Below are positions 1 through 64,000 of a DNA stretch of 64,000 nt, piece after piece; position 1 is the stretch's first letter, and the number at the start of each line of letters is the position of its first letter. The stretch spans positions 296,150 to 360,149 of the forward strand of contig CAVSQF010000022.1 of assembly GCA_963729835.1 (NCBI GenBank). The letters are read 5' to 3'. A program made the position numbers and the translations under genes. The stretch comes from an uncultured delta proteobacterium (GTDB taxonomy: Bacteria; Desulfobacterota; Binatia; HRBIN30). Below the pieces are notes generated by a model, which was given only the letters and a program-made list of their open reading frames with translations, searched no databases and had not been told where the DNA came from.

Positions 1-1674
1 AGATGCGGGCGCCGATCTCCTGTAAGTGGCCCGACGAGAAGGTCTCACCGGTAACGTAGGTCAGCCATTTCTCAAACCACAGCATCGGCCAGCCCTTGAG
101 GCCCATCACGGTGCGGAACACCGGCCCGCTGTTCTCGAACGCCGTGACGATGGCCCTGTACAGGAAGGATTTGGGATCAAGATTGTGCACCGCCTTGGGG
201 ATGATGCCGTACGTCGTAAACATGCAGAGCACCATGGAGTTGATCGCGCAGGCGAGGTTCTGCTGTACGATCGGCAACTCCGCCTTCAGTTTCAAATTCT
301 GCGGGTTGATCGTCAGCGGCCCAGTGGACTCCAAATACATGCTGGCGCCTTGGATGTGACACCCACCGCGGTTGGTGGTGGCGTACTCGACGCCTTGGGC
401 GAACGAGCCGCGCGGATCGTAGGCGGACAGCTCCAGGCCTTTCACGTGGATTGCGAACTCCTTGCCGCCGTACTTCTCGCTCATGCGCTTGACGCCGTCG
501 GCGAGGTCATTGCCCAACCCGCGGCGGTGCCCGATATCTTTGATCATATCGCTGACGCCCGCGGCATCGCCGAAGCGCAGTCCCACCTTGAGCATGCCGC
601 GCTCCTGCAACTCCATCGTGAATGCCAGCACGGAGCCGAGGCTGATGGTGTCCATCCCGAGATCGTCGGCGAGGTAGCTCCACTCATCAACCTTCTTGAG
701 GTCGGAAATTTCCAGATTGCTCCCCATCAGCCCGACGGTCTCGTACTCCGGCCCCTTGACGCGGCCCACGCCCTCGACCATCACGTCGCGGCCGCAGGTG
801 ACCGGGCAATGCATACAGCTCGTCTTGACCCCGACCAGCTCATGGTCCGCCATGTACTCGCCGGAGAGACTCAGGGCATCACGGAAATGGCCGTACTTGA
901 AATTATGCGTGGGGAGGATGTTGCGCGCGTTGGTGGTATTGACGATGTTGGCAGTTCCACACCGTTTCAACAGTCCACCGAGGACCGGATGATCGCGGAA
1001 GTGGTCGCGCAGCCACTTCGTGTACTCTTTGAACTTCTCCTCATTGTCCATCTCCAGCTTGCGTGAGCCATTGATGGAGATCGCCTTGAGCCGCTTCGAG
1101 CCCATGACCGCGCCGACGCCGGTACGGCCCGCAATCCGTTCTTCGGAAACGATGCCTGCGTACAGCACCTTGTTTTCGCCCGCTGGTCCAATGACCGCAT
1201 GATGCTTCTTCTTGTCGAGCGCTTCCTGGGTGGCGTAGGTCCCCTTGCCCCAGAGGTCATCGGCGTCGATGAATCGCACCTCGCTGCGGTCGCCGTCGAT
1301 CTCCAGGCGCACGGGCTTCGCCGACTGGTTCTTGCAGATCAGGATGTCGATGCCGCCGCGCTTCATGCCGTAGGCGAACGACCCGCCGCACGCCGCGTTG
1401 CCGATCGCGCCGGTCAGCGGGCTCTTGCAGACGACGGCGAAGCGGTTTGACTGCGGGGCCACGGAGCCGTTGAGTGGACCGGTCGCGAAGATCAACGGGT
1501 TCTTCGGCCCCAGTGGGTCGATGCCCGGCTCGGTCATGTCATAGAGCAAGCGGGTCCCGTACCCTTTTCCGCCGATGTACAGACGGGCGGTGCCTTCATC
1601 GAGCGGCTTGAACGTGTGCGTCCGCTTTTCCAGATCCACTTCGAGAATGCGGCCAGCGTATCCTTTAATCATGG
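1..1674 (-). CDS. aor: tungsten-containing aldehyde:ferredoxin oxidoreductase (AOR family), 3' end cut by window edge
   Basis: Minus-strand translation from ATG ~1672-1674 reads MIKGYAGRILEVDLEKRTHTFKPLDEGTARLYIGGKGYGTRLLYDMTEPGIDPLGPKNPLIFATGPLNG..., the classic AOR N-terminus. Later blocks include GGCHIQGASMYLE. Absent from ORF track because no in-window stop. The + ORF 26..1066 is its antisense artefact. Confidence 0.85.
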
Positions 1675-1774
1675 TGTCGACTCCCACTCTGTCCTTTCTA
1701 CCCATGCCCTGCTGTTCAAGCAACTTGAGAGTTGCACCCGCCGCCGGGTGGGAGCCTAACTAACGCCACCCTCC

Positions 1775-2734
1775 TCACAACCCCAGCCCGACCAGGTACT
1801 CGGTGGGCGGACGAAACGCGTTGAGCGACCATCCCAAGGCCTCATCGATCTCCGCCAGCATTGCCGGCTTTTCTTCGGGGATGCGACCGCTGATTTCGAG
1901 AAAATTCGAGACGTGGTCCGAGAGCAACGTCGTGGGGCCTTCGAGCTGCTCGACCAGCAGGCGGGTTTCTTGCAGCGCCTCATGAGCCGACAACAACGTC
2001 AGTGCGCCCGCCCGCCACCGGTCGTGCCACGGCGTGCCGGGCTGCGGCACGAACGTACGCAGCCGGATGAAGGTCGGCGGTGCCTGGTTGAGAACCTGCG
2101 CACTGCCCATCGCGTGCGCGCGCCAGCGCTCGGTGCCGGCTACGCCCACCATGAGATACACCGACAATTCGATCCCCGCGCCCATGACGTGGCGATATGC
2201 CTCGACCGCCTGTTCCGGCGTGACTCCCTTGTTGATGGCCTGCAGCGTCGCAGCGTCGCCGGACTCCAGGCCCGAGTGGATGCGGGTGATGCCGGCTGCA
2301 GCCACCTGCCGCCACTCCTGCAGGCTCTTCTTGACCAGAAATTTCGCCGAGCCGTACACCGTGATCCGCTGCAAATCCGGGAAACGTGCTTTTGCTGCTT
2401 CACCAATGGCCACGAGCTTGTCGGTCGGCAGGACGGCCGTGTTGCCGTCGGCCAGGAAGATAGTGCGCACGCCGTGCGGGCCGTACGCCCACCGCGCCAT
2501 GTCCAGATCCTCGATGATCTCCTCCATCGGGCGCACGCGAAACTTGCGTCCCTTGTACATGGCGCAGAACGCGCACTTGTTATGCGGGCACGCCAACGTC
2601 GCTTGAATGATCAGTGAGCCGGCTTCGCTGGGGGGCCGGTAGACCGTGCCTTCGTAGCGCATACGGGGCTCCGTACCGAATCCAATCCTCGCGGCATCCG
2701 CAAGGGCATCTCGTTTCGGCGCTTGTTTTAGCAC
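1775..2734 (-). CDS. radical SAM protein (possible AOR-associated maturase)
   Basis: 319-aa ORF with cysteine triad CPHNKCAFC (Cx4Cx2C) near the N-terminus and protein-like composition throughout. Located immediately upstream of aor on the same strand. Confidence 0.7.
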   Translation of the reverse strand: MLKQAPKRDALADAARIGFGTEPRMRYEGTVYRPPSEAGSLIIQATLACPHNKCAFCAMYKGRKFRVRPMEEIIEDLDMARWAYGPHGVRTIFLADGNTAVLPTDKLVAIGEAAKARFPDLQRITVYGSAKFLVKKSLQEWRQVAAAGITRIHSGLESGDAATLQAINKGVTPEQAVEAYRHVMGAGIELSVYLMVGVAGTERWRAHAMGSAQVLNQAPPTFIRLRTFVPQPGTPWHDRWRAGALTLLSAHEALQETRLLVEQLEGPTTLLSDHVSNFLEISGRIPEEKPAMLAEIDEALGWSLNAFRPPTEYLVGLGL

Positions 2735-2931
2735 GATTTATCGCGGGAGAAACCGGGGGGATCAGCTTCTGAGGTGGTTTTTCGCTTCGTCCCTTGGCCA
2801 TATCGAAACGGCACAATTTCTTGATTTTCATTCTTGACGCCCTGGCCTTGAAAAGGTAGGCGAACGTAGGTTGATAGTTGCGTGCTCACGGCTCTAGTTA
2901 CGTCGGCGGTCCGCTCACAAGAGGAGGATGT

Positions 2932-4330
2932 CATGGAAAAATGTTTCCACGTGACAATATGGGGCGAAGGAAACAACCGAGTACGTCCGATGGCTTTGCG
3001 GCTGTTGCTCGGGGCCACGCTGGCGGCGGCAATCGTGTCATTTGCGGGCACCGAGGCCAGGGCGGTCCCGAGCTTTGCGCGGCAAACGGGGCTGGCCTGT
3101 TCCTCGTGTCACACGACGTTTCCCGAGCTCAACGCCTTCGGGCGTGCGTTCAAGATGCACGGGTATTCCGCGCTTGGAATGAAGGAGCTCGAAGAAACTG
3201 GCAGTGACAAGACGCCACCGTTGACGATCAATCGGGCCTTTCCTTTGTCGGTGATGTTCCAGACATCGATCACCCGAACCAATCAGGCACAACCTGGAAC
3301 ACAGAATGGCAACGTCGAGTTCCCGCAGCAGATCAGCCTCTTTCTCGCCGGGGAGATCACGCCCCACATCGGTACGTTCCTGCAGGCGACCTACGACGGG
3401 CAGAGCGACCACTTCACGCTCGACAACACCGATATCCGATTCGTCAACGATGCCCAGATCAACGGGAAGGAACTGCTCTATGGCCTCACCTTGAATAACA
3501 ACCCGACGGTGGAGGATCCCTGGCACAGCACGCCGGCCTGGGGCTTCCCGTTCGCGGCGTCAGACACCGCACCGTCGCCCGCCGCGAGCGCGCTTGTGGA
3601 CGGGGCGCTGGCGCAGCAGGTGGCAGGGGCAGGCAGCTACGCCCTCTGGAACAGGCATCTCTATGCCAACGTGGCGGTGTACCGGACCGCGAAGATCGGG
3701 AACCCCCAGCCACCGCCGGGAAACAGCAGCGGTACGATCCGGGATGTCGCGCCCTATTGGCGGCTCGCGTGGCAGCAGAACTGGGGAGCCAACTACCTCG
3801 AGCTAGGCACCTTTGGGATGTTCGCTCAAATGTTTCCCGACTTGAAGGATGCCGACGGTAACCCGATCAACTCTGCCGGCACCGACAAGTTCACCGATCT
3901 GGCCTTCGACACCCAATACGAGCGCCCGCTCGGCAAGGATTTCATCTCGGCGCACGCAACCTACATTTATGAGAACCAGCAGCTTGACGCTACGCAAGGC
4001 GCCGGCGCCTCGGCCCGGCGCAACGACAAGTTGCACACCTTCCGCCTCGATGGCATTTACCACTGGCGCGAGCGCCTGGCGCTGGCACTCGGCTACTTCC
4101 TCACGCGCGGGACGAACGACGCAACGTTCTACTCAAGCAGCATCAACGGCAGCCCGGACAGCGACGGCGTGCGGACCGAGATTAGCTATTTCCCGTGGCA
4201 AAACGTGAGGCTGTCTCTCCAGTACACGGTGTACACGGAGTTCGACGGCCGCAGCCATAACTTCGACGGCAGCGGTCGTGACGCGGTCGACAACAACACG
4301 CTCTACGCACTGCTGTGGCTGATGTACTAA
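2932..4330 (+). CDS. cyc2: Cyc2-like fused monoheme cytochrome c / outer-membrane beta-barrel (candidate Fe(II) oxidase or EET porin-cytochrome)
   Basis: Strong SD AAGAGGAGG 5 nt before ATG at 2932 (alternative ATG at 2989). Signal peptide MALRLLLGATLAAAIVSFAGTEARA. A single CxxCH (CSSCH) lies 10 residues into the mature protein. The following ~430 aa is amphipathic and beta-rich and ends in aromatic residues (LWLMY), typical of beta-barrel OMPs. Size and architecture match Cyc2. Confidence 0.65.
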
Positions 4331-4352
4331 AACCGAGGAGCCCGCAGGCATC

Positions 4353-4820
4353 ATGACGTGGTTCGGGCGCGTACCCAGGATTGCATTCCTGGCGTTCGTG
4401 GCAGTTGCGGGATCAACCGCGCGTGCGGACTCCGATGCAGACGCTGCCTTGCGCCAGGAGATTGGCGAGCTGAAGTACGCGGTGCAACAGCTCGGGGCGC
4501 GAGTCGAAAGCCTGGAGCAACGCCTCGCCGGGCGGCCCGCACCGACTCCGCAGCAAACCATCGAGGGCACCGCGCGGAAGGAATCGCCGCCACCTACGGC
4601 CCCGGGCGGCACAACTCAGGAGCGCTGGAGACGCCTCACGCGTGGGATGAGTGTGGAGCAGGTCGAGGCGCTCCTGGGCCACCCGCAACGCACCGTGGAC
4701 ATGAGCCCGAAGACAATCTGGTATTACTCGTATGAGGGCGTCGGCAACGGCTCCGTCGTCTTCATAAAGGACGGTGGGGTGATCGATTGGCAGAGTCCTC
4801 CGTTCGGTACGTGGTGGTAA
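4353..4820 (+). CDS. BamE/SmpA-OmlA-like secreted protein with coiled-coil segment
   Basis: Signal peptide (AFLAFVAVAGSTARA), coiled-coil EIGELKYAVQQLGARVESLEQRL. C-terminal block GMSVEQVEALLGHPQ...WYYSYEG...VVFIKDGGV resembles the SmpA_OmlA fold. Confidence 0.5.
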   Translation: MTWFGRVPRIAFLAFVAVAGSTARADSDADAALRQEIGELKYAVQQLGARVESLEQRLAGRPAPTPQQTIEGTARKESPPPTAPGGTTQERWRRLTRGMSVEQVEALLGHPQRTVDMSPKTIWYYSYEGVGNGSVVFIKDGGVIDWQSPPFGTWW

Positions 4821-4906
4821 CGGCGTATTGACACGTGCGCCGAAAAGATGTCTCGATCAACGGACAGCATGTCCTGAGATGTAAGGATTCAGGAAGGAGC
4901 ACACCA

Positions 4907-5275
4907 ATGCGAGGGTTTCGGTTATCCTTATGCGCACTCATTGCAGCAAGTTCGCTCACGGCGATCCGGGCGCGCGCCGACGATACGGCGATGGCCAAGG
5001 CGCGCGAGAACTACATGAGCTACTGCACGAAGTGCCACGGCGAGCAGGGGAAGGGTGACGGTCCCGGCGCCGCCATGCTCAACCCCAAGCCGCGCGATTA
5101 CACCGATTGCAAAACGATGCAGAAAAAGCCGGACGAAGAACTCTTCAAGGTCATTAACGAAGGCGGCGAGGCCGCCGGCATGTCGGCGGACATGCAGCCC
5201 TGGGGTGGCACGCTGTCCGACCAGGAGATTCACGACCTCGTGAAGTTCATTCGCGGCTTCTGCAAGCCGTCCTGA
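4907..5275 (+). CDS. class I monoheme c-type cytochrome (periplasmic electron carrier)
   Basis: RBS AGGAAGGAG before ATG 4907. Signal peptide MRGFRLSLCALIAASSLTAIRARA, heme motif CTKCH and methionine-rich distal region (GMSADMQPWGG). Confidence 0.8.
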   Translation: MRGFRLSLCALIAASSLTAIRARADDTAMAKARENYMSYCTKCHGEQGKGDGPGAAMLNPKPRDYTDCKTMQKKPDEELFKVINEGGEAAGMSADMQPWGGTLSDQEIHDLVKFIRGFCKPS

Positions 5276-5298
5276 ACGGATTGGTCGGCACGGGTTCA

Positions 5299-7227
5299 AT
5301 GGCCGACAAGGTCCGGGCGGTGATCCGCCCGCTGACGTGGTTCCGCGACAACGTGCCGTGCGTTGTGGCCTGTCCGGTGAAGACCGACGCGGGGCGGTAC
5401 GTGCAGCTCATCGGTGCGGGGCGCTACGAAGAGGCGTACGCGGTTGCCCGCTCGCCGAATCCGATCGCGTCAATTTGCGGGCGCACGTGTGGCGCGCCTT
5501 GTGAAGATGCCTGCCGGCGCGGCTCGATCGACGCGCCGGTGGCGATTCGGCCGCTGAAACGCTTCGTCACCGAACGGTTCGGGCCGGAGTCATTCAAGCC
5601 GATGGCGGTGGACGCGATTCCGAAAACGACGCGGGCATGCATTCAGAGCACGACGCCAGGACATCTGGAAGCAATGATGCCCCGGCGGGGGACACGGGCC
5701 AAAGTTGCCGTGATCGGTGCAGGACCCGCCGGCATGGCGTGCGCGCATGACCTTGCCGTCATGGGGTACCAAGTGACGGTGTTCGAGGCCATGGAACACG
5801 GCGGCGGGATGATGCGCTACGGCATCCCGGAGTATCGCCTGCCGCGCGAGGTCATCGACCGGCAGGTTGCTGAGATTCGCAGCCTGGGTGTCGAGTTCAT
5901 CTTCAGCCGCCCGCTCGGTGCAGATTTCGGTATTCGGGAGATCCGAGCGGCCGGGTACGCGGCTGTGTTTCTGGCCGTCGGTGCCGGTCAGGGACGCGAC
6001 CTGGCCATTGAAGGGCACGACGCGGACGGTGTCGTCAAAGCGATCGACTTCCTCTTAAACGTGAACCGTGGCTACCGCGTCGATGTCGGCGGCCGCGTCG
6101 TGGTGGTTGGAGGAGGCCTGGTCGCACTGGATGCCGCCCGCACGGCGGTGCGCGTGTTGCTCAGCGGCGCGGAACGCGCGGCGGAGGAGTTGGGCCGCCT
6201 GATCGGCACGGAAGTCCGTGTCGCTCTCGACGCGGCACGCGAGGCGCGGCGGCGCGGCGCCCTGGACGTCTCGGTGGTCAGCTTGGAGCAGCTCGAGGAA
6301 ATGCCCGCCATGCGCTCCGTGCAAGGGCGCGAGGAGATGGAGATCACGCACGGCGAAGGCATCGAGTTCATCCCCGGCTGGGGCCCGAAACGGATCGCGA
6401 GCGCAAACGGGCGTGCAACCGGCATCGAGCTGATTCGCTGCGCCCGCGTGTTCGACGACCAGGGCCGCTTCAATCCGTCGTTTATCCCCGGCAGCGAACG
6501 GATCGTGCCGGCGGACACGATTCTGCTCGCCATCGGGCAGCGGTCGGACTACAGCTTCCTGCGCCCCGAAGATGGCGTCGAACTCACGCCGAACGGACTG
6601 ATCAAAGTCGACCCGCAAACGCTGGCGACGACGGGCCAGGGGATCTTTGCCGGGGGCGACGGTGCGTTTCCCCCAAGCTTGCTCATCACCGCCGCCGAAC
6701 ACGGGAAGCGCGCCGCCGCCTCCGTCGATGCGTACCTCAAGGGCGCACGCCCCCGGCCGGCCATGCGGGTCGTGGCCGAGTTGCTGCCGCTCGAGAGCTG
6801 CCGCATGCCGGAGCGCTACGAGCAACTCACACGACACATCCCGGTCGTGCCGGTGGACCGACGCACGGGCATCACGGAGGTGGAGGAGAGTTACAGTGAG
6901 GCCGAGGCGCGGCAGCAAGCCGACCGCTGCCTCTCCTGTCACATCCACCCGATCTACAACCGCGACCTGTGCATTCTGTGCGCCCGCTGCGCCGACATCT
7001 GCCCGGAGAATTGCATCAGCTTCGTGCCGGCCGAGACCCTGGCACTCACTGGGAGTGATCAGGCAACCGTGGCCGCCCTGGCGCCAGCCGATCGGCCGCA
7101 TACGGCGTATCTCTACGCCGAGGACCGGTGCATCCGTTGCGCCTTGTGCGCCATCCGTTGCCCGACCGGGGCGATTACGATGGAGCGCTTCCAGTTCGAG
7201 GAGGTGGCCGATGGTGCTGCCGGTTGA
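5299..7227 (+). CDS. GltD-like NAD(P)H-dependent FAD oxidoreductase with N-terminal Fe-S cluster domain and C-terminal 2x[4Fe-4S] ferredoxin domain
   Basis: N-terminal Cys clusters (CVVACPV, CGRTCGAPCEDAC). Dinucleotide folds VAVIGAGPAGMACAH and VVVVGGGLVALD, plus GIFAGGD. C-terminus CLSCHIHPIYNRDLCILCARCADICP...CIRCALCAIRCPTGA. Start taken at ATG 5299 (track starts at TTG 5281). Confidence 0.75.
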   Translation: MADKVRAVIRPLTWFRDNVPCVVACPVKTDAGRYVQLIGAGRYEEAYAVARSPNPIASICGRTCGAPCEDACRRGSIDAPVAIRPLKRFVTERFGPESFKPMAVDAIPKTTRACIQSTTPGHLEAMMPRRGTRAKVAVIGAGPAGMACAHDLAVMGYQVTVFEAMEHGGGMMRYGIPEYRLPREVIDRQVAEIRSLGVEFIFSRPLGADFGIREIRAAGYAAVFLAVGAGQGRDLAIEGHDADGVVKAIDFLLNVNRGYRVDVGGRVVVVGGGLVALDAARTAVRVLLSGAERAAEELGRLIGTEVRVALDAAREARRRGALDVSVVSLEQLEEMPAMRSVQGREEMEITHGEGIEFIPGWGPKRIASANGRATGIELIRCARVFDDQGRFNPSFIPGSERIVPADTILLAIGQRSDYSFLRPEDGVELTPNGLIKVDPQTLATTGQGIFAGGDGAFPPSLLITAAEHGKRAAASVDAYLKGARPRPAMRVVAELLPLESCRMPERYEQLTRHIPVVPVDRRTGITEVEESYSEAEARQQADRCLSCHIHPIYNRDLCILCARCADICPENCISFVPAETLALTGSDQATVAALAPADRPHTAYLYAEDRCIRCALCAIRCPTGAITMERFQFEEVADGAAG

Positions 7228-7675
7228 GCCCGAGCGTCGTCGCGTTTTGCGCTGGATCGGACAATGGTCGGTGGTTGCGGCCATCGTCACCCAACTCGGC
7301 GGTGTGGTGCGGGCGTTCGTGCCCCGCGTGCTCTACGAGCCGTCGAAGAAATTCAAGCTCGGCAAACCCTCTGAGTATCCCGAGGGCGTCACGTTTGTGC
7401 CGACACACCGGCTGTTCGTGATGCGTGAGCGCAACCAGTTTCACGTGATCTCGGCCGTGTGCACCCACCTGGGGTGTACCGTGGAATGGAAAGACAGGCT
7501 GACCGAGTTTGATTGCCCTTGTCACGGCAGCAAGTTCCACAACGACGGCACGCCCTTCGCCGGCCCCGCGCCGCGGCCGCTGACATGGTACCCACTGAGT
7601 GTATCGGGCGACGGCTTCCTGGTCGTAGATTCCGCCAAGTCGGTACCGTCGACGTATCGCCTTGCGGTTGCGTGA
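7211..7675 (+). CDS. Rieske [2Fe-2S] iron-sulfur protein of bc-type complex
   Basis: TM helix WSVVAAIVTQLGGVV, Rieske boxes CTHLGC and CPCHGS. Start ATG 7211 overlaps the end of the upstream flavoprotein gene by 17 nt (translational coupling). Confidence 0.85.
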   Translation: MVLPVEPERRRVLRWIGQWSVVAAIVTQLGGVVRAFVPRVLYEPSKKFKLGKPSEYPEGVTFVPTHRLFVMRERNQFHVISAVCTHLGCTVEWKDRLTEFDCPCHGSKFHNDGTPFAGPAPRPLTWYPLSVSGDGFLVVDSAKSVPSTYRLAVA

Positions 7676-7684
7676 GAGCGTGTC

Positions 7685-8989
7685 ATGGGGGCGCAGCTGA
7701 CCCGATTCTGGCGTTGGATCACCTGGACGTGGAGCCCGGCAAGCGAGCGCGAAGCCAGCAGCGCGATTGTCGAGAACCTCTGGCTGCATTGGTTTCCGGC
7801 GAAAGTCGCCGAAGACAGCTTCACATGGAGTTACTCTCTCTGGCTCGGAGCGATTGCGGCCTTTCTGTTCCTCATCCTGACCGTGACCGGCGTGCTGCTG
7901 ATGTTTTTCTACGTCCCCTCGACCCAGCAGGCGTACTGGAGCATCAAAGACATCCACTACGTGGTCGGGTTCGGGTGGGTGCTGCGCAACCAGCATCGCT
8001 GGGCGGCCCACTTGATGGTGTTGGTGGTCTTTCTCCACATGCTGCGTGTTTTCTTCACGGGCGCCTACCGGGCGCAGCGCAGCGTGAACTGGCTCGTCGG
8101 TTTGGCGTTGCTGCTGCTGACCTTGTTCCTTTCCTTCACGGGCTATCTGTTGCCGTGGGACCAGCTGGCGTTTTGGGCAGTCACCGTCGGCACGAACATC
8201 GCCAAGGAAGCACCGTTGGTGGGGGCGGGGCTGCGGTTCGTCCTGCTCGGGGGAACGGAGATCGGCCAAAGTACGCTCGTGCGCTTCTACGTGCTGCACG
8301 TTGTCGTCTTGCCCGCGGCCGTGTTGGTGCTGTTCGCGTACCATATGTGGCGTATACGCCGCGATGGCGGCATGGCCGTCACCGACCCGGCTGCAACGGG
8401 CACCGCTCCCGTTGGTGGTGGGGCTCCGGTTGCTGGGAAGACCTACTCACTCTTCGGCATCACACCGGGGACCACCCTGGAGGTGCGTGCGGCCGGACCG
8501 CGCGATGAGGAGGACTCGGCTTTTTCATCACCCCACATGCTGCGGCGGCTGATGCTCGTCTTTCTCGGCGTGTTCACAATCACCATCGTTCTCAGTGTGC
8601 TTTCCGGAGCACCGCTGGAAGAGCCGGCGAATCCGGCGCTGACGCCGAACCCGGCGAAGGCGCCGTGGTATTTCTTGTGGCTGCAGGAGCTGGTGGCGAT
8701 TACCACGATTCGGTTGGGCGGGTTGACCCTCAGTGGGGGTCTTGTCGGTGGCATTTTGGTGCCCGGGATCCTGCTAGCGGCGGCGGTCGTCTGGCCATTT
8801 CTTGATGGCAGCCCGCTCCAGGTCATCGGCAAATGGTTCCCGCGGGAGCGCCGCGTGCAGAATACGGTGCTTGGGATCATCGCCTTCGCGATTCTGATCC
8901 TGGTGTTGATCGGCATGCTCATGCGCGGGCCGTATTGGCAGCTCTTCTGGCCCTGGCAAGCGTGGCCGGAGTTGCCACGCAGGTTGTAG
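7685..8989 (+). CDS. cytochrome b (b6-like N-domain fused to subunit IV-like C-domain)
   Basis: 434 aa polytopic protein with conserved cyt b blocks (WGAIAAFLFLILTVTGVLLMFFY, RNQHRWAAHLMVLVVFLHMLRVFF, LPWDQLAFWAVTVGTNI) and heme-ligating His pairs. Confidence 0.9.
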   Translation: MGAQLTRFWRWITWTWSPASEREASSAIVENLWLHWFPAKVAEDSFTWSYSLWLGAIAAFLFLILTVTGVLLMFFYVPSTQQAYWSIKDIHYVVGFGWVLRNQHRWAAHLMVLVVFLHMLRVFFTGAYRAQRSVNWLVGLALLLLTLFLSFTGYLLPWDQLAFWAVTVGTNIAKEAPLVGAGLRFVLLGGTEIGQSTLVRFYVLHVVVLPAAVLVLFAYHMWRIRRDGGMAVTDPAATGTAPVGGGAPVAGKTYSLFGITPGTTLEVRAAGPRDEEDSAFSSPHMLRRLMLVFLGVFTITIVLSVLSGAPLEEPANPALTPNPAKAPWYFLWLQELVAITTIRLGGLTLSGGLVGGILVPGILLAAAVVWPFLDGSPLQVIGKWFPRERRVQNTVLGIIAFAILILVLIGMLMRGPYWQLFWPWQAWPELPRRL

Positions 8990-9000
8990 CGGGTCGGACG

Positions 9001-10209
9001 ATGACCGGTCGCTTCCTTCACAACCGAGATTTCTGGCCGCTGCTGATCGCGTCGGTCGCTGCTTTAGTGGTCGTGCTCATCGTGGCATTCCGTGAGTACA
9101 CGCCGGAATGGCAGCACCGTATGGAGGCCTTTCGCAGTTATCTGCGCGGGCGCGGCGCGTATGATGCGGCGTCGACCGTGCCCAATACCGTGCAGCAGAT
9201 CTGGCTGCCGGCACTGGATCGGGTCGATCGTTGCATCAGCTGTCATGTCAACTACGATGCGTCGATTTCGGCGCTGCCCGATTTGCCGCCGCTGCACCGG
9301 TCGCATCCGGACCTGCCCTATATGGCGAAGCACCCCTTTCCCACCTTCGGGTGCACCGCGTGCCACGGCGGCCAAGGCTACGCCCTCGATCAGGCCGGGG
9401 CGCACGGCCTCGTGGAGCACTGGGATGATCCGCTGCTGAGCACCGCGCTGGCAACGCAGTACGGCCTCACGCGTGCGCAGCTGATGGAAACCAAGTGCAA
9501 CACCTGTCACCGGCGCGATGATTCGACGGCCGGAATGGATCTCATCAACATGGCCAAGGAGATCTTCGACAAGAAACGCTGCGTGTCGTGCCACGGCTTG
9601 CAGGGCGGCGGCGGGCTGGCCTCGTCGGACCTGACCTACGACGGCGACGTCAACCCCGAGCTTCTGGACTTTTCCAACGTGTCGGGTCCGAAGACGAGCT
9701 TGAACTGGGAGATCCAGCATTTCAAGAGTCCGCAACAGGTCGTGACACGCAGCGGCATGCCGAACTACCGGTTGAACGATGAGCAGGCGCGGGCGTTGGC
9801 GCTGCTGATGTTGAGTTGGCAGCGGGTCAGCTTCCCGCCCGAGTACCTCCCGGCAGCACGGCGGCGCCCACCGGCCGTGCTGCCGATTGTGCGCGAGGTG
9901 GCGTATCCCCCGCCGGCGACGACGGATGCGGGAAAGGAAGGCCGCTATGTGTTCAGCAATCGAGGTTGCAACACCTGCCATCGGGTCGGGGGCGGGAATT
10001 TGATTGGTCCTGATTTGGCAGCGGTCACGCAGCGGCGCAACGACAAGTGGCTCGGCACTTGGCTGAAAGATCCGGCGGCGGTGGTGGCGAAGGACCCGGC
10101 ACTGCAAACCTGGTCGCACGAGTTCGGCGACATCATCATGCCCAACCAGAATCTCAACGACGAGGAGATCGCAGGGCTGATCGCCTACATGCACGAGTTC
10201 CCAGAGTGA
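9001..10209 (+). CDS. membrane-anchored pentaheme c-type cytochrome (c subunit of the bc complex)
   Basis: ATG 9001 lies 12 nt after the cyt b stop. N-terminal TM (WPLLIASVAALVVVLIVAF). Five CxxCH motifs: CISCH, CTACH, CNTCH, CVSCH, CNTCH. Confidence 0.85.
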   Translation: MTGRFLHNRDFWPLLIASVAALVVVLIVAFREYTPEWQHRMEAFRSYLRGRGAYDAASTVPNTVQQIWLPALDRVDRCISCHVNYDASISALPDLPPLHRSHPDLPYMAKHPFPTFGCTACHGGQGYALDQAGAHGLVEHWDDPLLSTALATQYGLTRAQLMETKCNTCHRRDDSTAGMDLINMAKEIFDKKRCVSCHGLQGGGGLASSDLTYDGDVNPELLDFSNVSGPKTSLNWEIQHFKSPQQVVTRSGMPNYRLNDEQARALALLMLSWQRVSFPPEYLPAARRRPPAVLPIVREVAYPPPATTDAGKEGRYVFSNRGCNTCHRVGGGNLIGPDLAAVTQRRNDKWLGTWLKDPAAVVAKDPALQTWSHEFGDIIMPNQNLNDEEIAGLIAYMHEFPE

Positions 10210-10291
10210 CCTGGCGACGCGCGTACGGCTGTAGCCATTGTGCCCCTCAAATCGTTGGCAAACCGTTGCGCGCTCGGATAAAAAGCTCGCA

Positions 10292-10918
10292 ATGGCAATG
10301 GCTTCGGATAATCCTTTTGGAGTCAGCTCTTTCATCCACGGTTTGGCCAAGCTCATCTTTCGCCTCAGCGGTTGGAAGATCGAGGGGACCGTGCACCAGC
10401 CCCCCCGCTTCGTCCTCATCGCCGCGCCACACACGTCGAACTGGGACGCATTCATCATGGTGACGGCGGCCTGTATCTTCCGGGTGAAGTTGGCGTGGTT
10501 CGTCAAGCAGGCGGCGTTTTTCTTCCCGCTCGGGCCGATCCTCCGCGCCTTCGGCGGTGTGCCGATCGACCGCAGCGGACGCCACAACATGGTGGAGCAA
10601 GCGGTTGCACGGTTCCGGCAGAGCGAGCGGCTCATCCTCGCCGTCCCTCCTGAAGCTACCCGCAAGAGGTCGACATCATGGAAAACCGGTTTCTACCACA
10701 TCGCCAGAGGTGCGGGCGTCCCGATCGTTCCCGGCTACATCGATTACCGGCGCAAGGTTGCAGGTTTCGGTCCAGCCTTCACGCCGACAGGGGACATCGA
10801 AGCCGACTTCCGCGTATTCGAGAAGTTCTACGCTACCGTCACACCCAAGTTTCCCAAACTCCGCGGCGTGGTAGCAGTGGATCCTGCGGCGCCCCGCCGC
10901 GACAGCTCCGCGGCCTAG
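10292..10918 (+). CDS. 1-acyl-sn-glycerol-3-phosphate acyltransferase-like (PlsC family)
   Basis: HX4D motif (HTSNWD) and conserved blocks FFPLGPILRAFGGVPIDR, VPPEATR, VPIVPGYIDY. Confidence 0.7.
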   Translation: MAMASDNPFGVSSFIHGLAKLIFRLSGWKIEGTVHQPPRFVLIAAPHTSNWDAFIMVTAACIFRVKLAWFVKQAAFFFPLGPILRAFGGVPIDRSGRHNMVEQAVARFRQSERLILAVPPEATRKRSTSWKTGFYHIARGAGVPIVPGYIDYRRKVAGFGPAFTPTGDIEADFRVFEKFYATVTPKFPKLRGVVAVDPAAPRRDSSAA

Positions 10919-10925
10919 ACCACTG

Positions 10926-11906
10926 ATGCGCCTTCTCGTTGCGGGCGCGGGGGGAATCGGCTCGATCTTCGGTGCCTTCTTGCAACGTGCGGGCGACGAG
11001 GTGACGCTGCTGGGGCGTCCCGCCCACCTCGCGCGCGTGGCCGCCGATGGCCTGCATCTGGACGGCCTTTGGGGCGAACATGTTGTGACAGGATTCCACT
11101 TGGTCGAAGACGCCGCCCGCCTGAGCGGCCAGTATGACGGCATCTTGGTCACCGCAAAATCCTATGACACGCAGGTCATTGCGGAAGCCGTCGCCCTGTT
11201 TCTCGCTCCCGGGGGAGTCATCATCTCTCTGCAGAACGGGCTGGGGAATGTCGAGCAATTCGTCGCGCGGGTCGGCCCGGCGCGTGTGCTCGGCGGACGG
11301 GTCATCTTCGGCGCGGAAGTCGTCGCCCCTGGGTGCGTACGCGTCACCGTGTACGCGGACCCCGTGCTCATCGGCCCGTGGGGTGCCGACCCAGATCCGC
11401 GCAGCACCGCGCAAGCGCAATGGTGGGCGAGTCATTTCGATGCGGCCGGCATCCCGAGCGCTGCGACCGACGACATCGCCGCCGCATTGTGGGGCAAGGT
11501 GCTGTACAATACCCCACTCAACCCGCTCAGCGCGCTGCTCGGTGTGCATTACGGGGCGCTCGCCGAGAACGGACACACCCGCGTCATCATGGACCAGGTC
11601 ATCGGCGAGACTTTCGCGGTGGCGACTGCCGAGGGGATCGTCCTGCCGTGGGCCTCTGCCGCGGAGTACCGCGCCACATTCTATGATCGTCTGGTGCCAT
11701 CGACGTTCCATCATCGCTCGTCAATGCTGCAAGACCTCGAGCGCGGCCGGCGGACCGAGATCGACGCCATCAACGGCGAGGTCTGGAAGCGTGGAGCGAC
11801 CTGCGATATCGCGACGCCCATCAACGAGCTGCTGACGCGTTTAGTGCACGCCCGCGAAGCGTTGCGCGCGCCGACCGGAGGTCTGACACCCCAAGTGAAG
11901 ACTTGA
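10926..11906 (+). CDS. panE: 2-dehydropantoate 2-reductase (ketopantoate reductase, ApbA/PanE family)
   Basis: MRLLVAGAGGIGSIFGAFL Rossmann N-terminus, LQNGLGN and ...ERGRRTEIDAINGEV blocks typical of the PanE/ApbA family. Confidence 0.8.
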   Translation: MRLLVAGAGGIGSIFGAFLQRAGDEVTLLGRPAHLARVAADGLHLDGLWGEHVVTGFHLVEDAARLSGQYDGILVTAKSYDTQVIAEAVALFLAPGGVIISLQNGLGNVEQFVARVGPARVLGGRVIFGAEVVAPGCVRVTVYADPVLIGPWGADPDPRSTAQAQWWASHFDAAGIPSAATDDIAAALWGKVLYNTPLNPLSALLGVHYGALAENGHTRVIMDQVIGETFAVATAEGIVLPWASAAEYRATFYDRLVPSTFHHRSSMLQDLERGRRTEIDAINGEVWKRGATCDIATPINELLTRLVHAREALRAPTGGLTPQVKT

Positions 11907-12262
11907 ATGAGACACAGAAGACGACCGTCTACGAACGTCCGTCGGCATGGCTGTTTCCATGGGCAATCCTGCCGGAGGTCGACTATCTGGCGCAGACGCA
12001 GTTGGGAGAGCGAGTGGCCGGGGCGTTTCTGGCCGATCTCGCCGAGGGAGCGTTCGTGGTCGAGTGGGGCGATGAGGTCGACCTCGACCGGGCGCACGAG
12101 TTGAACACGCGCTACCGGGCGCTACAGTTGGGCTTGGTGGACGCGGTGGTCATGGCGATCGCCGAGCGCCGGCACGCCGAGGCCATTGCCACGCTCGATC
12201 TCCGGCACTTCGGCGCCGTGCAGCTGCGGCGGCGGGTGAAACTCTTCCCCCGTGATCTGTAG
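11903..12262 (+). CDS. PIN-domain-like protein (VapC-like C-terminal half; N-terminus atypical)
   Basis: C-terminal LGLVDAVVMAIAERRHAEAIATLDLRHFGAV resembles the PIN domain fourth acidic/helix region. No cognate antitoxin is seen. Overlaps the panE stop. Confidence 0.4.
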   Translation: MNETQKTTVYERPSAWLFPWAILPEVDYLAQTQLGERVAGAFLADLAEGAFVVEWGDEVDLDRAHELNTRYRALQLGLVDAVVMAIAERRHAEAIATLDLRHFGAVQLRRRVKLFPRDL

Positions 12263-12368
12263 GTGCGGAGCTGTCTTCAGCTACCTCAGCGCTTGCTGGC
12301 GTGGAGAACGGTAAGGCCGATCATCTCGTCGCCTTCGTAGCGGATGATCACGTCGTCGTCCGTAGGGC

Positions 12369-12575
12369 TCACAGTCCCACCGTTTCAAACTCCATCCGGC
12401 TCAGCGTCTTGACGGCGACGCGCTTGGAGAGATGCAGCATCTCGATGCCCACCACCTTGCCCTCGGCGTTGTAGTCCAGAATGACCCCAGGTGAAATTTC
12501 CTCGCTCTCGACAGCGGGGGCATCGTCGAGGTCGAGGTACAGCGCATCGGCTTCGCGGTCCACGGTCAGTTTCAT
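12369..12575 (-). CDS. DUF2283 family protein
   Basis: 68 aa: MKLTVDREADALYLDLDDAPAVESEEISPGVILDYNAEGKVVGIEMLHLSKR matches the DUF2283 hallmark. Confidence 0.7.
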   Translation of the reverse strand: MKLTVDREADALYLDLDDAPAVESEEISPGVILDYNAEGKVVGIEMLHLSKRVAVKTLSRMEFETVGL

Positions 12576-12775
12576 AATTTACCTCTCATTGTTCGGTCGA
12601 GATACAACGTGACGACTCGCCGCGGTTCGTCTTTGGACACGATAACACGCCGGAACGCGCGGTCGAGGATGGACGGCAGCAGGGCGTCGAGTTCGGCGGC
12701 GGTCTCGGCTTGCAGGCGCTTCAGCGCGTCCACCTCTGCGTGCAGCGCGTTCAACTCCGCCACCATAGTCGACAT
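12572..12775 (-). CDS. small coiled-coil protein upstream of DUF2283 (possible partner)
   Basis: MSTMVAELNALHAEVDALKRLQAETAAELDALLPS...; 4-nt overlap with the DUF2283 gene start. RBS GAGGT. Confidence 0.4.
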   Translation of the reverse strand: MSTMVAELNALHAEVDALKRLQAETAAELDALLPSILDRAFRRVIVSKDEPRRVVTLYLDRTMRGKL

Positions 12776-12897
12776 TACCTCGGCTCCCCACCTGTTCACG
12801 TCACAGGCGACTACCTTCATCCAACAAAACAGCATGCCGCGTCAACCCCTGATCCGGCATAACGACCGCGTGCTTGAAGGCCGGCTTCACGCTTTCT

Positions 12898-13095
12898 TTA
12901 ACATCTCGGGCCGCGCTGCGGACGGCGGCCACCCCACTGACTTGAGGTTGCAAATTGTGACCTCAAGTTCTCGAACTCGGCATCGGTGAGCTGAACCATG
13001 AAGTCGGGGGGAAACCGTTCGCGGTTGCGCTTCACAGCCTGGACGAGAACCTTCGTTGGCAGGCCATACAGCGCCGCCAGGTCGGCGTCCTCGAA
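12898..13095 (-). pseudogene. remnant of ORF6N-domain (KilA-N-like) gene
   Basis: Minus-strand frame reads [58 protein letters not shown]. This matches the conserved ORF6N core but lacks start and the rest of the protein. Confidence 0.45.
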
Positions 13096-13265
13096 CTAGC
13101 AGAATCTGACGTTCGACGTTCGCAGCGGAGACCCGTAGCTGGCTCACAGCCGTTCCCTTGCCGGCAAACGTGTCCCACTGTCAAGAAGCGCGGGGGTGTT
13201 TCATTCTCAGCGTTTTCCCTCGCCGACCGCCTCGCAAAACGTCAAATATGCGCTAGGAAGGTATC

Positions 13266-13727
13266 ATGACGCTGACGATCACCAACCCCATTCTGGCCGC
13301 GCTGCGCGCGCACGCCTGCGAGGCGTATCCGGATGAGTGTTGCGGCTTGGTGATTGGACGTAACGCCGGCCAGGAGGCGGTGCGGGTGACCAACGTGCAA
13401 GACGAGCTGCACGCCAAAGATCCCGCGCAGTTCCCGCGTACCGCGCGGATTGCCTACACCATGGGGCCGGACGCGGCGCCGCTTCTGATCGCCGCCGAGC
13501 GTGGCGAGCTGACGCTGCGCGCCTTCTATCACTCGCATCCCGACCACGACGCGTACTTTTCCGCCGAGGACCGCACGCAGGCCCTGGGCGGTTGGGACGA
13601 ACCGAATTACCCGCACGCCCTGCAGATCGTCATGTCGGTGCGCAACGGGCAGCTGTGCGCGACCAAGGCATTTGCGTGGGATCAAGCCGCGCGCGATTTC
13701 GTCGAGATTCCGCTCGTCGTTCAGTGA
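13266..13727 (+). CDS. JAB/MPN (JAMM) metalloprotease-domain protein
   Basis: RBS AGGAAGG before ATG. ECCGLVIG...E, HSHPDHDAYFSAED (JAMM HxHx7Sx2D motif). Confidence 0.8.
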   Translation: MTLTITNPILAALRAHACEAYPDECCGLVIGRNAGQEAVRVTNVQDELHAKDPAQFPRTARIAYTMGPDAAPLLIAAERGELTLRAFYHSHPDHDAYFSAEDRTQALGGWDEPNYPHALQIVMSVRNGQLCATKAFAWDQAARDFVEIPLVVQ

Positions 13728-13816
13728 CGAAAGAGAGTCTGCGCACGGCAGGACGAAAATTGGCGGGCGGCAGCCCGCGCCAGGGGGCCGTTGCGAATTC
13801 CGCACGCCCAGGGCAG

Positions 13817-15175
13817 ATGGCAGATATGCAAAAACCAAATTGGCTGGCGCCGCTCTTCCCGTGGAAGCAGCGGCTCATGGCCGTGAACGGCCGGCGGATG
13901 GCGTACATTGACGAAGGTGCGCGCGGCGGGCGCCCGGTCTTGCTCCTGTCCGGTAATCCGACGTGGGGCTTTCTGTACCGCGACTTCATCGCCCCCCTGA
14001 CGGACGCCGGCTACCGCGCCATCGCGCCCGACTGGGTGGGAACCGGCTACTCCGATCACCCGCGCGTGGACGCGGCCTTGACGTTTGCGCATCATATCGC
14101 CGACCTCGTGTCGCTCATCGATCAGCTCGAGTTGCGGGGCTTCGTCGTGGTCGGGCAGGACTGGGGCGGGCCGCAGGGAGTCGGCGCCGCGCTGCAGCGG
14201 CACGAACACCTCTCGGCACTGGTGCTGATGAGCACCTGGCTCTTCACCGGCTTCGTGGGGCGCTTCCACTCCTCGCCGCGACCATGGACGACGTGGCACG
14301 CGCCGTTGATCAGCCAGTATTTCATGAAGCGGCACAAGGTGCTGTCACACGGCGGCCCTTCGATGATTTCGCAGCGCGGCATGAGCGACGCCGAGGCGCG
14401 CGCCTACCATCACGTCTTCGACGAGCCGGACTCGGACCACGTCGTGCTCACCTGGCCGCGCACCATTCCGATGCGCGCGGGCGACCGCGGTTGGGCGGAC
14501 ATGGCGGCCATCGAGCGGCGGCTCCCTCAGCTCGCGAACATCCCCACCCTGCTACTCTACGCGACACAGGATAGTGTGTTCGGAAAGCCGTACGCCGACC
14601 GCCTCAAGGAGCGTCTGCCGCATGCGGAGGGTCCGCACCCGATCGAACGCGCCGACCACTTTCTCCAGGATGATCGCGGGCCGGAAATCGCCAAGGCGAT
14701 CGTGAGCTTTCTGGAACGCTCGGTCGGGTCCGCTGCGCCAGCGGGCGACGCAGCACGGAAGCCCGCGCACAGCCAGCGCGCCGAGAACTGGCAGCTGACC
14801 TTCATTTCGCCTGCTGATGAGGAGATTGCGGCGCGGCGCGCCGACCCGTTGCTCATCGAGCAGGATCTCGATGTTCGTCCGGAAGTCGCCGGCGCGCTCG
14901 AACGCGTCACCGGAAGGCGAGCGGGGCGTGTCTATTGGCGCTCCGCGCACAATCACCTGTATGCTTTGGAGCTGGCTGACCTGGGGCGCGGCCGGCCGTC
15001 GATGGCCACCGTCTACGGGTTTTGGGAGCGCTGGGAGCCCCGCCCGCCCGAGGAAGAGATCGACGCCGACCTTCTGGACTTCTGCCTCTGGGTCGCCGCG
15101 ATCAGCCCGGGTATCGACGCGGCCGACGTCGCCCGCGTCGCCGAACGCGCGGGTATCCACCCGGGCGTCGCATAA
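13817..15175 (+). CDS. alpha/beta hydrolase (haloalkane dehalogenase-like) with ~150-aa C-terminal extension
   Basis: PVLLLSGNPTWGFLYRDFIAPL, VVVGQDWGG nucleophile elbow (Asp nucleophile as in haloalkane dehalogenases). Track ORF start 13592 is antisense-overlap artefact; ATG at 13817. Confidence 0.75.
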   Translation: MADMQKPNWLAPLFPWKQRLMAVNGRRMAYIDEGARGGRPVLLLSGNPTWGFLYRDFIAPLTDAGYRAIAPDWVGTGYSDHPRVDAALTFAHHIADLVSLIDQLELRGFVVVGQDWGGPQGVGAALQRHEHLSALVLMSTWLFTGFVGRFHSSPRPWTTWHAPLISQYFMKRHKVLSHGGPSMISQRGMSDAEARAYHHVFDEPDSDHVVLTWPRTIPMRAGDRGWADMAAIERRLPQLANIPTLLLYATQDSVFGKPYADRLKERLPHAEGPHPIERADHFLQDDRGPEIAKAIVSFLERSVGSAAPAGDAARKPAHSQRAENWQLTFISPADEEIAARRADPLLIEQDLDVRPEVAGALERVTGRRAGRVYWRSAHNHLYALELADLGRGRPSMATVYGFWERWEPRPPEEEIDADLLDFCLWVAAISPGIDAADVARVAERAGIHPGVA

Positions 15176-15228
15176 CGCTCGTCAGCGTCACGGCAGTGCA
15201 GTGTGTCGAACTGCACCGGAAAACAGGG

Positions 15229-16593
15229 TCAGACGAGGGAGTAGAGGCGGGAGTACAGTTGGCCTTGCGCGGACACAGTCGCGATGGGTGCGGCCGGCGG
15301 TTCGAGCGCGGCAACGGGGACACGTACCGTGACGCTCGTGCCCTCGCCGACTGTGCTGGCGAGCGCCACCGTTCCGCCGTGCGCCTCCACGATCGCCTTG
15401 ACGATGAACAGTCCCAGCCCGGTGCCCTCCGTCTTGTCACTGCGCGCCCCCCGGCGGTATTCCTGGAACGCGACCGCACATTCATCTGGCGACATGCCAC
15501 GGCCGGTGTCGCGCACCGTGAGCACGATGTCGCCGCCGTCGCGGGCCGTGCATACGCTGATGGCGCCCCCCGCCGGTGTGAACTTGATCGCATTGTCGAT
15601 CAGGTTGGAGATGACCCGTTCCATCTGCATCGCGTCGACTTCCGCCGCAGGCAGGCCAGGCTCCACCACGGAGTGCAGCGTTATGCTCCGCACTGCTGCC
15701 GTATTGCCCGCAAGGCAGAGAGCATCGTCGATGAGATCACCGATGTCCACGAGGCTGCGCTGCAAGACCAGCCGTCCCGCCTCGATCCGCGCACCATCGA
15801 GCAGATTCTGGGCCAGCGTAATTGCGTGGCGCGTACTAGCATGGATGCGGCGTACGAGGCCGGCTTGTTCCTCATTGAGGGGACCGGAGCGGTCGTCGAG
15901 CAACAAGGTCGCCAGCAACTGGATGGCGCCGAGCGGATTGCGGAGATCGTGGGTCACGCCGGCCAGGAATTTTATCCGCCGCTCATGCGCCAGGTGCTCG
16001 TCGACCTGGCGCTGCCGCTCGCCTGCCTCCTGTATCAAATGGCCAAAGAACAGGGCGACGGTGAAAAGGAAAGGCACCCGTAAGGCGTACGCTGGGGTCA
16101 TCAATCGCCCGACCCCCAGGAACCGCGATTCCGCATAGAGATGCGCAATGCTGATCAGCGTTGCCGCCGCCACGACCAAATCGAGACGCTCCGTGAGTCC
16201 GCTGACGAACAGCACCACGAAGTACAGCACGTAAAACTCGCTCGAAACGGCCTTGGTCAACGCCAGGCCGATGGACACCATCACGGTGTCGAACACGATG
16301 ACGGTAGCGTCGAGTCGGTGCGCTGAGCCAAAGCGCGGGAGCACCGCGCTGAGCAGAAGATTGGAGGCGAAATAGACGACGACAAAGGCGCCGGCCCCCG
16401 CTGGATTGCGCCCCAGCGGATGACTGAACACAACCAGATAGGAAGTCGCGATGATCAACACCCAGCGCAAGAGGATGAGCAGCTGGTCATGACCGAGTGA
16501 AGGTCCGTCAACGTTCGTGAGATTCCGGGTTCGATCGACGCGCACGACGGTCGTCGGAGGTGCATCGTTTGTGCCACGGAGTTCACGAGGCAC
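15229..16593 (-). CDS. membrane sensor histidine kinase
   Basis: Five or more N-terminal TM helices. H-box FLAGVTHDLRNPL. N, G1 and G2 boxes (NLIDNAIKFT, DTGRGM, GTGLGLFIVK). Confidence 0.85.
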   Translation of the reverse strand: MPRELRGTNDAPPTTVVRVDRTRNLTNVDGPSLGHDQLLILLRWVLIIATSYLVVFSHPLGRNPAGAGAFVVVYFASNLLLSAVLPRFGSAHRLDATVIVFDTVMVSIGLALTKAVSSEFYVLYFVVLFVSGLTERLDLVVAAATLISIAHLYAESRFLGVGRLMTPAYALRVPFLFTVALFFGHLIQEAGERQRQVDEHLAHERRIKFLAGVTHDLRNPLGAIQLLATLLLDDRSGPLNEEQAGLVRRIHASTRHAITLAQNLLDGARIEAGRLVLQRSLVDIGDLIDDALCLAGNTAAVRSITLHSVVEPGLPAAEVDAMQMERVISNLIDNAIKFTPAGGAISVCTARDGGDIVLTVRDTGRGMSPDECAVAFQEYRRGARSDKTEGTGLGLFIVKAIVEAHGGTVALASTVGEGTSVTVRVPVAALEPPAAPIATVSAQGQLYSRLYSLV

Positions 16594-16757
16594 ATGACCT
16601 AGCGTCGGACCAAGCGCGTGGCGGCAGCACGCCGGGACTCAGCGCACTGCTTGGGCCAATCGAGTTCACTCGCACGTGGGCCGGGAGCAACCCCGGCCCA
16701 GCGTGCGTCAAGACTCGGCCACTGCGCCTGAATTTTGACTCGGGGAGGGACGACGCC

Positions 16758-18371
16758 TCACATCAGTTGCGCGAAGAAGTCGTTGCCCTTGTCATCGACC
16801 AGAATGAACGCGGCGAAGTCCTCCACCTCGATCTTATAGATCGCTTCCATTCCCAATTCAGGATACTCGAGTAGCTCCACCTTCTTGATGTTGTCCTGCG
16901 CGAGGATGGCGGCCGCGCCGCCGATGGAGCCGAGATAGAAACCCCCGTACTTCTTGCACGCCTCGGTCACTTGCGGGCTGCGGTTGCCCTTGGCGATCAT
17001 GATCAGCGAGCCGCCCTTTGATTGGAACAGGTCCACGTAGGAATCCATCCGCCCGGCGGTGGTGGGGCCGAAAGACCCCGACGGCATCCCGGCCGGCGTC
17101 TTGGCCGGTCCGGCGTAATAGATGGGGTGGTCCTTGACGTACTGCGGCAGGTCCTCGCCGCGATCGAGCCGCTCCTGGAGCTTCGCATGGGCGATGTCAC
17201 GGGCCACGATGATGGTGCCCGTCAGCGACAGCTGCGTTTTGACCGGGTACTTCGTCAGCTCGGCGAGGATTTGCGGCATGGGCCGGTTGAGGTTGAGTTT
17301 CACGACGCCGTGCTCGTGCTTGCCACGGTACTTCGCCGGGATGAAGCGGCCCGGATTGCGCTCCAGCTCCTCGACCCAGATCCCCTCGCGGTTGATCTTC
17401 GCCTTCACGTTGCGATGGGCTGAGCACGACACGCCCATCCCGAGCGGGCACGAGGCGCCGTGCCGCGGCAGACGAACGACCCGGACGTCGAGGGCGAAAT
17501 ACTTTCCGCCGAACTGGGCGCCGATTCCGCTCTGTCGGGCCGCCTCGTAGAGCCGGCCCTCGAGTTCGAGGTCGCGGAAAGCCTGACCGCTGTCATTGCC
17601 TTGCGTGGGCAGGCCGTCCAAGTAGCCGGTGCTGGCCAGTTTCACCGTCTTGAGGCACATTTCAGCGGACGTGCCACCGACGACGAAAGCGATGTGATAC
17701 GGCGGGCACGCTGCCGTGCCGAGGGTTTTCATCTTCGCGACAAGAAAGCGCTCGAGCCGCTCCGGCGTCAGCAAGGCTTTGGTTTCTTGGAAAAGGTATG
17801 TCTTGTTCGCCGAGCCACCACCCTTGGCGATGAAGAGGAAAGTGTACTCCATCCCGTCGGTTGCGTAGAGGTCGATTTGTGCCGGCAGGTTGTTGCCGGA
17901 GTTTTTTTCGTCATACATGTTGAGGGCCAAGGTCTGGGAGTAACGCAGGTTCTCCTTCAGATAGGTGTCGCGGATGCCGAGGGTCAGGAACTCTTCGTCC
18001 CGAACGCCGGTCCACACGCGGCCGCCTTTCTTGCCGATCACGGTCGCCGTTCCCGTATCCTGGCACATCGGCAAGACACCCTGCGCGGCCACCTCGGCGT
18101 TCTTCAGCAGCGCTAGGACCACGCCCCGGTCATTGTCGCTAGCCGCCGGGTCGTCGAGAATGGCCGCGAGCTGCTGGAGGTGGTTGGTGCGCAACAGGAA
18201 TTCCGCGTCCCGCATGGCCTCGCGCGCGAGGACGGTGAGCCCTTCGGGATCGACCTTGAGCACCTCCTCACCGTCGAGCCGTGTCGTGGAGATGTACGCG
18301 CTGGTGACCAGCCGGTAGCGCGTTTCGTCTTTCGAATGGGGGAACAAATCGTGATACGTAAACTCTACCAT
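16758..18371 (-). CDS. class I fumarate hydratase (fused alpha/beta, Fe-S dependent)
   Basis: RBS GGAGTGAAAGAA before ATG 18371. [11 protein letters not shown]..., [17 protein letters not shown], large 537-aa FumA/FumB-type sequence. The upstream part of the track ORF (to 18779) is artefact. Confidence 0.9.
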
Positions 18372-18635
18372 TTCTTTCACTCCTGACGGTGTGCTCTCGC
18401 GGTAGTGCCGGCGCAGACGCGACGGGAGCGGAGCACCCGGGGTACATTCGCACATTGGCAGCGAAGAATCCATAACGGTGGCCCCACTGCCGCAACCTGT
18501 TCCCGTGGGCCGGCCGCTCAAGTCCGGCCGCCACGCTGAGTCGCATTCTAAGGTCTGCAGTCCGCGACCACTTGTATAATGCCCCTCAGTCGTGATCTGC
18601 ATTGTTGGAGACGTGAGCACGCGGAGGGATCGAGA

Positions 18636-20351
18636 ATGCGAAGATGGGTTTTCGGGATTGCTTTGACCTGCTTGGCCGCAGGTTGTGGCGAGAGTTCGGA
18701 GGATTTCGGCGCGCCACCAGCCCCGCCCGCATCCGGCTTCATCACCAATCAACACATCGTGTACTCGGATGGCTTGCACAACGAGAACACGGAGATGCTA
18801 CGGCTCGACGACCGCATCCTGCTGGTCTTCCGTGGCGGTGAGACCGCACAAACAGGGTCGAAGCGGGCGCGCATAAAGATCTTTGCCTCGACGGACAACG
18901 GCCAGACGTTCAGCCTGCTCAACCAAGTCTTTGCGCCCGAGGACCCGGCTAACCCGAGCAGCGGCCGCGACATTCGCGATCCCAAGCTCGTCGAAATGGG
19001 GAACGCCTTGTTCTTGTACGGCTGCAGCCGTCTCCCAGCCTCTACGTTCCGCGATCTCTTCGGCGAGGCGTGGACCGTGCGTGCCGCGTCGACCGACAGC
19101 GGCAGCACTTGGACGACACCGGTGAAGACCTACGCGGATATCGCGAACGGCGGCGAAACGTTTTGGGAGTTCTGGCGGTTCACGAAGCGCCAGTACACGG
19201 TTGCCGGGCAGAGCAAGCTGACCCTCTATGCCACGGGGTACAACGACGGCGACGTCACCGTCGACCTGTTCGCCTCTGATGACGGCGTGCAGTGGAAAAA
19301 AATCGGCACGATTCTTCACAGCTACGACGACGTGCCGAGCGAGGCCGAGCTGCAGTTCTTCGGCGACAACAACGAAAAGGCTGTGGCGCTCGTGCGGCTC
19401 GACAACCAGGATATCTTGGAAAATGGGCAAACGGCGATTTGCACATCCAGTGATCCATTCAACACGTGGGAGTGCGGCCGCCGTATCGAACAGCGGCTCG
19501 ATGGCCCGACGTGGATTGTCCGCCGGAGCGGCAATGCAATTCGGAACTTCGTCTTCGCCCGCAAGCACCTGCCGTGTACGGTCAAGCGGACGGCGGCGTA
19601 CGAGCTGCGCGGCGATCTGACGGATCCGACCGCGCCCGTCGAGGTGTGTGAGATTCAAGAGTTGAAGAGTGAGGGGGACACCGCCTACACGGCGCTCGCG
19701 CCGCTGAGTCAGGACCAGTACCTCCTGTCGTGGTACAGCAATCCGCTCGGCGAAGAGCTGCCGTGGCTGGAAGGGCAATTCTCCCCGAGCGATATCTGGC
19801 TGGCGACAGTGGATTTCAGCCAGGCTCCCGCGGCGTGCGTGCACCCGGAGCCGAAGCGCGCCTGCCCGTCACCGCCGTTGCCGGCAGGGACCGCGGTGTT
19901 CGACGTCACAGGCCAACATCTGCTGACCATCGGTCCGGTGTTTTGGCCGGCGCAGACGATTTCGTTCACAGCGGACGTGACGGTGAAAGGTTCCACCTTG
20001 GATATGACGTTGCAACCACTGGACGGGACAACGTACGTGCCGGTCGGTCCGGCGTGGACGGTGACGGGCGTCCCGATTCTCGCCGACGGCAGCTTCACGG
20101 TGAGTTTCGGTGCACAGCCGCTGCCGGCAGCTGCGTATCCGTTCTTCGACGATCCCTATCTTTCGCTGGGCGACTTCACGCTCATCGGCAAGACGACCTC
20201 GAAGGATGCGTTTTGCGGCTCTGTCACCGGTTACGCGGGGGTTTTGCCCGGGTCGCGGGTGCCAGACAGGCTGCGGCTCGAGGGGTCGACGTTCGGTGCG
20301 ACGCGGATCACCGGCAGCACATTGCCCGCGCCGGTTATTTCCTGCCAGTGA
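18636..20351 (+). CDS. BNR/Asp-box repeat (sialidase-fold) lipoprotein
   Basis: Lipobox LAAGC; Asp-box repeats [26 protein letters not shown]. Confidence 0.6.
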
Positions 20352-20551
20352 GCTGTGCGTGCCAGGGTTCCGGCGTCTGATGCGTCTCAACGGTTGACTC
20401 ATAGCGCGGGCTCTGGCCCGCAACCCAACACCTGCCGCCCGCGTAGCTCAGCTGCCGGAGTGAGCCGGGACCGTTGTGTCGGCGGCGGACTCGGGTTACA
20501 AGAAACCGTCCGAACGATTCCCGTCTTGAACACAATCACAGGAGCGCACAG

Positions 20552-23107
20552 ATGATCGAAACATACCAGAAGCAGGTCGCCGAGCGGGCCGCCCAAGGCA
20601 TTCCGCCGCTGCCGCTCAATCCGGAGCAAACCGAGCAGCTGTGTCAGTTGCTCACCTCACCGCCTGCGGGGCAGGAAAAGTTGCTGTTGGATCTGTTCGA
20701 GAACCGTGTGTCTCCAGGAGTCGACCCGGCTGCGAAAGTGAAAGCGGGCTTTCTCGGACAGATCTTGACGGGGAAAGCTCGAAGCCCGCTGATTTCCAAG
20801 GCGCGCGCAGTCGAGATCCTCGGCGCCATGCTCGGCGGATACAACGTCGAGCCCCTGATTGCTGCGCTCCAAGACGCCGACGTCACCGCTGCCGCAGCCG
20901 AGGCCCTCTCCCATACCATCCTGGTCTACGACGCATTCAACGACGTCGAGAAGCTGGCGAAGACCAATGCGGCCGCAAAGAAGGTTCTCGAATCATGGGC
21001 GGCCGCCGAGTGGTTCACCGCGCGTCCGGAGCTGCCTGCCGAAATCAAAGTGAAAGTTTTCAAGGTGGACGGCGAAATCAACACCGACGATTTCTCACCC
21101 GCCAGCGACGCGTCGACCCGTCCCGACATTCCATTGCACGCGCTGGCGATGGGCAAGACGCGCTTTCCCGGCGGCATCGGGAGCATTGCTCAGTGGCGCC
21201 AGGCGGGCGCGCGCGTGGCGTTCGCCGGCGACGTCGTCGGCACCGGCTCGTCGCGCAAGTCGGCCTGCAACAGCGTCCTCTGGCACATCGGCAACGACAT
21301 CCCGGCGGTGCCCAACAAGCGCCGCGCCGGGGTCATCATCGGCGGCGCCATTGCTCCCATCTTCTTCAACACCGCTGAAGACTCCGGCGCGTTGCCGCTG
21401 GTCGCCGACGTCACCGGCCTCGGCATGGGTCACGAGGTCACGATCAACACGCGCGAGGGTACGATCACGTCGGCTTCCGGCCAGGTGCTCTCGCGCTTTA
21501 CGATCAAGCCGAACACGCTGCCCGACGAGTTCCGCGCCGGCGGCCGCATTCCGCTGATCATCGGGCGCGCGCTGACGGCGCGCGCACGTGCCGCGCTCGG
21601 CCTGGGCGAGAGCGAGGTCTTCCGCAAGACCGAAAACCCGCAACCCAAGCCCGGCCAGGGTTTCACGCAGGCGCAAAAGATCGTGGGCAAGGCGGTCAGT
21701 TTATCGGGCGTGCTGCCCGGAACGGCGTGCGAGCCGAAGATGACCACCGTGCTGTCGCAGGACACCACCGGCCCCATGACGGCCGACGAGCTGAAGGAAC
21801 TGGCCTGCCTGCGGTTCCAGAGCCCACTCTTCCTGCAGTCGTTCTGCCACACCGCCGCCTACCCCAAGCCGGCCGACGTGAAGATGCACCGCACGTTGCC
21901 GCCCTTCGTCGCTGCACGCAAAGGCGTGCCGCTGCGTCCCGGCGACGGGGTTTGCCACAGCTGGATCAACCGACTCCTGGTACCCGACACCGTGGGCACC
22001 GGCGGCGACTCGCACACGCGCTTCCCGATCGGCATCTCGTTTCCGGCGGGCTCTGGGCTGGTTGCCTTCGCCGGGGCGCTCGGCTTCATGCCGCTCGACA
22101 TGCCCGAGTCAGTCCTGGTGCGGTTTTCCGGCGAGTTCCGCTCCGGTATCACTCTGCGTGATGCGGTGAACGCGATCCCGCTGTGGGCGATCAAGAAGGG
22201 TTTGCTGACGGTACCGAAGAAGAACAAGAAGAACGTCTTCAACGGTCGCATCCTCGAAATCGAGGGGTTGCCGAAGCTGACCGTGGAGCAGGGGTTCGAG
22301 CTGACCGACTCCGCCGCCGAACGCTCGGCGGCCGCCGGCTGCATCCAGCTCTCTGAGGAATCGGTCAAGACCTTCCTGCGTTCCAGCATGGCCCTCATCC
22401 GGCGCATGATCGAGGATGGCTATCAGGACGCCGAGACCTTAGAGAAGCGGGCCAAGGCAATCGAGGCATGGCTGGCAAATCCGCAGCTGCTCAAGGCCGA
22501 CGCCAACGCGGAGTACGCAGCGGTGATCGAGATCGATCTCGCTGAAATTTTTGAGCCGATCCTGGCCTGCCCCAACGACCCCGACGATGTCAAGCTGCTG
22601 TCGGAGGTGGCGGGCACGCCGATCCAGGAAGTGTTCATCGGCTCATGCATGACCAACATCGGGCACTTCCGCGCCGCCGGCAAGATCTGGGAAGGCCGCA
22701 AACACACCCCCGCAACACGCACGTACATCTGCCCGCCGACGCGGATGGATCAGGCCAAGCTCAAGGGCGAGGCCTATTTCGCGTTGTTCAACGCGATCGG
22801 CGCCCGCATCGAAACGCCCGGCTGCTCCCTATGCATGGGCAACCAGCTGCGCGTGCCCGCCGGGACGACCGTCTTCTCCACCTCCACGCGCAACTTCGAC
22901 GACCGCATGGGCGATGGGGCAAAGGTCTTCCTCGGCTCGGCCGAGCTGGGCGCGGTCACCGCGTTGATGGGCAAGCTGCCGACGCCGGCGGAGTACCTGG
23001 CCGAATTCGAGGCCAGGGTCGCCCCGCACCGGGACGAGGTGTACAGATACCTGCAGTTGGACGAACTGGGCCGGTTCGACGACATCTACAACCGGCGCGA
23101 TCTGTAG
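20552..23107 (+). CDS. acnB: aconitate hydratase B (bifunctional aconitase 2 / 2-methylisocitrate dehydratase)
   Basis: RBS AGGAGCG then ATG 20552. MIETYQKQVAERAAQGIPPLPL... is collinear with E. coli AcnB over 851 aa (e.g. DVVGTGSSRKSA, SFCHTAAYPKP, GSCMTNIGHFRA, CSLCMGNQ). Confidence 0.95.
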   Translation: MIETYQKQVAERAAQGIPPLPLNPEQTEQLCQLLTSPPAGQEKLLLDLFENRVSPGVDPAAKVKAGFLGQILTGKARSPLISKARAVEILGAMLGGYNVEPLIAALQDADVTAAAAEALSHTILVYDAFNDVEKLAKTNAAAKKVLESWAAAEWFTARPELPAEIKVKVFKVDGEINTDDFSPASDASTRPDIPLHALAMGKTRFPGGIGSIAQWRQAGARVAFAGDVVGTGSSRKSACNSVLWHIGNDIPAVPNKRRAGVIIGGAIAPIFFNTAEDSGALPLVADVTGLGMGHEVTINTREGTITSASGQVLSRFTIKPNTLPDEFRAGGRIPLIIGRALTARARAALGLGESEVFRKTENPQPKPGQGFTQAQKIVGKAVSLSGVLPGTACEPKMTTVLSQDTTGPMTADELKELACLRFQSPLFLQSFCHTAAYPKPADVKMHRTLPPFVAARKGVPLRPGDGVCHSWINRLLVPDTVGTGGDSHTRFPIGISFPAGSGLVAFAGALGFMPLDMPESVLVRFSGEFRSGITLRDAVNAIPLWAIKKGLLTVPKKNKKNVFNGRILEIEGLPKLTVEQGFELTDSAAERSAAAGCIQLSEESVKTFLRSSMALIRRMIEDGYQDAETLEKRAKAIEAWLANPQLLKADANAEYAAVIEIDLAEIFEPILACPNDPDDVKLLSEVAGTPIQEVFIGSCMTNIGHFRAAGKIWEGRKHTPATRTYICPPTRMDQAKLKGEAYFALFNAIGARIETPGCSLCMGNQLRVPAGTTVFSTSTRNFDDRMGDGAKVFLGSAELGAVTALMGKLPTPAEYLAEFEARVAPHRDEVYRYLQLDELGRFDDIYNRRDL

Positions 23108-23182
23108 CGGGGCAGGGCATCGGGGTTCTGCCTCGATCGAAGAGTGATTGGGATTGCCGGTTTTCCACTTAGGAGACGCGCA

Positions 23183-23560
23183 ATGGGAACATTCTACGCT
23201 GAGTGTAAGATCGAGAATCCGGTTGATCGGACTCGCTCCGTGGTTATCCCCAAGCTGCTGGTCGATACCGGAAGCGAGTACACGTGGGTGTCCGAACGCA
23301 CGCTCGAACGGATCGGGATTCGACGAGAGAAAAGGGATATCACCTCCGTGCTGGCGAACGGCCAAGAAGTTACCCGGAGCGTCGGCTTTGCCATCATTCG
23401 GCTCGACAGGTTCTTCACCATCGACGAGGTGGTCTTCGCCGAGAAGGGCGACCTGCTCCTGCTTGGTGCCAGGACCCTGGAGGGCCTCAACCTGACGATC
23501 GACCCCAGAAGCAAGAAACTGGTCGCCGCAGGGCCGCTGCCAGCTGCCGTAAGTGTATGA
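23183..23560 (+). CDS. retropepsin-like (clan AA) aspartic protease
   Basis: LVDTGSEYTWV catalytic D-T-G-S motif, ~125 aa single-domain. RBS TAGGAGACG. Confidence 0.7.
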   Translation: MGTFYAECKIENPVDRTRSVVIPKLLVDTGSEYTWVSERTLERIGIRREKRDITSVLANGQEVTRSVGFAIIRLDRFFTIDEVVFAEKGDLLLLGARTLEGLNLTIDPRSKKLVAAGPLPAAVSV

Positions 23561-23676
23561 GCAAGGCGGGTCGGTACCTCATCAGCTACTTTGTGTTCAA
23601 GACAACCGGTGAAGCCTTGATTATCAGCGCGAGGGATATGACAAGGAAGGAAAAGAGGTTCTATGCGAAAACCTAG
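23557..23676 (+). pseudogene. 3' remnant of brnT (DUF497) toxin gene
   Basis: 39 codons GRYLISYFVFKTTGEALIISARDMTRKEKRFYAKT match the C-terminal RIISAR...E(K/R)..Y region of BrnT. The N-terminal ~55 aa are absent and upstream frame is non-protein-like. Confidence 0.5.
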
Positions 23677-23821
23677 CAAGCGTGACGCCATTCCTCAGCA
23701 CTTCAGGAACGTCGCAGACGCGGCGGATTTCTGGGACACGCACGATCTGGCTGACTACGGGGACGCGACCAAGGAAGTGAGCTTCGAGGTCGACATCCGC
23801 GGCCGCGTGTTTGCCCTGTAG
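23663..23821 (+). CDS. BrnA-like antitoxin (DUF4415 / CopG-like)
   Basis: RBS AAGGAAGGAAAAGAGG. MRKPSKRDAIPQHFRNVADAADFWDTHDLADYGDATKEVSFEVD resembles the ..FWDTHDLtDY.. signature. Confidence 0.55.
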   Translation: MRKPSKRDAIPQHFRNVADAADFWDTHDLADYGDATKEVSFEVDIRGRVFAL

Positions 23822-23822
23822 C

Positions 23823-24140
23823 TCAGTGCACGACCTTCGGCATGTCCGTCGCCTCGAAAATGGGGCCGAAGGCTTGCTCGTAGCGGCCGATGTTTTCTTC
23901 GATGGCCTTGAGGATGCGTTTCATGTGCTCGGGCGTGGTGATCACCCGTGACCGCAGGTTGGCGATCGCTTGGCCTTGCGGCGTGCGCTGCGGCTGCACG
24001 AACAGGAAATCGAGGATGAACTCCTCCTTGCGGTGCGTGATCATCATGAGGTTGGAATAGACGCCGGTTGCCCCCTGCGGGTCCATTTGGATCGAGATCT
24101 GGTGTTGGTGGGCCTGCTGTTCTTTGGGTTCGTCAGCCAT
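23823..24140 (-). CDS. DUF3467 family protein
   Basis: GVYSNLMMITHRKEEFILDFLFVQP hallmark. Start taken at MADEPKEQ (24140). Confidence 0.7.
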   Translation of the reverse strand: MADEPKEQQAHQHQISIQMDPQGATGVYSNLMMITHRKEEFILDFLFVQPQRTPQGQAIANLRSRVITTPEHMKRILKAIEENIGRYEQAFGPIFEATDMPKVVH

Positions 24141-24285
24141 CGGTGGTCTCCCTTCTGCGGCCGGCAAGTCCAGTGACGGCAGATACGGTGCCCGCCGCCG
24201 TCACTATCAACCTGCCACTGTTCCAGCGTCATGTTGCCGAAACATGAAACGTGAACACAACGGATCACGTTTCACGCATCACGTT

Positions 24286-24783
24286 TCAGGTTCCCACAGC
24301 CGGCTCGGGACGCAGAACGCGCAGCGGCGTGCGCGGCGGCGCGATCCGACAATCGCCGTCGAGGCAACCGCCCTCCTGGACGATCAGGCTCTGCGTCTCC
24401 ACCTTGCCCATCAAGCGGCCGCCGGCGCCGATCTCGACCCGTTCGGCTCCACGGACTTCGCCGCGCACTTCTCCGAGCACGACGAGCTTGAGCGCGCGCA
24501 CCGTCCCTTCGACTAAAGCGTCTTCGCCGACCACGAGCAGCTCGGTGGCACGCACCTCGCCACGCAAGGTGCCGTCGATGCGCGTTGGCACCGTGAAGCT
24601 CAGCCGTCCGCTGACCACCGTGTCGTGGCCCAGCGACGGCCGCAACACCGGGGCCGGCGCTACCACCGCCATTTCGGCAGGCGTGTCAGGTTCCCCAGAG
24701 GTCCACTCCTGGTCCGCCTCCACCTCTTGCTCCCCCTCCATCCTGTTCTCCGGCCTCAGCTCCTCTGTCCGCTTCCAAAACAC
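24286..24783 (-). CDS. bactofilin (DUF583) cytoskeletal protein
   Basis: Repetitive beta-helix pattern TVVSGRLSF...IDGTLRGEV...LLVVGEDALVEGTV...LKLVVLGEVRGEV...VEIGAGGRLMGKV...LIVQEGGCLDGD. Confidence 0.8.
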   Translation of the reverse strand: MFWKRTEELRPENRMEGEQEVEADQEWTSGEPDTPAEMAVVAPAPVLRPSLGHDTVVSGRLSFTVPTRIDGTLRGEVRATELLVVGEDALVEGTVRALKLVVLGEVRGEVRGAERVEIGAGGRLMGKVETQSLIVQEGGCLDGDCRIAPPRTPLRVLRPEPAVGT

Positions 24784-24804
24784 CTCACTCCTCCTTCCTC
24801 CCCC

Positions 24805-25800
<996 letters not shown>

Positions 25801-25885
25801 GGATTAACGCTGCGGACAAATGGAAAATGGAGAATGGAAAACGGAAAACCCGCGAACGAGAGACCCATTTTCCATTTTTCGTTCT

Positions 25886-26875
25886 TCATTTCTTCTGCTC
25901 TGACCACCCTGGTTCTGACGCCCGGATGCAGGCGGCCGCGTGGTCCGGCTCCACCTCGTCTAGCAGCGGATCGGTTACGGCGCAGCGGTCAACGGCGCTG
26001 GGGCAGCGGTCACGGAAGTGGCAGCCGGACGGCAGGCGCCACAAGTCAGGCACGATACCGGGGATCGCCTCGAGACGTCGTGCCTTCTCCGCCCCGACCT
26101 TAGGGATGCAGCGCAGCAAGCCGCGCGTGTACGGGTGCAGCGGCCGCGCGAAAATGGCGCTGACGGATGCGTGTTCGACGATGCGGCCGGCGTACATGAT
26201 CGCCACCTCATCCGCCCGCTCAGCCACGATACCCAAGTCGTGGGTGACGAGGATAAGCGCCATCCCCAAGCGGCGCTGCAGCCCCGCCAACAGGTCGAGG
26301 ATCTGCGCCTGAATGGTCACGTCGAGTGCGGTGGTCGGTTCGTCGGCAATCAGCAAACGCGGATGACAGGACAACGCCATGGCAATCATCACCCGCTGGC
26401 GCATGCCGCCGCTGAGCTGGTGCGGGTACTCGTCCACCCGGCGCTCGGGCTCAGGGATCTCCACCAGCGCCAGCATTTCGATCGCCTTCTTGCGTGCCGC
26501 GCGCCGCGTCAGCCCTTGGTGCAAGCGCACGGCCTCGGCGATCTGGTTGCCGATCGTAAAGACCGGATTCAAGGAGCTCATCGGTTCTTGAAAGATCATG
26601 GCGATGGCATTGCCGCGGATGCGCCGCATGTCGGCCTCGCGGAGCGCCAGCAGATTGCGGCCGTCAAAACGGATCTCGCCGCCCACCACGCGACCGGAGG
26701 GTGGCGTCAGGCGTAGGATCGACAGCGCCGTCATTGTCTTCCCACAACCTGACTCGCCGACCAGTCCAAGCGTGTGGCCGGGATCGAGAGTGAGACTGAT
26801 CCCGTCCACCGCACGCGCTTCGCCCTGCGCGGCAAAGAAGCTGGTGTGCAGGTCGCGCACTTCGAGCAATGCCAC
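25886..26875 (-). CDS. oligopeptide/dipeptide ABC transporter ATP-binding protein (OppD/DppD-like)
   Basis: RBS AGGAAA + GTG start ([14 protein letters not shown]). [28 protein letters not shown]. Upstream part of track ORF is artefact. Confidence 0.8.
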
Positions 26876-27081
26876 ACAGGCTTTCCTAGCAGCCTGGCGG
26901 CAAAATCGGAAGGTGTGCCGGCGTGCTGACGCGCGTCGTCTCCAATCTTTTCTGGCGCTCTGTCCGCGGCCGTGCTCCAATGAGGCATGTATTCTTCGCG
27001 CCGGCCAATTCCGGCGAGCGCCGTGCCCCGACGGATCGTGCCGTCGACCGGCGGGCCACACCGAGTTAAGGAGTGCAACTG

Positions 27082-28122
27082 ATGCGGTCATCACTAGTTG
27101 TGATCAACGGTCCGATTGATTCCCGTGCGCGGCGCAGCCGATCGACGCTCGCATGGCTTTGGGTGGTGAGTGTCGCGGTGCTTCTGGGCTTGCTTCCGGC
27201 GAGCCACTCGCAGGCGGCGGTCGACATCGCAGCGCAGGAAGCCTTTCTGCGCACCGCGCCGGGCGGCGGCGATGAAGTGACCACACCGGCGGTGGGCCAG
27301 ACCGTCTACTTCCACGTCGGCTTTCAGCTGACGGGGCCCGCGGGCTCGGTGGCGGTGAGCCAGCGTGCGTTGCTCGATGGGGCTGAGTTCTGCGCCTTCA
27401 CCGAGGACACCACTCCCGGCGATTGGTTCTCCTGGTGTCTCGACGGCTGGACGGCCACGGCGGGGACGCACACGCTGCAATGGGACCTCGACTACACGAA
27501 CACGGTGGCGGAAACCAACGAGAACAACAACTCGGTCTCCACGACGTGGACGAGCGGCGGGCCGACATCGACGCCGACGCCGGGCAGCGGAGTGGATATC
27601 GCGGCGCAGCGCGCGTTTCTGCGCACCGCGCCGGGCGGCGGCGATGAAGTGACCACACCGGCGGTGGGCCAGACCGTCTACTTCCATGTCGGCTTTCAAT
27701 TGACGGGGGCCACGGGCTCGCTGGCAATCAGTGGGCGAGCGCGATTGGATGGCGGCGACTTCTGCACGTTCACCTCGGACATCACAACCGGCACCTGGAC
27801 GGCGTGGTGCACCGGGGGCTGGACGGCGACCGCGGGGACGCACACCCTGCAGTGGGACCTCGACTACACGAACCAGGTGGCGGAAACGAACGAGAACAAC
27901 AACTCGGCCGCCACGACGTGGACGAGCGGCGGGCCGACCTGCGTTGGCGATTGCAATCACAGCGGCGAGGTCACTGTGGGCGAGCTCGTCACCATGGTGA
28001 ACATCGCCTTGGGCAGCGCGGCGTTATCCGCCTGCCCGGCCGGTGACGCCGATGGCAGCGGCACCATCGAGATCAACGAGATCATCGCCGCCGTGAACAA
28101 CGCCCTGGACGGTTGCCCGTGA
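27082..28122 (+). CDS. secreted protein with two tandem CARDB-like domains and C-terminal dockerin-like double repeat
   Basis: SD AAGGAG. Signal peptide. Two ~125-aa repeats ([38 protein letters not shown]...[22 protein letters not shown]). C-term [25 protein letters not shown]...[21 protein letters not shown]. Confidence 0.7.
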
Positions 28123-28203
28123 GAACAGACCCCGCTCCGAGATCCGTGCAGGGGTGGTTTTGCGACCGAAATCGGTGTAAACAGATGTGCCACCGAGGAT
28201 ATT

Positions 28204-29193
28204 ATGGCGTGCACACCCTTTCTCACGAGTTGGCTGGCTGCCCTTCTTCTTTTGATGCTGAGCGCGGGGGCGACTCGTGCCCAAGCGGGGGCGGGGAACG
28301 TTAACTGCGACCTCCCGGGACTGATCGCTGCACTCTTCGGCACGCCCGACGCGTGTGCCGCCGACGTGAACGCCGACGGCGCGGTCAGCGCGGCGGACCT
28401 GACCGCCTTGGAAATCGATCTCTTCGTGCCCACGCCTCCGAGCGCAACGCCAAGCTCTACCCCGACGCACGTTGCCACGCCGACCTTCACCCGGACGCTC
28501 GTGCCGTCCGTAACGCCCACCGCAACGCGATCACCCACTGTGACACGCGCCCCGTCCAACACCCCGACGGCCACGGCAACCATTCCGATCTCCGTCGGCC
28601 CCATGATCACGTTCTTCGGTTTGACGTGGGCAGACAATTCCCCGATGACGCCGGATTCGACCGACGCGCAAGGCAACCCCGTGTATACACTGGGGCTTGG
28701 GCAAGTGGCAGGATTCTTCATCGTCGTCGAGGCGGAGGCAGGTACGAGCGGGCTCCTGCCGTCGGTAAATCCGACCAATAACTTAGTGGGGATGCCAAAC
28801 CTTCAAATTGAGGCCAATCGTGATTTGGGCAATGGCAGCACCGCGGTGTGCGATAACGGGCCGCTATCTGAAGATCTCCCGCTCGGCGGCGTACCGGGAA
28901 TCAATCCGCCGAGCTTCGATGCGGGCGTCAGCGCGACCGTCGATGCGCTCAACGACTTCGCCTGCCGCTTCGATGTTGGGGCGACGAGCGGTAGTGTCGC
29001 GTGCACGATTCCGGACCCTGACAGCGGGGCATTCGGGTTCATGAACGCGAACAGCGCGATCCAGTTCTGCACAGCAGGAGCGCTGCCGTTGCAAATGGCC
29101 TTCCAGTCGGGAGACACCTTGCTCACCGTGCGACTGCAGGACACGGCTGGCGACGTGGGTGTCCCGCGACAAATCGTCGTGCGTGTGCAGTGA
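28204..29193 (+). CDS. secreted protein with N-terminal dockerin-like motif and Thr/Pro-rich linker
   Basis: Signal peptide MACTPFLTSWLAALLLLMLSAGATRA, DVNADGAVSAADLTALEIDLF, then PT-rich linker. Confidence 0.6.
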   Translation: MACTPFLTSWLAALLLLMLSAGATRAQAGAGNVNCDLPGLIAALFGTPDACAADVNADGAVSAADLTALEIDLFVPTPPSATPSSTPTHVATPTFTRTLVPSVTPTATRSPTVTRAPSNTPTATATIPISVGPMITFFGLTWADNSPMTPDSTDAQGNPVYTLGLGQVAGFFIVVEAEAGTSGLLPSVNPTNNLVGMPNLQIEANRDLGNGSTAVCDNGPLSEDLPLGGVPGINPPSFDAGVSATVDALNDFACRFDVGATSGSVACTIPDPDSGAFGFMNANSAIQFCTAGALPLQMAFQSGDTLLTVRLQDTAGDVGVPRQIVVRVQ

Positions 29194-29198
29194 GGCAG

Positions 29199-29272
29199 GT
29201 TGCTAGGTTGTTATGTTTCTGAGGTTGTTAGGTGTTTAACATAACAACCCGACAACCTAGCAACTCACAACC
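29199..29272. repeat. palindromic REP-like element, copy A (GTTGCTAGGTTGTTA...CAACCTAGCAAC)
   Basis: 12-bp perfect terminal inverted repeat with internal GTTGTTAGG/CCTAACAAC units. Lies between convergent genes. A related copy is at 37871-37950. Confidence 0.7.
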
Positions 29273-29279
29273 TATTTCC

Positions 29280-30605
29280 TCATCGGATTGACCGTACCTC
29301 TACCTGTAGCGGCACGTCCCGTGCGGCCATGAAGGCGCGCGGATCGAGTCCCGGCGGCAGCGCGTAGCTGACGGACATGAGTTGGTGCCGCCCGGCACCG
29401 ACGTGTCCCCATTGGTCCAGCTGATAGCCGATCCCCGGCTCTTCCCCCGGCGCTGATTCCGGCGGGTGTGCCTGCCCGGTCTCGCGGTAGAAGAGCCGGC
29501 GGCGGGTAGTGGCGAGCGACGGGCTGACTTGCAGGGCGTTGAGCAACGTGATGCCCGGGCCCGTGAGCGCGAACCAAGAGTCCGGCTGGCTGTTCAACGC
29601 CACCTTCTGTCCGGTCATCACGCCGTCGATCGGAATCGGCTGCGGCAGGCTGGGCACCAGGACCGACCAACCGCGCAGGTCGCGGAAGTCCAGAACCGCG
29701 CGGATCATGATGTCTGTGAAGAAATACGTCGGCGGGAAGTTCAGACGCAACGCCACCGGCAGCTCCGCGAAGTCGCGGTAAAAATAGGTGTACGATCCGA
29801 AGGTCGGGGAGTGGATGCCCCACCCGAGGCGAATCCACTGATGCTGGTTGCGGATGACCCGGATCGGGCCCTGGCGCCACCCGGCGAACTCGGTCGACAG
29901 GTCCGCCTCGCTGCGGGAGAGATGAATCAGTCCGAAGAGGAAGGTCGCGGTGGCACGCACCTTGAGCCGGTCGAGCAAGTTGCGCTCGCCGTCGTGCGCC
30001 GCACCAGCCACCGCCAGGTAATCGGGGATGCCGCCGCTGAACCCGAGCCGTACGCGTGCGCCAGCGATGCGATCGTGCGCGGCGTCGTAGCGGACGTACG
30101 CTGCAGGTGAGCGCGGCGCGGCGCCCGCGAAGGCCAGCAAGTAGACCCACCGGTCCGAGCCGGTGAGCGGATCATGGAGACGGATCTCGGCGGCCGGCGC
30201 CACGTCGGGCAGACCCGCCCGGCCGGCGCGCTCGCCGGCATCGGCGGCCATGAAGAGCATCTCCCCGTTGTCGTCGAGGATTGCGGGCCGCTCCTCCGGG
30301 CTTGCTCCGGGGCTGTGGTCGAGCACCCAGTGCCCCGCGGCATCTTGCTCATCGGCTTGGAAAGGAATCGGCTGACAGGCGGAGCGGCCACAGGCGTACA
30401 GTGCGAGCTGCGCAATCGGCCGCCCTCCGAATGGCGACAGATGCTGCCCGTCGAGGTGCACGACATCGCCGAACCGCACTTCCTGAGCGCCCGCCGGTAC
30501 GGCGCACCGCAAGACCAAAAAGCCAAACAAGATCAGGAATCGGGCCCAGGGAAGCTCGAAACGCGGCCAGCGGGTGAGTGTGTCGGTGCAGAATCTGCTT
30601 GACAT
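29280..30605 (-). CDS. secreted hypothetical protein
   Basis: 441-aa ORF, signal-peptide-like N-terminus (WARFLILFGFLVLRCAVPAGAQE), protein-like composition; no recognisable domain. Confidence 0.55.
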   Translation of the reverse strand: MSSRFCTDTLTRWPRFELPWARFLILFGFLVLRCAVPAGAQEVRFGDVVHLDGQHLSPFGGRPIAQLALYACGRSACQPIPFQADEQDAAGHWVLDHSPGASPEERPAILDDNGEMLFMAADAGERAGRAGLPDVAPAAEIRLHDPLTGSDRWVYLLAFAGAAPRSPAAYVRYDAAHDRIAGARVRLGFSGGIPDYLAVAGAAHDGERNLLDRLKVRATATFLFGLIHLSRSEADLSTEFAGWRQGPIRVIRNQHQWIRLGWGIHSPTFGSYTYFYRDFAELPVALRLNFPPTYFFTDIMIRAVLDFRDLRGWSVLVPSLPQPIPIDGVMTGQKVALNSQPDSWFALTGPGITLLNALQVSPSLATTRRRLFYRETGQAHPPESAPGEEPGIGYQLDQWGHVGAGRHQLMSVSYALPPGLDPRAFMAARDVPLQVEVRSIR

Positions 30606-30709
30606 TCAGAGCAGGCCTCACATATGGGAACGCTGCCAAACCGACTATAGCTCGTGTACGGCGTGGGCGCAGTGGAATGTGAGCGGAAAGCTAAAGAGGA
30701 GGTCCCCCG

Positions 30710-32687
30710 ATGGTACGAACTGGGCTGAAGGCGTGGGTGGTCGCGGGCGTGGTGGTGGTATCGCTGCTCGGATTGCGAGCCGGCAGCAGCGCGATCTCGC
30801 TCGACAGCGACGGCGACATGAAGTTGGGCGTGCGGACGTACGTCAACGCCCGAGTTGGGACGGAGGATACGCATGACGGTGTGATGACGACGCCCGTCAC
30901 CGATCCAACTACGGGCCAGTCCGTGACGACCTCGACCTCCGCGACCTTCCCACACTCGAGTCGCCGGCCATCTGCGGCAGAATCGTTTCTTCATCGAAGT
31001 CGAGCTGAACCACGACCTCGATCGGCTTGCGAATCAAGGCGTCGGCCCCTTGAGCCTCCTCAAAGAGTTGCCGTTCAAAGTGAAGGGGCTGGCGTACCAC
31101 TTCACGTTTCGCGGCGAGGGAGACGGTCTGTACGACTGGGGACCTTGGGAGTACAGCACGGCACAGCCGATCCAGGAATTGAGAACCACATCCCCCCCCA
31201 GCTCACTTGTCTACCGCCAAGGTCCCGGTGGGGCCCCCTTAGACTGCACCACTGACCCGCGCTGTGGCCGCCAAACTTTCATCGACGTCGCGGCAGAACG
31301 GGAGAAAATCCGCCGCCTCGGCACAGACCGGGAACGGCTGTTCCAAGCCTACGTCGAAGGGGATGTCGGGAATTTATTCGTGCGGGTGGGGCGGCAAATC
31401 CTCGCCTGGGGTGAAACGGACGCCTTCCGACTCCTCGATCAGATCAACCCGACCGACAGCAGCTTCGGAGGATTCCTCGTTCCCCTTGACGAACGGCGCC
31501 TCCCACTCGATATGCTCCTGGCCAACTACTACCTCGGTGATTACGGGCCGTTCACGGAGATGCATCTGGAAGGCTATGCGGCCATTGACAATAGCGTTTC
31601 GTACTATCCGGGCGGCAGCAGTGTCTCGCCGTGGGGGCTCCCGAGCGACACGGCACCGGGGAACGAGGTGGAGCACTTCCTCATCCGGCCTGCCCGGACC
31701 ATCAACAACACACGCGGCGGATTCCAGTTGAAGTTCAACGTCCTGGACGCCACGTTTGGCGTCGCGCATTATTACACGCACCCTGACATCGAGGCCCTGG
31801 ACTCCCACACAAATCCGTGGGACCCTAATGGCAGCGGCGCGAGGGGTTTGCTCACCGCCTTCGATGAGGGCCTCCCATGCCCGATTATGAGCGGCAACAG
31901 CTCACAGAGCGTGGTGATAGGTGAGGATTTCTCCAACCGTCATTGCGGTTATATGGTACACATGTATCACACGGCGCCGAAGATGCAGGTGACCGGCGCC
32001 TCGACAACGTTTGCTCTGCCGCAGTATTACAGCGTGTTTCGGAGTGAGTTCGCGTATTTCAAAGACGAGGCCCACTTCAGGCAGCGCCAGCTCGACCCCT
32101 TTATATACAATAACCCTTTCAACACCCCCGACCCTTTCCACCCAGGGAAGAACTACCCCCATCTTGCCACGGGAGGCCGGGATCTCGGAGACTCGCTCAA
32201 TGCCATGGTGGGCCTCGATAACAACCAGTGGATCCGGTTTCTGAACCCGAATCAAACCTTTTTCATCTCGACGCAGTTCTTCTACAAACACATTCTCGAC
32301 GCGGGGGACCACAACATCTGGAGCTTGGGCAAGAACGGTCAGCGGCTCCTCAACCCGAATCGCGAAGTCCTTCCACTCTATTTGACTGAGACGCCTAATG
32401 GAGGGCAGGCGGAACCTGTCTTCATCACCAACCCGGCGGACTCCTACCTGCAAACCCTGATGATCGGCACCGATTACCGGAGCGGTACAATCTCCCCCAG
32501 CCTGACGTTCTTCTACGACTGGGGCGGCGCTTTCGTTTATCAGCCGGCGATCACGTTCACCCATGATCCCTTCCGCTTCGCGATCGATTACAGCATAATC
32601 GACGCGCATATCTACAAGGGTGGCAGCGGCGTCAGCTTGCTCAAGGATCGGGACAACGTCCAGTTCCGCTTCGAGTATGTGATCTGA
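30710..32687 (+). CDS. DUF1302 family outer-membrane protein, interrupted by an apparent frameshift near 30930-30960
   Basis: Frame 1 gives signal peptide (MVRTGLKAWVVAGVVVVSLLGLRAGSSA). Frame 2 from ~30927 gives the DUF1302 body (...LFVRVGRQILAWGETDAFRLLDQINPTD...), ending FRFEYVI. No start codon with signal peptide exists in frame 2. Confidence 0.6.
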
Positions 32688-32958
32688 TTGGTGCGTCGTG
32701 CGTCCGCCGGGCAGGGGCAGCGACGGAATGCGCTCGCGGGTGATCCGTAGTGCATTCCAGTGAGTCGCGGTCGTGTCCGTCGACGCGTACAGACCCAAAG
32801 GCGACAGGGGGGTGAAGTCTGCTGAAAGACCGGGACAACGTGCAGTTCCGTCTGGAATATGTGATTTGATTTGTGGTAAATGCTGCGGGTCGCCTCCGGG
32901 GCACAGCGACCGCGTCGTGACTTTGCGTCAGAAGATCAGAAGAGAAGGGGAAGCGCGG

Positions 32959-33966
32959 GTGAGACATCTAGTGTGGGCTGCCACCGTGCTCTTGGCGAGT
33001 GCGAGGGCCGTACTGGCGGCCGAAACAGTACCGGCCGCACAGCTGCGGCAGAATTTGCTGTCGAGCTGCTTCGTCGATCTCAAGGAAGGGTGGGTCACCG
33101 CCGATCTCGGCCGTGTCTTCCATACCGTCGATGGGGCCAAGACGTGGGAGAAGCTGGCCGCGCGAGACCAGCGGTCATTCGTGGCGCTGAGTTGCCCGGA
33201 CAAGGGCCATCTGTGGGCCGCCGGGCAGGCGGGACGGATCGGGTACTCCACCGATGGCGCCCGTACCTGGACGATACAAACGAGCGGCACCGATCGCCAG
33301 CTTCTCGACATCGGGTTCGTGAATACGCAACGCGGCCTTGCCATCGGGGATTTCGGCACGATCCTGCGCACCGACGATGGTGGGGCAACCTGGACGAAAA
33401 TTCCGCTGCCCCGGGATATCAAGCTGCCGCCGGATGTTGCCGAGGTCGTCGATCCCGGCGATGTGGTTCTGTATGCGTTGGCTTTTCTGACCCCGGAGCA
33501 TGTGTGGGCGGTTGGTGAATTCGGGGTGATTGTGGAATCCACTGACGGGGGGCTGACGTGGCACTCGCAAGACAGCCGGACCCAAACGAGCCTCTTGGGG
33601 GTCTCTTTTGCCGATGAGCAACGCGGCTGGGCCGTTGGGCTCGAATCGACGTTGATCGCGACAACCGACGGCGGTACGACCTGGCGTAAACAGCAAATCG
33701 AAACGCCCAAGGGCTTTTCGCTCGCTCTGTATAACGTCGGGGTGCGCGGCAGCTACGGGTGGGCGATCGGCAATAGTGGATTCCTGCTTTCCAGCAAGGA
33801 TGCCGGGACGACCTGGCAGCTGGCCAAGGTCCCGGTAGAGATGGGCAGCAGCTGGTTTCGCGGTCTCTGGCTATTTCCGGACGGCCGTGGTTTTCTTGTC
33901 GGCTCACGCGGTCTGGTGCTCGCCACCGATCGCGACAGCTTCACACCAATGAAGCAGCTGTTCTGA
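32959..33966 (+). CDS. Ycf48-like BNR-repeat beta-propeller protein
   Basis: GTG start after RBS GAAGGGGA; signal peptide. Repeated T/S-x-D-G-G-x-T-W units (TVDGAKTW, STDGARTW, TDDGGATW, STDGGLTW, TTDGGTTW, KDAGTTW). Confidence 0.8.
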   Translation: MRHLVWAATVLLASARAVLAAETVPAAQLRQNLLSSCFVDLKEGWVTADLGRVFHTVDGAKTWEKLAARDQRSFVALSCPDKGHLWAAGQAGRIGYSTDGARTWTIQTSGTDRQLLDIGFVNTQRGLAIGDFGTILRTDDGGATWTKIPLPRDIKLPPDVAEVVDPGDVVLYALAFLTPEHVWAVGEFGVIVESTDGGLTWHSQDSRTQTSLLGVSFADEQRGWAVGLESTLIATTDGGTTWRKQQIETPKGFSLALYNVGVRGSYGWAIGNSGFLLSSKDAGTTWQLAKVPVEMGSSWFRGLWLFPDGRGFLVGSRGLVLATDRDSFTPMKQLF

Positions 33967-33994
33967 TGGGGTTGTTCAAGGAGGTCCCGAGGAA

Positions 33995-36517
33995 ATGATT
34001 CCGCGGCGATGGATTGAAGCCTACCTCCATTTCTTGCTGCGCAATCGTCGCTCGGTTGCGGTCGTCGTGGCGTTGATGACGCTGTTCTTCGCGGCGGCCC
34101 TCCGGAACACTCGGCTGCACACGGACTTCTTCGATTTCTATCCGCGCCGGCACCCGTACATCCAGTTCTACAACGAGTTCCGCAAGATGTTCGGGACCGC
34201 CAACATCATGAGCGTGATCTTGGAGGTCAAGCACGGCGACATCTACAACCCGGCAACCCTCCAGAAGCTCGATCGCATCACCAAGTTCATGATCAACACC
34301 AAGGGAGTGGTGCCGTACCAAATTCTGTCGATCGCGCACCCGGCGGTGAACAGCGCCACGGTCGTGCAGGGTGCCGTGCAGATCGTCCCGGTGTTCTACC
34401 CCGGCGTCCCGCAAACGCAGGAGGATGCGGAGCGCGTACGTTTTGCGGTGTACGCCAATCCCAACATCCGTGGCATCTACGTTTCTCACGACGATACGGC
34501 GGCGGTCGTGAACGTCGGCTTCTGGGAAGAGGCGCTCGACTTCCAATACCTCGATAAGCGCATGATGGAACTCAAACATGCCGAGGAGGACGCGAATCAC
34601 ACCATCTACATTACCGGGTTTCCGTGGCTGTACACCTCTGTGTTGCAGTACGCCTACGAGCTGCCGCTCGTCTTCGGCTTTACGCTGTTCGCGCTGGCTT
34701 TCCTGTTGTTCACCTATTTTCGCACCTGGACGGGGATCTGGGTGCCGATATTCTCGGGCGTCCTATCCGGGATCTGGGGCCTGGCGATCGCCGCCCTGCT
34801 GGGATTCAACGTCGATCCACTCGTGTTAGTGATCCCGATCTTCCTAACGGCACGTACGCTCAGCCATTCAGTGCAATCCATGGACCGCTACCACGAGGAG
34901 TACTACCGCTTGCAGGACAAACACCAGGCGATCGTGGTCTCGTACTCCCATCTTTTCCCGCCGGCCATTGCTTCCATCTTTGCCGACGGCATGGCGCTGC
35001 TGATCGTTGCCGTCGGGCCGATCCCGTTGATCCAGAAAGTCGCGATCTTCGCGAGCTTCTGGATCGTGTCTATGTTCATCAGCGTCGTGACGCTCCATCC
35101 GATCATTCTGTCGTACATCAATCCGCCGCATCATGCGGAGGCGCATGCCCAAGAAGGGCCGGACCGCGTGCACATCGGGGTCGCGACGGCGATACTGGCA
35201 GTGGCGGTCGCTGCGGCGATTACGGCCACGGAGTTGGCGCTCATACCGGGCCGCGGGGCGGTGCTTGCCGTCTGCCCGATCATCGCCTGGTACTGGTTCA
35301 CCTATTCGGAGCGGATTTATCCCGCCTTCACCGAGCTCGTCATCAACGCCAGCGTCGGGTATCGACGTTGGCTCGTGATTGCGCTGACGATTGCGCTCTA
35401 TTTATTGCTGCCCGTTTGGGGGTGGACCTTGAAGGTCGGGGATATGACGCCGGGTGCCGCGCTGCTATTTCCCGATCACCCCTACAACGTTGCCTACCGG
35501 AAACTGAACGACAAATTCCTCGGTGGCAGCCAGCTCATCGTCATCGCGGACACGATGAAGCCCGATGGGGTGAAAGGCTTCGCCGCCTTGACGGCCATGG
35601 AGGAGTTTGCCGATCACATGGCGACGGCGCAGGGCGCCAGCGGGTCCATCACCATCGTCGACATCGTGAAGCAGCTCGAGCGCCTGCAACACGAAGGCGA
35701 TCCGAAATGGGGCTTGGTGCCGGTCAATCCCAAGGAGATCGGGCAGGTCATCTACAGCTTCCAGGCAAGAGCCGCCGTGACCTCGCTGAATCTGTTCATG
35801 GATGCCAGCGCGCGCTACGGCTCGATCATCACGCTGTTTCGCGAGCACTCGCACGACACCATCATGCACTCGATTGCGCTCGCCAAGGCGTTCGCGAACC
35901 AGTATACGGGGGGCGAAGTCCAGTTCCGTTTCGCGGGCGGTCTGTTCGGCGTCTTGGCTGCCGTCAACGAGGCGGTGGAGAACTCGTACTGGATTAACCT
36001 CGGGATGATCTTCTTCATCGTCGCCTTCTGCTTGTACCTCACGTACGGGTCGTGGTACGCAGCGGGAATCCTGATGATTCCAGTGGTGCTGTCGCAATTG
36101 GCTGCAGAAGCCCTGATGGTGCTGATGCACATCGATTTGAATGTAAACTCCCTACCGATCGCGGCCGCCGGTGCCGGGGTGGGTGTCGACTACGGCATTT
36201 ATCATTTCAGCCGGATGGTGGATGCCTACGATGAAGTCGGCAAGCTCGACGAGGCGGTGGACTATGCCACGGCGACCACCGGCAAGGCGATTATTTTCAC
36301 CGCCTCCACCATGATGGCGGGCACCATCTTCTTCTGGCTCTCGAACCTGAAGTTCCAGGCCGAAATGGGGTTCTTGCTGGCATTGCTGATGCTCTTCAAT
36401 ACATTCGGAGGCTTGGTTGTGGTTCCGGCCTTCGTGAAAGTCCTCCGGCCTTCCTTCCTGACGGGCCGCAAACCGAAGACCGCCGCGCCGGACATCCGAG
36501 CCGCGGCGGCAAGCTGA
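33995..36517 (+). CDS. RND-superfamily exporter (MMPL/HpnN-like, 12 TM with two periplasmic loops)
   Basis: 840 aa. Two homologous halves, each with a TM bundle (e.g. GIWGLAIAALLGFNVDPLVLVIPIFLTARTLSHSVQ and GILMIPVVLSQLAAEALMVLMHIDLNVNS). Confidence 0.85.
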   Translation: MIPRRWIEAYLHFLLRNRRSVAVVVALMTLFFAAALRNTRLHTDFFDFYPRRHPYIQFYNEFRKMFGTANIMSVILEVKHGDIYNPATLQKLDRITKFMINTKGVVPYQILSIAHPAVNSATVVQGAVQIVPVFYPGVPQTQEDAERVRFAVYANPNIRGIYVSHDDTAAVVNVGFWEEALDFQYLDKRMMELKHAEEDANHTIYITGFPWLYTSVLQYAYELPLVFGFTLFALAFLLFTYFRTWTGIWVPIFSGVLSGIWGLAIAALLGFNVDPLVLVIPIFLTARTLSHSVQSMDRYHEEYYRLQDKHQAIVVSYSHLFPPAIASIFADGMALLIVAVGPIPLIQKVAIFASFWIVSMFISVVTLHPIILSYINPPHHAEAHAQEGPDRVHIGVATAILAVAVAAAITATELALIPGRGAVLAVCPIIAWYWFTYSERIYPAFTELVINASVGYRRWLVIALTIALYLLLPVWGWTLKVGDMTPGAALLFPDHPYNVAYRKLNDKFLGGSQLIVIADTMKPDGVKGFAALTAMEEFADHMATAQGASGSITIVDIVKQLERLQHEGDPKWGLVPVNPKEIGQVIYSFQARAAVTSLNLFMDASARYGSIITLFREHSHDTIMHSIALAKAFANQYTGGEVQFRFAGGLFGVLAAVNEAVENSYWINLGMIFFIVAFCLYLTYGSWYAAGILMIPVVLSQLAAEALMVLMHIDLNVNSLPIAAAGAGVGVDYGIYHFSRMVDAYDEVGKLDEAVDYATATTGKAIIFTASTMMAGTIFFWLSNLKFQAEMGFLLALLMLFNTFGGLVVVPAFVKVLRPSFLTGRKPKTAAPDIRAAAAS

Positions 36518-36555
36518 GACACGCGTACGATTAAGTGATGAGGAGGTTTTCGATT

Positions 36556-37866
36556 ATGATGTTCGCAAGACGCGCCCGTATGCATTGGGTCGTGGGCACT
36601 CTAGCTTTGGCGGCCATGTTCGTTGCCGGCTCAGCCCGCGCCGAGGAAGCCAGCAAGGACAAACCCTGGGTCCTCGACAGCAACAACTGGCAGCTCGGTA
36701 AGGATCTGCTGCCGGAGCCAGTACTCAACCGCGTGAAAAGCGGCGAATACCATTTCAAGGTCGTCCCGGTTGACCCAGATAAATTCAAGCAAAACTACTC
36801 CAAGAAGTTCTGGGAGGCGAGTGAGGCGAATGCCGGCAAGTACGGCATCGACACGGCCACCTGCGGCTTGAAAGACCTCAAGACCGGCAAGATTCCGGAC
36901 TTCTACTTCGGCTACCCGTTCCCGAAGATCGACCCGAAAGATAAGGACGCGGGCTGTGAGATGGCCTGGAATTTCATGGCCTCCAGTGAGCAGATCAACG
37001 GGTTCGGGGCAACGTTTACCTTGAACGGCATCGACGCGACAGGCGAGTTCAAGCGCATCAAACTCTGGATGCACATCCTTACCTTCATCGGCCGGTCGGC
37101 CGGCCCGATTCCCAACCCTGAGCACCTGCGTCACACGAGTGTGTCGAGCGTGACCGAGCCACAGGACGTCGACGGCGTCGGCGGCCTGACCAAAACCCCG
37201 AATGACTGGACCTCGGAGGATCAGTTTTGGGCGTACGTGCCGTCCACGCGTCGCGTGCGCCGCGTCAATGCCGCCAGCCGCTCCGACCCCGTGAACGGCC
37301 TGGACATCTTCGGTGACGACGTGAACTGTTACTCCGGCAAGACCGAGTTATACAAGTGGAAGCTGGTTGGTGAAGGCACCGTCCTGGCTGGCGTGCTCAG
37401 TCCGGAGCCGATCATACAAAAGCAGGTCAGCCCAACGCGGTGGGACGTTCCCATCCCGTACTTCAAAGGCGTCTACGAAACGGCGGGCGCGAAGGGAGCG
37501 CCGTGGCTCATCGTGGACAACCTGGTCATGATCCCGCGCCCGGTCTGGATTCTCGAGGCCCAGGCCGATGACCCGTACTACAACTTCGGGAAGGTCATCA
37601 TCTACATGGATAAGGACATGTACCGCATGTACTGGAAGCTGGTGCACAACCGCGCCGGTGAGTACTTCTATAATGCCATGTGCGCCTGGCACTTTTCGAG
37701 GTCCGAGGATGGGACGTTTACGGCCCCGGCACCGAACATGGTCGTGGGCGTGAACGACAAAACCAACCGCGCGGCCATCGGCGGACGCTACAGCTCACAG
37801 TTCATCGAGAATAAGTTCGACGACGACTACTTCACCCTGCACCACCTGACGCATATGTCTGACTGA
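36556..37866 (+). CDS. DUF1329 family periplasmic protein (LolA-like)
   Basis: SD AGGAGG 9 nt before ATG 36556, signal peptide. 443-aa range; blocks YFGYPFP, WAYVPSTRRVRR, YNFGKVIIYMDKDMYRMYWKLVHNRAGEYFYN. Confidence 0.75.
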   Translation: MMFARRARMHWVVGTLALAAMFVAGSARAEEASKDKPWVLDSNNWQLGKDLLPEPVLNRVKSGEYHFKVVPVDPDKFKQNYSKKFWEASEANAGKYGIDTATCGLKDLKTGKIPDFYFGYPFPKIDPKDKDAGCEMAWNFMASSEQINGFGATFTLNGIDATGEFKRIKLWMHILTFIGRSAGPIPNPEHLRHTSVSSVTEPQDVDGVGGLTKTPNDWTSEDQFWAYVPSTRRVRRVNAASRSDPVNGLDIFGDDVNCYSGKTELYKWKLVGEGTVLAGVLSPEPIIQKQVSPTRWDVPIPYFKGVYETAGAKGAPWLIVDNLVMIPRPVWILEAQADDPYYNFGKVIIYMDKDMYRMYWKLVHNRAGEYFYNAMCAWHFSRSEDGTFTAPAPNMVVGVNDKTNRAAIGGRYSSQFIENKFDDDYFTLHHLTHMSD

Positions 37867-37870
37867 AGCA

Positions 37871-37950
37871 GTTGCTAGGGTGTTAGGTTGTTATGTTGTT
37901 AGGTGTTTTGACTTCACAACGTAACAACCTAACAGCCAACAACCTAGTCA
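37871..37950. repeat. palindromic REP-like element, copy B (same family as 29199-29272)
   Basis: Shares GTTGCTAGG, GTTGTTATGTT, GTTGTTAGGTGTTT and CAACCTAG blocks with copy A. Between convergent gene ends. Confidence 0.7.
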
Positions 37951-37951
37951 C

Positions 37952-38284
37952 TCAGCCGTGCGGCAATTCCGTCCGCAGCCAGCGGGCGATCCAGCCGTCC
38001 TGGCCTTCGGTTTCCTGGCGGGCAATCTCTTTCAAATCGCCTTGGTCCAACCACATACCGTAGCAGCTCGGACACTCGTTGACGGAGACTTTGCGGAGCG
38101 TACGTTGGCGTAAGGGCTCGCCGCACTTCGGGCAAAGCATATCGGTTCCTTGCTTGCCCTCTTCCTCGCGGCGGCGCATCTCTTTCACCAATTTCCGATC
38201 GCGTTCGGCGAAAAACTGATCTTCCCGGCCGCGTTCCGCGTCGCGCAGCTTGTCGCCGAAGCGATCCTTGTTATCATGCGTCAT
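37952..38284 (-). CDS. zinc-ribbon domain protein (zf-TFIIB-like)
   Basis: RBS GGGAG. MTHDNKDRFGDKLRDAERGREDQFFAERDRKLVKEMRRREE...CPKCGEPL...CPSCYGMWLDQGD. The rest of track ORF 37952..39316 is artefact. Confidence 0.6.
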   Translation of the reverse strand: MTHDNKDRFGDKLRDAERGREDQFFAERDRKLVKEMRRREEEGKQGTDMLCPKCGEPLRQRTLRKVSVNECPSCYGMWLDQGDLKEIARQETEGQDGWIARWLRTELPHG

Positions 38285-38431
38285 CTTGTGCTCCCTCATC
38301 CCGCCTGCACCGCGAAAGTTAAGGTAGCCATCGCGCCTCGGGTTTGTCAATCTGGCTTCTGCTGGCTCCTGACTCCTGAATCCTGCTAGCGTGTGCGCGG
38401 AGAACCGCATCGCCCGGGCCGAGGAGCACCT

Positions 38432-39115
38432 GTGATTCCGTTGCGTGACACCATTCCATCGCGCCACTTCCCGTTCATCAATCTGGCGCTGATTGCCGTC
38501 AATTGCCTCACCTTCTTGTACGAGCTGCGCCTCGGCCACCGCTTGCCGTGGCTGATCGGTGTATTCGGTCTGGTCCCTGCACATTTTCATCTTTTGGCGC
38601 CGGCAAGCATGCTGCCGCTGTTCACCAGCATGTTTCTGCACGGCGGATGGATGCACCTGCTCGGCAACATGCTCTTCTTGTACATCTTCGGTGACAATGT
38701 CGAAGACCGCCTGGGACATGCCCGCTACCTGCTGTTCTATCTTCTGAGTGGCGCGGCGGCGGGGGTGGCACAAGTGTACAGCGCTGGCCACACGAACATG
38801 CCCATGATTGGGGCGAGCGGTGCCATCGCCGGCGTCTCCGGAGCCTATTTCCTGTTCTTCCCCACGGCCCGGGTGGTGACCCTGGTTCCGATCTTCTTCT
38901 TCTTTCAGATCGTCGAGATACCGGCGGTGATTTTCCTGCTGCTGTGGTTCCTGCTGCAGGTGTTTTATGGCCTGGCTACGGTTTCGGTGGTGGGCCGGGC
39001 GGTGGGCGGCGTCGCCTGGTGGGCGCACGTCGCCGGCTTTCTCTTCGGCGCGGTCGCCGGGCCGCTGCTGGCCTGGCAACCGCGCCGCGCTCACGCCCGC
39101 AGCGTGCGCTGGTAA
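38432..39115 (+). CDS. rhomboid-family intramembrane serine protease
   Basis: RBS GAGGAG + GTG. GASGAIAGV (Ser), HVAGFLFGAVAG (His), WMHLLGNMLFLYIFG. Confidence 0.85.
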   Translation: MIPLRDTIPSRHFPFINLALIAVNCLTFLYELRLGHRLPWLIGVFGLVPAHFHLLAPASMLPLFTSMFLHGGWMHLLGNMLFLYIFGDNVEDRLGHARYLLFYLLSGAAAGVAQVYSAGHTNMPMIGASGAIAGVSGAYFLFFPTARVVTLVPIFFFFQIVEIPAVIFLLLWFLLQVFYGLATVSVVGRAVGGVAWWAHVAGFLFGAVAGPLLAWQPRRAHARSVRW

Positions 39116-39149
39116 CCGCCCGTTCACCCATGTACGGTACTCAGTGGCA

Positions 39150-40148
39150 ATGATCGACCTGCGGGATTTCGTGTGTGCCGTTGAAGAGATTGTAATGCGC
39201 CACAATCTGCACCGGCCGGGCGCGTATGCGCGCTGGCTCTGGCAGGGTGATGCCGGCGGCCGCGAGCTGGGGATCAATCCATACGGCTGCGCCGATGCCG
39301 CAAACATCTTATACACGATCGGTTGCTTTCCAGATCCTGCCGCGCGTGCGCAATGGGTGGCGGTGCTGCAGGGATTTCAAGAGGCCGACGGCGGGCTGTT
39401 TCGCGAGGGCACCCACCACCCAATTCATACGACGGCACATGTGGTGGCAGCGTTGGAATTGTTCGATGCCCGGCCGCGGTTTCCACTCGCTGCACTGGAA
39501 ACCCTTCGGCAGAAAGATCCGCTCGTCGCCTTTCTGGAGAATCTGGACTGGACCTGGAATCCGTGGGGCGCCGCACATCAAGGCGCCGGAGTTTACGCAG
39601 CGTTACGGCTTGCCGCCTCGCTGCCAGCCGAATGGGAAGACTGGTATTTCGATTGGCTGTGGCACGAGGCGGATCCCGAGACGGGGCTCTGGCGCCGAGG
39701 CGCGGTGGCTGCCGGCGGCGATCCCCTGTTGTTCCATCACCTCGCCGGCGCGTTTCACTACCTGTTCAACCTCGAATACGCGCGCCGCCCGCTGCGCTAC
39801 CCGGAGCGCATGGTGGACTCGTGCCTGCGGCTCTATCGCGAAGCACTCTTTTCCCCTTTGGGCCGGATGGTCGGCTTCGCCGAGGTGGATTGGGTGTACT
39901 GCCTCAATCGGAGCCTCCGCCAGTGCGGCCACCGGTTCGGAGAGTCACGTCAGGCGTTGGCCGACCTCGCCGCCGTCTATACTGATTACCTTTCGAGCCT
40001 CGACCCGAGAACAGATGAGGGCCTGAACGACTTACACCAGCTGTTTGGTGTGGTCTGCGCCCTCGCGGAGCTTCAGCAGGCGGTGCCCGGATTGCTCCGA
40101 ACGGAGCGCCCCCTTCGTCTGGTGCTCGATCGCCGGCCGTTCATCTGA
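39150..40148 (+). CDS. hypothetical protein with prenyltransferase/squalene-oxidase-like Q-x-x-D-G-G repeats
   Basis: 333 aa; QEADGGLF and QGAGVYAAL-type repeats, W-rich alpha/alpha-toroid-like composition. Confidence 0.45.
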   Translation: MIDLRDFVCAVEEIVMRHNLHRPGAYARWLWQGDAGGRELGINPYGCADAANILYTIGCFPDPAARAQWVAVLQGFQEADGGLFREGTHHPIHTTAHVVAALELFDARPRFPLAALETLRQKDPLVAFLENLDWTWNPWGAAHQGAGVYAALRLAASLPAEWEDWYFDWLWHEADPETGLWRRGAVAAGGDPLLFHHLAGAFHYLFNLEYARRPLRYPERMVDSCLRLYREALFSPLGRMVGFAEVDWVYCLNRSLRQCGHRFGESRQALADLAAVYTDYLSSLDPRTDEGLNDLHQLFGVVCALAELQQAVPGLLRTERPLRLVLDRRPFI

Positions 40149-40191
40149 TTCGCGGCCGGGATTGGCCTGCCACCATGAACCGTACGGTAGA

Positions 40192-40262
40192 GGTTCCCCT
40201 CCTTACGAAGGAGGGGTCAGGGGAGGTTTGGAATGCCGCGATGCTTAACCTCCCCCTCGCCT
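40192..40262. repeat. GGTTCCCCTCCTTAC(C/G)AAGGAGGGGTCAGGGGAGGTTTG repeat, copy 1
   Basis: Palindromic core CCCCTCCTT-ACGA-AGGAGGGG followed by TCAGGGGAGG. A partial inverted partner CCTCCCCCTCGCC lies 20 nt downstream. Second copy at 42961-43045. Confidence 0.65.
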
Positions 40263-40351
40263 GGAAAGATCGACGGTCTTCCTTACTCAGAAGTGATGCG
40301 CCCCTTTTCGTTCACAGCGCGGGGCGCACCACCTCTTTTTCCGCGGTGCGG

Positions 40352-41425
40352 TTACAGTGCCCAAAAGACGAAATCAGACGTCACACGCCAGTCGAAGATG
40401 GATTGAGTATTGCTGCCGATGGGCAATTCGGCAACAACGCCGAAATCAATGCCGCCCTGCTGGCCGAGGACATCGAGGTTGTCGAGGATACGCCAGCGCC
40501 AGCCGAGGCCCAATGTGGCCAGGTCCGAGCCACCCGCGCTCGGTGCACCCAGATTGAAGAAGTCGAATCCCTCCTGGTCAAGTTTGAGGCTCTGGTCACC
40601 TGCCAATGCCCGGAGGGTATCCTCGAGCGGGCGCAGGCGGCTACCACCTTGGAGTACGTGGATCCAGTTCAACTCAACCAAGGGGTAGATGTTCCAGGCC
40701 GTTTTGTAGTCGGCATGCACCGAGAGGTCGTAGAAACTCGAATCAATTCCGCTTAGCGCCAACCGCGGGCCGGTGTACGCCAGGAGATGGAGATTCTCGT
40801 GTCCCCACACACCGGATAGGAACACGTTCAACATCCCATTGCCGCGCTCGTTCAGATCGAGGTCTTTGAGACCAGGATTGAGCGCCGAGAGATTATGGGT
40901 CCGGAACACTGACCCCTGCAGCGCTTGGGGTTCACCGGTGGGAGTCTCATAGCGGAGACCGGCGGTCAGCAGCGCCGGCAGCGTCAGGTCGCGGAAGAAG
41001 TTGTACTTGAGTCCGGCCGCAACGTCGGCATACCCGCTTCCCTCTTTGACAACATTGGCGACATCATGCTCGGGGTCCAGCCACACATAGCTGTCCTTGG
41101 TGGCGATGAAAGCCAGGCGATCGGTCAGCTTGAGGCGGGCCTGCAGGGAAAGGATCTGCGCGTGGCCGCCCGGCTGCTGCAGCCCATTCAACCCCAAGCT
41201 GTTGAGGGTGTGCGTTATTCTCGGGTCGCTGACTACATCGAGAAAATGATCGCCGATGCTGTGGTAGATATAGATGGGTCGCGCGTCGCTCTCGATGCGC
41301 GCGTCCTCGAAATTCGTCGGATTCGAAACCGGGCTGATGAACCCCGCGAAGGGATCTTCCCCCGCGATGGCCTCAGCCGACCATAGCGCGATGCCCAGCA
41401 GTAGCCCGTACACAATCCGCTTCAT
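40352..41425 (-). CDS. putative outer-membrane beta-barrel protein
   Basis: Signal peptide MKRIVYGLLLGIALWSAEAIA, alternating amphipathic strands, C-terminal ...DFVFWAL aromatic terminus. Confidence 0.55.
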   Translation of the reverse strand: MKRIVYGLLLGIALWSAEAIAGEDPFAGFISPVSNPTNFEDARIESDARPIYIYHSIGDHFLDVVSDPRITHTLNSLGLNGLQQPGGHAQILSLQARLKLTDRLAFIATKDSYVWLDPEHDVANVVKEGSGYADVAAGLKYNFFRDLTLPALLTAGLRYETPTGEPQALQGSVFRTHNLSALNPGLKDLDLNERGNGMLNVFLSGVWGHENLHLLAYTGPRLALSGIDSSFYDLSVHADYKTAWNIYPLVELNWIHVLQGGSRLRPLEDTLRALAGDQSLKLDQEGFDFFNLGAPSAGGSDLATLGLGWRWRILDNLDVLGQQGGIDFGVVAELPIGSNTQSIFDWRVTSDFVFWAL

Positions 41426-41887
41426 CTGCTCGCTCCTCCCTTGTGGCGGGGGTTGTGCCGTGCGCTGCCGCCACTTCGTCAAGACAAAACGCACGGCGTT
41501 GCCGCCCTGTGCGACCGGGCAGTGGCGTAGCAAATGGCCTACCAGGGCCCCTCATTGCCGCGTGGCGCCGCGCGGGACCGAAACCTTCGCTGATATGAGA
41601 AGGGCTACAGAGCAGTAAAAGGAATTCCGGCAAGGAAGTCTACTATCGCGTATAAGCCTCGCTGACCAAGAGGACGAGGGCGGCGATCAAGTTAGGGCTG
41701 GTGCACCCGGCACGTGGGCGCGGAGCCACGATGCAGGCGATTCGCTTGCGCGTGCAGTGTGCGACTGACGATACACAGAAGCTGGTCTCATGTACTAGAG
41801 ACTTTACCAACATCTATACAGTGCACACTGACAGGGTGCCACGCGCACCGAGACTGGATACCTTCGGGACCCGACACGCGGCGCGAG

Positions 41888-42868
41888 TTACGTGGCTTGA
41901 TAGAGCGTTCGCTCGCTCCCCTCCTCGCGCGTCACCTTGCCGCCCGCCCGCAGGTATTCCAAATGCGCCAACGTCTCGAAGGTTGCCGGGAACTGCACCG
42001 CGAGCGGGCTCTCGATGTCGAAGCCGAATACCAAACTCGCGACCTCGTAAGCGGTGCGGGCGCGGTGTCTGACGAGGTCGAATACCTCCTGCAGGCGGTA
42101 CTGGTGATGGTGGAGGATTTGATTGATGCGGTGGCGGTGCTCCGTGTATACGCCGCCATGCGCCGGCAAGACGAGGTCGACGGCCAGCGGCTGCACTTTT
42201 CGCAGCGAGTCGAGGAAATCCGCCAACGGATTGGCCGGGCCGTACGGGTACACGCCGACATGCGGCGTGATCTTCGGCAGCAAGTGGTCGCCGGCGAGCA
42301 GCACGCGTTGCCGGCGCAGGTACAGCACGCAGTGGCCGGGCGTGTGCCCGGGGGTGGTGATCACCTCAATTTCGAGATCCCCGACGCGAATGACTTCACC
42401 ATCCTCCATAAAGTGATCCGGCGTGGCGGGAGCATAGAGGCTGCCCCACATCTCTCCCGGCGAGGGCAGGCTGACGACATGGGCGATGGGAAACCCGTGT
42501 CGGATGACGAACGGCACCGCCGTTTGGCTGCGCTGCCCCGGCGCGAACCACTGGGCACTCTCGTAGTCGCGGCGGTGGATGTACACCTGCGCCCCGCAGC
42601 GATCCTTGTACGTCTGCGTGGCTCCGAAGTGGTCGGGATGGTGGTGGGTGCAGACGATGGTGCGCACCTGCTCCGCCGTGCAACCCACCTGCTTCAATGC
42701 GGCCTCGAACGTCGCGCAACTGTCGGCGCTGTTCACGCCCGTGTCCACCAGCACCCATTCCCGCCCGCCACGCAGCAGGGTGACGTTGACGCTGGTGGGG
42801 CGCGTCGGCAGCGGCAAGCGCACGACGAGGACGCCGGGCGCTACCTCACGCACTTTGGCATCGCTCAC
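41888..42868 (-). CDS. MBL-fold metallo-hydrolase
   Basis: THHHPDHFG (HxHxDH), DTGV, TPGHTPGH. Start uncertain (GTG ~42868 after GGGAGA). The 5' part of track ORF (to 43087) is encoded by a repeat hairpin and judged non-coding. Confidence 0.75.
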   Translation of the reverse strand: MSDAKVREVAPGVLVVRLPLPTRPTSVNVTLLRGGREWVLVDTGVNSADSCATFEAALKQVGCTAEQVRTIVCTHHHPDHFGATQTYKDRCGAQVYIHRRDYESAQWFAPGQRSQTAVPFVIRHGFPIAHVVSLPSPGEMWGSLYAPATPDHFMEDGEVIRVGDLEIEVITTPGHTPGHCVLYLRRQRVLLAGDHLLPKITPHVGVYPYGPANPLADFLDSLRKVQPLAVDLVLPAHGGVYTEHRHRINQILHHHQYRLQEVFDLVRHRARTAYEVASLVFGFDIESPLAVQFPATFETLAHLEYLRAGGKVTREEGSERTLYQAT

Positions 42869-42960
42869 CGGCAGATCTCCCGGACCCAAGGACTTGAGTT
42901 TCGCGAAATATGCCTCGACGTAATTAGGGCCACCGATTGACGAGCTGGCTCCACGTGAAA

Positions 42961-43045
42961 GGGTTCCCCTCCTTACCAAGGAGGGGTCAGGGGAGGTTTG
43001 AGAAGGCCGCTCTACCTCCCCCTGACCCCCTCCTTCGAAAGCAGG
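42961..43045. repeat. GGTTCCCCTCCTTAC... repeat, copy 2, arranged as ~85-bp perfect-ish hairpin
   Basis: GGGTTCCCCTCCTTACCAAGGAGGGGTCAGGGGAGG ... CCTCCCCCTGACCCCCTCCTTCGAAAGCAGGGGGAAC: the two arms are reverse complements. Confidence 0.65.
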
Positions 43046-43079
43046 GGGAACAGCGACGGCTCCTGTTGCGAGCGCCGCG

Positions 43080-43292
43080 TCACTCATGCAGTCGCTCCTG
43101 CACCGTGAACGACAGCGCGATCTTCACCCGCCAGTGTGACACGGCACCGTGCTCGACCGTTGCGCTGATGTCGAGGACGCGGAGGTGGCGGATGCTTTCG
43201 ATCGTCACCGCCGCGCGGGAGACGGCGATGTGCACCGCCTCCTCGATGCTGTTCGCAGACGTGCCCGTCAACTCGATGGTTTTCTCGACCAT
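43080..43292 (-). CDS. dodecin family flavin-binding protein
   Basis: 70 aa; KTIELTGTSANSIEEAVHIAVSRAAVTIESIRHLRVLDISATVEHGAVSHWRVKIALSF matches the dodecin fold consensus. Confidence 0.8.
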   Translation of the reverse strand: MVEKTIELTGTSANSIEEAVHIAVSRAAVTIESIRHLRVLDISATVEHGAVSHWRVKIALSFTVQERLHE

Positions 43293-43414
43293 AGCAGTCC
43301 TCCTGCCGGCATATGGCCTATGGCGTATGGCTTATGGCCAGAGCGCACCGCACGCGCGTGCCCGTTGGTGGCTGGGTTCTGGCCATATGCCACCAGCTAT
43401 AAGCTATACGCCAT

Positions 43415-44290
43415 CTACTCCGATAGAAACTGGCGCACCACTTTGAGAAACCACTCGAGCTGATCGTGATGCACCCAGTGGCCGGCTTTTTCGATGTTGA
43501 TGGCCTTGCAATCGTGAAAGGCGGTGGCGCGCCCATCTTTCTCCGGATCCGACGCCCACGACTCCGTGCCGCGCACCAGCAACACCGGGCAGGTGATCTG
43601 ACTCCAGATCTCCCGCGCCTCCGGCATGTTGAACAGGTACGGTGAGGCGGCGCGCACATAGTTGTCGAACTTCCACAGATAGGTGCCGTCCTCGTCGCGA
43701 TAGGAGCCGTGCACCGTCAAATGCTGCGCTTGCTCCGGCGTGAGGTGCGGGTTGGCGTCGCGCATGCGAGTGACGGCTTCATCGAGATTTTTGTACCGGT
43801 GCGGATGGCGCTGCGCCAGTGTCTGCATCTCCATCACCCAGTCAAACATGCGCACGTGCGCCGCGCGGTCGCGGATCATGCCCGGCGGCGGCCCCAGGCC
43901 TTCGATGGCGACCACTTTGCGCACGCGCTCGGGGTAGATGCCGCTGTACTGCAGCGCGATGGCCCCACCCAACGAATGCCCGATGATTGTTATCGGGAAG
44001 AATTGCACCGCGTTGAGGAGTTGCGCGACGTCGAGCACATAGTCGACCATCGCATAGGACCCGCCGACCGCCCACTGCGAATCGCCATGCCCGCGCAGGT
44101 CCGGGGCAATGACGTGATGCTCGTGCCGCAGCTCCTGCGCCACCCAATCCCAGTTGCGGGCGTGATCACGGTTGCCGTGCAGGAGCAGCAACGGCGGCTT
44201 GTCGGCATTCCCCCAGTCGACGTAGTGCAGCTTCAAGCGCTGCGAATAAAAGTAGTGTGACGTCGGGCCGAGAATCAGCTCACTGCGCAT
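43415..44290 (-). CDS. alpha/beta hydrolase
   Basis: LLLLHGNRDHARNW, GHSLGGAIAL nucleophile elbow, C-terminal GHWVHHDQ (His). Confidence 0.85.
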   Translation of the reverse strand: MRSELILGPTSHYFYSQRLKLHYVDWGNADKPPLLLLHGNRDHARNWDWVAQELRHEHHVIAPDLRGHGDSQWAVGGSYAMVDYVLDVAQLLNAVQFFPITIIGHSLGGAIALQYSGIYPERVRKVVAIEGLGPPPGMIRDRAAHVRMFDWVMEMQTLAQRHPHRYKNLDEAVTRMRDANPHLTPEQAQHLTVHGSYRDEDGTYLWKFDNYVRAASPYLFNMPEAREIWSQITCPVLLVRGTESWASDPEKDGRATAFHDCKAINIEKAGHWVHHDQLEWFLKVVRQFLSE

Positions 44291-44310
44291 CGGTGCCGCG
44301 CCTGTCCTGT

Positions 44311-44634
44311 TTAAACCACTTGATCGATGGCCTTGACCAGGTGCGCCTTGGGCACCGCGCCGACGATCTGGTCGTGCACCTGACCGTTCTTGAAGAGGAT
44401 CAGGTTCGGGATGCTGCGCACGCCGTAGCGCGATGGCGTCTGCGGGTTGTCGTCGACATTCATCTTCACCACTTTGAGACGGCCGCTATACTCCTTGGCC
44501 AACTCCTCCACCACCGGTGAGATTGCCTTACAGGGCCCACACCATGGCGCCCACAGGTCGATGAGCACCGGCACGTCGGACTTCAGGACCTCGCTGTCGA
44601 ACGATACGTCTGTCACCTCTTGTACATCAGCCAC
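44311..44634 (-). CDS. trxA: thioredoxin
   Basis: 107 aa, WCGPCK active site, [23 protein letters not shown]. Confidence 0.9.
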
Positions 44635-44937
44635 GTTGTTCCTCCTTCGTTCGGGTCCGTCGCCCGACCGGCTTTTTTTAAAACCATATCGTCCGACCGG
44701 CGCTCGTTCAAGCCGTCCCGAACGTGCGCGCTGTCCGGGCGCGTGACACAGACTTGTGGGCAGACGGTGAAAGCGCAGGTCTCGTCGGGAAATCTGGCTG
44801 TCGGCTTCTATCTAGATGGCGCGTGGGGGAGCCCGCAATTCCCGCAATGCCTCGTCAACGGCTCGGTCTGGGGATTGAGCCGCTCAGGCGCGGCGCTTCT
44901 TTCGCCGTCGCCTGGAGCGGCTTAGCGCCGAAGGGTC

Positions 44938-45405
44938 TCACTGAGTCGGTTCCGTCGATATGGGCTCATCCGCGCCTCGGAGACCCCACAAGACAATGAT
45001 GCAGGTCACAAGCATGGCGAGCACAAGTGACGAAAGGCTGCAGCGAATAATCGCTTCTTGGAGGGCCGTACCCGTGTGGCCGGCGGCGGCGATAGGCAGC
45101 ATGGCTTGACCTGCCCCCCATACCGCCGCTGCCAGCGTCGTGGCCCAACTCGCATAGGTACCATACATGGCCAGCCAGAATGTGATGCTCAGCGCCGCTC
45201 GGGGCAGTCGCAGTCTTGGCCATATTACACCCAACACCACCAGAACGATGCCATTCATTACGCCTTCGAGGTGGCTTGACAGACCCATGCGAGGGTTGGC
45301 CAGCTCTTGCACGACTAGGCCAGTGAGAAGCCCGAGGAAGAATAAGAGGATTCCATACCGAATGAGGCGGCGCCCAGTCGTTTGTGCAGTACAATTATTC
45401 TTCAT
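44938..45405 (-). CDS. small integral membrane protein (4 predicted TM)
   Basis: Hydrophobic segments LIRYGILLFFLGLLTGLVV, GIVLVVLGVIWP, LSITFWLAMYGTYASWATTLAAAVWG, SLVLAMLVTCIIVLWG. Confidence 0.5.
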   Translation of the reverse strand: MKNNCTAQTTGRRLIRYGILLFFLGLLTGLVVQELANPRMGLSSHLEGVMNGIVLVVLGVIWPRLRLPRAALSITFWLAMYGTYASWATTLAAAVWGAGQAMLPIAAAGHTGTALQEAIIRCSLSSLVLAMLVTCIIVLWGLRGADEPISTEPTQ

Positions 45406-45517
45406 AACACCTCACACAAGCTGTGCAGCAATTTGACGGCCACTAAGTCAAGGTGCAGACATCTGGGAACCTGTTCAAGCAGGTCCCGTACGCAGAGCGG
45501 ACGGGCGGATGAGGCGA

Positions 45518-46495
45518 TTACTGTAGGAAGCCCTCGAGACGCGTGCGGATGATCTGCTCCGCCTCGCGCATGATCCGGTCGATGAGCTCCTTGCAGCTCG
45601 GAATGTCATGGATGAGGCCGGCCACCATGCCGCAGCTCCAGGCGCCCGCATCCATCACCCCTTCCTGCAGTACACGGCGGTTCTGCGGCCCCGCCACAAA
45701 TTCACGAATATCCTCGATGCTGGTTGCGGCACCCTTCTGGCGCTCGATCTCAAGGATCTTCTCGACCGCCGCATTGGTGAGGACGCGCTCGGTGTTGTGC
45801 AAGGGACGCATGATGAGCCGGGTCTGCAGCTCGTTGGCTGCAACCAGCGCCTTCTTCACGTTCTCGTGCACGGGCGCTTCCTTGGTGGCGATGAAACGGG
45901 TGCCCATGTTTATGCCCTCGGCACCCAGCGAAAGCGCCGCCACCAGGCTGCGTCCGTCCGCCATGCCTCCCGAGGCCACGAACGGAATCTTGAGCTCCTC
46001 GGCCGCGCGCGGCAGCAGGATCATGTTGGGAATATCGTCCTCCCCCGGATGGCCGCCGCACTCAAAGCCGTCGACGCTGACCGCGGCGCAGCCGATCTTC
46101 TCCGCCTTCAGCGAATGGCGCACCGACGTGCACTTGTGGATGACCTTGATACCCGCCGCTTTGAGCGCCGGCAGGTGCTGCTCCGGGCTGCGGCCCGCCG
46201 TCTCCACGATCTGCACGCCGCCTTCGACGATGGCCTGAATATATTCCGGATAGGGCGGCGCAAAAAACGCCGGCAGGAAGGTGAGGTTCACGCCGAACGG
46301 CTTGTCGGTCATTTCGTGGCACTTGGCGATCTCCTTCGCCAGGTCTTCCGGCGTCGGCTGCGTCAGGGCCGTGATGATGCCGAGGCCGCCGGCGTTGGAG
46401 ACAGCCGACGCCAGCTCCGCGTAGCCGACGTAGTGCATGCCGCCTTGGATGATCGGATGCTTGATCCCGAAGAGTTCAGTGATGCGCGTCTTCAT
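45518..46495 (-). CDS. nitronate monooxygenase (NMO / FabK-like FMN enzyme)
   Basis: ITELFGIKHPIIQGGM, GIKVIHKCTSV, FECGGH, VASGGMADGRS. Confidence 0.85.
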   Translation of the reverse strand: MKTRITELFGIKHPIIQGGMHYVGYAELASAVSNAGGLGIITALTQPTPEDLAKEIAKCHEMTDKPFGVNLTFLPAFFAPPYPEYIQAIVEGGVQIVETAGRSPEQHLPALKAAGIKVIHKCTSVRHSLKAEKIGCAAVSVDGFECGGHPGEDDIPNMILLPRAAEELKIPFVASGGMADGRSLVAALSLGAEGINMGTRFIATKEAPVHENVKKALVAANELQTRLIMRPLHNTERVLTNAAVEKILEIERQKGAATSIEDIREFVAGPQNRRVLQEGVMDAGAWSCGMVAGLIHDIPSCKELIDRIMREAEQIIRTRLEGFLQ

Positions 46496-46856
46496 CGTCC
46501 TCACACTCTCGTTGTTCAACGTCCTTTAGCCGATTATTTCCCAAATCGACGGCACACCTGCCTGCCTTGGGATGCCGATAGCCCACTTCGGCAGGCTGGG
46601 GCAAGCATTTTGCCTTTGTCTGTTTGCCTTTGTCGCGCAGACGAAGGTGCCCCTCTGCCTTGGTGGCAGGTACTCGTTCAGAGCAAACCCTCCCCCCAAC
46701 GCGAACCCAGGAAACTGCGCATCGAAGCCCCGCCGCTGAAGCGTTTTCGAGAGCAGCACATGAACATCTTCATCATGGGGTTCTCCTCTCTTCGTTCCAT
46801 TGAGGGCAGCACCGAGGTCTTCTGCTCTCGGTTTTCCATTTCTTTTTCGCCCAGAT

Positions 46857-48032
46857 TCACCCATTCCCGGCGTGTAGCCACTCCCGCACCCGCTCGGCCG
46901 GCGATCGTGTCAATGGAATGGGAAGCACTCGTTGCTGTGCATCGACCACCTCTAGCGCTCTGTGCCCACCTCGCTCCGCCACGAGGAGCAACAGCGTCAC
47001 GCAATCGATGCGGTGCCGCCGCAAGTAGGCGACCCAGCGGTGCACCTCGCGCCCGTAGGCCGCGAGGCCACGGTCGAGCGCGAACAGCGATTGGGCCGCC
47101 GCCAGATCCACCGCGGTGCCTGTCTCGAGTACGAGAATCACGGCACGACCCGGAAAGCTCCTGAACCAGCGTGCAGATACGGTCTCGACACTTTCACCGT
47201 GTCGCAAGGCGAGATGGGTGATGGCGAAGGCGCGGCCTCCCTCGCTGAGATGCGCATCGAAACCGGCGATGATCCGCCGCAGGACACGATCGCCAGTCGC
47301 GCCCCCCGAGTGGTACGACGCCGCAGCGGCGTACGGCGACGCAACGAACGGCGGGTTGGCGATGATCACGTCGAACCGCTCGCGGAGCCGCCCGCGCCGC
47401 ACCGGCGTGTACAGATCGCCGACTCGAACGGTTACGTTGGGCACGCCGTTCAGCTCCGCGTTGACGCGGGCCATGGCGGCGGCGCGCGGATTGATGTCGA
47501 CGGCGATGATCCGGTCGGCCTTGTCAGCCTGTTGCAGGGCCTGCACGCCCGTGCCGGTGCAGAGGTCCAGAACCGACGCGCCCGGCGGCACGACGACCGC
47601 GTCGCGCAGCAGCATCGAGTCGCTGCTGGGCGGGTAGACTGGATCCTTCCCGGAAAGGTGCAGCGCGCTGCTGTCCGAGCTGCGAAAGCGCCGATCTGCC
47701 ACGACGTACTGCTGGTGCACCGGGTCGATCCGGACGCGGGCGCTCAGCCGGTCACCGCGCTTGCGTAACACGCCGGCGCCAACCAGTTGCCGGCACAGGG
47801 CCGGGGACAGGACGGCAACCACGTCACGCGCCGGCGCGGCGTTTTCGAGAAAGAACAGGCGCGTCAACAGCGCCGCTGGCGCCGGGTCCGGCGCGATGCG
47901 CTCCAACGCCGCGGCGTGATTCAGGACGCCGACGTCATCACAAGTAGTGATGTGCAGCAAGCGCTGCAGCGCGTCGGGCGTGAACCCACTCTCCTGCAGC
48001 CGGAGACGCAAGAGCGGTGCCCAAGCATGCAC
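46857..48032 (-). CDS. class I SAM-dependent methyltransferase (HemK/MTS-like, NPPF motif)
   Basis: VLDLCTGTGVQAL (motif I), DVIIANPPFV (motif IV); 391 aa. Confidence 0.7.
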   Translation of the reverse strand: MHAWAPLLRLRLQESGFTPDALQRLLHITTCDDVGVLNHAAALERIAPDPAPAALLTRLFFLENAAPARDVVAVLSPALCRQLVGAGVLRKRGDRLSARVRIDPVHQQYVVADRRFRSSDSSALHLSGKDPVYPPSSDSMLLRDAVVVPPGASVLDLCTGTGVQALQQADKADRIIAVDINPRAAAMARVNAELNGVPNVTVRVGDLYTPVRRGRLRERFDVIIANPPFVASPYAAAASYHSGGATGDRVLRRIIAGFDAHLSEGGRAFAITHLALRHGESVETVSARWFRSFPGRAVILVLETGTAVDLAAAQSLFALDRGLAAYGREVHRWVAYLRRHRIDCVTLLLLVAERGGHRALEVVDAQQRVLPIPLTRSPAERVREWLHAGNG

Positions 48033-48824
48033 GGCGTTGTCCTTCAGTACTCCCAGTCGAGGTAGGCACGCCGCTTCCGGCGCGCCACCGCTTCACGATG
48101 CGCCACCAAACGCGGGCAACGGCGGCAGCCCACCACTTCCGCGCACAGCGCCCGCAATGGAGTCACGTCCTAGTCAGTGGGTAGTTACCGTGCCCCCAGG
48201 GCTTGTCCCCACCATCTGGCTCATCGCCTCGAAGCAGGGCGTGAGCGCCTGATCGAGGATCTCTGTCAGCAGGTGCTCAACGTCTGCCAGGTCGTCCGCG
48301 GCGAGCGCGTTTATGTCCTGGTGCATACCGTGCAAGGCCCATATCGCCGTCCGCATCCGGCTCCTGGCATCGTCCAGGACGCGCAGGGCCTCTTGCGGGT
48401 CGAGAGCGGGCTCGTTGTGTTCGTCAGGCATTTCCATCTCCTTTACGGGAGAACAGCGGTCAGTGTGCCCGCCGCGGCCCCGAAGTGCAAGAGCCGAGCC
48501 GGCGCGGGATCAAGGCTACGTCACAAGTCGCTGACAGAGCCTCTTTACCTCACGCTGAGCGCGACGCGGACGGAATCGTCGACCTCGCTGGCTTCGACGT
48601 AGCCGATGGCGTTGCGATCCGCCGCCACGTAGCGTTTCACGCCGCCACTCGATTCGAGTATGGCCGGCGGAAAGATTCCCTGGAAGCGGGAGGGGGCCAT
48701 CGGTCAGGATCCAAAAGGTGCGGTTGACAATAGACGGGGAAGGCTAGAGGATACATCTGGCTGTGCGCGGGCCGCCGCGGCCCGGAGGCTCTCGCGAACC
48801 TCAAAACACATGGAGGGCGGAACC

Positions 48825-49259
48825 ATGCTGAAAGAGTTCAAAGAGTTCGCGCTGCGCGGCAATGTGCTCGATATGGCCGTGGGGATCATCATCGGCGCCG
48901 CCTTTGGGAAGATCGTGACGTCGTTCGTGGGGGACATTTTGATGCCTCCACTCGGGTTGCTGCTCGGCCGGGTGGATTTCTCCAATCTGTTCATCACGCT
49001 GTCGGGCCAGTCCTACCCCAGCTTGACAGCGGCGAAAGCAGCGGGGGCGGCGACCATAAACTACGGGGTGTTTCTCAATACCGTGCTCGACTTTCTAATC
49101 GTGGCCTTTGCGATCTTTTTGTTGATCCGCCAGGTAAATCGGTTCCAGAAGCAACAGGCAGCCGCCCCAACGATGAAGGCGTGCCCGTACTGCGTATCGA
49201 CGATCGCCCTCAAGGCGACCCGCTGCCCGCACTGCACGTCCGAGCTGAAGGCGGCGTGA
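48825..49259 (+). CDS. mscL: large-conductance mechanosensitive channel with C-terminal zinc-ribbon extension
   Basis: [53 protein letters not shown] is a canonical MscL N-terminus/TM1. C-terminus adds CPYC...CPHC. Confidence 0.85.
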
Positions 49260-49343
49260 CGGGCACGCGTCGCGGCTTCTTCTGGTCCCCGTCTCTGTGG
49301 GGCTTCACCGCGTGCCAACGAAGCGAAGGGGGGAGAGGAAATC

Positions 49344-50435
49344 ATGATTAACCAGTTGCAATACGCAGCCGGAGGCCGATTCTGGCGCGTCGCGGTGGTG
49401 GTGAGCCTGATCGCGGCGGGATACGCGAGCGATGCGATCGCTGACGAGGTGACCTCGAAAGGCACCGTCCTGCACGGGAAGCTCATTACACTCGACGGCA
49501 CCGGCATCGCGTTCGCTCCCGAGATAGGAAAGGGGGCGCTGACGATCAAATGGGAGAACGTGGAGGACCTCAAAAGCGACGGCCCATTCCAAGTGCTTTA
49601 TGGCGACAATGAAGAAAGCGATGGACCGCTGCAGGGATTCAGGGCAGGCAAACTGTCGGTGGGAGGTGCGGCAGTCGATGTCGCGACGATCTACTCCGGT
49701 CTGCCCATCGGCGCTGCTGGATTGTCGCTCAACGATCGCATGCGCAGCGCCTGGCGCTATTGGCATGGCAATTTCGATCTTGGCGTCAACGTGCAGCAGA
49801 GTACGACCGACACCACGGGGTTCTCGGCTGGATTCGGCACGGCACGCACGCATGATCCCACCAAGTTCACCCTCGCGGCCAGCTATCGCTACGGCACGCA
49901 GAAGAAGACGGGAGAAACAGAGAGTCGGACACAGGATCAGTTACTCGGTCTCATCCGCGAAGACTACAGCTTTACTCCGCGCGTCTACGGTTTCGCCTCG
50001 GGCGATGCCACCTACGACGGCATTCAGCGGTTGAGTATCCGCGGCGTGCCCAAGCTCGGCGTCGGCTACGTCTTCTGGCAGGAGAAACTCGATGAGGACC
50101 GGCGCAATTTCCTTCAGGGTGAGGTCGGCCCCAGCTGGGTGTACGAGAGATATTTCGGCGGTTCGGATCGCGACCATTACGCAATTGCGTTCGGGGCGCT
50201 CGCAGGCTACTACCTGCCGTACCGCGCTCATTTCGATTGGCGGCTGGATTACCTGCCGGCCGTCGACAACTTCACGAAGAGTTACTTGCTGCGCACTGAG
50301 GGGGCGCTGCTGGCGCCGCTCATCGACCCAATCAGCGCGAAGTTCGTCGTGCGCGATGAGTACGACAGCCAACCGTCTCCCGGAGCGAAACGCAACAGCC
50401 TGTTCCTCACCTTGGGACTCTCGCTCGTCTGGTGA
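49344..50435 (+). CDS. DUF481 family outer-membrane protein (YdiY-like)
   Basis: Signal peptide; C-terminal ...YLLRTEGALLAPLIDPISAKFVVRDEYDSQPSPGAKRNSLFLTLGLSLVW typical of DUF481. Confidence 0.7.
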   Translation: MINQLQYAAGGRFWRVAVVVSLIAAGYASDAIADEVTSKGTVLHGKLITLDGTGIAFAPEIGKGALTIKWENVEDLKSDGPFQVLYGDNEESDGPLQGFRAGKLSVGGAAVDVATIYSGLPIGAAGLSLNDRMRSAWRYWHGNFDLGVNVQQSTTDTTGFSAGFGTARTHDPTKFTLAASYRYGTQKKTGETESRTQDQLLGLIREDYSFTPRVYGFASGDATYDGIQRLSIRGVPKLGVGYVFWQEKLDEDRRNFLQGEVGPSWVYERYFGGSDRDHYAIAFGALAGYYLPYRAHFDWRLDYLPAVDNFTKSYLLRTEGALLAPLIDPISAKFVVRDEYDSQPSPGAKRNSLFLTLGLSLVW

Positions 50436-50439
50436 AGGC

Positions 50440-51773
50440 GGCAAAGGCACCTTCGTTGTCCCGCCGCTGATCGCGTGGAAGCTGTTCGGCGTTGAGTTGC
50501 GGTGGCTGCCGTTGTTCCGCAAGACCATTCAGTTGCGCGAGGTGGTCATCGACTCGCCACACGTGTCGGTCGAACGCTTGCAGGACGGCGGGTTGAACCT
50601 CACCGCGTTGATGCCTGCATCTGTGATGCCGGCATCCGGCGCGCAGCCGCCTCCGAGCCCCGCACCCGCCGAGGTCCAACCGAAGTCCGGTTGGGGATTC
50701 GGGGTGAATCGTATCGTCTTGCGCACCGGGAATATCCGCTTCCAAGACTTGATGATGACGCAGAGCGAGCCGATCAAAATTCGATTACCGGCAATCGCGG
50801 TGACGAACATCGCCCTTCGTCCCGGCGCGCCGCGGGCGCCGATATCCGCGTGCGCGGCAAGCTGAACCTCGTTGAGCCCCGCGTGGCGGCGGCGAATGCG
50901 AAGGAGTTCGCAGTGGCGGTAAAATCCCTCGACGTCGGATTCGATGAGCTGCTGATCCCCAATCCGCAACACCCGAAGCCGGCGCCGCTGCGTGTCCGCC
51001 TGGGCGACGTCAGCATCGCATCACCGGACATCCAGGTGACGCGGACGAAGGACGGCTTCGTGCTCCCACAGCTCACCGGTGCGCCAGCGGCCGCGCGGCA
51101 GCAGCCGCCGGCCGCGTCCAAAGAGTCGAGCGGGACCAGCACGAGCACGCCGGCTGCGAAGCCCAGTTTCGACATTTCACTGGCAGCCTTTCGCCTCGCA
51201 AAGGGCCGCATCGCGTTTACCGATCAGGCCGTCAAGCCGCACTATTCCGGGCTCATTTCACCGCTCGATGTCGAGGTGCAGGAGGCGCACTTTCCGCCGA
51301 TGGCGGCGGGTAGAGTTCGCCTGAACGCCACCGTTGCTCCGCAAGGCACGATCAAAGCGGCCGGTACCATGCAGCCTGCGGGTGGCATCGTCGAGTTGAA
51401 GGTCGACGACCTCGGTCTGACGCCGTTCAATCCGTACGCGACCGCGTACTCGCCGTATGGCATCGGTGAGGGAAGCTTGACGGTGAGCACGAAGGCAGCG
51501 TTCTCGTCCGACGGCTATAAGGCGGACAGCTCGATTGTGCTGCACAATCTGGATGTCACGGGCGCAGAAGGCGACTCCCTGTTTCAGAAGAACTTCGGCA
51601 TTCCGCTCACGGTGCCTCGCGGATCACTCGCAGTGAGGCTGGCGCCGAGGTCACGGACGCTCCGCCCCTCGTCCGCCTACATATCGGCCCCGTGCGAAAG
51701 GGTTGAGCCGGGTGGAGCTGTTCGAGGTTTGAAACTTCAACGCCCGACGAGCTGCATCATCGCTTCCGGGTAG
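50440..51773 (+). pseudogene. AsmA-family/DUF748-like protein, N-terminally truncated and frameshifted (~50830)
   Basis: Frame A 50440-50865 (...REVVIDSPHVSVERLQDGGLNLTAL...). Frame B ~50830-51773 (...IAFTDQAVKPHYSGLISPLDVEVQEA...LHNLDVTG). No signal/TM N-terminus or proper start. Confidence 0.4.
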
Positions 51774-52720
51774 CGCGGGCCGGCGGCGACGCCGGGCGGA
51801 CACGCGGCATCGAGGCGCGCCAGGTCCTCGGCGGAGAGCCGCACGTTCAGCGCGCCGAGATTCTCCTCGAGATACTGCCGGCGTTTCGTGCCAGGGATCG
51901 GAACGATGTCCTCGCCTTGGGCGAGTACCCATGCCAGCGCCAGCTGCGCCGGCGTGCAGGCCTTGGCTGTGGCGATCTCTTCCACGCGCGCCACTAGCGC
52001 CAGATTCTTCGCGAAGTTCTCCTCCTGAAAGCGCGGCGAATAGCGGCGGAAGTCATCCGGGGCGAGATCCTCGAAGCGTTTGATCCGACCGCTGAGGAAC
52101 CCGCGGCCGAGCGGGCTGTAGGGCATGAAGCCGATGCCGAGCTCGCGGCACGTCGCCAGGACGGCCTCCTCCGGATCGCGGGTCCAGAGCGAGTATTCGC
52201 TTTGCAGGGACGTGATCGGATGCGTGGCGTGGGCGCGCCGCAAGGTCTGCGGGCCCACCTCCGACAGCCCGATGAAGCGCGTCTTCCCGGCACGCACCAG
52301 CTCCGCCATCGCGCCCACGCTCTCTTCGATCGGCACCTGTGGGTCGACGCGGTGGAGCTGGTAGAGGTCGACATGGTCGACACCCAGGCGGCGAAGGCTC
52401 CCGTCGCACGCCGTGCGGATGTACTCGGGACGGCCGTTGATGCCACGCAACGCGCGGTTGTTCGGATCCCGGACGATGCCGCACTTCGTTGCCAGGACGA
52501 CCTGGTCGCGCCGCTCGCGGACGGCACGCCCGACCAACTCTTCGTTGGTGTGTGGGCCGTAGGCGTCCGCGGTGTCGAGCAGGGTGACACCGAGGTCGAG
52601 AGCGCGATGAATCGTTGCGACCGCTTCGGCCTCATCGGCCGGTCCGTAGAACTCGCTCATTCCCATGCAGCCGAGGCCGATGGCGGACACCCGCAGTGTC
52701 CCGAGCACGCGCGTTTGCAT
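51737..52720 (-). CDS. aldo/keto reductase
   Basis: [33 protein letters not shown]..., [17 protein letters not shown]. Upstream part of track ORF is artefact. Confidence 0.85.
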
Positions 52721-53448
52721 CTGGTCTCCTCTTGTAAGAGGCTCACATTCTGTCACGCGGCAGGGCGGAGCGGAATACGGGGTGAGCAGCGCGTCTTTCA
52801 GGGAGAGATCCGGCGCCTGAAATCGCGGCCATCGCAGACGACGGCCAATTGACAGACGCAGCCGCGACGGCGTCGGAAGATCAAGCGAGTGGCCAATCAG
52901 GGGCCCGCTGCTCCTCCGGCGCCTTTCTTTATCGAACGCAGATGCGCAAGGGGCTGCTGAAGAAGCCGCCGGCCTCGATTTGCGGCCATCTGCGTCACCC
53001 TCCTGCGCAGCGGCGTGAGGGCACGCCGGCTCCAGAAAGCACACTCTTTCGGCAACCTTCTTCGCCCGTCTTTCTGAACGCCACGGGAAGGCACCTCGTG
53101 GAGGAGTGGAACTGATGTGCGCGCTGGCAGTGCGGCACGGTCTGACCATCTTCACGACCGACTCCGACTTCACCCACTATGCCAAAGTCCTTCCGATCAA
53201 ACTGCACGTGCCGTCGCAACCATTGGTGGCCGGCGAGTCTACTCCGGCATGAGTCCCTTTTGAATTGACATTTCGCTCCGGGTCAGAGTACTAGGAACCG
53301 ACGAGCGCCTTGACGCTGCGGCGAAGTACATGTGCTACGCCCGAGCCCGTGCGTGAGGGGTAGGTCTCGCGGAGACAGCAGGAAGGCGAGCGGAGAAGGG
53401 TTCTGAGGTAACATCAAAACACAACCGCTGACGAGAGGAGAGAAGATC

Positions 53449-55016
53449 ATGAAGAGGTCCCCAAAAAGCAAGAAAAAAGTATCCGCAGGGTTAACGAGGC
53501 GAGACACAGTGAAGCTTGCAGGCTTGGCCCTGGGCGGGCTGGCAGTTGGGGGTGTAATGGGCTGTGAGGGGTCGGGCAAGGCCCGCGCGCAGCAACAATG
53601 CGGCGACAACGGCTGCAACTACCCGGTGCCCCCTGATACCACGCAGGAGTATCTCTACCCTAACGGTCTAGGCGTGTTTACGCCGGACACGCCGCTCGAT
53701 CCTGATGAGATGCGGATCACATTTCTCGGGACAGCGTTCCCTCCCTTACGGCGGGCACAACAGATGATGAGCATCTTCGTAGAGGTGGGCCCGTGGGTCC
53801 CAGTCCCAGGTGGACCCGGCAAAGCGACGGACTCCTTCGTCTTCGACTGCGGCTCGGGTCGTTACCAATTACAGCGCCATGGGGATTTCGCCAAGCCGGA
53901 TGGACAAGATCTTCATCTCGCATCTTCACGCCGACCACATGAGCGACCTGAGCGCAATCTACTGCTTCGGCCCCTCACGAGACCGCAAGTGCCCCCTGTA
54001 CGTTTGGGGACCGGGGCCTTCGGGCGTGAAAAATCCCAGAGCACCGGCCCGCTGTACTACGATGACGGCACCAACGATTTCTGCGATAACCTCCGGAAAG
54101 CCATGCGGTGGCACTCGGAGAGCTTCAGCTTCCTACCGACGAGCTACACCAATTACCAATGGCATTCCCACCCAGCAGAGTTGGGGACTGCCGTGCGATC
54201 CGGTCCCCGTCGGAGACGATCGCTCCGGATGACGGCTACGCCCTGGTCCCCATCGAGCTGGACTGGACGAAGTACGGCAAGAACGGCAAGAGGGACAATG
54301 TCGCCTACAACAACCCGACAACGGGCGTGAAGATCACCCACTTCCCGGTGGTCCATGCCAGAAAGGGTTCCATCGGCTACAAGCTCGAGTGGAACGGCCT
54401 GACCATGATCTACACGAGTGACACCCGGCCCGAAACCCGCTGCATCGACCAGGCCAACAACGGAGGCAAGGGCGTGGACGTGTTCATCCACGAGATGATC
54501 CTTCCGCCGGAACTGTTGACCATGAAGAATTATCCGGGCTTAACGTCTCCGCCGCCGCCGGGTACGAACCCTGCAGCTCTTGATGCCGCCGTCCAGTATA
54601 CGACGAATGTCGAAGACAGCTCCCACACTCCACAGGGGGCCTTCGGGTACCTCCTCAGCCAGATAAATCCTCGTCCGCGGCTCACGGTCATCGCGCATTT
54701 TCCAGCGGCCGACGATACCGTCGCATGTGCCATGAACAGCGTCCAGGCACACTTCCCGAATGGCGGCTACCCGGTGTTGGGTAGGGATATCATCTGGTCT
54801 ACGGACCTCATGGTGCTGAGAGTAAAGCAGAGTGGGATCACCCAGCTCATGGGCAAGGTCTCGGATTACACGTTCAGCCCACCCGCGGACCCGTCTGCCC
54901 CCCAGGGGACTCCCAAATACCACACCGCCGACGGGCAGAGTGATCCGACCGCCCAGATCGACACGTCGACGGTGATACAGCCAGGGAACAACACCTACTG
55001 CGAGAACGGGTATTGA
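53449..55016 (+). CDS. Tat-signal MBL-fold metallo-hydrolase, reading frame broken by three single-base frameshifts (~53878, ~54045, ~54190)
   Basis: MKRSPKSKKKVSAGLTRRDTVKLAGLALGG (twin-arginine). Frame1 ...FVFDCGSG, then frame2 VVTNYSAMGISPSRMDKIFISHLHADHMSDL (HxHxDH), then frame1 GPLYYDDGTNDFCDNLRKAMRWHSESF, then frame3 APDDGYALVPIELDWTKYG... to 55016. Confidence 0.55.
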
Positions 55017-55061
55017 TGGAGGTGATATCCCCTACGGCGGATGAGTGAAGTCGGCGCCGCG

Positions 55062-56413
55062 CTACAGTCTCCGCTTGTCGACAACGCGCACCGCCTTGCC
55101 CTCGGTGCGCGCGATCTGCCGTGGGCCCACGAGCGTGACGTTGCAGCTGATGCCGAGCGCGCTGCGGACCTCGTGGCTCAGCAGTCTCTCGTGCTGAACG
55201 AGGCGATCGCGGTTCGCGCACATCTCCGCCGGTGCCTCCACGACCACCTCCAGCTCGTCCATGTGCTCGGCGGCGCGATCCACGATGATCTGATAGTGCG
55301 GCGTCACCTCGCCGACGCGCAACAAAACGGCTTCGACCTGCGACGGGAACACATTGACACCGCGCACGATGATCATGTCGTCGGTGCGCCCGACCAGCCG
55401 GTCTATGCGAACGGTGGTGCGGCCGCAGGTGCATGGCTCGCGCATCAGCCGCGTCCGATCCCGGTCCGGTAGCGGATCAACGGCAAGGCTTCCTTGGTCA
55501 CGCACGTCAGCACGAGCTCGCCCACCTCGCCGTCGGGCAGCGGCTCCGTGGTCTGCGGATCGATGATCTCCGGAATGAAGTGATCCTCGAAAACGTGCAT
55601 GCCCTGCTGCTCGCGGCATTCAAAGGCCACCCCCGGACCGATCACCTCCGACAAGCCATACATATTGAGCGCCACGATGCCGAGGCGCGACTCGATTTCC
55701 TGCCGCATACGCTCGGACCAGGGCTCGGCGCCGAAGAGGCCGATCTTCAGCGGCAGCGACGCCGGGTCGATGCCCTCGTCGTCTGCGACCTCCGCGATCA
55801 GCAGCGCGTAGGACGGCGTGCAACACAGCACCGTGCTGCCGCAGTCGCGTATAAGCGTTAGCTGCCGCTTGGTGTTGCCGCCCGACACGGGGATCACCGT
55901 GGCGCCGATGCGCTCGGCGCCGTAGTGGAAACCGAGTCCACCTGTGAACAGGCCGTACCCGTAGGCGTTGTGAACGACGTCGTGCTCGGTCACGCCGGCC
56001 GCGGCGTAGGCGCGCGCGATCAGGTCGGCCCACAGTGCAATGTCGTTCTGCGTGTAGGCCACCACCGTCGGCTTACCCGTCGTCCCGCTGGAAGCGTGGA
56101 TGCGGATCACCTCTTTCATCGGCACCGCCAGCAGACCGAACGGATAGTTGTCGTGCAGGTCGCTCTTGGTCGTGAACGGCAACCGGACGAGATCGTCGAG
56201 CGACCGGATCCGTTCCGGGAGTCCTCGCCCACCGCGCAGCTTGTCGCGGTAGAACGGAACCGTCTTCGACAGCCGATCGATGCCGGCGCGCAGACGCTCC
56301 AGTTGCAGCCGTTCCAAGTCTCGCCGCGGAAGGCGCTCCACCTGGTCGCGAATGGCGGACCTGATTGCCGGCGTAGGCGTACGGCCCGGGCCGGCCGCGC
56401 TCGTCTCGTGCAT
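55062..56413 (-). CDS. paaK: phenylacetate-CoA ligase family (PaaK / F390 synthetase-like), one frameshift in a G-run at ~55453
   Basis: [15 protein letters not shown], then ...LIRYRTG | [15 protein letters not shown]...[17 protein letters not shown] continues in the -1 frame. Restoring one G in CCGGG(G) gives continuous IRYRTGDRTRL. Confidence 0.75.
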
Positions 56414-57021
56414 CAGACCACTCCGCTCACGGCGTGCGGCGCCATCTGCCGGATCCGAAGAGCCCCAAGCTGCAGTGCGCGCAGGTTCATATCGACCAGA
56501 TCTTTTCTCCTTCTGGCGAACATCTCCGAGACTGCCGCCCGCAGCGACTCCGGCCTGACGCCCACAAACTCCGACGCGGCCCCGATCAGGACGATGTTTT
56601 GCGCGCGCGCGGTTCCTGCTTCTCTCGCCACCGTAGCCGCATCGATCAGGTACACCTTGCGACCGCAGCCCTGCAGCAGCTTCATCAACTTCTCACGCGG
56701 CGGGTAGTCTGGAATATTCTCGACGGTGGCGCTGTTTGTCACGATCAAGCCGCCGGGCGACAGGTAATCGATGTTCCGCAGCGCCTCGAGCGGTTCGGTT
56801 GCGAGAATGAGATCGGCGCGGCCCTTCGGAACGAGGTTGCTGAACAACGGCCCATCGGAGAGGCGCACATGGGCTTCAACCGCCCCACCGCGCTGGCTCA
56901 TCCCATGCACCTCCGCCTGCCGGACGTTCAGCCCCTCGCGCACGGCGGCATTCACGATCAGCACCGCCAGCGTGAGGATGCCTTGTCCGCCGACGCCGGC
57001 CAGAACGATATCCCGCTTCAC
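56413..57021 (-). CDS. iorB: indolepyruvate:ferredoxin oxidoreductase beta subunit (IorB)
   Basis: GTG start after [33 protein letters not shown]; 202 aa. Stop overlaps paaK ATG (ATGA). Confidence 0.75.
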
Positions 57022-57025
57022 CGTT

Positions 57026-57134
57026 CCTCACCGTTTCCGCGCCAGGTGGATGCACTTATGGGCATGCTTCGCGTGGTGACTCACGGGGTCTTGGTACCAT
57101 CAGTGCCGCTGCTTGTGCAACGAGAATGCGGCTC
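57026..57134. repeat. cassette-boundary repeat, copy 1 (CCTCACCGTTTCCGCGCCAGGTGGA ... GGGGTCTTGGTACCATCAGTGCCGCTGCTTGTGCAACG)
   Basis: Conserved 25-bp left box and ~50-bp right box flank a variable middle. Copies at 57026, 59291, 61030. Confidence 0.8.
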
Positions 57135-57484
57135 AGTGGATAGTTCCTACAAACGGGGTAATTGCCATAAGGGCTACCTATCAGACGTTCCCGTCATCCC
57201 GGATCTGCCCCGGAAAATTCCGGACGCCCTACGGAAAGCGCGGTGAGTGCCAAACGGGGTTGGGTTTTGTTTGGCGCGAAACCGGCGCAGTCCGAAACGC
57301 CCGTCCGAGCCCGGCTGAGCGGCGTCCACCCGGATGAGGGCGGAGTAATGAAGAAGAAAAAGGAACAGAGAAAAAAGGACGGGAACAGCTCGAAGCGGTC
57401 TTTGGGGGCCGGCGCTTTACTCTCCCCTAAGTTACGAGGGCGAGATCTCAGATCCGAGCGCAAAGGGTACTTGTACCCTGGTCC

Positions 57485-59164
57485 TTAGGGCGCCGCCGTT
57501 GCTGGTTCAGGTAGTTGAGCGTTTTTCCGAGCATTGCAGCCGCGATGAGCTAGCTGCCCATTCTCAGGGACAGTTTTCCCGCCCTTACTGTAGGGGATGA
57601 TGTGATCGACGGTACTATCATCCAGCGAGTGAATTTCATTCTTGCAGAGCTGACACACGGGGGACTTGTCGTACAGATTCTTCCTGAACTCAAAATCGAA
57701 GAAACGTGGCTCGATCAAACTGCCATCGATGATGGGCTGGACGAGTCCGCGAAACTTGGTCCATCGGAGTTTTGTCTGCGCAGTGCTACCGGTTCGTTTC
57801 GAAATAGCATCCTGCATCTCCACGTCCGTTAACATCGTTAGCAGGAACAGCTCGCGAATCTGTTCCGCCGCCTGTTGGACTTTAGCCGCTTGCTGATTCA
57901 TTAACGCTGACGCCTGAATGTCAAAGGCTGTCACGGAGAATCTCATGTCCCAGCTGCCCTTGTTCGTGCGTGGATTGACTTCGTAAAGTCTGGCAGCCTT
58001 GTCGCCGAAAACTGCGTAGATGTTCTGCATAGTTTGCCTGAATAGCGTTGCATGGGCTTTTAGTTGTTGGTCGTCCCGTGGAGCGTATTGCTCCATATAT
58101 TCGTTGAGGAACCTCTTAAGGTTTCCAGTATAGCTGTTCAGCCTGTTTGCAAAGGCAAAGAAACGTAGAATCATTTCCCGCTCCTTGAATCGCCCTTCAG
58201 GTCCATCTCCTCCCTTGGACTTCCGCCAGTATGTGTCCTGTTCCAGTTCCGCAAGGAGGTCATTGAACGGTCCGCGATAGACGCAGTTCCGAAGTTCTTG
58301 CTCGTTCAGCGTCATCGAACCACGGTTCAGGCGCTCAAAGACCTCATACCGGAGCTCCGTGTTAACCCCGGCATCGATGACGATGCTCCGAATGGGGGTA
58401 TCCAAAATCTTTTCTTGTTGCTGTTTGGTGAGGTCCCGGAAGAACTTGTGATTAAGGCTGGCCATTCGGTGCAATTTCCGAAGGGGAAACTTGTTCAAGA
58501 CGAAGTTCACAAGGGTCGTGAGACGTTGCTGGCCATCGATCATCTCCAGCCGCCCATCGCTAACTTTTCCGAAATAGATTGGCGGGATCGGGATTTCGAG
58601 CAGCAATGATTCAATCAAACGTGAAGGCAGTTCGGGGCGCAAGTTCCAGACGTATTCTCTTTGAAACTTGGGTTGAAGATCCAGTTGCCCTCTGTCCAGC
58701 TTGTCCCTAAGAGCCGAGATCGTCCAGTCAGAACTCTGGCTCATTACAGGGCGATCATCGGGTTTTCCAATAGGTTGCTCTTCCTCTTGATCCGGTTCTA
58801 GCTGATCCTCTGAAAGTGTTGGCTCTTCAGCTTCGCCGTTGCCAGCACTCGCAGTGACAGATGCTGACGGCGAATTCTGCGAACTTGAGGCTTCGTGATG
58901 GGTCGGTGGGGTATTGGCTTGCTTGCTTGCGGTAGTTGGAACCAAAACGAAGCGAACCAGCTCGTCGATTCCCGCATCGTCCAGCATCGGGTCAGTTTCT
59001 AGGCCAAGACCTGCCATAACAACTTTAATATCGGAAAGAACATTGGCCCCACGCCTGGAGGCCCCAAACCACTTGAGGACTGCGCGAACCTTGTACCTCC
59101 TGGGAACTTCCCCGTTCTTCAATTGCTGTGCTACTTCGACAATTCGTTTTGGAGCCTCGTTCAT
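57485..59164 (-). CDS. DUF262 (ParB-like) + C-terminal HNH nuclease, GmrSD/SspE-like defence protein
   Basis: DGQQRLTT (DUF262), acidic low-complexity linker, C-terminal VDHIIPYSKGGKTVPENGQLAHRGCNARKN (HNH). Region is visibly lower in GC than flanks. Confidence 0.75.
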   Translation of the reverse strand: MNEAPKRIVEVAQQLKNGEVPRRYKVRAVLKWFGASRRGANVLSDIKVVMAGLGLETDPMLDDAGIDELVRFVLVPTTASKQANTPPTHHEASSSQNSPSASVTASAGNGEAEEPTLSEDQLEPDQEEEQPIGKPDDRPVMSQSSDWTISALRDKLDRGQLDLQPKFQREYVWNLRPELPSRLIESLLLEIPIPPIYFGKVSDGRLEMIDGQQRLTTLVNFVLNKFPLRKLHRMASLNHKFFRDLTKQQQEKILDTPIRSIVIDAGVNTELRYEVFERLNRGSMTLNEQELRNCVYRGPFNDLLAELEQDTYWRKSKGGDGPEGRFKEREMILRFFAFANRLNSYTGNLKRFLNEYMEQYAPRDDQQLKAHATLFRQTMQNIYAVFGDKAARLYEVNPRTNKGSWDMRFSVTAFDIQASALMNQQAAKVQQAAEQIRELFLLTMLTDVEMQDAISKRTGSTAQTKLRWTKFRGLVQPIIDGSLIEPRFFDFEFRKNLYDKSPVCQLCKNEIHSLDDSTVDHIIPYSKGGKTVPENGQLAHRGCNARKNAQLPEPATAAP

Positions 59165-59290
59165 GCATCACCTCCGTGCTTGGTCGCAGTGGCGTTTTGT
59201 GCGTGTTCTCGTTCTCGACCAGAGCATTCGGTCGCAGCTGGACAATCTTAGATCAACGGCCGGACAGTTGCCGCGTCCCCGTCCCGCGCC

Positions 59291-59408
59291 CCTCACCGTT
59301 TCCGCGCCAGGTGGAGCCACTCCCGCTGCGCGACGCATCCTTCATACAATAGACGCCCGGGGTCTTGGTACCATCAGTGCCGCTGCTTGTGCAACGTCAA
59401 CGCGACCC
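59291..59408. repeat. cassette-boundary repeat, copy 2
   Basis: Same left and right boxes as copy 1; longer variable middle. Confidence 0.8.
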
Positions 59409-59614
59409 ATGACTTCGTGACTTCGGGGACGATGGCACCTTCGGTACGTTTCGCCGGTGATTCGTATCAAGAGTGCCATCGTCCGTGGATCGCGCTGGAT
59501 CGCAACGTCCCTGGATCGCAACAGGGGTTTCTCTACGCTGACCAGTTGATCCAGGCTGCCGAGCGCGACGGAACGGGTGCTCCAACCGCACCTCCCAATA
59601 TGCTAGAAGCCATC

Positions 59615-59857
59615 ATGCCGACGGTATTCACAAAGGAGGGATTTCGCTTTCACTTCTACAGTAACGAGCGCAACGAGCCGCCGCACATTCATGTCACGGG
59701 CAAGGGCGGCGAGATGAAGATTTGGCTCCCCTCGCTGACCGTCGCGTTCTCCTTCGGCTTGTCGCCGCCCGCCCAGCGACGAGTCGTAGAGATCACCCAC
59801 GAGAATATGACACTACTCATGGAGCGTTGGAATGAGTTTAGCCGCAAGAAGAACTAG
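59615..59857 (+). CDS. DUF4160 family protein
   Basis: MPTVFTKEGFRFHFYSNERNEPPHIHV matches the DUF4160 core (..F.FYSNDHNPPHiHv). Confidence 0.7.
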   Translation: MPTVFTKEGFRFHFYSNERNEPPHIHVTGKGGEMKIWLPSLTVAFSFGLSPPAQRRVVEITHENMTLLMERWNEFSRKKN

Positions 59858-60074
59858 AAGTTACCCGGCGATTGTCGGCGCGAGCGTCAGCGCGGACCAA
59901 CTGACGGCGAAGCTGAGCGACGGCCGCGAGGTGTCGGTGCCGCTGGCGTGGTTTTCACGCTTGCTGAATGCCACTCCGGCACAACGAAGGAGGCTCGAGA
60001 TTTCGCCTGGAGGATACGGTATTCACTGGCCTGAGATTGACGAAGATATCAGTGTGAAGGCGTTCCTGGATTGA
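59832..60074 (+). CDS. DUF2442 family protein
   Basis: LSDGREVSVPLAWFSRLLNATPAQRRRLEISPGGYGIHWPEIDEDISVKAFL matches DUF2442. Overlaps the DUF4160 gene end (typical pair). Confidence 0.7.
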   Translation: MSLAARRTRSYPAIVGASVSADQLTAKLSDGREVSVPLAWFSRLLNATPAQRRRLEISPGGYGIHWPEIDEDISVKAFLD

Positions 60075-60127
60075 CGAAACGCGGGCAACCTCGGCGAAGG
60101 ACCGACGCGGCGTAACCTACCGTTTGC

Positions 60128-60562
60128 CTACGGCGCGACCACGGTGAAGCCACCGAACGTGGCAAAATCGCGCGCGTTCGTAGTCAGCACGGAGGAGATG
60201 CCTGCGCTGCGGAACGTGGTGGCCAGCATCGTGTCGAGCACGCGCTTTCGCCCGAGCTGGTGCGCGCGCATCCAGTCGAGAAACAGCCGCATCGCCTCGG
60301 CGTCCGGGGTAACCTGCTCGATCTCGGGCGCGTTCCACCAACTCTCCGCGCGATCCAATGCCTCGCCCATTGGCAGCGGCTGGGAAAACCGCTTTGCATC
60401 GGTGACCACATGGACAAACTCCGCGAGCACCTGCGGCGTGAGCGCGAAGGTGTCTCCGGCCTGGCGCAACGCCTTCAGCTTAGCGCGAGCTGCAGAATGT
60501 TCGGCGTGCTCCGCCACTTCCGCAGCCACGAGAAAGCTCGTGTCAAAACCGTGCGTCATCGA
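60128..60562 (-). CDS. vapC: PIN-domain toxin VapC
   Basis: MTHGFDTSFLVAAE (first Asp), later D and TTNARDF motif; ~144 aa. Confidence 0.8.
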   Translation of the reverse strand, partial: SMTHGFDTSFLVAAEVAEHAEHSAARAKLKALRQAGDTFALTPQVLAEFVHVVTDAKRFSQPLPMGEALDRAESWWNAPEIEQVTPDAEAMRLFLDWMRAHQLGRKRVLDTMLATTFRSAGISSVLTTNARDFATFGGFTVVAP

Positions 60563-60761
60563 GCATCTCCGCGAGCAGATCGTCCTCCGCACTCAGCGGC
60601 CGGAGAACTTCACCCAGCCGGAGCGGCGGAAGGTCCAGCGGGCTGCGCCTCACGCCGCCGGCTTGTCGCCGCCGCGCCGAGTGCACCAGGCGCTCGAGCT
60701 CCGAAAGCTCCTTCGGGCTCAATAACGGAATCGCGGCCTCGATCTCGGCCAGTGTACTCAT
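60543..60761 (-). CDS. VapB-like antitoxin (small, overlaps vapC start)
   Basis: MSTLAEIEAAIPLLSPKELSELERLVHSARRRQ...; 20-nt overlap with vapC. Confidence 0.55.
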   Translation of the reverse strand: MSTLAEIEAAIPLLSPKELSELERLVHSARRRQAGGVRRSPLDLPPLRLGEVLRPLSAEDDLLAEMLDDARF

Positions 60762-61029
60762 GGCGCAGAACGTAGCACGCGCGCGCCGCGGTCGACAAGG
60801 CAGAACAGCTGAGCTGACAGAAACGTAGGGGCGAGTGGGACGACTTGAGAGCGAGGTGCTTGTCGGAGGGCGGACAGTTGACGCTTCATCGCCCCTCAGA
60901 GCAAATCGGGCGCCCAATGCATGACGGGCAGCCCTCTATAGACATTGCAGCGACCAACCCTGTCCTGAGCCCCGTCGAAGGAGGGAGCGGACCCGCCGCA
61001 CGGACGCCGGGCGCAGCCCTCACCGTTTC

Positions 61030-61114
61030 CGCGCCGGTTGGATGTATGACTCACGGGGTCTTGGTACCATCACTGCGGCTGCTTGTGCAACGACAATGCA
61101 ACCCAGGCGAGGAC
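61030..61114. repeat. cassette-boundary repeat, copy 3
   Basis: Same boxes; shortest middle (TGTATGACTCAC). Confidence 0.8.
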
Positions 61115-61347
61115 CACGTCCTCGACTCGATACGCCCTCACCCTAAAAGGTCTTAAACAAGACGGATGAGAAATGGAAAACCCGGAAACGGGAAACTTGA
61201 AACTATACGGCGCACGTGCATTGCCGAAATTTTCCGTGGAAAACAGGGGCGATTTCGGTGCACCCCTGGGGTGGCTTTTACCGAAAAGGTGGGCGCCTTC
61301 GGCGTCTTCTCGTAGGGAATTGTTGAGCCTCACCACCGCCACCCGTG

Positions 61348-61632
61348 TTACTGGGGACGGCGCTTTGACTTCAAGCGCTGCGCGGCGGTGTGGAGGTCGG
61401 CAATGAACTCGTCGACGTTGTCGTAGGCGCGCGACAGGCCGATGCCGGCGCGGGCGCGCGCGGCCCGGCCTTCGTCTTCCTCGGCCTTGGCGCGGAAGTA
61501 GACGCGGAAAGCCTCGCGGGTGATCTCCGAGCGGCTGCGGTGCTCGGCTTTGCGGGCGCGGTCAATCTGTCGGGCCATCGGCACGGGCATCGACACGGTG
61601 AATGCGGTGCTGCTTTGTGGGTTGCGTGGCAT
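61348..61632 (-). CDS. ribbon-helix-helix (CopG/ParD-like) DNA-binding protein
   Basis: MPRNPQSSTAFTVSMPVPMARQIDRARKAEHRSRSEITREAFRVYF is an RHH beta-alpha-alpha pattern. Confidence 0.6.
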   Translation of the reverse strand: MPRNPQSSTAFTVSMPVPMARQIDRARKAEHRSRSEITREAFRVYFRAKAEEDEGRAARARAGIGLSRAYDNVDEFIADLHTAAQRLKSKRRPQ

Positions 61633-61751
61633 AGGGTATGACCTTTTATGAAAAAGGCGTATCAATCCGACTCTTCCGACCTACGTCCCTTTTGTACTCG
61701 CGGGCAAGGTCGTGCTGTTCAATCATGCTGCCGCTGGAGTAGAATGCAGAT

Positions 61752-62732
61752 GTGGTGATTCCCGTGCGCACATTATCCATCCTCATGATTGCGCTGATCC
61801 TGGCGGTACGTTCGTCAGCCGAGCCAACGACGGCAACACCGACGCCGATTCCGACTTTCAGCGAATGCAACCCATCAGCAGACGACTGCCCGGTTGGTAG
61901 TCAGTGCCTGTGCTGTTGCGGCACGTGGATATGCATGCCGCCCTATCTACCCTGCTGCGATATTGCCTGTTTGTCGTCAATACCGACGCCGACCGCGACA
62001 CCGACACCAACTCCTAGTGCATGTGATCCGCTCATAAACAACTGCCCTCTCGGAACTACCTGCGGCTGCTGTTGCGGGGCATGGGAATGTCTGCACGGTA
62101 CCGAAATCTGCTGTGAGATCGCTTGCATGTTCCCGACACCGGTTTCCACGGCGACACCGACACCAACCGAGCCCTGCAGTGGATCGCCTTGTGGTGGCAC
62201 CTGCGTAATCTGTCCGCCGTGTACACCGGGAACGATCTGTCCGTTGGCTCCATGCGAACTTGGGCACTGCGAGTTGAGCGCCGCTGGGAGTTGTGCTTGT
62301 GCCCCCGGTCTAGCAGCAACACCCACCGCGACACCCACGCTACTGCCTGGGACCTGTATCGGCGATTGTAACGGCGATGGGGCGGTGACCATCAACGAGA
62401 TCATCCTCATGCTGAACATCACGCTGGGCAACGTGTCGAGCGCTGCGTGCCCCGCTGTCCATGGGTGGTGTCCCGAGGGGTGCACCGTCAACGACCTTAT
62501 AGCGGCGGTGAACAACGCGCTGTACGGTTGCCTGGTCGGACCACCACCGACACCAACGCCCCAGTGCAGCGAGGTGCCATGCGGAGGCTCCTGTACGATA
62601 GCGCCGCCGTGCACTCCCGGTCCCAATACCGCCTGCCCAAATTCCGTTATGCTTGGCGTGTGCGGGCTGAATCCTTTGAGTGGCTGCCAATGTGAACCTG
62701 TCGAACCGGTGACGATGAGTTCAAGTACTTAG
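61752..62732 (+). CDS. secreted modular Cys-rich protein with PT linkers and dockerin-like double repeat
   Basis: Signal peptide; modules CNPSADDCPVGSQCLCCCGTWIC / CDPLINNCPLGTTCGCCCGAWEC; ATPTPT linkers; CIGDCNGDGAVTINEIILMLNITLG...[14 protein letters not shown]. Confidence 0.6.
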   Translation: MVIPVRTLSILMIALILAVRSSAEPTTATPTPIPTFSECNPSADDCPVGSQCLCCCGTWICMPPYLPCCDIACLSSIPTPTATPTPTPSACDPLINNCPLGTTCGCCCGAWECLHGTEICCEIACMFPTPVSTATPTPTEPCSGSPCGGTCVICPPCTPGTICPLAPCELGHCELSAAGSCACAPGLAATPTATPTLLPGTCIGDCNGDGAVTINEIILMLNITLGNVSSAACPAVHGWCPEGCTVNDLIAAVNNALYGCLVGPPPTPTPQCSEVPCGGSCTIAPPCTPGPNTACPNSVMLGVCGLNPLSGCQCEPVEPVTMSSST

Positions 62733-62900
62733 CGTGTCGGACCGAGTTTCGTAGCAGTCGGACAGGTCGGACGGGGCGACACAGAGCGCTCACCTTGCAC
62801 CCCATAGTTTACTACGAGAATCGGCAGTTGGCACGCGTGGTCACCGCATTTCCAGACACAGGCACTTCAGCGACCGAGATATGTAACCGGGTATCGATGC

Positions 62901-63296
62901 TCAGCCAGGGTCGGGTTGTGGGTCGCTCCAACTGTAAGAGTTGTACAAGTCGTGAATGCTCCCGTCAGTCGTCTTCTTCTCCCACATCAGCCCCGTCTGC
63001 CTGTCCGTGATCGTTCCGTTGCCGTTATCGACGAATCGTGGCGGACAGAGCGCCGCCACATTAGCCGCCACGACACTGTCCGCCGGAATCGACGGGTCCA
63101 GCGCCCGGAAACTCGGCGGCACGGGGGTGAGCCCAAGCAACGTGCGCGCTACGTAGACGACATCCGTGGCGACATCAGGCGGCGGTCCCGAGTCGTCCAC
63201 ATCGAGCGGACACGTGGACCCGGCACCGGCACTGCGAACACCGGTCAACAAGATCAAGAACGCAGCGCCAGTAAGAACTTTGAAAAACACTTTCAT
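62901..63296 (-). CDS. secreted protein with dockerin-like motif and DUF1566-like C-terminus
   Basis: Signal peptide MKVFFKVLTGAAFLILLTGVRSAGA; DVATDVVYVARTLLGL; FVDNGNGTITDRQTGLMWEKK resembles the DUF1566/Lcl signature. Confidence 0.55.
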   Translation of the reverse strand: MKVFFKVLTGAAFLILLTGVRSAGAGSTCPLDVDDSGPPPDVATDVVYVARTLLGLTPVPPSFRALDPSIPADSVVAANVAALCPPRFVDNGNGTITDRQTGLMWEKKTTDGSIHDLYNSYSWSDPQPDPG

Positions 63297-63480
63297 GGAT
63301 TCCCTCCTTGCCAGATAAAAGTTCTTGAACTAAGGCCTGCGGCAGCATGGACTGCAGCAGCGTTTCACCTCGCACGCGTGCATTCTCCGCGGTAGCAGCA
63401 GTCTCCTTCAGATTCCGACACGGGTGTTCCACACTCTGGAGCGCGACACCCGATCACCGGGTGCGCCAAAGGAGGAGACG

Positions 63481-64000
63481 ATGGGACAGCTACGCGATCA
63501 GATGGACGGTGACTTGCGGCTCAAGGGCTACCGGCCCGTGACCCGGTACCACTACTTACGGTGCGTCGGCAGCTTTGCCGCACACCACGGACGCTCGCCG
63601 GCCACATTGGGCGAAGCGGAGATTCGGGCCTTCCTGCTCTACCTCATCCACGAGCGGCAGGCCCAACCGGCCACGGTACGGATGTACGTCGCGGCGTTGA
63701 AGTTCTTGTACGTAAACACGCTGCGTCGCCCCGAAGTGGTGGCGCATATTCCTTGGCCCCAGGTCCCGCAGCGGCTGCCCGATATTCTCACCCCCGGTGA
63801 GATCACGCAGCTGTTGAGCGCCGTGCGCTCCCTCAAACACCGGGTCGTCCTGATGCTCGCCTATGGTGCCGGCTTGCGGATCAGTGAGGTGTGCTCCCTC
63901 CAGGTCGCCGACATCGACAGTCAACGCATGGTCATCCACGTGCGCGACGGCAAGGGGGGCAAGGATCGCTACGTCATGCTGGGCGACCGACTCCTGGCGG
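63481..64000 (+). CDS. tyrosine recombinase with IntI-like N-terminal domain (5' part; continues beyond window)
   Basis: RBS AAAGGAGGAG. SPATLGEAEIRAFLLYLIHERQAQPATVRMYVAALKFLY and ILTPGEITQLL...LAYGAGLRISEVCSLQVADID...VIHVRDGKGGKDRYVML align residue-for-residue in pattern with IntI1 ([39 protein letters not shown] ; VLTPDEV...[21 protein letters not shown]...IIVREGKGSKDRALML). Confidence 0.8.
   Translation, partial: MGQLRDQMDGDLRLKGYRPVTRYHYLRCVGSFAAHHGRSPATLGEAEIRAFLLYLIHERQAQPATVRMYVAALKFLYVNTLRRPEVVAHIPWPQVPQRLPDILTPGEITQLLSAVRSLKHRVVLMLAYGAGLRISEVCSLQVADIDSQRMVIHVRDGKGGKDRYVMLGDRLLA

Follow-up and report, generated by a model that had tools for sequence, protein, structure and literature searches.

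A single missing base splits the phenylacetate-CoA ligase gene, paaK, in the window (by which we mean the whole 64,000-nucleotide stretch of DNA analysed here), and our preferred interpretation, which we hold with moderate confidence, is that this frameshift is a genuine and recent one-base deletion in the sampled population, leaving paaK as a young pseudogene within a rearranged patch. The frameshift, the exact base concerned, the presence of the same change in a second assembly and the structural decay around it were all observed directly.

The gene occupies 55062-56413 of the minus strand and is split at 55460-55465. Its N-terminal open reading frame (ORF; 55445-56413, minus strand) encodes 322 aa, of which 317 are native residues carrying the AMP-binding domain; these are followed by Gly where the homologues have Arg and then by an out-of-frame tail, IGRG, before the stop, such that the product ends RYRTGIGRG and is without the Asp of the RYRTRD motif. 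The other frame runs on to a stop at 55062, and this C-terminal part (55062-55445, minus strand), which carries the AMP-binding_C_2 domain, was called as a 127-aa ORF on contig L001 of the second assembly, where its start codon is the ATG of TGATG, in which stop and start overlap. Pfam assigns AMP-binding (PF00501, profile positions 167-374) to the first piece and AMP-binding_C_2 (PF14535, complete at profile positions 1-96 of 96) to the second. Searching with the PaaK proteins of relatives, tblastn gives two collinear matches that join at 55463, the first covering aa 1-317 and the second, in a different frame, aa 318-450. The split gene is no chance resemblance. Both PaaK domains are present but in two reading frames, and they form a single polypeptide only if one base is added, which gives an ORF of 450 aa that has just one stop. 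The reconstructed protein aligns at 89-93% identity and 100% coverage with 450-aa proteins named phenylacetate-CoA ligase (JGI naming). The paaK frameshift proposed by an earlier, sequence-only reading of this DNA is thus borne out, in that the tblastn and Pfam pieces are collinear and one base restores a full-length, conserved PaaK.

The same reading had placed the shift in a G homopolymer and offered CCGGGG, encoding RTGD, as the restoring sequence, and on both counts the DNA of relatives says otherwise. The closest DNA relatives compared for paaK, contigs L002-L006, have 92-93.5% nucleotide identity to the window, and their alignment with it contains one gap only, which lies in the window. 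At the junction the relatives read CGC TAC CGG ACC CGG GAT CGG (RYRTRDR), where the window reads CGCTACCGGACCGGGATCGG; against the shorter string CGG ACC CGG GAT CGG, the window reads CGGACCGGGATCGG, so that ACC GGG AT stands at the frameshift site in place of the relatives' ACC CGG GAT. L002-L006 thus have CCCGGG here, and the RYRTRD motif is found in 119 of 120 PaaK homologues. We conclude from the relatives' DNA and from the conservation of this motif that the missing base is a C of the 3-nt CCC run on the coding strand (CCCGGG to CCGGG), the lost C corresponding to the plus-strand GG run at 55463-55464. In the relatives paaK is intact, encoding 445-450 aa, and the shift is therefore lineage-specific. 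The gene comes after iorB in the window, as it does in the relatives.

A deletion from CCCGGG to CCGGG would fall in the RYRTRD motif itself and would part the two PaaK domains. We take the position of this motif to correspond to the Y-[RK]-T-G-D 'A7' motif of the adenylate-forming enzyme superfamily, the Asp of which contacts the nucleotide. The C-terminal domain could at best restart from the overlapping ATG of TGATG, and neither product would carry the motif Asp. With the Asp lost and the domains parted, PaaK would be expected to be inactive.

The second assembly consists of Logan contigs of run ERR11594402, five of which were found by exact-protein look-up, allowing 21.1 kb to be compared with the window. 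Logan discards 31-mers that occur only once in a run and simplifies the resulting graph with Minia3 (PMC12424806); adjacent contigs share 30 nt, the overlap that k=31 should give. Over the 21.1 kb, the only differences from the window are one indel and one dinucleotide. Contigs L093 (46283-51866), L094 (32551-38668) and L095 (57282-59297) show no difference from the window; L092 (27657-32580) has one gap, which corresponds to an extra C in a DUF1302 gene; and L001 (54635-57113) has the dinucleotide difference, at 54998-54999, and no gaps. L001 carries the same paaK split, with products of 322 and 127 aa. Along with the paaK frameshift, the junction of a deletion that removed iorA (in L001, as far as 57113) and the remnant of a DUF748 gene are identical in the Logan contigs. 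Given the k-mer filtering and the simplification by Minia3, the deleted paaK allele is the dominant or only path in the ERR11594402 reads. Furthermore, since Logan differs from the contig at DUF1302, it is able to reveal contig-specific indels, and it does not flag paaK. We infer that the reads are correct at paaK and that the loss is biological.

The neighbourhood of paaK is genuinely rearranged, forming a patch of about 10 kb that contains true gene remnants. The relatives have iorA, iorB and paaK in that order, and then a convergent vapBC pair. The iorB gene of the window (56413-57021, minus strand), which encodes the beta subunit of an indolepyruvate oxidoreductase of the POR family, is intact, with 202 aa and a GTG start, and overlaps the start of paaK by one base. 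No IorA match was found in the window by tblastn, the gene being about 1.68 kb long in the relatives. Comparison by blastn with L002, L003 and L004 locates the deletion junction at 57026-57138 (minus strand), where 57058-57138 matches the relatives' region upstream of iorA and 57026-57054 is the last 29 nt of iorA itself. The PIN (VapC) toxin gene survives as a 3' remnant (53074-53223, plus strand) with only about aa 76-140 left, matching the relatives' gene at 96% identity over 53112-53223. A gene for an MBL-fold hydrolase and its upstream region (53224-55057) stand exactly where, in the relatives, 123 nt separate the convergent genes paaK and vapC; the insertion is of this one gene, and it coincides with a truncated vapC and a missing vapB. 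Upstream of iorB there is a GmrSD/HNH gene, with toxin-antitoxin genes, in lower-GC DNA. If the paaK deletion is real, the loss of paaK would thus be set in a decaying patch in which iorA has been deleted, VapC and DUF748 have been reduced, and low-GC defence and toxin-antitoxin genes have been inserted upstream.

The same region contains a composite element of about 130 nt in three copies that have diverged to 63-90% identity, at 57011-57136, 59276-59410 and 61003-61106. Each copy joins the relatives' iorA-upstream sequence to the last 27-46 nt of iorA, the junction point differing between copies, and in the copy at 61 kb the spacer between iorA and iorB is retained as well, together with the initial 8 nt of iorB. 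Between the copies lie two low-GC inserts, one containing GmrSD_N/HNH (57485-59164) and the other DUF4160/DUF2442 and VapBC (59387-60917). The repeats contain no attC-like hairpins (fold z-scores +0.5 to +1.3), and the window has no Rfam or tRNA match. One could suppose that the composite copies mark an undescribed cassette-accretion hotspot which replaced iorA and began the decay of iorB and paaK, rather than a set of unrelated deletions, and we think this quite improbable.

Substitutions bear on the age of the event. With its frame corrected, PaaK shows no deviation at any of 134 invariant columns and three deviations among the 241 columns with conservation of at least 95%, for which the median of the other sequences is 2. 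On the branch leading to the window there are 18 synonymous and 5 non-synonymous codon changes in the part of paaK that precedes the shift, and 10 of either kind in the part that comes after. This post-shift excess is confined to the last ∼170 nt and so does not set in with the shift: the 231 nt directly after the shift contain just 3 private nucleotide changes, while 22 of the window's 51 private changes in paaK lie at 55071-55233 (minus strand), beside the synteny break at 55058. The pattern of changes in this divergent tract makes it look like a recombination tract rather than the product of post-frameshift decay. The relaxed constraint expected of a pseudogene is therefore not seen in paaK, there being no excess of non-synonymous change tied to the shift; the equivalent branch test for iorB was uninformative, with 9 synonymous and 10 non-synonymous changes for the window and 2 against 9 for one of the relatives. 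The counts for paaK ahead of the shift show purifying selection, and so a gene that was functional until recently. It follows that the argument from the loss of iorA is only circumstantial, and that the disruption of paaK, being unaccompanied by substitution decay, is either very recent or not real.

It is important to consider the paaK deletion alongside the other small indels of the window, of which we count seven: one in paaK, one in DUF1302 and five in the MBL gene. The sequence-only reading attributed such shifts to homopolymer error. Taking a homopolymer-type indel as one within a mononucleotide run, typically of at least 5 nt, we find that the paaK indel lies in a run of 3 nt and that those of DUF1302 and MBL lie outside runs of 3 nt or more; hence one of the seven lies in a run of at least 3 nt, in a window of which ∼13% of bases are in such runs. 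Nor do the frameshifts cluster at homopolymers within the window. They cluster in position, six of the seven being packed into 1610 nt, which none of 200,000 uniform simulations matched; with the MBL cluster taken as one event, the proximity of paaK to it is not significant (P = 0.13). Thus 'homopolymer error' is wrong as a general description of these small indels, a uniform contig-wide homopolymer error does not describe their pattern, and they have no single common cause.

A codon-usage Viterbi scan of six frames across the whole window found non-boundary same-strand switches only in paaK, DUF1302, DUF748 and MBL, and a more lenient frame scan of the window found no further frameshifts in the remaining ∼55 kb of coding sequence. 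Frame switches at 4327, 5260, 8947, 10915, 13723, 28120, 39112, 44313 and 60554 all proved to be ordinary gene boundaries. A secreted protein encoded at 27073-28122 has a segment of ∼125 aa repeated in tandem, in two copies with 82% identity as DNA (27285-27566 and 27657-27938), and it is at this repeat that a Logan contig ends; the gene that follows continues in the same frame past a single TGA and has its own signal peptide, making this too an ordinary gene boundary. The hexamer CCCGGG is intact at 15 other sites in the window (for example 4601, 56385 and 59356), one of them inside paaK, and a motif-specific (methylation-type) systematic error at CCCGGG is disfavoured by these intact sites. 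CCCGGG is under-represented in the window, with 15 observed against 35.8 ± 6.4 in dinucleotide-preserving shuffles that ignore codon structure, and either avoidance of restriction or coding bias may lie behind this.

The remaining broken genes differ in what lies behind them. The DUF1302 gene (30710-32687, plus strand) is shifted by a single surplus C at 30962 (AGT[C]GCCGG), and without it reads as a 658-aa ORF. A single-base shift had been noted near 30940, and this is confirmed, though there is no homopolymer there. In L092 the extra C is absent and the gene is one continuous ORF, so the extra base is specific to the window's contig, where it probably reflects either a minor allele or an error of consensus. 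The suspicion that the contig contains indel errors is supported at 30962 to the extent that the other assembly lacks this base, but it does not extend in the same way to paaK, whose shift is present in L001.

The DUF748/AsmA-like gene had likewise been read as carrying a single-base shift, near 50830, and here the break is instead the junction of an internal deletion of ∼1.2 kb, identical in L093. What is left is a pseudogene remnant (50464-51700, plus strand) of a gene that encodes 1129-1135 aa in the relatives L087 and L088. It keeps aa 108-232 (50464-50853) and, in a different frame, aa 629-889 (50832-51614), and possibly aa 1087-1131 (51572-51700). Relative to L087 and L088, some 107 N-terminal residues, ∼396 internal residues and a further ∼197 in the C-terminal block have been deleted. 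The first fragment is 65% identical to the relatives, compared with 81% for the second. The whole remnant is reproduced at 100% in L093.

The MBL-fold hydrolase gene (53449-55016, plus strand) is frameshifted, as the earlier reading held, by five indels rather than three, as alignment with the DNA of two homologous coding sequences, in L090 and L091, reveals. All five fall within 370 nt: the loss of one base after 53853, of one after 53862 (the base missing from CCCAG^AGC) and of one after 54039, a gain of four (TGGC) at 54160-54163, and a gain of one (C) at 54221, giving a frame path of 1>2>1>2>3. The second shift was also considered as the shortening of a run of six A to five, which the alignment with L090 and L091 rules out. 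Correcting the five indels produces a 521-aa ORF whose protein is 74-79% identical to intact homologues of 516-549 aa and deviates at none of 51 invariant columns and none of 124 columns conserved at 95% or more, where the median of the other sequences is 1. Five independent neutral indels without substitution decay are unlikely, which points to an artefact, to a consensus drawn from a mixture of strains or to a single complex event; from its sequence, the cluster looks artefactual. No Logan contig for 51867-54634, the stretch containing the cluster, came from exact look-ups of ten predicted partial products and of ten variants of the start. Querying with the N-terminus of MBL also returned no Logan contig, and as this search missed known homologues too, it excludes nothing. 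The dinucleotide difference between L001 and the window, an adjacent CT>TG at 54998-54999, changes a conserved Cys to Gly in the C-terminal NTYCENGY of MBL, and points to more than one strain in the read set or to a relaxation of constraint on MBL.

There are two explanations of the paaK frameshift that we take seriously. In favour of a real deletion are its presence in L001, the shortness of the 3-nt run, the structural decay nearby and the intact orthologues. Against it are the state of PaaK, where the lack of decay fits an artefact as well as it fits a very recent event, and that of MBL, which lies 1.2 kb away and suggests, by its five indels without decay, that the consensus is locally poor. 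The second explanation, then, is that the true sequence is CCCGGG and that a consensus or basecalling error in long reads dropped the C, with the same reads lying behind both the contig and Logan, and we regard this as a realistic if not a probable account. The source contig is 441,720 nt long and belongs to a MAG-type record, which suggests that it was assembled from long reads, whose errors are mainly indels. Soil MAGs built from Nanopore reads alone, with one round of Medaka polishing, are known to keep indel errors where coverage is lower (PMC12313526), and to connect this contig with those assemblies is conjecture. If ERR11594402 represents the assembly's own long reads, a context-specific basecalling error would show in both assemblies. 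A contig-specific indel has been demonstrated at 30962, PaaK and MBL are both free of substitution decay once their frames are corrected, and the MBL indels look like a stretch of poor consensus. However, the k-mer assembly reproduces the paaK deletion in L001 while L092 does not reproduce the DUF1302 insertion. A run of 3 nt is not the classic homopolymer problem, and the 15 other CCCGGG sites are intact. The near-complete agreement with Logan over 21.1 kb argues that the general quality of the consensus is high, and the lack of further frameshifts in the remaining ∼55 kb of coding sequence also speaks against an artefact.

That the split might instead be functional, either as a programmed -1 ribosomal frameshift or as a split enzyme whose two chains are translationally coupled through TGATG, would accord with the overlap between the stop of the 322-aa ORF and the ATG of a 127-aa ORF spanning the whole of AMP-binding_C_2, and with the perfect conservation of both halves of PaaK, yet we give it almost no credence, because all 120 homologues, including relatives of 92-93% identity, encode one continuous protein and the split occurs in no other lineage, the site (ACC GGG A) reads as no X XXY YYZ slippery heptamer, and the Asp of RYRTRD is absent from both products.

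If our preferred explanation, a recent real inactivation of paaK, is true, no new biology follows from it. Its relevance is to annotation quality, in that paaK, DUF1302 and MBL would be mis-called as fragments. Blanket 'homopolymer polishing' would be wrong for most of these cases, which include the remnant of a large deletion, a 4-nt insertion and an extra base outside any homopolymer. A public k-mer assembly of a run, on the other hand, can separate indels that are specific to a contig (DUF1302) from those that are in the reads (paaK, DUF748).

Compared with known systems, the reconstructed 450-aa protein is like phenylacetate-CoA ligase in being collinear over its full length and in having both Pfam domains and RYRTRD; it is unlike the PaaK family in that the window's gene, as written, is split inside RYRTRD, and in that iorA, which precedes iorB in the relatives, is missing. 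The locus resembles a young bacterial pseudogene in its one 1-nt deletion, its intact orthologues, its degraded neighbours and the recurrence of the deletion in a second assembly. Unlike a typical young pseudogene, it has no non-synonymous excess right after the shift, and its age is indistinguishable from zero, for which reason it is not separable from an artefact on sequence alone. With long-read homopolymer error it shares a single-base deletion in a mononucleotide run and a contig of a length that suggests long reads, another indel of which a read-based assembly contradicts; it departs from such error in that the run is of 3 nt, that six of the seven indels lie outside runs of at least 3 nt, that one is of +4 nt, that they are clustered, and that the paaK deletion is reproduced. 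The paaK case is a commonplace frameshift in a contig derived from a metagenome, with nothing about it that is new in kind.

Follow-up and report, generated by a model that had tools for sequence, protein, structure and literature searches.

What has taken the place of iorA at this locus? In the window, the 64-kb stretch of DNA analysed here, which belongs to a Candidatus Binatia-like bacterium, iorB and paaK stand without iorA, and a repeat of about 110 nt lies directly in front of iorB, with two more copies among the genes further upstream. An earlier note took these repeats for the cassette boundaries of an array that had inserted into an aromatic amino-acid fermentation operon or replaced part of it. 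The locus is explained better, with moderate confidence, as a mosaic recombination hotspot and not an integron: an internal deletion would have removed iorA, and the extra copies of the repeat would have been imported with foreign DNA.

The iorB gene (56413-57021, minus strand) is intact, with a GTG start codon at 57019-57021, and encodes the beta subunit of indolepyruvate ferredoxin oxidoreductase (IOR), a protein of 202 residues. Its product has a Pfam POR match of 138 bits, and NF005324, the NCBIfam equivalog for IOR beta, gives it 248.6 bits where 222 is the cut-off; sequences annotated as IOR beta in relatives are 84-92% identical to it. The gene downstream of it, the phenylacetate-CoA ligase-like paaK (55062-56413, minus strand), is not intact, because it is broken by a 1-nt deletion near 55463, where CCC has become CC relative to four relatives. 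It is split over two ORFs in different frames, one with the Pfam AMP-binding domain and the other with AMP-binding_C_2, and the frame switches at residue 315/316 in tblastn. An independent Logan contig (L001), with 2 differences from the window in 2479 positions, has the same deletion, and paaK in the window is probably a pseudogene. In DNA, iorB and paaK are 89-93% identical to those in the native loci of Candidatus Binatia relatives (L002, L005 and L010).

That IorB normally follows IorA, in operons that often include paaK too, is borne out by the species-representative genomes with an IorB relative, where iorA lies directly upstream of iorB in 75 of 76 informative loci, so that an iorB without iorA is unusual. 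Intact iorA-iorB-paaK is present in close relatives, and the native order there is an element X, a leader of about 110 nt, iorA, 5-6 nt, iorB and paaK. X is a conserved element of about 60 nt, located some 110-160 nt upstream of iorA, and is found in this position in five native loci (L002, the near-duplicate L003, L004, L005 and L010). No iorA gene was found in the 64-kb window by tblastn with the IorA proteins of three close relatives; an intact copy may lie past position 64000 or elsewhere in the genome. The sole traces of IorA in this search are C-terminal tails of 9-13 residues at 57031-57057 and 59296-59334, and just such a short tail, in place of IorA, is encoded directly upstream of iorB. 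The proposal that iorA is gone and iorB-paaK left behind therefore holds for the window. Residual iorA fragments, for which the earlier note proposed a look at 57135-57485, are not found there in the same search.

The repeat is made of the two ends of the missing region. Comparison with relatives shows that each copy is X fused to the last 7-14 codons and the stop codon of iorA, and each will be called a scar. A 38-mer and a 22-mer of the repeat each have three matches, against none expected. The part common to the three copies starts at 57026, 5 nt from the GTG of iorB, and in this respect the earlier description of a unit flush against iorB is accurate. In scar 1, which like the others reads on the minus strand, the head (57058-57136) consists of X (57077-57136) followed by the first 19 nt of leader (57058-57076). 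Its best counterpart in L010, with 89.6% identity over 67 nt, is 8215-8280, a stretch 98-163 nt upstream of the iorA ATG (8378). The tail of scar 1 (57028-57057) holds the last nine iorA codons (KCIHLARKR) and TGA, matching IorA residues 527-535 in tblastn and L010 9957-9985 in blastn, and the 6 nt (57022-57027) between this stop codon and the iorB GTG agree with the spacing in native loci. The repeat is thus not the foreign recombination site that had been supposed; it is the upstream element of iorA joined to its last codons and stop, at the native distance from iorB.

In scar 2 (59293-59412), a remnant of the leader (59336-59351) links X (59352-59412) to the final 13 iorA codons with TGA (59293-59334), the nucleotide match of this tail to relatives running one base further, to 59335. 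It was identified by tblastn to IorA residues 523-535 and by blastn to L005 4896-4940 and L010 8217-8255. In scar 3 (61020-61107), X (61047-61107) is almost directly joined to the last seven iorA codons (IQPARKR) and TGA (61020-61043). This copy is 91% identical over 91 nt to L006 894-984, with the same type of junction, and also matches L010 8216-8260 and 9961-9986. In the alignment the three scars have three different deletion junctions, none of which can be derived from another. All three begin within a few nucleotides of a common 5′ boundary, which random recombination does not predict.

X may be a promoter or an operator. A consensus scan finds no sigma-70 promoter in it, and inspection by eye for sigma-54 gives the correct spacing on the wrong strand only. 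Rfam, searched over 52000-64000 with E up to 1, places no structured RNA on the repeats, and the alignment fold of the native leader has almost no covariation. Two other roles for X were considered and rejected. X is in frame with the tail in L006 and in scar 3 and could have been the C-terminus of a variant IorA; a chimeric 57-residue query finds just the native C-terminus. It could also have been an arm of an integrative element with the 3′ end of iorA as its target, an idea given up because every native locus has X upstream of the gene.

Since the repeat consists of the flanks of iorA with the native spacing to iorB, iorA appears to have been lost by internal deletion. About 1.68 kb, from 19 nt past X to iorA codon 526, would have been removed, and the deletion would have fused the 5′ control region of the operon to the last nine iorA codons, which carry a Shine-Dalgarno-like GGTGAGG ahead of iorB. 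In such a structure iorB-paaK would still stand behind its own 5′ region and may be expressed from there, and the foreign genes would lie upstream of that region; the frameshift in paaK would have been acquired after the iorA deletion. Scars 2 and 3 each stand at the head of genes acquired horizontally, a GmrSD/NsnA-like defence nuclease of low GC content in one case and toxin-antitoxin-like pairs in the other. Partial extra copies of the iorA locus may have come with foreign DNA from related strains, to be joined at the unstable junction by homologous and microhomology-mediated recombination, with their iorA bodies lost later. Three scars with three junctions in one genome would need either three former iorA copies or the import of alleles already deleted. 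Both the order of these recombination events and the origin of the additional scars in other strains are inferred. The idea that an array inserted into or replaced iorA is correct in that iorA is missing and the repeat is flush with iorB, but the gene would have been deleted internally and not displaced by the array.

The iorA-iorB junction is unusually unstable in the group of close relatives, one of which is named Candidatus Binatia. Four of the ten loci of the group lack iorA, each with another junction, as against one of 76 in other lineages. In L006, L092 and L090, iorB stands without iorA behind other junctions, and L092 has one scar copy only and an unrelated gene in the 609 nt that it shows upstream. 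The earlier note had named relatives that start with iorB but have no array as evidence against its own reading. They are found in part: these three are devoid of iorA and one of them carries a single scar. In L004 and L091 a gene is inserted between iorA and iorB. The insert in L091 and the spacer shared by L005 and the window are bounded by a TGAGGG-like direct repeat.

The sequences that follow scars 2 and 3 are of two types, both known from relatives. After scar 3 comes an L005-type sequence, a spacer and the first 8 nt of iorB. The spacer (60897-61019, minus strand) is a small dispersed intergenic repeat with TGAGGG at both ends; in blastn it separates iorA and iorB in L005 (4942-5033) and L004 (9188-9245), and its dispersed nature is confirmed by a copy after an unrelated hydrolase-like gene (L004 687-809). 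The adjoining junction patch (60820-60889, minus strand) is composed of the iorB start stub ATGAAGCG (60882-60889), copy a of the breakpoint motif CAACTGTCCG (60871-60880) and a segment Y of about 50 nt. Segment Y follows iorA in L004, where 7489-7548 matches window positions 60887-60828 at 90%. After scar 2 the sequence is of the type found downstream of iorA in L004, 22 nt followed by copy b of the motif (59261-59270, minus strand), placed just as L004 has it after its intact iorA; L004 7431-7505 matches window positions 59335-59261 in blastn. The exact 10-mer has only these two copies in the window and is also present at L004 7496-7505, so that a single L004 sequence bridges both junctions that carry the motif.

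The cargo itself is diverse. Cargo A (57485-59164, minus strand) is a GmrSD_N and HNH protein by Pfam, with a PADLOC match to NsnA of 276 bits, and on the strength of its sequence is a candidate anti-phage nuclease; its GC content is 50-53% versus about 65% in the flanks. Cargo B, the unit between scars 2 and 3, has four genes in two orientations. The first pair (59615-60074, plus strand) are overlapping DUF4160 and DUF2442 genes (Pfam, 9e-18 and 8e-22). The second pair (60128-60761, minus strand) are a PIN-domain toxin (60128-60559; Pfam PIN, 2e-9) and a small upstream partner (60543-60761), with ORFs and start codons read from the sequence. The variable genes upstream of scar 3 encode an RHH (CopG-like) protein (61348-61665, minus strand; Pfam RHH_1), a Cys-rich secreted protein (61752-62732, plus strand) and a small signal-peptide protein (62901-63296, minus strand); neither of the last two has a family match in Pfam, NCBIfam or PADLOC searches.

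A chromosomal integron is a cassette array with IntI, attI and attC, in which each cassette is a single ORF, mostly promoterless, with its attC site behind it, and all cassettes point the same way. The window resembles such arrays in having a row of similar short repeats between small, unrelated, horizontally acquired genes, in the presence of toxin-antitoxin pairs and a defence gene as cargo, and in a tyrosine recombinase gene that lies at one end and is directed away from the array. Unlike attC sites, its repeats form no imperfect hairpins and go back to the sequences on either side of a metabolic gene that has been deleted. Folded as single-stranded DNA, on both strands and in two registers, the three copies have z scores of -0.7 to +1.7 versus shuffles; neither R″/R′ boxes, sought by eye, nor inverted-repeat support is present in the repeats, and the repeat ends are not complementary. 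Unlike integron cassettes, the units of the window hold several genes in both orientations. The cassette-array reading of the earlier note fails on the repeats, which have no hairpin, and on the integrase, since no bona fide integron integrase is encoded in the window.

The recombinase gene belongs to what appears as the left end of an IS91-family-like element (63325-64000, plus strand); it begins at 63481 and extends beyond the end of the window, and TTGAACTAAG is the point from which three related elements share the sequence. The 173 N-terminal residues in view score 111.5 bits against TIGR02249. P0121, a full-length relative of 286 residues with 92% identity, reaches 203.5 bits in two stretches, below the cut-off of 265, so the recombinase falls short of IntI, which is marked by an extra segment of its own, in both length and score. 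Its family is instead linked to IS91 transposases: in L008 and L009 an IS91 transposase gene (NF033538, 419 bits) lies 4 nt downstream of the gene of the 286-residue family, while the related element in L007 has no such transposase. A literature search on IS91-linked tyrosine recombinases gave nothing usable, and the association rests on the L008 and L009 neighbourhoods. That members of the family come largely from short contigs points to a multi-copy element. Another recombinase fragment, P0181, is identical to that of the window over its first 101 residues.

An unrecognised site-specific system might nevertheless use the repeats, or the 10-nt motif, to capture cargo at the iorA locus without attC hairpins, with the nearby tyrosine recombinase perhaps as its enzyme. 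The three repeats have nearly the same 5′ and 3′ boundaries, the two motif junctions resemble the products of a reciprocal exchange with an L004-type site, and the window and L006 share 56 nt of X at 100% identity although their iorB genes differ by 12%. In addition, the cargo is typical of integron cassettes, and the gene for an Xer/IntI superfamily recombinase is only 2.2 kb distant. Such a system is still unlikely, because the repeat is made of the flanks of iorA itself with internal junctions that vary, has no secondary structure, and the window contains the 10-mer just twice; the recombinase family, for its part, accompanies IS91 transposases and occurs chiefly on short contigs.

Capture of the IS91/ISCR type is rather improbable as well. 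Rolling-circle read-through from the element at 63325 would produce circles with cargo and a piece of the iorA locus, and their re-entry by homologous recombination at a scar would duplicate the scar. A parallel is offered by complex class 1 integrons, where duplicated 3′ conserved segments lie on both sides of the IS91-like element ISCR1, which is credited with their duplication. The window is similar in that an ordinary segment of the host or backbone is repeated around captured genes in variably truncated copies, with an IS91-family element that directly borders the variable region; that the repeated unit is a host segment and not a dedicated site is what the model predicts. In the window, however, the segment is the deletion scar of a metabolic operon and is present in three copies, just one IS can be seen, which lies at the far end instead of separating the scars, and the rolling-circle event is only a proposal. 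The transposase gene and the other end of the element lie outside the window.

A third possibility is that the scar is a portable, promoter-bearing recombination module that moves between Candidatus Binatia-like genomes and heads captured gene sets, forming with CAACTGTCCG an integron-like capture array that has neither attC hairpins nor an integron integrase. Two substitutions, TTGCAC for TTGCGC and CCCCG for CCTCG, are present in every iorA-less X (the three window copies, L006 and L092) and absent from native X, and the iorB genes of the genomes with an iorA-less X form no clade; together these observations hint that the scar moves as a unit and speak against the mosaic hotspot. If it does, it would be a new way to assemble gene arrays. 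A search with the X pattern gave no match in species-representative genomes and one metagenome contig, L006. The module as a whole is very unlikely. The mosaic hotspot remains the preferred reading, and it has further parallels. Hypervariable defence and genomic-island hotspots set among conserved genes, and the ICESt/CIME elements at fda in Streptococcus thermophilus, which are a case of tandem accretion of integrative elements at the 3′ end of a protein gene, also have a fixed chromosomal site, cargo that differs by strain and includes defence and toxin-antitoxin genes, and direct repeats that include the 3′ end of the neighbouring gene. Unlike these, the repeats in the window also hold the upstream region of the gene, the target gene is gone, and no integrase dedicated to the site is evident. 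The likeness to the native operons of L002, L005 and L010 consists of the same X and the same iorA stop-iorB start junction; the window differs from them in the missing 1.68 kb with nearly all of iorA, in the frameshift in paaK and in the two more scars upstream.

The evidence that scars 2 and 3 lie in tandem comes from one assembly, and an assembler might have chained strain variants with a common scar, the real genomes having one scar each. Two short-read contigs stop at the start of the repeated sequence: Logan contig L093, 100% identical over 59297-57282, ends where the common tail starts, and L001 likewise breaks where it reaches the repeat, as would be expected if the reads contain several copies of the sequence. 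No other assembly shows scars 2 and 3, but each leads into sequence other than iorB and would still be real in some genome, L093 confirms the join between the tail of scar 2 and the GmrSD-like gene, and the join between scar and iorB is confirmed in other samples, so that an artefact is highly improbable. A model in the line of the earlier note, in which an array integrated in the 3′ end of iorA, pushed an intact iorA to its far side and left duplicated attachment sites as repeats, is hardly credible: each repeat does contain the 3′ end of iorA, and the window stops short of the far side of the array, but X is directly joined to the tail in every repeat, which duplication of an attachment site limited to the 3′ end of the target cannot yield, no intact iorA is in view, and iorA is lost in relatives without any array.

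Repeats set at even distances between small accessory genes, with an Xer/IntI-like recombinase nearby, can mimic an integron, which calls for caution in integron calling; the mimic here is formed by the remnants of a deleted metabolic gene. The loss of iorA while iorB is kept under purifying selection also raises the question of whether IorB is paired with another alpha subunit. The dN/dS of iorB is 0.15-0.29 (0.23-0.29 for the window gene versus relatives), with no sign of relaxation.

The iorB gene (56413-57021, minus strand), which encodes the beta subunit of indolepyruvate ferredoxin oxidoreductase, is intact; it starts with GTG, and its 202-residue product matches the Pfam POR family and scores 248.6 bits against the NCBIfam IOR-beta model NF005324 (cut-off 222). 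The paaK-like gene downstream (55062-56413, minus strand) falls into two frames because one base has been lost near 55463 (CC, where four relatives have CCC). L001, a Logan contig of independent origin, carries the identical deletion and has just two other differences from the window (2 of 2479 positions), so a local assembly error is an unlikely cause. When the 64-kb window is searched by tblastn with the IorA proteins of close relatives, no iorA, the alpha-subunit gene, is found, and the sole traces of IorA are C-terminal tails of 9-13 residues that lie inside a three-copy repeat, whose first copy starts 5 nt away from the GTG of iorB. The earlier note's description of an iorB-paaK pair without iorA, with a repeat flush against iorB, therefore holds. 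In species-representative genomes with an IorB relative, iorA is directly upstream of iorB at 75 of the 76 informative loci, and iorB without an adjacent iorA is thus an unusual arrangement. The dN/dS of iorB is 0.15-0.29 for all pairs, and selection on it is not relaxed in genomes that lack iorA.

The repeat is about 110 nt long and has three copies on the minus strand (about 57026-57136, 59290-59412 and 61017-61107), which share long exact cores not expected to occur by chance. The window was aligned to the native loci of its closest relatives, which are metagenome contigs (IorB identity 84-92%) and L010, a Candidatus Binatia MAG whose IorB is 90% identical to the window's. In L002 (with its near-duplicate L003), L005 and L010, iorB is immediately preceded by a 535-residue iorA, and the paaK that comes after it is intact. 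At its iorB-proximal end every repeat carries the 3′ terminus of iorA, with the last nine codons (KCIHLARKR) and TGA kept in copy 1, 13 codons in copy 2 and seven in copy 3. The gap between this stop codon and the GTG of iorB is 6 nt in copy 1, which is the native spacing (5-6 nt). The remaining 60 nt or so, element X, matches a conserved sequence that, on the same strand, precedes the iorA start by about 110-160 nt in L002, L003, L004, L005 and L010, and in copy 1 the native-upstream match extends to 57058, directly abutting the iorA tail at 57057. Since the repeats consist of X joined to the 3′ end of iorA, each is an internal-deletion scar of iorA. Relative to L010, copy 1 lacks positions 8281-9956, a loss of 1,676 nt that comprises 97 nt of leader and 1,579 of the 1,608 nt of iorA. 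No two scars share a junction, and further deletion could not turn any one of them into another. An array that inserted into or replaced part of the operon had been proposed; the arrangement is real and uncommon, but iorA was deleted from within rather than pushed aside, and the supposed cassette boundaries are its remains.

The state of the iorA-iorB junction was scored over ten loci, with L002 and L003 counted once. The junction is native in L002/L003 and L010, contains a 115-nt dispersed repeat in L005, and holds an inserted gene in L004 (cytochrome-c-peroxidase-like) and L091 (DUF2889); iorA is missing from the window and from L006, L092 and L090. The junction is unstable in the window's lineage, and iorA has been lost recurrently, with four different junctions at the four iorA-less loci and no clade of such loci in the iorB or paaK trees. 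L006 has a scar 3-type junction with other cargo alongside (a DUF433/DUF5615 pair), and L092 keeps about 95 nt of leader, joined to iorB at a CGGTGA microhomology. The dispersed repeat (about 115-125 nt; window 60897-61019, L005 4942-5033, L004 687-809 and 9188-9245) immediately follows stop codons, carries a 24-nt internal insertion in some copies and lacks it in others, and is found at unrelated loci in relatives, for example after an unrelated gene in L004. It is bounded in L005 and the window by a TGAGGG-like direct repeat, as is the L091 insert, while only a degenerate form is present in L004. Within the L091 insert (400-760) there are also long inverted repeats (GGTTGAAACCGCGGCTGC ... 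GCCGCGGTTTCAACC) and palindromes of the GTAGGGGCGATTCGGGAATCGCCCC type. In iorB and paaK, the window is 8-12% from every relative and most relatives are 12-15% from one another, so the window behaves like a central or consensus-like sequence.

Read along the minus strand, the array consists of scar 3, the dispersed repeat, the first 8 nt of iorB, CAACTGTCCG, a segment of about 50 nt common to L004, an antitoxin-like gene and a PIN toxin gene (with DUF2442 and DUF4160 genes on the opposite strand), scar 2, 22 nt, a second CAACTGTCCG, a GmrSD_N-HNH protein and scar 1, followed by iorB and paaK. The GmrSD_N-HNH protein scores 276 bits as PADLOC NsnA, and the GC content of its gene is 50-53% versus about 65% in the flanks. 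Between scar 2 and the DUF4160 gene, close to the scar on its upstream side, is a 58-nt near-palindrome (59427-59484) that has no loop and whose two 29-nt arms are 76% complementary. The iorA-downstream variant that follows each scar differs, being of the L002/L010 type after scar 1, the L004 type after scar 2 and the L005 type after scar 3. The exact CAACTGTCCG 10-mer occurs in the window only at these two junctions; in L004, where iorA is intact, a single uninterrupted sequence downstream of it bridges the two. The patchwork of downstream variants and the CAACTGTCCG junctions argue for several recombination events at short shared sequences, with incomplete iorA loci of different backgrounds brought into tandem. 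Only one assembly shows scars 2 and 3 in tandem; two Logan contigs that do not span the repeats are consistent with this order, since both break where repeated sequence begins.

X is the best-conserved stretch of the region upstream of iorA and may be the promoter or operator of the operon; a sigma-70 scan of X is negative, and the native leader shows next to no covariation. The retained iorA tail would keep the ribosome-binding site of iorB, and the extra scars would have arrived with foreign DNA, to be fixed by recombination, either homologous or microhomology-mediated. Three observations sit badly with this model and leave room for a site-specific recombination or mobile-unit origin of the scar: two substitutions are common to all iorA-less copies of X and absent from native X; the window and L006 have exactly the same X over 56 nt even though their iorB genes differ by 12%; and the outer boundaries are nearly the same in the three window copies. 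With low probability, the scar could be a mobile module for gene capture. The region as a whole is best read as a mosaic island, lying where the operon has an unstable junction.

The array is not an integron: the repeats form no hairpin on either strand in two registers (z -0.7 to +1.7) and match nothing in Rfam, and the recombinase family is IS91-linked, with a full-length member below the integron-integrase cut-off. This tyrosine recombinase gene, the only one in view within the window, begins at 63481 (plus strand) and is cut short by the window's end; its top family match is 'integron integrase'. The family is 286 residues long, and a full-length member with 92% identity scores 203.5 bits against a cut-off of 265, in a two-stretch match. 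An IS91-family transposase lies 4 nt downstream of the gene in two related contigs, and most family members are on very short contigs, as expected for multi-copy elements. Conservation among four such recombinase-bearing elements begins at window position 63325; from these findings, the variable region is taken to be bordered by an IS91-like element that has an accessory tyrosine recombinase (63325-64000, plus strand). The start codon of a small secreted-protein gene (62901-63296) is 29 nt from it, with the element on the upstream side. A near-identical, frameshifted copy of the recombinase, P0181 (106 residues), is on a 293.6-kb public contig.

Downstream of the operon, a 48-residue ORF (53106-53252, plus strand) without a Pfam match may be a toxin remnant, as its end resembles by eye the C terminus of a PIN-domain toxin. 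Two long overlapping ORFs in different frames (53449-55016, plus strand; 293 and 302 residues), neither with a Pfam match, look like one frameshift-broken gene, the first with a twin-arginine-like signal. A 39-nt sequence occurs twice, 2.8 kb apart and 97% identical (40192-40230 and 42962-43000; GGTTCCCCTCCTTAC.AAGGAGGGGTCAGGGGAGGTTTG), with a short hairpin in each copy. The gene at 61752-62732 (plus strand) encodes a Cys-rich secreted protein of no matching family, with Thr/Pro linkers and repeated INEII..VNNAL.GC motifs; a second gene, at a distance of 34 kb, has the same motif (28073-28117).

Follow-up and report, generated by a model that had tools for sequence, protein, structure and literature searches.

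The gene under study lies at positions 57485–59164 (minus strand) of a 64,000-nucleotide stretch of DNA from an uncultured Binatia bacterium, referred to here as the window. It is an intact open reading frame with an ATG start, encodes a single-chain DUF262–ParBDB–HNH protein of 559 residues and is preceded by a GGAGGTG ribosome-binding site (59169–59175) 4–5 nt upstream of the start codon. Its composition was compared with that of 1,171 other segments of 1,680 nt each from the 64-kb window. The GC content of the gene is 0.5185 (51.9%), against a mean of 0.629 (62.9 ± 2.2%; s.d. 0.022) and a minimum of 0.582 in the other segments, which corresponds to a z score of −5.15; 0 of the 1,171 segments is equally low. 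GC3 is 0.58 in the nuclease gene versus 0.77–0.86 in the neighbouring host genes. A preliminary description of the locus had taken both the gene and its flanks to be AT-rich against a background of about 65% GC. The GC scan bore this out for the gene; the background was computed as about 63%, and the flanks fared less well. The 3′ non-coding flank (57137–57484, no strand; 348 nt), which lies within the inserted segment, is mildly low at 58% GC; it showed no homology to the homologue loci and no significant fold. The 5′ flank is not AT-rich and is repeat sequence of host origin. Neighbouring genes scanned over approximately 40–63 kb are metabolic genes and toxin–antitoxin cassettes.

Direct repeats flank the nuclease gene at 57027–57136 and 59292–59410, with a third copy at 61019–61106; the number expected by chance was 0 in 100 shuffles. 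At their full extents, all on the minus strand, repeat S1 spans 57027–57138 (block B 57085–57136, block A 57027–57050), S2, located 5′ of the nuclease gene, spans 59258–59412 (block B 59359–59410, block A 59292–59315) and S3, located 5′ of a PIN toxin–antitoxin pair, spans 60882–61107 (block B 61055–61106, block A 61019–61042). Block B is the sequence upstream of iorA, and block A consists of the final seven iorA codons and the stop codon. iorA is deleted at S1, which adjoins the iorB start codon (57021). S2 continues into about 34 nt of degenerate intergenic and iorB 5′ sequence (59258–59291), and S3 continues into the long iorA–iorB intergenic spacer and the first iorB codons. Across seven distinct related loci (ten contigs), the thioesterase/iorA/iorB/paaK arrangement is intact and has no cassette, and the nuclease gene is absent from the syntenic position in all seven. 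In the window, paaK has an apparent frameshift. The repeats are duplicated host iorA-region remnants and not mobile-element sites. Their initial designation as cassette-boundary repeats was correct in that they are real and present in three copies; as sites of an element type it did not hold, the copies being iorA-region fragments with no hairpin signal.

Folding of the repeats relative to shuffles gave z scores of −0.25 to +1.40 on both strands, and a structured RNA or attC-like hairpin was rejected on these values. An Rfam scan of the whole window at gathering thresholds gave no matches, and an E-value scan of 56.9–61.8 kb gave chance-level matches only (SECIS_3, E = 0.046; mir-126, E = 1.1). 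A tRNA/tmRNA scan found none, and a tRNA-type attachment site is therefore absent. No integrase was found among the ORFs scanned over 40–64 kb, and the cassettes in the array are in mixed orientation. A sigma-70 promoter in the repeats was rejected, as none was found within 56.9–61.8 kb. By eye, a sigma-54-like TGGTAC-N5-GTGC sequence directed away from iorA was observed in block B. Differing A-side ends of the repeats, which would point to purely illegitimate joins, were considered and were weakened as a candidate by pairwise alignment of S2 and S3, which both extend about 25–30 nt into degenerate iorB 5′ sequence. Searched with a strict 29-base pattern, block B had no match in the GTDB representative genomes; a looser pattern matched one metagenome contig (L002), in which a fourth scar copy adjoins another toxin–antitoxin cargo.

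The full-length AF2 model of the protein is of moderate confidence (pLDDT 77, pTM 0.60). The N-terminal domain (residues 1–77; 58934–59164, minus strand, as for all segments below) is winged-helix-like and is a candidate sensor or DNA-binding module; its closest folds are DNA-binding winged helices. The sole sequence relative found for it is the N-terminus of DS-11, with about 70 residues matching positions 1–69 of NCBIfam NF053863 (E = 2.6e-7). A disordered low-complexity linker follows (residues 78–134; 58763–58933; pLDDT <50), which differs in length and sequence between homologues and has the highest dN of all segments. The ParB-like DUF262 NTPase domain (residues ~135–300; 58265–58762) was assigned from Pfam, motifs and fold matches. 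Pfam PF03235 (GmrSD_N/DUF262) matches residues 157–295 with an E value of 2e-24, and the motifs QREYVW (168–173), DGQQR (210–214) and FERLNRG (276–282) are unchanged across the alignment, with IDGQQRLTT (209–217) invariant in 41 homologues. Fold matches of this domain are BrxU, ParB N-domains and sulfiredoxin. The middle domain (residues ~301–485; 57710–58264) is all-helical in the AF2 model (pLDDT 85–95) and is equivalent to the C-terminal part of NsnA, the ParBDB domain as defined in PMC12065111; the NsnA profile reaches residue 479 (position 383/385). The C-terminal domain (residues ~490–552; 57509–57697) is an HNH nuclease with a beta-beta-alpha-Me fold. Pfam PF01844 (HNH) matches residues 504–549 (E = 6e-12), the HNH models PF14279 and PF13395 also give matches, and the motif DHIIPYSKGGKTVPENGQLAHRGCNARKN at residues 520–548 is invariant in 41 homologues. 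The D/H-N-N/H catalytic set (D520-H521, N535 and N544) and the Cys/His zinc-binding pairs are present, with C504, C507, H540 and C543 (CCHC) as putative zinc ligands. The combination of DUF262 and HNH first proposed for this gene is thus confirmed by both Pfam matches and by the DGQQR and HNH motifs.

The best PADLOC profile is NsnA (PDLC03877), the sensor of the Menshen system (E = 1e-82, 276 bits), which aligns with residues 114–479 over profile positions 28–383 of 385; the second best is PD-T4-2_A (E = 3e-49, 166 bits). The PADLOC SspE models gave E values of 5e-4 to 7e-4 (about 16 bits), with the best stretches at residues 193–223 and 193–272, and no GmrSD or BrxU model was among the PADLOC matches. 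By fold, the protein matches BrxU best (GmrSD family; PDB entry 7p9k), and the Foldseek match to the SspE structure 6jiv has an E value of 0.58. Sequence searching of the PDB returned relatives for the HNH domain and a 48-residue DUF262 stretch only. DUF1524 (PF07510) gave no Pfam match at E values up to 0.1, so that of the domains searched for (DUF262, DUF1524 and HNH) the first and last were found and the second was not. To our knowledge, every studied DUF262–nuclease fusion (GmrSD, BrxU, SspE and DndI) has DUF1524 as its nuclease. Judged from its sequence, the present nuclease is an altered version of a known enzyme design, an NsnA-type core in which a PF01844 HNH domain replaces DUF1524.

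BrxU/GmrSD enzymes (PDB entry 7p9k; Eco94GmrSD) and the present nuclease are alike in being a single chain in which an N-terminal DUF262 domain with the DGQQR motif is followed by a helical middle domain and, at the C-terminus, a His-Me finger nuclease, and both families occur either alone or in defence islands beside RM/BREX-type systems. They differ in that the present nuclease has a PF01844 HNH domain with a CCHC zinc site, whereas theirs is DUF1524 of the same superfamily; it also adds the N-terminal domain and disordered linker and has no significant sequence match to their models. NsnA is the closest profile, spans ParB–DUF262 and ParBDB, and shares with the present family the optional, polymorphic N-terminal sensors (PMC12065111). 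Menshen requires NsnB (an ABC ATPase with DUF3696) and NsnC (an inactive PIN domain plus a nuclease), which are absent here and in seven homologue contexts; in the present nuclease the HNH effector is instead fused in cis. PD-T4-2 A likewise has DUF262 without DUF1524; it lacks an HNH domain, however, and forms its system together with a second gene, which encodes a HEPN protein (PMC10952713), whereas no HEPN gene adjoins the present nuclease. SspE and DndI (PDB entries 6jiv and 9jfl) have a DUF1524 nuclease and work with sspABCD or dndBCDE, which are absent from the scanned region, and the HMM similarity to SspE is marginal. DS-11 (CBS-HEPN, from DefensePredictor) has the N-terminal module of about 70 residues in common with the present nuclease; the remainder is unrelated, being CBS plus a HEPN RNase rather than DUF262 plus an HNH DNase.

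Clustering at 90% identity leaves more than 3,400 groups of homologues, and the family is abundant in soil metagenomes. More than 100 close homologues are 64–91% identical, and the 120 homologues listed share the length and architecture of the 559-residue nuclease. Domain-wise phmmer searches found the core architecture in 101 of the 150 best-ranked representatives of 50%-identity clusters. N-terminal extensions in the family vary in length between 0 and more than 250 residues; polymorphic N-terminal sensors have also been described for NsnA (PMC12065111). Plasmid and phage collections yielded partial relatives only (22–36% identical, none full length). No report of an experimental test of the DUF262–HNH family was found in the literature. 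Compared with L089, the nearest homologue with retrieved DNA (85% amino-acid identity), dN/dS is about 0.05, with a dN of 0.06 and a dS above 1.5 in the nuclease core, which is under strong purifying selection. Nucleotide similarity to other copies is confined to the coding sequence and ends where it ends. The GC content of the homologues is 50–55%, versus 53–64% for their hosts. Because the gene is absent from the related syntenic loci and its homologues hold about 52% GC whatever their host, horizontal acquisition by this soil Binatia-like bacterium, as had been proposed from the gene's composition, is supported, and the donor probably had a GC content of about 52%.

Eight genomic contexts were compared, namely the present window and seven homologue loci. 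Four are solitary (the present copy and three homologues), amid housekeeping or toxin–antitoxin genes. The other four adjoin type IIG RM and HKD-SNF2 genes in both orientations and include an MmeI-like type IIG enzyme (PDLC03628/03620), an HKD+Snf2 helicase and a DprA-like gene. Since both orientations occur, the nuclease gene is an island neighbour of the RM/HKD-SNF2 genes and not their obligate operon partner; functional dependence on them may nevertheless exist. NsnB/NsnC, a HEPN partner and ssp/dnd genes were found in none of the eight contexts.

The explanation that we consider probable is that the product of this horizontally acquired gene is an autonomous defence enzyme, made of one polypeptide and directed against foreign DNA, which is NTP-gated and plausibly modification-dependent. 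In GmrSD, BrxU and SspE the fused nuclease is licensed by DUF262 in its role as an NTPase sensor (PMC10952713, PMC12065111), and it is by analogy with these enzymes that we infer NTP gating, a DNA target, modification dependence and an anti-phage role. The ParB-like DUF262 NTPase and its helical, DNA-binding ParBDB partner would sense DNA, with the winged-helix-like N-domain on its flexible linker probably contributing specificity. NTP binding or hydrolysis would then license the C-terminal HNH domain, and the sensed DNA would be nicked or cut. The overall design would be that of GmrSD/BrxU type IV restriction, with a sensor core of the NsnA (Menshen) type. The likeliest target would be modified or otherwise non-self DNA, as in modification-dependent restriction, because the nuclease has no accompanying modification gene here. 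The gene occupies a variable spot directly upstream of iorB within a decaying metabolic operon, where small defence and toxin–antitoxin cassettes are stacked and divided by the duplicated iorA-region remnants.

The first alternative, which we regard as unlikely, is that the gene is an orphaned part of a multi-gene system, either a fused Menshen-like sensor–effector or an accessory of the RM/HKD-SNF2 genes, and is inert or only partly functional alone. The presence of the MmeI-like enzyme, the helicase and the DprA-like gene in four of the seven homologue contexts is consistent with this, as is the Menshen sensor being the top HMM. Against it, three homologues and the present copy are solitary, the orientation to the RM genes is variable (divergent in L093), and in L092 an intact nuclease gene accompanies a fragmented RM gene. 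The ORF here is also whole, with all motifs kept under the low dN/dS given above, and the nuclease has an effector domain of its own.

Rather unlikely, too, is an abortive-infection toxin whose N-domain responds to a small molecule or a protein of the phage, upon which the HNH domain degrades host and phage DNA indiscriminately, whether modified or not. DS-11, with which the N-domain is shared, is a validated one-protein CBS-HEPN system thought to be ligand-regulated (PMC13092281), and this likeness might suggest a protein or ligand trigger rather than DNA modification; the location of the gene amid toxin–antitoxin cassettes and the polymorphic N-terminal domains throughout the family point the same way. 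Every characterised DUF262–nuclease fusion, however, targets DNA features (PMC10952713), the N-domain fold is nearest to DNA-binding winged helices and no immunity gene adjoins the nuclease.

The preliminary description had assigned the protein to the GmrSD/SspE architecture. Strict membership of either family, which would make the protein a type IV enzyme acting on glucosyl-hmC DNA or else a nickase that senses phosphorothioate in concert with SspABCD, is improbable. The Pfam name of the DUF262 model is GmrSD_N, BrxU is the top structural match with SspE matched too, and the DHIIP motif resembles DHIYP of GmrD (PMC10952713). These likenesses are countered by the lack of a match to DUF1524 and of any GmrSD or BrxU model in PADLOC, by an SspE similarity of about 16 bits over 30 residues versus 276 bits for NsnA, and by PDB sequence relatives limited to the HNH domain and the short DUF262 stretch. 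In addition, ssp/dnd genes were not found in the cassette array or among the Pfam-scanned ORFs at ~40–57 kb.

A further, highly speculative reading is that the three iorA-derived repeats reflect a hitherto unrecognised route by which cassette arrays are assembled, with the DUF262–HNH gene as one cassette, a 'single-chain Menshen'. Each captured gene set may bring or generate a fresh host segment of about 110–230 nt, which may run from upstream of iorA across the deletion scar to the first iorB codons with roughly fixed ends; the defence and toxin–antitoxin stack may be shuffled among strains without an integron integrase, and the swappable N-domain in common with DS-11 may determine what the protein senses. 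Least probable of all is a reading in which the repeats serve as recombination sites for a dedicated system of cassette capture, integron-like or otherwise site-specific, and the gene is a strict mobile cassette. In its favour, three direct repeats bound units carrying defence and toxin–antitoxin cargo, the limits of S2 resemble those of S3 at either end, the copy in L002 lies beside different cargo and two 38-nt identical stretches would also allow RecA-type exchange. Against it, the repeats are host sequence, composed of the stretch upstream of iorA, the 3′ end of iorA, the spacer between the two genes and the 5′ end of iorB; they lack a secondary-structure signal and R′/R″ boxes recognisable by eye, and occur with cassettes of mixed orientation, no integrase in the scanned ORFs and nuclease copies whose homology stops at the CDS ends.

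As a class of restriction enzyme, the DUF262–nuclease fusions (GmrSD, BrxU, SspE and DndI) are already characterised and read DNA modification. In the present family an NsnA-type sensor core is joined straight to a classical HNH domain and the N-terminal domains are exchangeable. If active alone, it would provide a compact model for Menshen-type sensor–effector coupling and for recognition by the N-terminal module shared with DS-11. The locus itself is a clear natural case of defence and toxin–antitoxin genes stacking in a decaying metabolic operon, with the stack bounded by duplicated host sequence rather than by mobile-element sites.

The nuclease gene is an intact ORF on the minus strand (57485–59164) that starts with ATG, has GGAGGTG ahead of it and encodes 559 residues. 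Its GC content of 51.85% was compared with the other 1,171 same-length windows of the window (mean 62.9%, s.d. 2.2, minimum 58.2), giving z = −5.15; its GC3 is 58% versus 77–86% in the adjoining host genes. The gene is AT-rich, as the preliminary description held, but the background is about 63% rather than ~65%, and of the flanks also described as AT-rich only the 3′ one is, mildly. Inside this non-coding 3′ flank, a small lysine-rich ORF (MKKKKEQRKKDG..., 46 residues counted from ATG; 57243–57488, plus strand) is convergent with the nuclease gene, whose stop codon it overlaps, and is unlikely to be a real gene.

The DUF262 motif and the C-terminal HNH motif previously read from the sequence are both present. 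IDGQQRLTT (residues 209–217) and DHIIPYSKGG...HRGCN (residues 520–544) do not vary across 41 aligned homologues, and Pfam detects GmrSD_N/DUF262 (2e-24) and HNH (PF01844, 6e-12). The GmrSD or SspE architecture assigned on this basis did not hold in the strict sense: Pfam finds no DUF1524 in the protein, and in PADLOC the SspE models score no higher than about 16 bits across 30 residues, with no GmrSD or BrxU model among the matches. PADLOC scores NsnA highest (1e-82, residues 114–479, almost the full profile), a model for the sensor in the three-gene Menshen system NsnABC; PD-T4-2_A comes second (3e-49). PHROG 2598, of unknown function, spans the NsnA-matching core (2e-72).

An AlphaFold2 model (41 input sequences, pLDDT 77) has five parts: a small N-terminal domain (residues 1–77), a disordered linker (78–134), a ParB-like fold, an all-helical domain (about 300–485) and a ββα HNH domain. 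The helical part corresponds to the domain named ParBDB by Li et al. (PMC12065111). The top Foldseek match is BrxU of the GmrSD family (7p9k, E = 3.7e-5), followed by ParB N-domains and the Gme HNH nickase, with SspE at E = 0.58. By sequence, nothing in the PDB matches outside the HNH domain and a short DUF262 stretch. Alignment with 4h9d places D520-H521, N535 and N544 at catalytic positions and predicts a zinc site at C504/C507/H540/C543.

Direct repeats lie on both sides of the gene (S1, 57027–57138; S2, 59258–59412), with a third copy 1.7 kb further on (S3, 60882–61107; minus strand). Each joins block B, intergenic sequence upstream of the indolepyruvate oxidoreductase gene iorA, to block A, the final seven codons and stop of iorA (...IHLARKR-stop), over a deleted iorA. 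S1 abuts iorB; S2 and S3 are situated 5′ of the nuclease gene and of a PIN pair, respectively. S3 keeps the 115 nt iorA–iorB spacer seen in the related locus L083 and the first iorB codons; S2 and S3 each extend about 25–30 nt into degenerate iorB sequence, and the deletion junctions differ slightly among the three copies. The same scar adjoins iorB in metagenome contig L002, followed by different toxin–antitoxin cargo. No folding signal was found in the repeats, and nothing in Rfam matches them. A short-read contig obtained independently, in a different run, is identical over 57282–59297 and breaks inside block A of S2. The repeats, taken earlier for two cassette boundaries, are real, yet what they represent is duplicated sequence of the host rather than element-type sites. 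Three routes of duplication are considered: Campbell-type or one-sided homologous recombination between strains with different cargo, exchange of circles comprising scar and cassette, or a site-specific process of an unfamiliar kind. S1 and S2 share an identical stretch of 38 nt, and long identical stretches between repeats would allow RecA-mediated exchange.

The S2–S3 cassette has a GC content of 62%, near the host value, and contains a DUF4160/DUF2442 pair (59615–60074, plus strand) and a PIN-domain toxin preceded by a small partner ORF (60128–60770, minus strand). Just beyond block B of S2, upstream of the DUF4160 gene, is an 81 nt near-perfect hairpin (59415–59495, plus strand; ΔG −47.1 kcal/mol, z = −6.5), present once in the window; its part 59449–59489 is 83% identical to intergenic positions 647–687 of the related locus L102.

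Horizontal acquisition, as first proposed, is well supported, because related loci lack the insertion, nucleotide similarity to homologues elsewhere ends at the CDS limits, and those homologues hold 50–55% GC while their hosts range from 53 to 64%. In seven distinct related loci (ten contigs; L003, L083/84/85/86/87/88, L099, L100, L101 and L102) iorA–iorB–paaK is intact and uninserted, with iorA directly upstream of iorB in all (L003, L083, L099–L102). iorA is absent from the whole window (1–64000), as is any thioesterase gene, and iorB is intact there. The source is a Binatia-like MAG: its iorB product shares a 90% cluster with a protein that carries the annotation 'Candidatus Binatia bacterium'. 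The phenylacetate-CoA ligase gene paaK (55062–56413, minus strand) is in two frames through a 1 nt deletion around 55463 (CC in a C run where L003 has CCC); this marks a pseudogene or else an error of assembly at the homopolymer. With iorA gone and paaK so altered, the operon looks to be decaying.

Contexts were fetched for seven homologues (67–85% identical). In four (L089, L090/91, L092 and L093/94) the nuclease adjoins an MmeI-like type IIG restriction-methylase and an HKD+Snf2 helicase, in some also a DprA-like gene; the homologue is divergently oriented in L093, and in L092 the restriction–modification gene is in fragments and the nuclease gene intact. The other three (P0049, L096/97 and L098) are solitary among housekeeping or toxin–antitoxin genes. 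In the window, iorB and paaK lie on one side and the DUF4160/DUF2442 pair, the PIN toxin–antitoxin pair and an RHH protein on the other, with ordinary metabolic genes beyond. An NsnB/NsnC pair, a HEPN partner and ssp/dnd genes are absent from all seven contexts and from the window neighbourhood. On the evidence of these contexts and neighbours, the gene is taken to be a self-contained one-gene unit with a tendency to reside in defence islands. The HKD(PLD)+SNF2 helicase, MmeI-like enzyme and DprA-like protein (weak PsyrA match) recur as a set in L089, L090, L092 and L093, together with 219- and 196-residue proteins, neither with a family match; this set beside the closest homologues may be a separate defence module.

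Elsewhere in the window, a 326-residue cysteine-rich, apparently secreted protein (61752–62732, plus strand) has repeated CxxC-rich modules, TPTPTATP linkers between them and a dockerin-like DCNGDG segment, and adjoins a small signal-peptide protein (62901–63296, minus strand); neither has a Pfam match. A 39 nt element (GGTTCCCCTCCTTACGAAGGAGGGGTCAGGGGAGGTTTG; 40192–40230 and 42962–43000, copies 97% identical) contains a hairpin, brackets a metallo-β-lactamase-fold gene and looks REP-like. A 40 nt inverted repeat of degenerate GGC(A/C/G)TAT-type heptamers (GGCATATGGCCTATGGCGTATGGCTTATGGCC) lies at 43308–43412.

At 90% identity, homologues fall into over 3,400 clusters; the best 120 of these are all 64–91% identical, of equal length and of the same Pfam architecture, chiefly from soil metagenomes. 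An exhaustive search of 50%-identity representatives gave 10,489 matches at E ≤ 1e-3 and 710 at E ≤ 1e-30. DUF262 and HNH are both present in 101 of the top 150, and the extension preceding DUF262 in these 101 measures <40 residues in 46, 40–119 in 27, 120–249 in 20 and at least 250 in eight; from these sequences the DUF262–ParBDB–HNH core is judged widespread and its N-terminal modules polymorphic, the same pattern as in NsnA. Only one full-length representative has the N-domain of the nuclease itself. Against L089 (85% amino-acid identity, the closest relative with DNA retrieved) the core has dN 0.06 and dS >1.5; change is quicker in the N-domain and quickest in the linker. Searches of cultured plasmids and phages gave no relatives other than distant, partial ones.

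In GmrSD, BrxU and SspE, a DUF262 NTPase and a helical domain together read some feature of the DNA, and turnover of nucleotide licenses the His-Me nuclease fused to them (PMC10952713; PMC12065111). By analogy with these systems, the nuclease would bind DNA by means of ParB-DUF262, ParBDB and its tethered N-domain, NTP binding or hydrolysis would act as a switch, and HNH would then cut or nick DNA. It would work like GmrSD and BrxU, yet it lacks the DUF1524 that is the criterion of that family; it matches NsnA, but the Menshen partners are missing and it has its own effector. A literature search found no paper testing this architecture. Since the nuclease has no cognate methyltransferase, it is most simply read as modification-dependent and type IV-like. 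The trigger may also be something other than DNA modification, the N-domain being common to the nuclease and DS-11, a CBS–HEPN one-protein defence system. The domain logic of the nuclease is as expected; worth noting are the abundance of the family, the N-domains that it can swap and the stacking bounded by scars.

Follow-up and report, generated by a model that had tools for sequence, protein, structure and literature searches.

A cysteine-packed mosaic protein with a predicted signal peptide and a dockerin-like module, from a rare family that is probably specific to Binatia

Close to the end of the window, by which we mean the whole 64-kb stretch of DNA analyzed here, lies a complete open reading frame for a protein of unusual cysteine content (61752..62732, + strand; 326 aa and a stop codon). 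The gene is real. It starts with GTG, with GGAG at 61734-61737 on the 5' side of this codon, and an in-frame TAG stop at 61740 means that no earlier start is possible. The product contains 44 Cys (13.5%) and 48 Pro, making it the Cys outlier of the window, where Cys content has a median of 1.8% and a 95th percentile of 4.4% across all 102 open frames that are 200 aa or longer. A public gene call for the same locus (P0001; 265 aa, on a 441,720-bp NCBI/ENA contig) places the start at Met62 and loses the signal peptide together with half of the first cysteine-rich module, A1. We favor the longer, GTG-initiated frame because homologous proteins have similar N-termini (P0008, for example, opens with MVIALRPLSLLVLALTLAV...) and because this frame leaves module A1 whole. 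The start codon was thus mis-called in the public annotation and is corrected by the present analysis.

The gene is followed by a convergent ORF of 131 aa (62901..63296, - strand) and then, about 750 bp from the target, by the 5' part of a Xer-like tyrosine recombinase gene, of which 173 codons are present before the window edge (63481..64000, + strand). The product of the intervening ORF has a signal peptide, and a D-x-D-x-S-G stretch in it resembles, by eye, a dockerin-type loop. This ORF appears to be 3'-truncated because it retains only the first ~25 of the 117 positions of the Lcl_C/DUF1566 domain. On the other side of the target, a bipartite direct repeat of 100-130 nt occurs in three copies (57011-57136, 59276-59410 and 61003-61106, the third being nearest to the target). 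This repeat is found only in the last 7 kb of the window and is not attC-like. Its copies set apart a GmrSD/NsnA-like gene with an HNH gene, a DUF2442/PIN/antitoxin set, and a third segment in which an RHH gene, the target, the truncated DUF1566-like ORF and the recombinase stand together. The first copy directly adjoins the start of a 202-aa gene, which by eye resembles iorB/PFOR-gamma, and a metagenome contig (L005) has the same element in the same place, with other small genes after it. GC content is lower in the region of the locus. We consider the region to be variable and probably acquired, and a mobile or variable context for the target is still plausible because a repeat-delimited variable region lies beside the recombinase. 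We tentatively read the repeats as copies of a duplicated attachment-type site in islets that may have accreted in tandem.

As a structural description, we propose with good confidence that the protein is an exported, beads-on-a-string chain of two undescribed kinds of Cys-packed mini-domain and a dockerin-like module. All of its parts lie on the + strand. A predicted Sec signal peptide, read from the sequence, covers aa 1-23 (61752..61820; MVIPVRTLSILMIALILAVRSSA, followed by EP) and comprises a basic n-region, a hydrophobic core and SSA ahead of the putative cleavage site; a signal-peptide-like layout of this kind is common to homologues P0003, P0005 and P0008. Two modules of type A follow, each with 10 Cys. 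The first, A1 (aa 37-75; 61860..61976), is of the 'alpha' subtype (CCCGTWxCMPPYLPCC), and the second, A2 (aa 89-127; 62016..62132), is of the 'beta' subtype (CGCCCGAWEC...CCEIAC); the two are 46% identical and have the same 10-Cys pattern. Module B1 (aa 141-185; 62172..62306) also has 10 Cys, made up of an 8-Cys core and an optional pair, C154/C168, and module B2 (aa 271-316; 62562..62699) is the 8-Cys core form of the same module. Between B1 and B2 stands the dockerin/EF-hand-like module, with 6 Cys (aa 199-263; 62346..62540). Pro/Thr linkers (61821-61859, 61977-62015, 62133-62171, 62307-62345 and 62541-62561) separate these parts, and the linker DNA of the target is itself repetitive (CGACxCCGAC...).

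This layout agrees well with an earlier note on the same DNA, which had described a modular, secreted protein with Pro/Thr linkers, an internal dockerin-like repeat and clustered Cys. The linkers between the modules are indeed of the TPTPT type, a dockerin/EF-hand-like stretch does lie inside the protein, and the apparent signal peptide at the N-terminus points to secretion. The Cys-rich strings that the note had quoted are likewise all found in the target, namely CLCCCGTWIC (aa 52-61), CGCCCGAWEC (aa 104-113), CVICPPCTPGTICPLAPCELGHC (aa 151-173) and CTIAPPCTPGPNTACPNS (aa 281-298).

Modules A and B are each defined by a conserved arrangement of Cys. Module A follows the pattern C-x6-C-x5-C-x-CCC-G-x-W-x-C-x6-CC-x3-C, which packs 10 Cys into about 35 aa. 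Across 28 aligned instances, all 10 Cys are invariant together with one Gly and one Pro, and conserved Trp/Phe/Tyr and several further conserved Pro and Gly accompany them. The two subtypes also keep their order, with an A1-like module preceding an A2-like one in 12 of the 13 close relatives that have both. Module B, in 46 instances, has 8 invariant Cys (PQC..PCGGxC.I.PPCTPG..CP....LG.C......C.C.P) and two optional ones. About 35 metagenomic homologues of the target were found, at E-values from 5e-84 to 1e-18, and since every module Cys is kept across them the Cys pattern is not a product of chance.

The remote-homology and structure checks that the earlier note had proposed gave modules A and B no known family. 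The target had no match in Pfam, NCBIfam or PADLOC at E<=1 or E<=1e-3, metallothionein and keratin-associated families were without a match at E<=1 in Pfam and NCBIfam, and profiles of modules A and B retrieved nothing significant from PDB sequences. A model of module A from the 28-sequence alignment reached a mean pLDDT of 82.6 in AF2 and has a central beta-hairpin that spans the CxCCC-G-xWxC core; modules B1 and B2 were modeled poorly (pLDDT 42-57). In Foldseek, EGF modules and a scorpion toxin appeared as weak matches only. The target modules are similar to hevein/CBM18, knottin/ICK, granulin and EGF-like domains in having 8-10 Cys within about 35-45 aa in an apparently extracellular setting, as well as a central beta-hairpin and a conserved aromatic residue after CC(C)G, but the Cys spacing and fold specific to hevein/CBM18, knottin, granulin and EGF are absent from the target. 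Hevein/CBM18 had been suggested by the CC(C)G-x-W motif and was rejected in a profile comparison (hhalign probability 0.6%). Kinship between modules A and B themselves was rejected in the same way (hhalign probability 2.9%).

In regard to the state of the module Cys, sequence patterns lead us to favor disulfides, not metal clusters. The two optional Cys of module B (C154 and C168 in the target) are present together in 20 instances and absent together in 26, and no instance has just one of them (Fisher 1.8e-13), although the instances are related sequences and the Cys statistics therefore overstate their independence. Because a single optional Cys is never seen, each module B instance holds either 8 or 10 Cys. 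An even number of Cys is also found in 168 of the 183 linker-delimited, Cys-containing segments of 47 family proteins (92%), with several of the 15 odd segments being artefacts of the regular expression used to split at linkers, as where a module A was cut into 1 + 9 Cys. In the target, the segments hold 10, 10, 10, 6 and 8 Cys, and the signal peptide holds 0. The covariation comes from module B, as all 10 Cys of module A are invariant. Even counts and the joint gain or loss of two Cys are what cystines within a module would predict. Considered together, the parity, the paired gain and loss, the signal-peptide-like N-terminus, the conserved aromatics and Pro, and the ordered hairpin favor modules that are stapled by disulfides.

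A competing reading is that the protein is an extracytoplasmic metal sponge or sensor, in which the CxCCC, CC and CxC runs would bind Cu, Zn, Cd or Fe-S-type clusters in a metallothionein-like manner. CCC, CC and CxC are motifs typical of thiolate clusters. With 10 Cys in about 35 residues, module A has a Cys density that falls within the metallothionein range, and its 10 invariant Cys would suit metal ligands as well as they suit disulfides. The target shares with metallothioneins a Cys content near 30% within a module and the presence of CC and CxC motifs. Unlike metallothioneins, however, it is apparently exported, conserves aromatics and Pro, has Cys that are even in number and covary in pairs, and is predicted to form a hairpin. 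Metal clusters impose no parity, yet module Cys counts are even and the optional pair of module B is gained or lost jointly; module A also conserves Gly alongside its aromatic and Pro residues, and its AF2 hairpin has a pLDDT of 83 with no metal in the model. Moreover, matches to metallothionein or other metal-binding families are absent at E<=1, and the apparent signal peptide would direct the protein to a compartment where Dsb-type oxidation may be expected. We regard a metal-binding role as improbable. Where the earlier note had offered metal binding and a disulfide knot as alternatives, the even counts and the co-varying pair lend weight to the second, and no positive support emerged for the first.

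The target is a new member of a rare family of mosaic proteins. When a profile of module A was searched with HMMER against 1.84 billion cluster representatives, 23 proteins were retrieved; since all of them matched at E<=4e-9 and no weaker matches followed, the module A family has few members and a sharp boundary. Among 185,579 species-representative genomes, 3 loci were found in 2 MAGs, both of them named Candidatus Binatia, and the family is probably specific to Binatia. Its members combine modules A and B, dockerin-like modules and further Cys-rich modules in varying order and number, and some appear by eye to include Ig/CARDB-like or cohesin-like domains. Many members, among them most close relatives of the target, have a C-terminal module of the form HGHTCCEC...CDDGNGC. 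Pfam detected no enzyme domain in any family member, and searches of the literature on Binatia or Binatota turned up no papers on dockerins, cohesins or cysteine-rich proteins.

The Myxococcus cysteine-rich repeat/DUF4215 proteins of Myxococcota and relatives offer a partial parallel, being secreted, Cys-rich and modular as the target seems to be. Modules A and B are nonetheless unrelated to DUF4215, and the target has no DUF4215 (PF13948) match at E<=1. Elsewhere, the neighbor of one homologue (at locus L001) gave a sub-threshold DUF4215 match of 22.4 bits, the cutoff being 27, and P0048 has a precomputed PF13948 match. By eye, the CDDGNGCTxDxC motif at the C-terminus of homologues resembles a DUF4215 repeat; P0002 carries this motif, and a Pfam match to DUF4215 is absent from it.

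The dockerin-like module of the target preserves one of two calcium-binding loops. Its first loop, D205-C-N-G-D-G-A-V-T-I-N-E216, fits the Ca2+ loop of EF-hands and dockerins, and gap-free alignment shows the 12-residue consensus to be intact (D205-x-N207-x-D209-G-x-V-x-x-x-E216; 62364..62399, + strand). In the second loop (aa 237-248; HGWCPEGCTVND) the ligand positions are occupied by H, W and P, so that the acidic ligands are gone, and a gap-free alignment to 27 canonical modules places C240 and C244 inside this loop. Canonical modules have 4 conserved Cys, compared with 6 in the target module, and some dockerin-like variants in relatives have 7. One of the canonical modules forms the C-terminus of another secreted protein encoded in the window (27073..28122), which also has two CARDB domains.

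Searches of PDB sequences with the protein and with module profiles returned dockerins and EF-hands at weak scores only. The best phmmer match in the PDB was a type I dockerin at E 0.12, and a profile of the family matched EF-hand pairs (calmodulin) at 2e-4 and a Ruminococcus flavefaciens dockerin (5lxv_B) at 1.2e-3; the Pfam model Dockerin_1 (PF00404) had no match to the target at E<=1. AF2 predicted two helices (aa 214-224 and 246-258) at a pLDDT of 70-79. The four best Foldseek matches in the PDB were all Clostridium thermocellum dockerins, at E-values of 0.33-1.5 that are not significant alone, with TM scores of 0.50-0.56 for two single dockerin modules and of 0.28-0.30 when normalized to a 138-aa double dockerin. 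The evidence of alignments and models is consistent with a dockerin identity at a sub-threshold level. Like a type I dockerin, the module has about 60 aa and what look like two loop-helix repeats, with the loops ~32 residues apart. Unlike one, it is internal instead of C-terminal, is probably clasped by Cys and has lost the second Ca2+ loop, and the protein around it carries Cys-rich mini-domains without the enzyme of dockerin proteins. The degenerate second loop of the target is compatible with docking, since a natural 'group 2' dockerin of Ruminococcus flavefaciens binds cohesin although it has only one Ca2+ loop (PMC12270676).

Candidate partners for such docking, true cohesins among them, are encoded next to other family members in contigs of related MAGs. 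At one locus (L003), the divergent neighbor of a 655-aa module-A protein is a protein with two cohesins and a dockerin-like end, which matches Pfam Cohesin at 34.4 bits (cutoff 24.1). At L001, homologue P0016 is preceded, 90 nt upstream, by a cohesin-like gene. A profile built from the cohesin domains of these two loci matches solved cohesins at 4.7e-11 and 5.8e-7. Within the 64-kb window itself, no cohesin-like ORF was found.

Our overall explanation, to which we give about even chances, is that the target is a Sec-exported, disulfide-stapled, non-enzymatic protein that would be docked through its dockerin-like module and would display binding modules. In the course of events that we infer, export, disulfide formation, cohesin docking and binding or display would follow one another. 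The signal peptide would be removed, and five compact modules on Pro/Thr linkers would fold outside the cytoplasm, with 4-5 internal disulfides keeping each of A1, A2, B1 and B2 rigid. The central module would retain one working Ca2+ loop, with a Cys pair in place of the second, and would most likely serve to tether the target, in a Ca2+-dependent way, to proteins of the same organism that bear cohesins. A scaffold at the cell surface or outside the cell could then present the stapled mini-domains as binding modules of great stability. Docking and display as the function of the protein is a tentative proposal that we place somewhat below an even chance.

Mini-domains with dense disulfide bonding are common among the secreted proteins of eukaryotes and, to our knowledge, have been described much less often in bacteria. 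The present family provides two such modules without detectable relatives, one of which has 10 half-cystines in ~35 residues and a CCC run. If confirmed, these would be new cystine-knot-like scaffolds of possible interest to protein engineers, and the family may also be a pointer to an unexplored cohesin-dockerin network in uncultured Binatia. In a broader and more speculative view, Binatia would use cohesin-dockerin pairs for non-cellulosomal display, with a cargo not of enzymes but of combinatorially shuffled, disulfide-knotted mini-domains (A, B and six or more other Cys-rich modules) that are joined by recombination-prone Pro/Thr-linker DNA. Such proteins would be a bacterial counterpart of the EGF/knottin mosaic surface proteins of eukaryotes and would serve in adhesion or the capture of ligands, and module A, with its three consecutive half-cystines, would be a new cystine-stabilized fold. 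We think it unlikely that this wider picture holds in full.

Alternatively, the target may be a decaying remnant, that is, a 3'-truncated copy of a longer family member that sits in a recombination-prone island and is no longer functional. The target is without the C-terminal HGHTCCEC...CDDGNGC module, and homology to other members stops within a linker, between EPVEPVT and the terminal MSSST; it may for these reasons be a truncated copy. Most close homologues continue past B2 with a linker and a C-terminal Cys-rich module of ~100 aa, and no remnant of this family module was found downstream of the target stop. The convergent neighbor is truncated as well, with only the first quarter of DUF1566 left, and since homology of the target ends in a linker a deletion between the two genes is possible. 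The position of the locus, within a repeat-bounded variable region of lower GC, also suits a remnant. Against this idea, however, the frame is intact over 326 codons, with the signal peptide, five complete modules and all conserved Cys retained, and P0005, P0013 and other members are naturally without the C-terminal module. In addition, a nearly identical protein, P0092, was assembled independently from another read set. Thus we hold it to be improbable that the gene has ceased to function, and retain the intact, displayed protein as our preferred reading.

Still less probable, in our view, is that the mini-domains are secreted effectors with the role of an antimicrobial peptide, a toxin or a protease inhibitor, comparable to ICK/knottin, WAP or granulin domains. 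Knots of the toxin and inhibitor type are typically small and dense in disulfides, with a central beta-hairpin; the mini-domains of the target are small, presumably disulfide-dense and, as modeled for module A, built on a central beta-hairpin, and the weak Foldseek matches to EGF modules and a scorpion toxin point the same way.

The recombinase raised the further question of whether the target is a gene cassette, since the earlier note had placed it as the recombinase-proximal cargo of a cassette array. The best NCBIfam model for the recombinase is indeed 'integron integrase', at E 5e-32 on the half that is present. As a proxy for the window copy in judging the IntI criterion we used the full-length relatives closest to it, which have 286 aa and are 92% and 88% identical; they score 203-207 bits on the integron-integrase model TIGR02249, for which the cutoff is 265. 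Their match to this model breaks at position ~177-180 of 315, and a Xer-type model gives them the same score. No RYYYAAC...GTTRRRY inverted arms were found in 57-63.5 kb by ad-hoc scans with strict and relaxed patterns and for arm complementarity, and the other part of our attC search, single-stranded DNA folding of the three repeats and of the spacer after the target, gave structures no better than those of shuffled sequences (z -0.7 to +2.3). Rfam returned two sub-threshold chance matches only over 56.5-64 kb. The target shares its strand with the recombinase, converges with the intervening ORF and is not oriented away from the integrase gene as a cassette would be. Furthermore, the earlier note had proposed a search for homologues in other integron cassettes, and family members elsewhere occupy ordinary chromosomal neighborhoods, none of them beside an integrase.

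That an integron integrase captured the target as mobile cargo at attI/attC is therefore very improbable: an adjacent tyrosine recombinase, small toxin-antitoxin and defense genes of the kind typical of cassette arrays, and three conserved repeats that bound segments of 1.7-2.3 kb do recall an integron, but attC-like arms and hairpins were not found in 57-63.5 kb, the recombinase is Xer-like without the IntI insert (as judged by proxy), an ORF intervenes in convergent orientation, and other family members do not adjoin an integrase. An 'integron integrase' as best model, even with small genes nearby, does not make an integron. The recombinase itself belongs to a large group of over 4,800 homologues, and among the top-scoring ones listed most lie on contigs of 1-3 kb.

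In two Candidatus Binatia MAG contigs, cohesin-domain genes directly adjoin genes of the module-A family, which is defined by the ten-cysteine mini-domain of the target protein (61752-62732, + strand). The cohesin-domain proteins are encoded at 958-2145 (- strand) of L003 and at 7882-8856 (+ strand) of L001. The former passes Pfam Cohesin, the cohesin profile matches solved cohesins at 4.7e-11, and the L001 neighborhood is a cluster of secreted proteins with dockerin-like tags. Within the window, a secreted protein encoded at 27073-28122 (+ strand) combines two CARDB repeats with a C-terminal dockerin-like module that is canonical, having two loops and four cysteines; other proteins of the target's genome therefore use the same docking module.

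The public annotation begins the target gene at Met62 and yields a protein of 265 aa (P0001). Compared with the reading that includes window positions 61752-61934, this start leaves the protein with no signal peptide and only one half of module A1. Homologue P0010, which begins MPPYLPCC..., may carry the same start error.

At its 3' end, the target faces a 131-aa ORF with a signal peptide (62901-63296, - strand). This ORF contains a D-x-D-x-S-G stretch that resembles a dockerin-type loop by eye, followed by the start of an Lcl_C/DUF1566 domain, of which only the first ~25 of 117 positions are present, and it appears to be 3'-truncated. The 168-bp spacer that separates it from the abrupt 3' end of the target may be a deletion scar.

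The tyrosine recombinase at 63481-64000 (+ strand) finds its best model in "integron integrase," and its closest full-length relatives are Xer-like proteins of 286 aa that score under the IntI cutoff of 265 bits. It has more than 4,800 homologues, and most of the best-scoring ones among the matches listed are carried on 1-3-kb contigs, a pattern pointing to a mobile element of high copy number. One relative, P0164, is a 106-aa fragment with 97% identity on another NCBI/ENA contig of 293 kb.

A bipartite direct repeat of 100-130 nt occurs in three copies (57011-57136, 59276-59410, and 61003-61106), confined within the window to the 7 kb adjoining the recombinase. The repeat consists of CCTCACCGTTTCCGCGCC..., a variable spacer of 0-31 nt, and ...GGGGTCTTGGTACCATCAsTGCsGCTGCTTGTGCAACG; the element showed no attC-like character and no Rfam match. 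The first copy directly adjoins the start of a gene that is iorB-like by eye, and the metagenome contig L005 has the same element in the same place (889-991), followed by different small genes. The repeat copies set apart segments of defense and toxin-antitoxin genes, and they may represent the duplicated attachment site of tandem islets. A GmrSD_N and HNH protein (57485-59164, - strand; best PADLOC match NsnA, 1e-82) probably acts as an anti-phage nuclease, and its gene, which lies in a segment of low GC content (0.52-0.55 versus ~0.63), was probably acquired. Small toxin-antitoxin-like genes lie at 59832-60917 and 61348-61665; they comprise a DUF2442 gene (+ strand), a PIN toxin gene (- strand) with an overlapping antitoxin-like ORF upstream, and an RHH/CopG gene (- strand) divergent from the target.

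Other repeats are also present. Right past the target's stop codon, the heptamer GTCGGAC occurs three times in 37 nt (62736-62772). A GC-rich palindromic element of 39 nt has two copies with 97% identity (40192-40230 and 42962-43000), and further repeats lie at 43308-43412, 25802-25887, and 24237-24296. These are a TATGGC-type heptad inverted repeat and two palindromes rich in GGAAAA/GAAACG motifs.
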